From an uncultured archaeon (GTDB taxonomy: Archaea > Asgardarchaeota > Jordiarchaeia > Jordiarchaeales > Jordiarchaeaceae): a stretch of DNA of 5,321 bases. A program made the position numbers and the translations under genes. Shown here one piece after another: positions 1-5,321 of this stretch (positions are counted from its first letter, which is position 1; the number at the start of each line of letters is the position of its first letter). The DNA lies in NCBI GenBank assembly GCA_964510585.1, contig CAZECW010000133.1, positions 1 through 5,321 on the forward strand, read 5' to 3'. The notes beneath the pieces were generated by a model. That model was given only the letters and a program-made list of their open reading frames with translations, was not told where the DNA came from and did not search any database.

Positions 1-15
1 TGGAAGATGCCACAA

Positions 16-228
16 TTACCGTCTGAGTATCCGGTTTGCCGGGTCATCGATCTCTGGTGGGGCAGAAGCCTCCAACCGCCATAAATCAGGAAAAATTCCA
101 ATAATGGAAACCTTTATGACAAAGTGCGGAATACAAGTTAAAAACGACATAAAAAAACACATCGCCAATTCCAAGAACTGTTGTAGAGGCCCAATATCTC
201 CTTTAAATTCTATATGTTCACTTTCCAT
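16..228 (-). CDS. Hypothetical small protein, possibly membrane-associated (70 aa)
   Basis: ATG at 228 with TTTATAGA (256-249) starting 28 nt upstream, a leaderless archaeal promoter geometry. Hydrophobic central segment LAMCFFMSFLTCIPHFVIKVSIIGIF. No recognisable family motif. Confidence 0.3.
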   Translation of the reverse strand: MESEHIEFKGDIGPLQQFLELAMCFFMSFLTCIPHFVIKVSIIGIFPDLWRLEASAPPEIDDPANRILRR

Positions 229-248
229 AACCTTTGAGATGCGATTTT

Positions 249-256
249 TCTATAAA
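249..256 (-). promoter_or_regulatory. Putative TATA box (TTTATAGA) for ORF 16-228
   Basis: Position relative to ATG 228 fits a leaderless transcript. The AT-rich context lowers significance. Confidence 0.3.
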
Positions 257-653
257 TTACTGGAAATTCGTGTTTTTGGGGACAGGCTACATTTAAAATT
301 ACTATTTAGGTATTTATCTCCACGTTTCCCGCCTCCAGTTTATGCTTTTTTTGGGTTTTGCAGTTCAGTGGGGAATTGATAGTCTTCATGGAATAATTTG
401 CGGGAATATACGATTTATGCAGCAAAAAATAATTAAGGGAAACAAAAATGTTCATAGAGAATGTGGAAAGTAATTTTAATTTCTTTCTTCTTGGAAACAA
501 AACAGGTTTTTAGAAAAATTTAAAACACGTTTTTCTTATTCTTGCCTTAAAGGTTAACGTTTTATACCTCTCTGAATGGTATCTTAAGCCGTGGAAAATA
601 ATTTAACACCTTTTATAGCAAAAAATAGGCGCGAATTTAGAAAATTTTAGAAG

Positions 654-668
654 ATAGCTATTAGCTAT
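654..668. promoter_or_regulatory. Perfect 7-1-7 inverted repeat ATAGCTA-T-TAGCTAT, candidate operator upstream of the ATPase
   Basis: Exact palindrome (also a tandem TAGCTAT x2 at 655-668). It ends 58 nt before ATG 727 and lies downstream of a TTTTATA box at 611-617. Confidence 0.35.
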
Positions 669-726
669 AGATATTGGAAAGCAGAATTTACTATGTGTCT
701 GCACGTTTTTCTATTTACTAACTGAG

Positions 727-3456
727 ATGATCGCATTGGAAAAAGAACCTACATGGCACACGATGAGTATTGAGAGTGTTGAGGCTGCTTTAAAAACTGG
801 GCGGTCGGGCATCACCCCTGAAGAGGCTAAACGCAGATTGGAGGAATTTGGCCCAAATATTTTGAGGGAAAAGAAGGGGCCCTCTGCTTTAATGATTTTC
901 GCGTCGCAATTTAAAAACTACTTGATTCTAGTTCTTGTTGCCGCCGCAATTATTGCACTTTTCCTGGGCGACTTCACTGATGCTTTAGTGATTACAATTG
1001 TAATCATTTTAAATGCCCTCTTAGGTTTTTTCCAGGAATATAGAGCTGAAAAATCAATAGAAGCTCTCAAAAAACTAACAGCGCCCCACGCAATTGTGAT
1101 ACGTGGAGGGCATCAAGAAGAAATATTAGCCAGCGAATTGGTTCCCGGAGACTTGGTGCTGATCGAAACCGGAGAACGTGTACCAGCAGACATTCGCCTT
1201 TTAGAATCCGCCAGCCTTGAAATAGACGAAGCCATATTAACAGGGGAATCAATCCCCGCTAAAAAGAAGGCTGAGCGCTTAAAGGAAAAAAGACTCCCTC
1301 TTGCTGATAGGAAAAATATGGCTTTTATGGGCACCCTCATAACTAGAGGGAGGGGAAATGGGTATGTAGTGTCTACTGGTATGAGAACAGAAATAGGAAA
1401 AATAGCGGAGCTAATTCAAACCGTTGAAACAGAAGAAACCCCTCTACAGGTTAAATTGAAGGATTTGGCTAAAAAATTAACTTACGCTGTTATAGTCATA
1501 TGTTTAATTGTCTTCATTACGGGAACTCTGAGAGAGGGACATATTTTTGATATGTTTCTTAACGCTGTTGGTCTTGCTGTAGCAGCCATACCCGAAAGCC
1601 TGCCTGCGGTAGTTACTATCACTCTCGCTCTTGGGGTTCAGAGGATGGCTAAGAGGAATGCCGTTATAAGAAAACTTCCTGCAGTGCAAACTCTTGGGAG
1701 CGCGACAATCATCTGTTCCGACAAGACGGGAACCTTTACTCGGAACGAGATGACTGTACGAAAATTATATGCTAATAATAGTACCTTTGAGGTAACTAAT
1801 GTTGGTTACGAACCTAAAGGCAAGTTCTATCACAATAATTCAGTAATTGATCCAAAACAAATTCCAAGTCTTAAACTACTATTGACCATTGGTGCGCTCT
1901 GTAACAATGCAAAATTAGAGAAGAATGGCAACTGGCACGTAATTGGCGATCCAACTGAAGGAGCACTCATCGTTGCAGCGGAAAAGGCTGGAATCAAGCA
2001 AGAAGAAATTGCTAAAGAATTCCCACGCATTGGGGAATTACCCTTTGAGTCCGAAAGAAAAATTATGTCCACTATCCATAAAACCCCCCTAGGAAAAAAG
2101 GTTGCATACGTTAAAGGTGCTCCAGAGGTCATTTTGAATCTGAGCAGTAGTATTTACTCAGATGGAAATGTAAGGGAGCTAAGTGTGGACGAAAAGGAGG
2201 AAATTTTAAAAATCAATCAAGAAATGGCAGGCAACGCGTTACGAGTTTTAGCAATGGCCTATAAAGAATTACCTGACGAGGAACAAGAATATACACCAGA
2301 AAATGTTGAAAAAAATCTGATTTTTGTGGGTTTCGAAGCTATGTTGGATCCTCCCCGAGAAGAAGCCATATCCGCTGTTCAGAAAACCAAAAAGGCAGGC
2401 ATCAAAGTGGTTATGATTACTGGAGACAATGAATTCACCGCTAGGGCTATAGCAAAAGAGTTAGGGCTTCTCGAGGGAGACAGCAAAGTAGTTACTGGAG
2501 CAGAATTAGATAGTATGAGTGACGCTGATCTTGATAATATAATTCAAGATGTGGCAGTTTTCGCCCGCGTCTCCCCAGAACACAAGCTTAGAATAGTTAA
2601 CTCCCTAAAAAAGAAAAATCACATAGTGGCCATGACCGGCGATGGAGTCAATGATGCACCCGCCCTCAGAAAAGCAGATATTGGAGTCGCGATGGGAATC
2701 ACGGGAACGGATGTCGCTAAAGAAGCATCAGAGATGATTCTTACCGATGACAATTTCGCCTCCAGCGTAGCCGCAATAGAGGAAGGACGCGTAATCTATT
2801 ATAATATTAAGAAGACCATATACTATCTTCTATCCACCAATGTAGGAGAAATACTAACCATATTCATAGGATTAATCATCGGGCTACCCATACCTGTGAT
2901 TGCCGTTCAAATCCTCTGGATTAACCTTGTTACTGACAGTTTTCCCGCCCTAGCTCTTTCCGTAGATCCACCAGAGGAGGATGTTATGCTTCGACCCCCA
3001 AGAGATCCCCAAGAACCTGTTATAACTAGAAGAATGTTTTACAATATGATTATCGTAGGTGTAGTTATGTGTGTGTCCACTCTCCTTGTATTTAGTTTTG
3101 CCTTGGGAGTATTCTCCCCCATAGGAATTTCCTACTCTAATTTGGACAAAGCGAGAACCATAGCGTTCACAAATCTGGTCTTTCTCCAACTCTTTAATGC
3201 CCTTAACACCCGCTCAAGGCGAGAATCATTGTTTAAAATTGGGTTCTTTTCTAACAAGTATCTCGTGTTGGGAATAATAATTTCTGTAATTCTCCAATTA
3301 GCAGTAGTTTATCTCCCCCCTCTTCAAACATTATTCCACACCGTAGCATTATCTCTCCTCGAAATAGTAACAATACTCCTTGTTTCAAGTACCATTCTAT
3401 TCGGCGCTGAGATAATGAAGTTCTTTGAACGAAGAGGTGCTCAACATAAAAAATAA
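727..3456 (+). CDS. Cation-transporting P-type ATPase, type IIA (SERCA-like, probable Ca2+-ATPase), 909 aa
   Basis: Motifs in the correct order: TGES (1240-1251), M4 VAAIPESLP (E290), phosphorylation site CSDKTGT (D332, 1720-1722), KGAPE (2113-2127), MLDPPR, ITGDN (2416-2430) and TGDGVNDAPAL (2635-2667). Also M5 STNVGE (N705/E708), M6 WINLVTD (N733/T736/D737) and about 10 hydrophobic segments. The M4/M5/M6 residues match the SERCA Ca2+-binding residues. The true start may be TTG at 736. Confidence 0.95.
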   Translation: MIALEKEPTWHTMSIESVEAALKTGRSGITPEEAKRRLEEFGPNILREKKGPSALMIFASQFKNYLILVLVAAAIIALFLGDFTDALVITIVIILNALLGFFQEYRAEKSIEALKKLTAPHAIVIRGGHQEEILASELVPGDLVLIETGERVPADIRLLESASLEIDEAILTGESIPAKKKAERLKEKRLPLADRKNMAFMGTLITRGRGNGYVVSTGMRTEIGKIAELIQTVETEETPLQVKLKDLAKKLTYAVIVICLIVFITGTLREGHIFDMFLNAVGLAVAAIPESLPAVVTITLALGVQRMAKRNAVIRKLPAVQTLGSATIICSDKTGTFTRNEMTVRKLYANNSTFEVTNVGYEPKGKFYHNNSVIDPKQIPSLKLLLTIGALCNNAKLEKNGNWHVIGDPTEGALIVAAEKAGIKQEEIAKEFPRIGELPFESERKIMSTIHKTPLGKKVAYVKGAPEVILNLSSSIYSDGNVRELSVDEKEEILKINQEMAGNALRVLAMAYKELPDEEQEYTPENVEKNLIFVGFEAMLDPPREEAISAVQKTKKAGIKVVMITGDNEFTARAIAKELGLLEGDSKVVTGAELDSMSDADLDNIIQDVAVFARVSPEHKLRIVNSLKKKNHIVAMTGDGVNDAPALRKADIGVAMGITGTDVAKEASEMILTDDNFASSVAAIEEGRVIYYNIKKTIYYLLSTNVGEILTIFIGLIIGLPIPVIAVQILWINLVTDSFPALALSVDPPEEDVMLRPPRDPQEPVITRRMFYNMIIVGVVMCVSTLLVFSFALGVFSPIGISYSNLDKARTIAFTNLVFLQLFNALNTRSRRESLFKIGFFSNKYLVLGIIISVILQLAVVYLPPLQTLFHTVALSLLEIVTILLVSSTILFGAEIMKFFERRGAQHKK

Positions 3457-3492
3457 AGAAAGGGTACCTACCCCTATTTTTAAGAAAACTTT
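3457..3492. terminator. Short intergenic spacer between convergent genes, probable bidirectional termination region
   Basis: 36-bp gap. T-tracts on + (TATTTTT, then CTTTTT) and on - (CTTTCTTTATTTTT, overlapping the ATPase stop) flank a small GGGTA-CC-TACCC palindrome (3462-3473). Archaeal intrinsic terminators are oligo-T tracts. Confidence 0.35.
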
Positions 3493-4728
3493 TTACACCT
3501 TTTTATAAATGTTTTTTGCTGAGTATTTTGCGCTAGACATTTCTCTATCAATTATACTCAGAAGAAGAATACGCTTGTATGTGGGAGGATGTGTGGAAAA
3601 TAGGTTGTTCAAACTGTTCCACTTTGTTCTCTTAGCCTCGGCTTCCATCGCTATTTCGAGCTCCTTTTCATCAAGAGTTCCGTCTTTATCTAGATCGTAT
3701 TCGTTTGCCCTTTCCACGATACGACGAATTTGGCTTGATGCATTTGCTGGGTCTTCGATAAAGAAGGCTCGTGCACCATGGGTTTCGGCGGGATTCAAAC
3801 TGAGTCCGTAGGCTATTTTTGTGAGGGCGCTTTTTAGTGCTCTGGGGTTTTCAGTGACGTACGCCGAGTAGGCATCGGAGTAGAATTCTCTCTGTCTACT
3901 TAAAGTTCTGACTATCAAAAGTGTTATAATGTATATTATGAATGCTAAAATTGCTATTATGAGAAGAATCGCGAAACTTTTTCCGCTGCGTTTTGAGCCC
4001 CTCGTACCGTAGAATGCAAACATGGCAACCATATAACATACGAGAGGTATGGCGGCCAGGCAAGTCATTATCAGACAGTCTTTATGTTTCAGGTGTCCTA
4101 TTTCGTGTCCAATTACTGCTTCTATTTCCTCCTTATTCAGCGTTTGTAGTAGTCCCTTAGAAACTGCTAGGGTGGCGCTTTTCGTAGTTCTTCCAAATAC
4201 ACATGCATTTGGCTGCTCAGTATTCCATATCGCTATCTTAGGTGTTGGTATCGCGCTTTTTTCGGCTAACCTATTTACCGTTTCTTCAAGCCAAGGGTTA
4301 GAACCCTTTCTTATATACTGCAGGCCTAAAGACTTACTTACCACGGCGGGGCCGATTGCCCACTGAAACAATATGAAAAACAACGTGAAAATTGACACGC
4401 CTATAGCCATAGGCGTGATGCTCTGAGGAAGCACAAGCTTGATGAACAAATATGATTGCGTCTGCAAAGCTACTAGGTACTCCCACGCAAAATACGAGAC
4501 GAAAGCTTGCAAAAATGTAGTAGGGTCGATTGATTCCCAATCTATGTAGAAATAGCTTGAGAGATCCTCCGAATACCCTAAAGGTGAGCCCCCTAAGAGC
4601 ATCGGAAGAGTATCACTGAGCAAATATGTCACTAGAACACTTAAGGCAAAAATGAAGACAAAGAGAACCACGAACATCAATACGATTGACACCGACATTC
4701 TGGCTTTCAGCATAAATAAACGTCCCAA
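3493..4728 (-). CDS. htpX: HtpX-like membrane zinc metalloprotease (peptidase family M48), 411 aa, with EF-hand loop
   Basis: Two N-terminal TM helices, then PKIAIWNTEQPNACVFG (PNAF-like motif), EEIEAVIGHEIGH (HEXXH, H208-H212, 4093-4107), two more TM helices, SRQREFYSD (third Zn ligand E281, 3886-3888), PRALKSALTKI and FSTHPP (H380). The TTG start is preceded by GAGGTGA at 6-nt spacing. Confidence 0.93.
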   Translation of the reverse strand: MGRLFMLKARMSVSIVLMFVVLFVFIFALSVLVTYLLSDTLPMLLGGSPLGYSEDLSSYFYIDWESIDPTTFLQAFVSYFAWEYLVALQTQSYLFIKLVLPQSITPMAIGVSIFTLFFILFQWAIGPAVVSKSLGLQYIRKGSNPWLEETVNRLAEKSAIPTPKIAIWNTEQPNACVFGRTTKSATLAVSKGLLQTLNKEEIEAVIGHEIGHLKHKDCLIMTCLAAIPLVCYMVAMFAFYGTRGSKRSGKSFAILLIIAILAFIIYIITLLIVRTLSRQREFYSDAYSAYVTENPRALKSALTKIAYGLSLNPAETHGARAFFIEDPANASSQIRRIVERANEYDLDKDGTLDEKELEIAMEAEAKRTKWNSLNNLFSTHPPTYKRILLLSIIDREMSSAKYSAKNIYKKV

Positions 4729-4734
4729 GAATGG

Positions 4735-4741
4735 TCACCTC
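4735..4741 (-). promoter_or_regulatory. Shine-Dalgarno site (GAGGTGA) of htpX
   Basis: The minus strand reads GAGGTGA-CCATTC-TTG. GAGGTGA is complementary to the 16S rRNA 3' anti-SD (UCACCUC) and supports the TTG start at 4728. Confidence 0.8.
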
Positions 4742-4768
4742 ACTTGCTTTTAGAAGAATTTTCTCAGT

Positions 4769-4776
4769 AATATATA
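4769..4776 (-). promoter_or_regulatory. Putative archaeal TATA box of htpX (TATATATT)
   Basis: First T is 48 nt upstream of the TTG, which would place a TSS near 4748 and leave a short leader containing the SD. The region is AT-rich, so chance is possible. Confidence 0.45.
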
Positions 4777-5062
4777 TTCTATGCTGCTTAAAATTAACTT
4801 TACTCTTAATCACAAAAAACCCTATACACTATAAAAAAATGTTTTATTATTTAATTTTCTCTATTAGTTAAAAATAATTAAAAATGATACTATTCTTTTC
4901 CAAACAATAGAAACTCCTTCAAAACTGAGCATTAGTGACCTTAGTTTAAACATATTTTTCGCATATTTTTGAATTATTTAGTGGGAGTTATGAAGCTATC
5001 CTTATCGGGCCCTGATTTTTGGGGGAAAAGCTGTCAGGCAGGCGGAAAACGCAACAGCCCAA

Positions 5063-5167
5063 TCAAACGCACCAAGAAAAGCATAATAAACTAAATAACC
5101 TCGCAGAATCTTGCGAAATATCGGTTGAAACACACATTCTTGATTTTAACTTTGTCAGTCTTCCCAA
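5063..5167 (-). pseudogene. Remnant or short paralogous copy of the htpX 5' end (34-aa ORF MGRLTKLKSRMCVSTDISQDSARLFSLLCFSWCV)
   Basis: TTG start at 5167. The first 14 codons are 10/14 identical in amino acids to the N-terminus of the 3493-4728 protease (MGRLFMLKARMSVS) and 27/42 identical in nucleotides. GGAGG at 5181-5177 lies 9 nt upstream. Similarity is lost after codon 14; stop TGA at 5065-5063. Confidence 0.65.
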
Positions 5168-5176
5168 TTAATCAGT

Positions 5177-5181
5177 CCTCC
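5177..5181 (-). promoter_or_regulatory. Shine-Dalgarno site (GGAGG) of the htpX-like remnant
   Basis: The minus strand reads GGGGAGG-ACTGATTAA-TTG(5167). Confidence 0.5.
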
Positions 5182-5201
5182 CCATATGTTTAACCAAAAC
5201 T

Positions 5202-5211
5202 CCTATATAGG
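5202..5211. promoter_or_regulatory. Palindromic TATA-like element CCTATATAGG between divergent ORFs
   Basis: Perfect 10-bp palindrome. On + the first T (5204) is 28 nt before ATG 5232. On - the first T (5209) is 42 nt before TTG 5167. No strong BRE on either side. Confidence 0.35.
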
Positions 5212-5231
5212 GGTATGCTATTTTTAGATTT

Positions 5232-5321
5232 ATGGAACGACAGATTGTTGAGTGTAAGACGAGTTTTAGTGCATGCCCCCTTTGCGGGGCTCCCCTCGTG
5301 AAGAAGTACAACTGCAACCCT
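5232..5321 (+). CDS. Partial (3'-truncated by window) protein with CPxCG zinc-ribbon knuckle: MERQIVECKTSFSACPLCGAPLVKKYNCNP...
   Basis: ATG at 5232, 30 open codons to the window edge, CPLCG motif plus two more Cys. A TATA-like box at leaderless spacing lies upstream. Function cannot be assigned from 30 aa. Confidence 0.6.
   Translation, partial: MERQIVECKTSFSACPLCGAPLVKKYNCNP

Follow-up and report, generated by a model that had tools for sequence, protein, structure and literature searches.

A conserved EF-hand beside the plug motif of archaeal HtpX-type proteases as a candidate for Ca2+ control

Introduction

The protease analyzed here is best compared with two E. coli enzymes, the M48B inner-membrane quality-control protease HtpX and BepA, which is soluble, periplasmic and carries a TPR domain. 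In BepA the histidine of an HPX4R motif, described as M48 family-wide, serves as the fourth Zn ligand in the latent state and belongs to a plug (R234-P249) that extends from 12 residues before this histidine to 3 after it and is held by a latch residue, D205; the signal that releases the plug was, according to the same preprint, unknown before that work (bioRxiv 10.64898/2026.07.01.735768). The BepA plug is freed by movement of the alpha6 lid at the BAM complex, and our literature search found no report of a plug release signal for HtpX-type enzymes.

The EF-hands of calmodulin and centrin consist of a 12-residue loop with ligands at positions 1, 3, 5, 7, 9 and 12, Gly at position 6 and a hydrophobic residue at position 8, together with the flanking helices, and they are paired; a lone, unpaired EF-hand is usually a weak Ca2+ binder. 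In calpains and in Drosophila Rhomboid-4, the latter a membrane protease, cytosolic EF-hands couple Ca2+ to protease activity. Loops of the Dx[DN]xDG type are also found in non-EF-hand contexts, as linear motifs inserted in enzyme folds, and as pointed out by Rigden et al. (2011) an archaeal protease with a Ca2+ insertion provides a precedent, while M48 is absent from the list in that survey, archaeal instances are rare and most examples are extracytoplasmic (PMC3123361). No paper linking HtpX or M48 with an EF-hand was found in the literature, and the sole paper containing both words, a study of insect honeydew proteomics, is seemingly unrelated to judge from its title and abstract (PMC7564128).

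Results

The window, by which we mean the whole stretch of 5,321 nucleotides that was analyzed, comes from a genome of the Jordarchaeia (Asgard), and its features are listed in Table 1. Peptidase_M48 (PF01435) covers residues 144-388 of the 411-residue protein (121.8 bits versus a gathering score of 20.3; E 3.8e-35), and an AlphaFold2 model used as the Foldseek query matched about 30 Swiss-Prot HtpX homologues and also Ste24/ZMPSTE24, with a probability of 1.00. These whole-model fold searches returned M48 proteins only, the small insert discussed below being too minor to drive a match. The NCBIfam HtpX equivalogs (PRK02391, PRK01265 and others) all score below their cut-offs, the best with 188 bits versus 341 and PRK01265 with 137.7 versus 275, and on sequence grounds we class the protein as an HtpX-like M48 protease and not as an equivalog of any named NCBIfam model. 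Its TTG start is supported by the conservation in orthologues of MGRLF, the residues upstream of M6. In the HEXXH motif H208, E209 and H212 are invariant (114 sequences), as are E281 and D285 of E-x3-D in the alignments, while in HPX4R there is little or no variation at H380 and P381, and R386 is conserved to 90% or more. The catalytic and plug residues of the protease are all intact. The original prediction had numbered HEIGH 208-212, E281 and H380 correctly, and the motif that it called STHP is located where it was placed, but its identity has to be amended, as it is HPX4R of the M48 family and forms the core of the autoinhibitory plug.

Table 1. Positions in the window of the genes, motifs and predicted helices discussed in the text.
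Feature	Position	Strand	Basis
P2A-type Ca2+-ATPase gene, 909 aa, convergent, 36 bp from the protease gene	727..3456	+	NCBIfam
htpX-type M48 zinc metalloprotease gene, 411 aa, TTG start, stop codon included	3493..4728	-	ORF list, Pfam
HPPTYKR, M48 HPX4R motif (H380, P381, R386)	3571..3591	-	Translation, alignment
Short helix 369-376 (KWNSLNNL), at the place of the BepA alpha9 plug helix	3601..3624	-	AlphaFold2; motif-position mapping
EF-hand exiting helix, residues 354-367	3628..3669	-	AlphaFold2 helix 354-367
EF-hand loop DLDKDGTLDEKE, 12 residues, 345-356	3661..3696	-	Translation, conservation, synonymous codon variation
EF-hand entering helix, residues 327-344	3697..3750	-	AlphaFold2 DSSP helices 327-339 and 341-344
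EFYSD, third zinc ligand E281 and D285 (BepA E201, D205)	3874..3888	-	Translation, alignment
HEIGH, HEXXH zinc-binding and catalytic motif, residues 208-212	4093..4107	-	Translation, alignment

With E. coli HtpX the window protein shares the HtpX fold, as matched among Swiss-Prot homologues, four hydrophobic segments, the presumed degradation of misfolded membrane proteins and the HEXXH, E-x3-D third-ligand and HPX4R motifs, all of which align. The two differ in the distance from the third-ligand Glu to the plug His, which is 54 residues in E. coli HtpX (45 in BepA) and 99 in the window protein, with the EF-hand in the extra stretch, and E. coli HtpX does not match PS00018, in line with the earlier statement that it is not known as an EF-hand protein. 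Also unlike E. coli HtpX, the window protein has an acidic loop of 67 residues between TM1 and TM2. The features shared with BepA, which has neither an EF-hand nor a PS00018 match, are the HPX4R plug motif, the latch Asp four residues past the third ligand and the short helix before the plug His. The plug was mapped to BepA by motif position, as direct MAFFT alignment misplaces the BepA HPX4R owing to the TPR domain, and the regular expression used for the window protein also recovers H246, R252, E201 and D205 of BepA.

The loop has D at positions 1, 3, 5 and 9, T at position 7 (a backbone ligand) and E at position 12, with G at 6 and L at 8, an arrangement shared with calmodulin and centrin, although the window protein differs from these in having a single EF-hand that is embedded in an enzyme. 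Translation of the minus strand and the following L357 bear out the original reading that PS00018 is matched at every one of its 13 positions and that residues 345-356 lie between E281 and H380. PS00018 is known for false positives, and a permissive pattern might match an acidic stretch by chance; of 200,000 shuffles of the protein that preserve its composition, 71 contain the pattern (about 3.6e-4), a rate from which about one chance match is expected in a proteome of such size. Against this, the genome yields two matches only (5,934 stop-to-stop ORFs of at least 100 aa, 1.38 million residues), the window gene and an HtpX paralogue on contig C171, both at the homologous position; the loop is at a fixed place in 150 of 269 and in 119 of 120 retrieved homologues, and a profile of the insert finds calmodulin. 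A chance match, to which we attach next to no weight, is ruled out by conservation and position.

The insert extends well beyond the window gene, being a constant feature of a large HtpX clade that is mostly archaeal. D345, D349, G350, D353, E354, E356 and L357 are invariant among 32 sequences, in which D347 is at least 90% conserved and L357, A360 and M361 of the exiting helix do not vary. Across hundreds of sequences there is next to no change at the ligand positions, in contrast to the variable non-ligand positions 4 and 11, so that the proposed alignment of homologues comes out in favor of the ligands, which are kept across the HtpX of Jordarchaeia, Bathyarchaeia, Thermoplasmatota and ANME-1; the members of the insert clade also include a few Chloroflexota. 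Both synonymous codons are freely used at each ligand codon while the residues are fixed (82 loops from 80 loci), which points to selection at the codon level. The EF-loop tree requires 6 changes or more, compared with 37 when shuffled; SH-aLRT support for the main EF cluster is 93, and a second, small group of Chloroflexota type stands apart; the tree is unrooted and compatible with one gain then losses or with two gains. A scan of genome contigs confirmed 413 relatives, of which those listed are almost all from Bathyarchaeia, and the insert is patchy in Asgard; this distribution gives no pointer to a special link with eukaryotic Ca2+ signaling. The Pfam family EF-hand_5 (PF13202) is precomputed on some ANME-1 relatives and on 77% of the members of one Atlas cluster, and hence the EF-hand and HtpX architecture is already present in automatic annotation.

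The AlphaFold2 model (overall pLDDT 89.4) contains helix 327-344, loop 345-353, helix 354-367 and helix 369-376, the block-mean pLDDT being 96 for residues 341-350 and 90 for residues 351-360, and its support for the EF-hand consists of secondary structure and pLDDT only. The helix-like flanks noted earlier are therefore the helices 327-344 and 354-367, and the helix-loop-helix anticipated from such a model is there at high confidence. In the monomer model the loop is without a beta-bridge, and the protein has a single EF-hand loop, with no partner hand found in it. The 49-position insert profile matches calmodulin with a whole-sequence E of 1.2e-18; positions 8-38 are aligned, with positions 8-20 corresponding to the entering helix of the calmodulin EF-hands, and each hand taken singly gives about 22 bits (E about 1e-3) in an alignment that runs from the entering helix through the loop to the exiting helix. 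The loop is duplicated in tandem in three distant relatives, and two such tandem-loop proteins, P0134 and P0155, reach 35.2 and 30.1 bits, above the EF-hand_1 gathering score of 25.4. The model of P0134 has a helix-loop-helix for the first hand and low confidence for the second (pLDDT 51-69), with no bridge between the loops. The insert is a helix-loop-helix of 40-45 residues, a bona fide EF-hand, between E281 and the HPX4R residues H380-R386, and we regard a genuine EF-hand-type helix-loop-helix, under selection and within an intact HtpX/M48 protease, as confirmed.

A helix-loop-helix may also outlive metal binding and serve the protease as a protein-protein or substrate-docking element. Pfam, in which the original prediction expected both Peptidase_M48 and an EF-hand, returned the former while EF-hand_1 stayed under its gathering score (18.1 bits, E 0.0018; 20.8 bits for the C-terminal piece), as a docking element would allow, and in many archaeal HtpX an insert of about this length lacks the Ca2+ ligands, so that the insert has a role independent of Ca2+. 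The near-invariance of the ligand positions, of G6 and of the hydrophobic residue at position 8, with variation at positions 4 and 11, is on the other hand specific to metal coordination, and the motif is rarely lost within the EF clade (2 of 64 tree rows), making docking an improbable function of the ligand-bearing loop.

Of the four hydrophobic segments of the protein, the first follows an N-terminus with 3 K/R and no acidic residues, and the TM1-TM2 loop has 1 K/R among its 67 residues. By the positive-inside rule these charges place the catalytic domain in the cytoplasm, in agreement with reports for HtpX (PMC9263693), and the EF-hand, on the catalytic side of the membrane as originally presumed, would likewise be cytoplasmic. 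The loop between H3 and H4 is K/R-rich (4 of 12 residues), a poor fit to a simple four-helix topology. The helix-loop-helix context, the probable cytoplasmic side and the high frequency of the motif in archaeal HtpX all set this EF-hand apart from the Dx[DN]xDG sites surveyed previously (PMC3123361).

The protease gene is followed tail-to-tail by a gene for a Ca2+-ATPase that scores above the cut-offs of both TIGR01522 (PMR1-type Ca2+ ATPase; 836 bits versus 798) and TIGR01116 (SERCA-type; 756 versus 703). Their adjacency is kept in Jordarchaeia loci, including some in which the proteins are only 47-54% (HtpX) and 53-56% (ATPase) identical to those of the window, and it is conserved only within the order of the window (Jordarchaeia). 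As this is one order only and the genes are tail-to-tail, the adjacency may be inherited synteny. A search for conserved neighbors at 80 loci gave no Ca2+-related partner in Bathyarchaeia, where the neighbors are unrelated housekeeping genes, the commonest being Asn-synthase-like, CbiZ, CN-hydrolase, MoCF, ThyX and F420 ligase, each at no more than 34 of the 80 loci.

Discussion

We propose, tentatively and at a little less than even probability, that Ca2+ occupancy sets the position of the plug and so the activity of the protease. The exiting helix of the EF-hand is separated by one residue from the short helix 369-376, and the plug histidine H380 is 35 residues after the first loop Asp, D345. 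The subfamily of the window protein keeps to a distance of 34-35 residues (141 of 147 sequences) and a second subfamily to one of 34 residues (111 of 117). Ca2+ would be bound by the predicted ligands D345, D347, D349, the T351 carbonyl, D353 and E356, the bound ion would fix the angle between the two EF-hand helices, this angle would determine where the plug histidine lies relative to the catalytic zinc, and protease activity would thereby depend on cytoplasmic Ca2+. That the loop binds metal, faces the cytoplasm and acts on the plug is inferred, as are Ca2+ regulation itself, any pairing of the hand by dimerization and the sign of the effect, either activation or inhibition; plug regulation as such, which has been shown for BepA, would apply to HtpX by likeness. 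The identity of the HPX4R motif as a plug makes this mechanism more specific than the Ca2+-regulated protease of the original prediction. Calpains and Rhomboid-4 would share its working principle, the coupling of Ca2+ to proteolysis, while differing in their unrelated folds (Cys and Ser proteases) and in EF-hands that are separate domains or extensions and not an insert beside a zinc-blocking plug.

A structural site, in which Ca2+ or Mg2+ is always bound and stabilizes or helps to fold the C-terminal catalytic part with no switch involved, is a serious contender, and we consider a structural Ca2+/Mg2+ role to be nearly as likely as the regulatory one. Ca2+ sites stabilize or help to fold thermolysin-like and subtilisin-like proteases, and Mg2+ is expected to be far more abundant in the cytoplasm than free Ca2+. 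Strong conservation fits a structural as well as a regulatory role, and since insert-bearing relatives free of ligands exist, the helices also act as a scaffold in their own right. To judge from isolate names alone, hot springs are a possible origin of several of the metagenome bins, and Dx[DN]xDG sites often serve stability or folding, as in a thermophilic archaeal subtilisin with such an insertion (PMC3123361). Free Ca2+ in the prokaryotic cytoplasm is nevertheless, as a rule, held very low, with nanomolar levels reported for bacteria (PMC5615198), and hence a lone EF-hand in a cytoplasmic domain would be empty for the most part. The fixed spacing of 34-35 residues to the plug histidine, moreover, is not needed for stability alone. 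At EF-hand position 12, Glu is a bidentate ligand of the Ca2+ type while Asp is linked with a preference for Mg2+, and the residue here is Glu in 149 of 150 sequences, which also counts against a structural site.

To our knowledge, the use of Ca2+ as an intracellular messenger in archaea is largely untested. The widest form of the regulatory proposal has the EF-hand as a cytoplasmic Ca2+ switch for movement of the HPX4R plug, the clade as the first Ca2+-gated M48 proteases and a direct read-out of archaeal intracellular Ca2+ signaling, and, in Jordarchaeia, a functional tie to the P2A pump, a combination that we think less likely than not as a whole. If a Ca2+ switch does exist, the link to the pump in Jordarchaeia might involve, for example, pump turnover or the clearance of membrane proteins under Ca2+ overload.

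A canonical EF-hand that a single residue separates from the plug helix and that is kept across hundreds of archaeal species offers a hypothesis that can be tested with mutants, for which relatives with ligand-free inserts and relatives with tandem hands are natural controls. The finding also bears on the view of archaeal Dx[DN]xDG and EF-hand sites as rare and mostly extracytoplasmic (PMC3123361), and in the Asgard genome studied the only two canonical loops are both in HtpX proteases. The EF-hand HtpX is a testable candidate for a Ca2+-controlled protease in archaea, and the hypothesis bears both on the signal for plug release and on Ca2+ messaging in these organisms.

The EF-hand loop of the window protease

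We propose that the window encodes an archaeal HtpX which very probably carries a real, selected EF-hand-type metal site. The genome searched comprises 3.78 Mb and is 96% complete, and the window is one whole contig of 5,321 bp (C133). Judged by its sequence, the gene product is an intact M48 protease, with a Peptidase_M48 match in Pfam (E 3.8e-35), the motif HEIGH at residues 208-212, the third zinc ligand E281 and HPPTYKR at 380-386, and a fold search matches its model to some 30 HtpX homologues of Swiss-Prot and to Ste24/ZMPSTE24. The nearest database proteins are 90% and 77% identical and named Candidatus Jordarchaeaceae and Jordarchaeum, which places the source archaeon in Jordarchaeia (Asgard). 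Since the protein falls under every NCBIfam HtpX equivalog cut-off, it is HtpX-like rather than an equivalog of any named model. Translation and residue mapping bore out the loop coordinates, residue numbers and flanking sequences of the original prediction (see table).

Features of the window and of the second paralogue
Feature	Location	Strand	Remarks
Ca2+-ATPase	727..3456	+	convergent with HtpX gene, 36 bp apart
HtpX-type protease gene	3493..4728	-	411 aa ORF
EF-hand loop	3661-3696	-	residues 345-356, DLDKDGTLDEKE
H3-H4 loop	3976-4011	-	residues 240-251
TM1-TM2 loop	4417-4617	-	residues 38-104
Tandem htpX paralogue remnant	4958-5167	-	
Second HtpX paralogue, same genome	G000:C171:7304-8134 = L002:1378-2343	+	321 aa, loop DLNRDGKLDAYEV

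The PROSITE EF-hand pattern PS00018 occurred in 71 of 200,000 shuffles of the window HtpX and in only two of the genome's 5,934 stop-to-stop ORFs of 100 aa or more, the window HtpX and its second paralogue, at the homologous place in both. E. coli HtpX and BepA both lack a match, in line with the earlier statement that E. coli HtpX is not known as an EF-hand protein. Homologue alignment, suggested there as a check, shows the ligand positions to be conserved across the clade: across 32 homologues from Jordarchaeia and Bathyarchaeia/Thermoproteota, at close to middle distance, D345, D349, G350, D353, E354, E356 and L357 never change and D347 shows at least 90% conservation, and in the 150 pattern-bearing sequences (of 269 proteins, the retrieved homologues and the window's own) loop positions 1, 3, 5, 6, 8, 9 and 12 are nearly fixed while 4 and 11 vary (K, H, R and others). 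Across 82 loops from 80 genomic loci the ligand codons freely use both synonymous forms, and all four for Gly, with the residue constant, the hallmark of purifying selection on the loop ligands.

The helix-loop-helix expected around the loop is seen with high confidence in an AlphaFold2 model (114-sequence alignment; mean pLDDT 89.4) as helix 327-344, loop 345-353 and helix 354-367. A profile of the insert (49 positions) searched against all PDB sequences placed calmodulins and centrin on top (whole-sequence E 1.2e-18), with single EF-hand stretches of about 22 bits each aligned across entering helix, loop and exiting helix. Pfam had been expected to return both domains; the Peptidase_M48 half was right, but EF-hand_1 reached 18.1 bits, under its threshold of 25.4. 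Three distant relatives (P0134, P0135 and P0155; metagenomic HtpX of 346-356 aa) have tandem double loops about 21 residues apart in an insert of 88 rather than 67 residues, and two of the three exceed the Pfam EF-hand threshold (35.2 and 30.1 bits). Precomputed PF13202 is present on some ANME-1 relatives and EF-hand_5 on 77% of members of one ESM-Atlas HtpX cluster, which means that automatic annotation already includes this architecture. No paper mentioning an EF-hand within HtpX/M48 was found in the literature, and M48 is absent from the Dx[DN]xDG contexts listed by Rigden et al. (2011; PMC3123361).

Insert, distribution, and paralogues

From the conserved 'RAF' segment to STHPP, the homologue alignment gives about 28 residues in bacterial-type HtpX, 45-75 in many archaeal HtpX without Ca2+ ligands, and 67-68 in the EF clade; the stretch from third ligand to plug His measures 99 residues in the window HtpX, against 54 for E. 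coli HtpX and 45 for BepA. With the insert columns removed before tree building, the insert-bearing sequences group together (104 rows, support 100), and most EF-bearing sequences fall into a single cluster of 64 rows (support 93) that shows two apparent losses, gains and losses being indistinguishable on an unrooted tree; a small Chloroflexota-type EF-bearing group is placed apart. The EF label requires 6 changes on this unrooted tree vs 37 in shuffles.

Among pattern matches in genome contigs, 413 relatives were confirmed; of the best 80, 8 loci are from Jordarchaeia and most others from Bathyarchaeia, and more distant motif-bearing members come from Thermoplasmatota and one Chloroflexota bacterium. 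Within a sample of 301 Asgard genomes, strong insert-profile matches (E below 1e-17) were found in families f1 (5/5 genomes), f2 (3/5), f3 (4/4) and f12 (3/19), and none in the large families f5, f7, f9 and f21, f9 having one weak match (E 5.3e-4). The insert is thus patchy within Asgard and no Asgard-eukaryote signature. Copy number differs within the window's genus: genome G028 has five insert-profile matches, and the sole match of the closed genome G038 is a weak one of the second paralogue.

The second paralogue is 37% identical to the window HtpX, and its subfamily, from Jordarchaeia and ANME-1/Methanomicrobia (~50% identity), has the loop in 119 of 120 members. The 374-aa protein P0353, from a 2,781-bp ENA contig, is 86% identical to the C171-type HtpX across 57% of the query and also has precomputed protein-kinase Pfam matches (PF07714, PF00069) plus PF13240, perhaps through gene fusion or a chimeric assembly. 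The tandem remnant in the window is not a hidden gene. Its first 14 codons, LGRLTKLKSRMCVS (5126-5167), together with the bases upstream, correspond to the beginning of a 365-aa paralogue (4693-5787) at L005, the locus of a 90%-identical relative, and window 4732-4957 corresponds to the end of this paralogue and the spacer. Of the gene body, about 1,043 nt have given way to 167 nt in the window, a deletion scar.

Membrane topology

Four hydrophobic segments stand out by hydropathy. Of charged residues, the N-terminus contains 3 K/R and none that is acidic, the TM1-TM2 loop 1 K/R and 7 D/E in 67 residues, and the catalytic part is rich in K/R. The positive-inside rule would put the catalytic domain on the cytoplasmic side, along with the EF-hand, which has to be on the same side as E281. 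Such a placement agrees with the original prediction and with reported HtpX topology (PMC9263693). In the H3-H4 loop, 4 of 12 residues are K/R and none is acidic, at odds with its lying outside if the topology is a simple four-span one; the H3/H4 region matches by position the BepA alpha6-lid, between HEXXH and the third ligand (bioRxiv 10.64898/2026.07.01.735768). The acidic, aromatic-rich TM1-TM2 loop, presumably extracellular, is confined to the window orthologue group and missing from tandem paralogues and Bathyarchaeia HtpX. The model is less confident in this loop, with a block-mean pLDDT of 58-60 over residues 41-60.

A neighboring Ca2+ pump, and a possible link of the EF-hand to the plug

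The neighboring ATPase passes NCBIfam cut-offs of PMR1-type and SERCA-type pumps. A scan of genome contigs found the pump adjoining HtpX in 6 of 8 Jordarchaeia loci, some pairs being 47% (HtpX) and 53% (ATPase) identical; two genomes of the sister family f2 have the same arrangement. No pump lies beside HtpX in families f3 and f12 or at Bathyarchaeia loci, where L083 alone has a related ATPase ~4.4 kb off and the HtpX neighbors are unrelated housekeeping genes. Across the window's order, in the Jordarchaeia families f1 and f2, the pairing is kept, whereas other families of Asgard and Bathyarchaeia lack it. The association is suggestive, but limited to a single order and with the genes tail-to-tail.

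In latent BepA, H246 of HPX4R serves as fourth zinc ligand; the plug, made up of R234-P249 with helix alpha9 included, is latched by D205 (third ligand +4 residues) and R252 (bioRxiv 10.64898/2026.07.01.735768). The STHP motif of the original prediction keeps its position (H380), its identity being refined to the M48-wide HPX4R motif. One regular expression that recovers the known BepA positions yields E281, D285, H380, P381 and R386 in the window HtpX, all invariant or at least 90% conserved in homologue alignments. In the model a single residue separates the exiting helix (354-367) from helix 369-376, which is predicted to take the place of BepA alpha9, and the distance from loop D1 to the plug His is 34-35 residues in 141 of 147 sequences of the window subfamily and 34 in 111 of 117 of the second-paralogue subfamily. 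The shared plug residues, the adjoining helices and the constant spacing are the basis for a proposed Ca2+-plug coupling, in which Ca2+ occupancy would set the interhelical angle of the EF-hand and this angle in turn the position of the plug. The plug mechanism is known from BepA, whereas the window protein is HtpX-type, where plug control is an analogy; that the EF-hand works as a Ca2+ switch on the plug is a tentative proposal, to which we would give just short of even chances. The same loop might instead be a structural Ca2+/Mg2+ site, a reading that we hold to be only slightly less probable. Whether switch or structural site, the combination of an M48 protease with an EF-hand is widespread, partly flagged by automatic annotation, and apparently unstudied.
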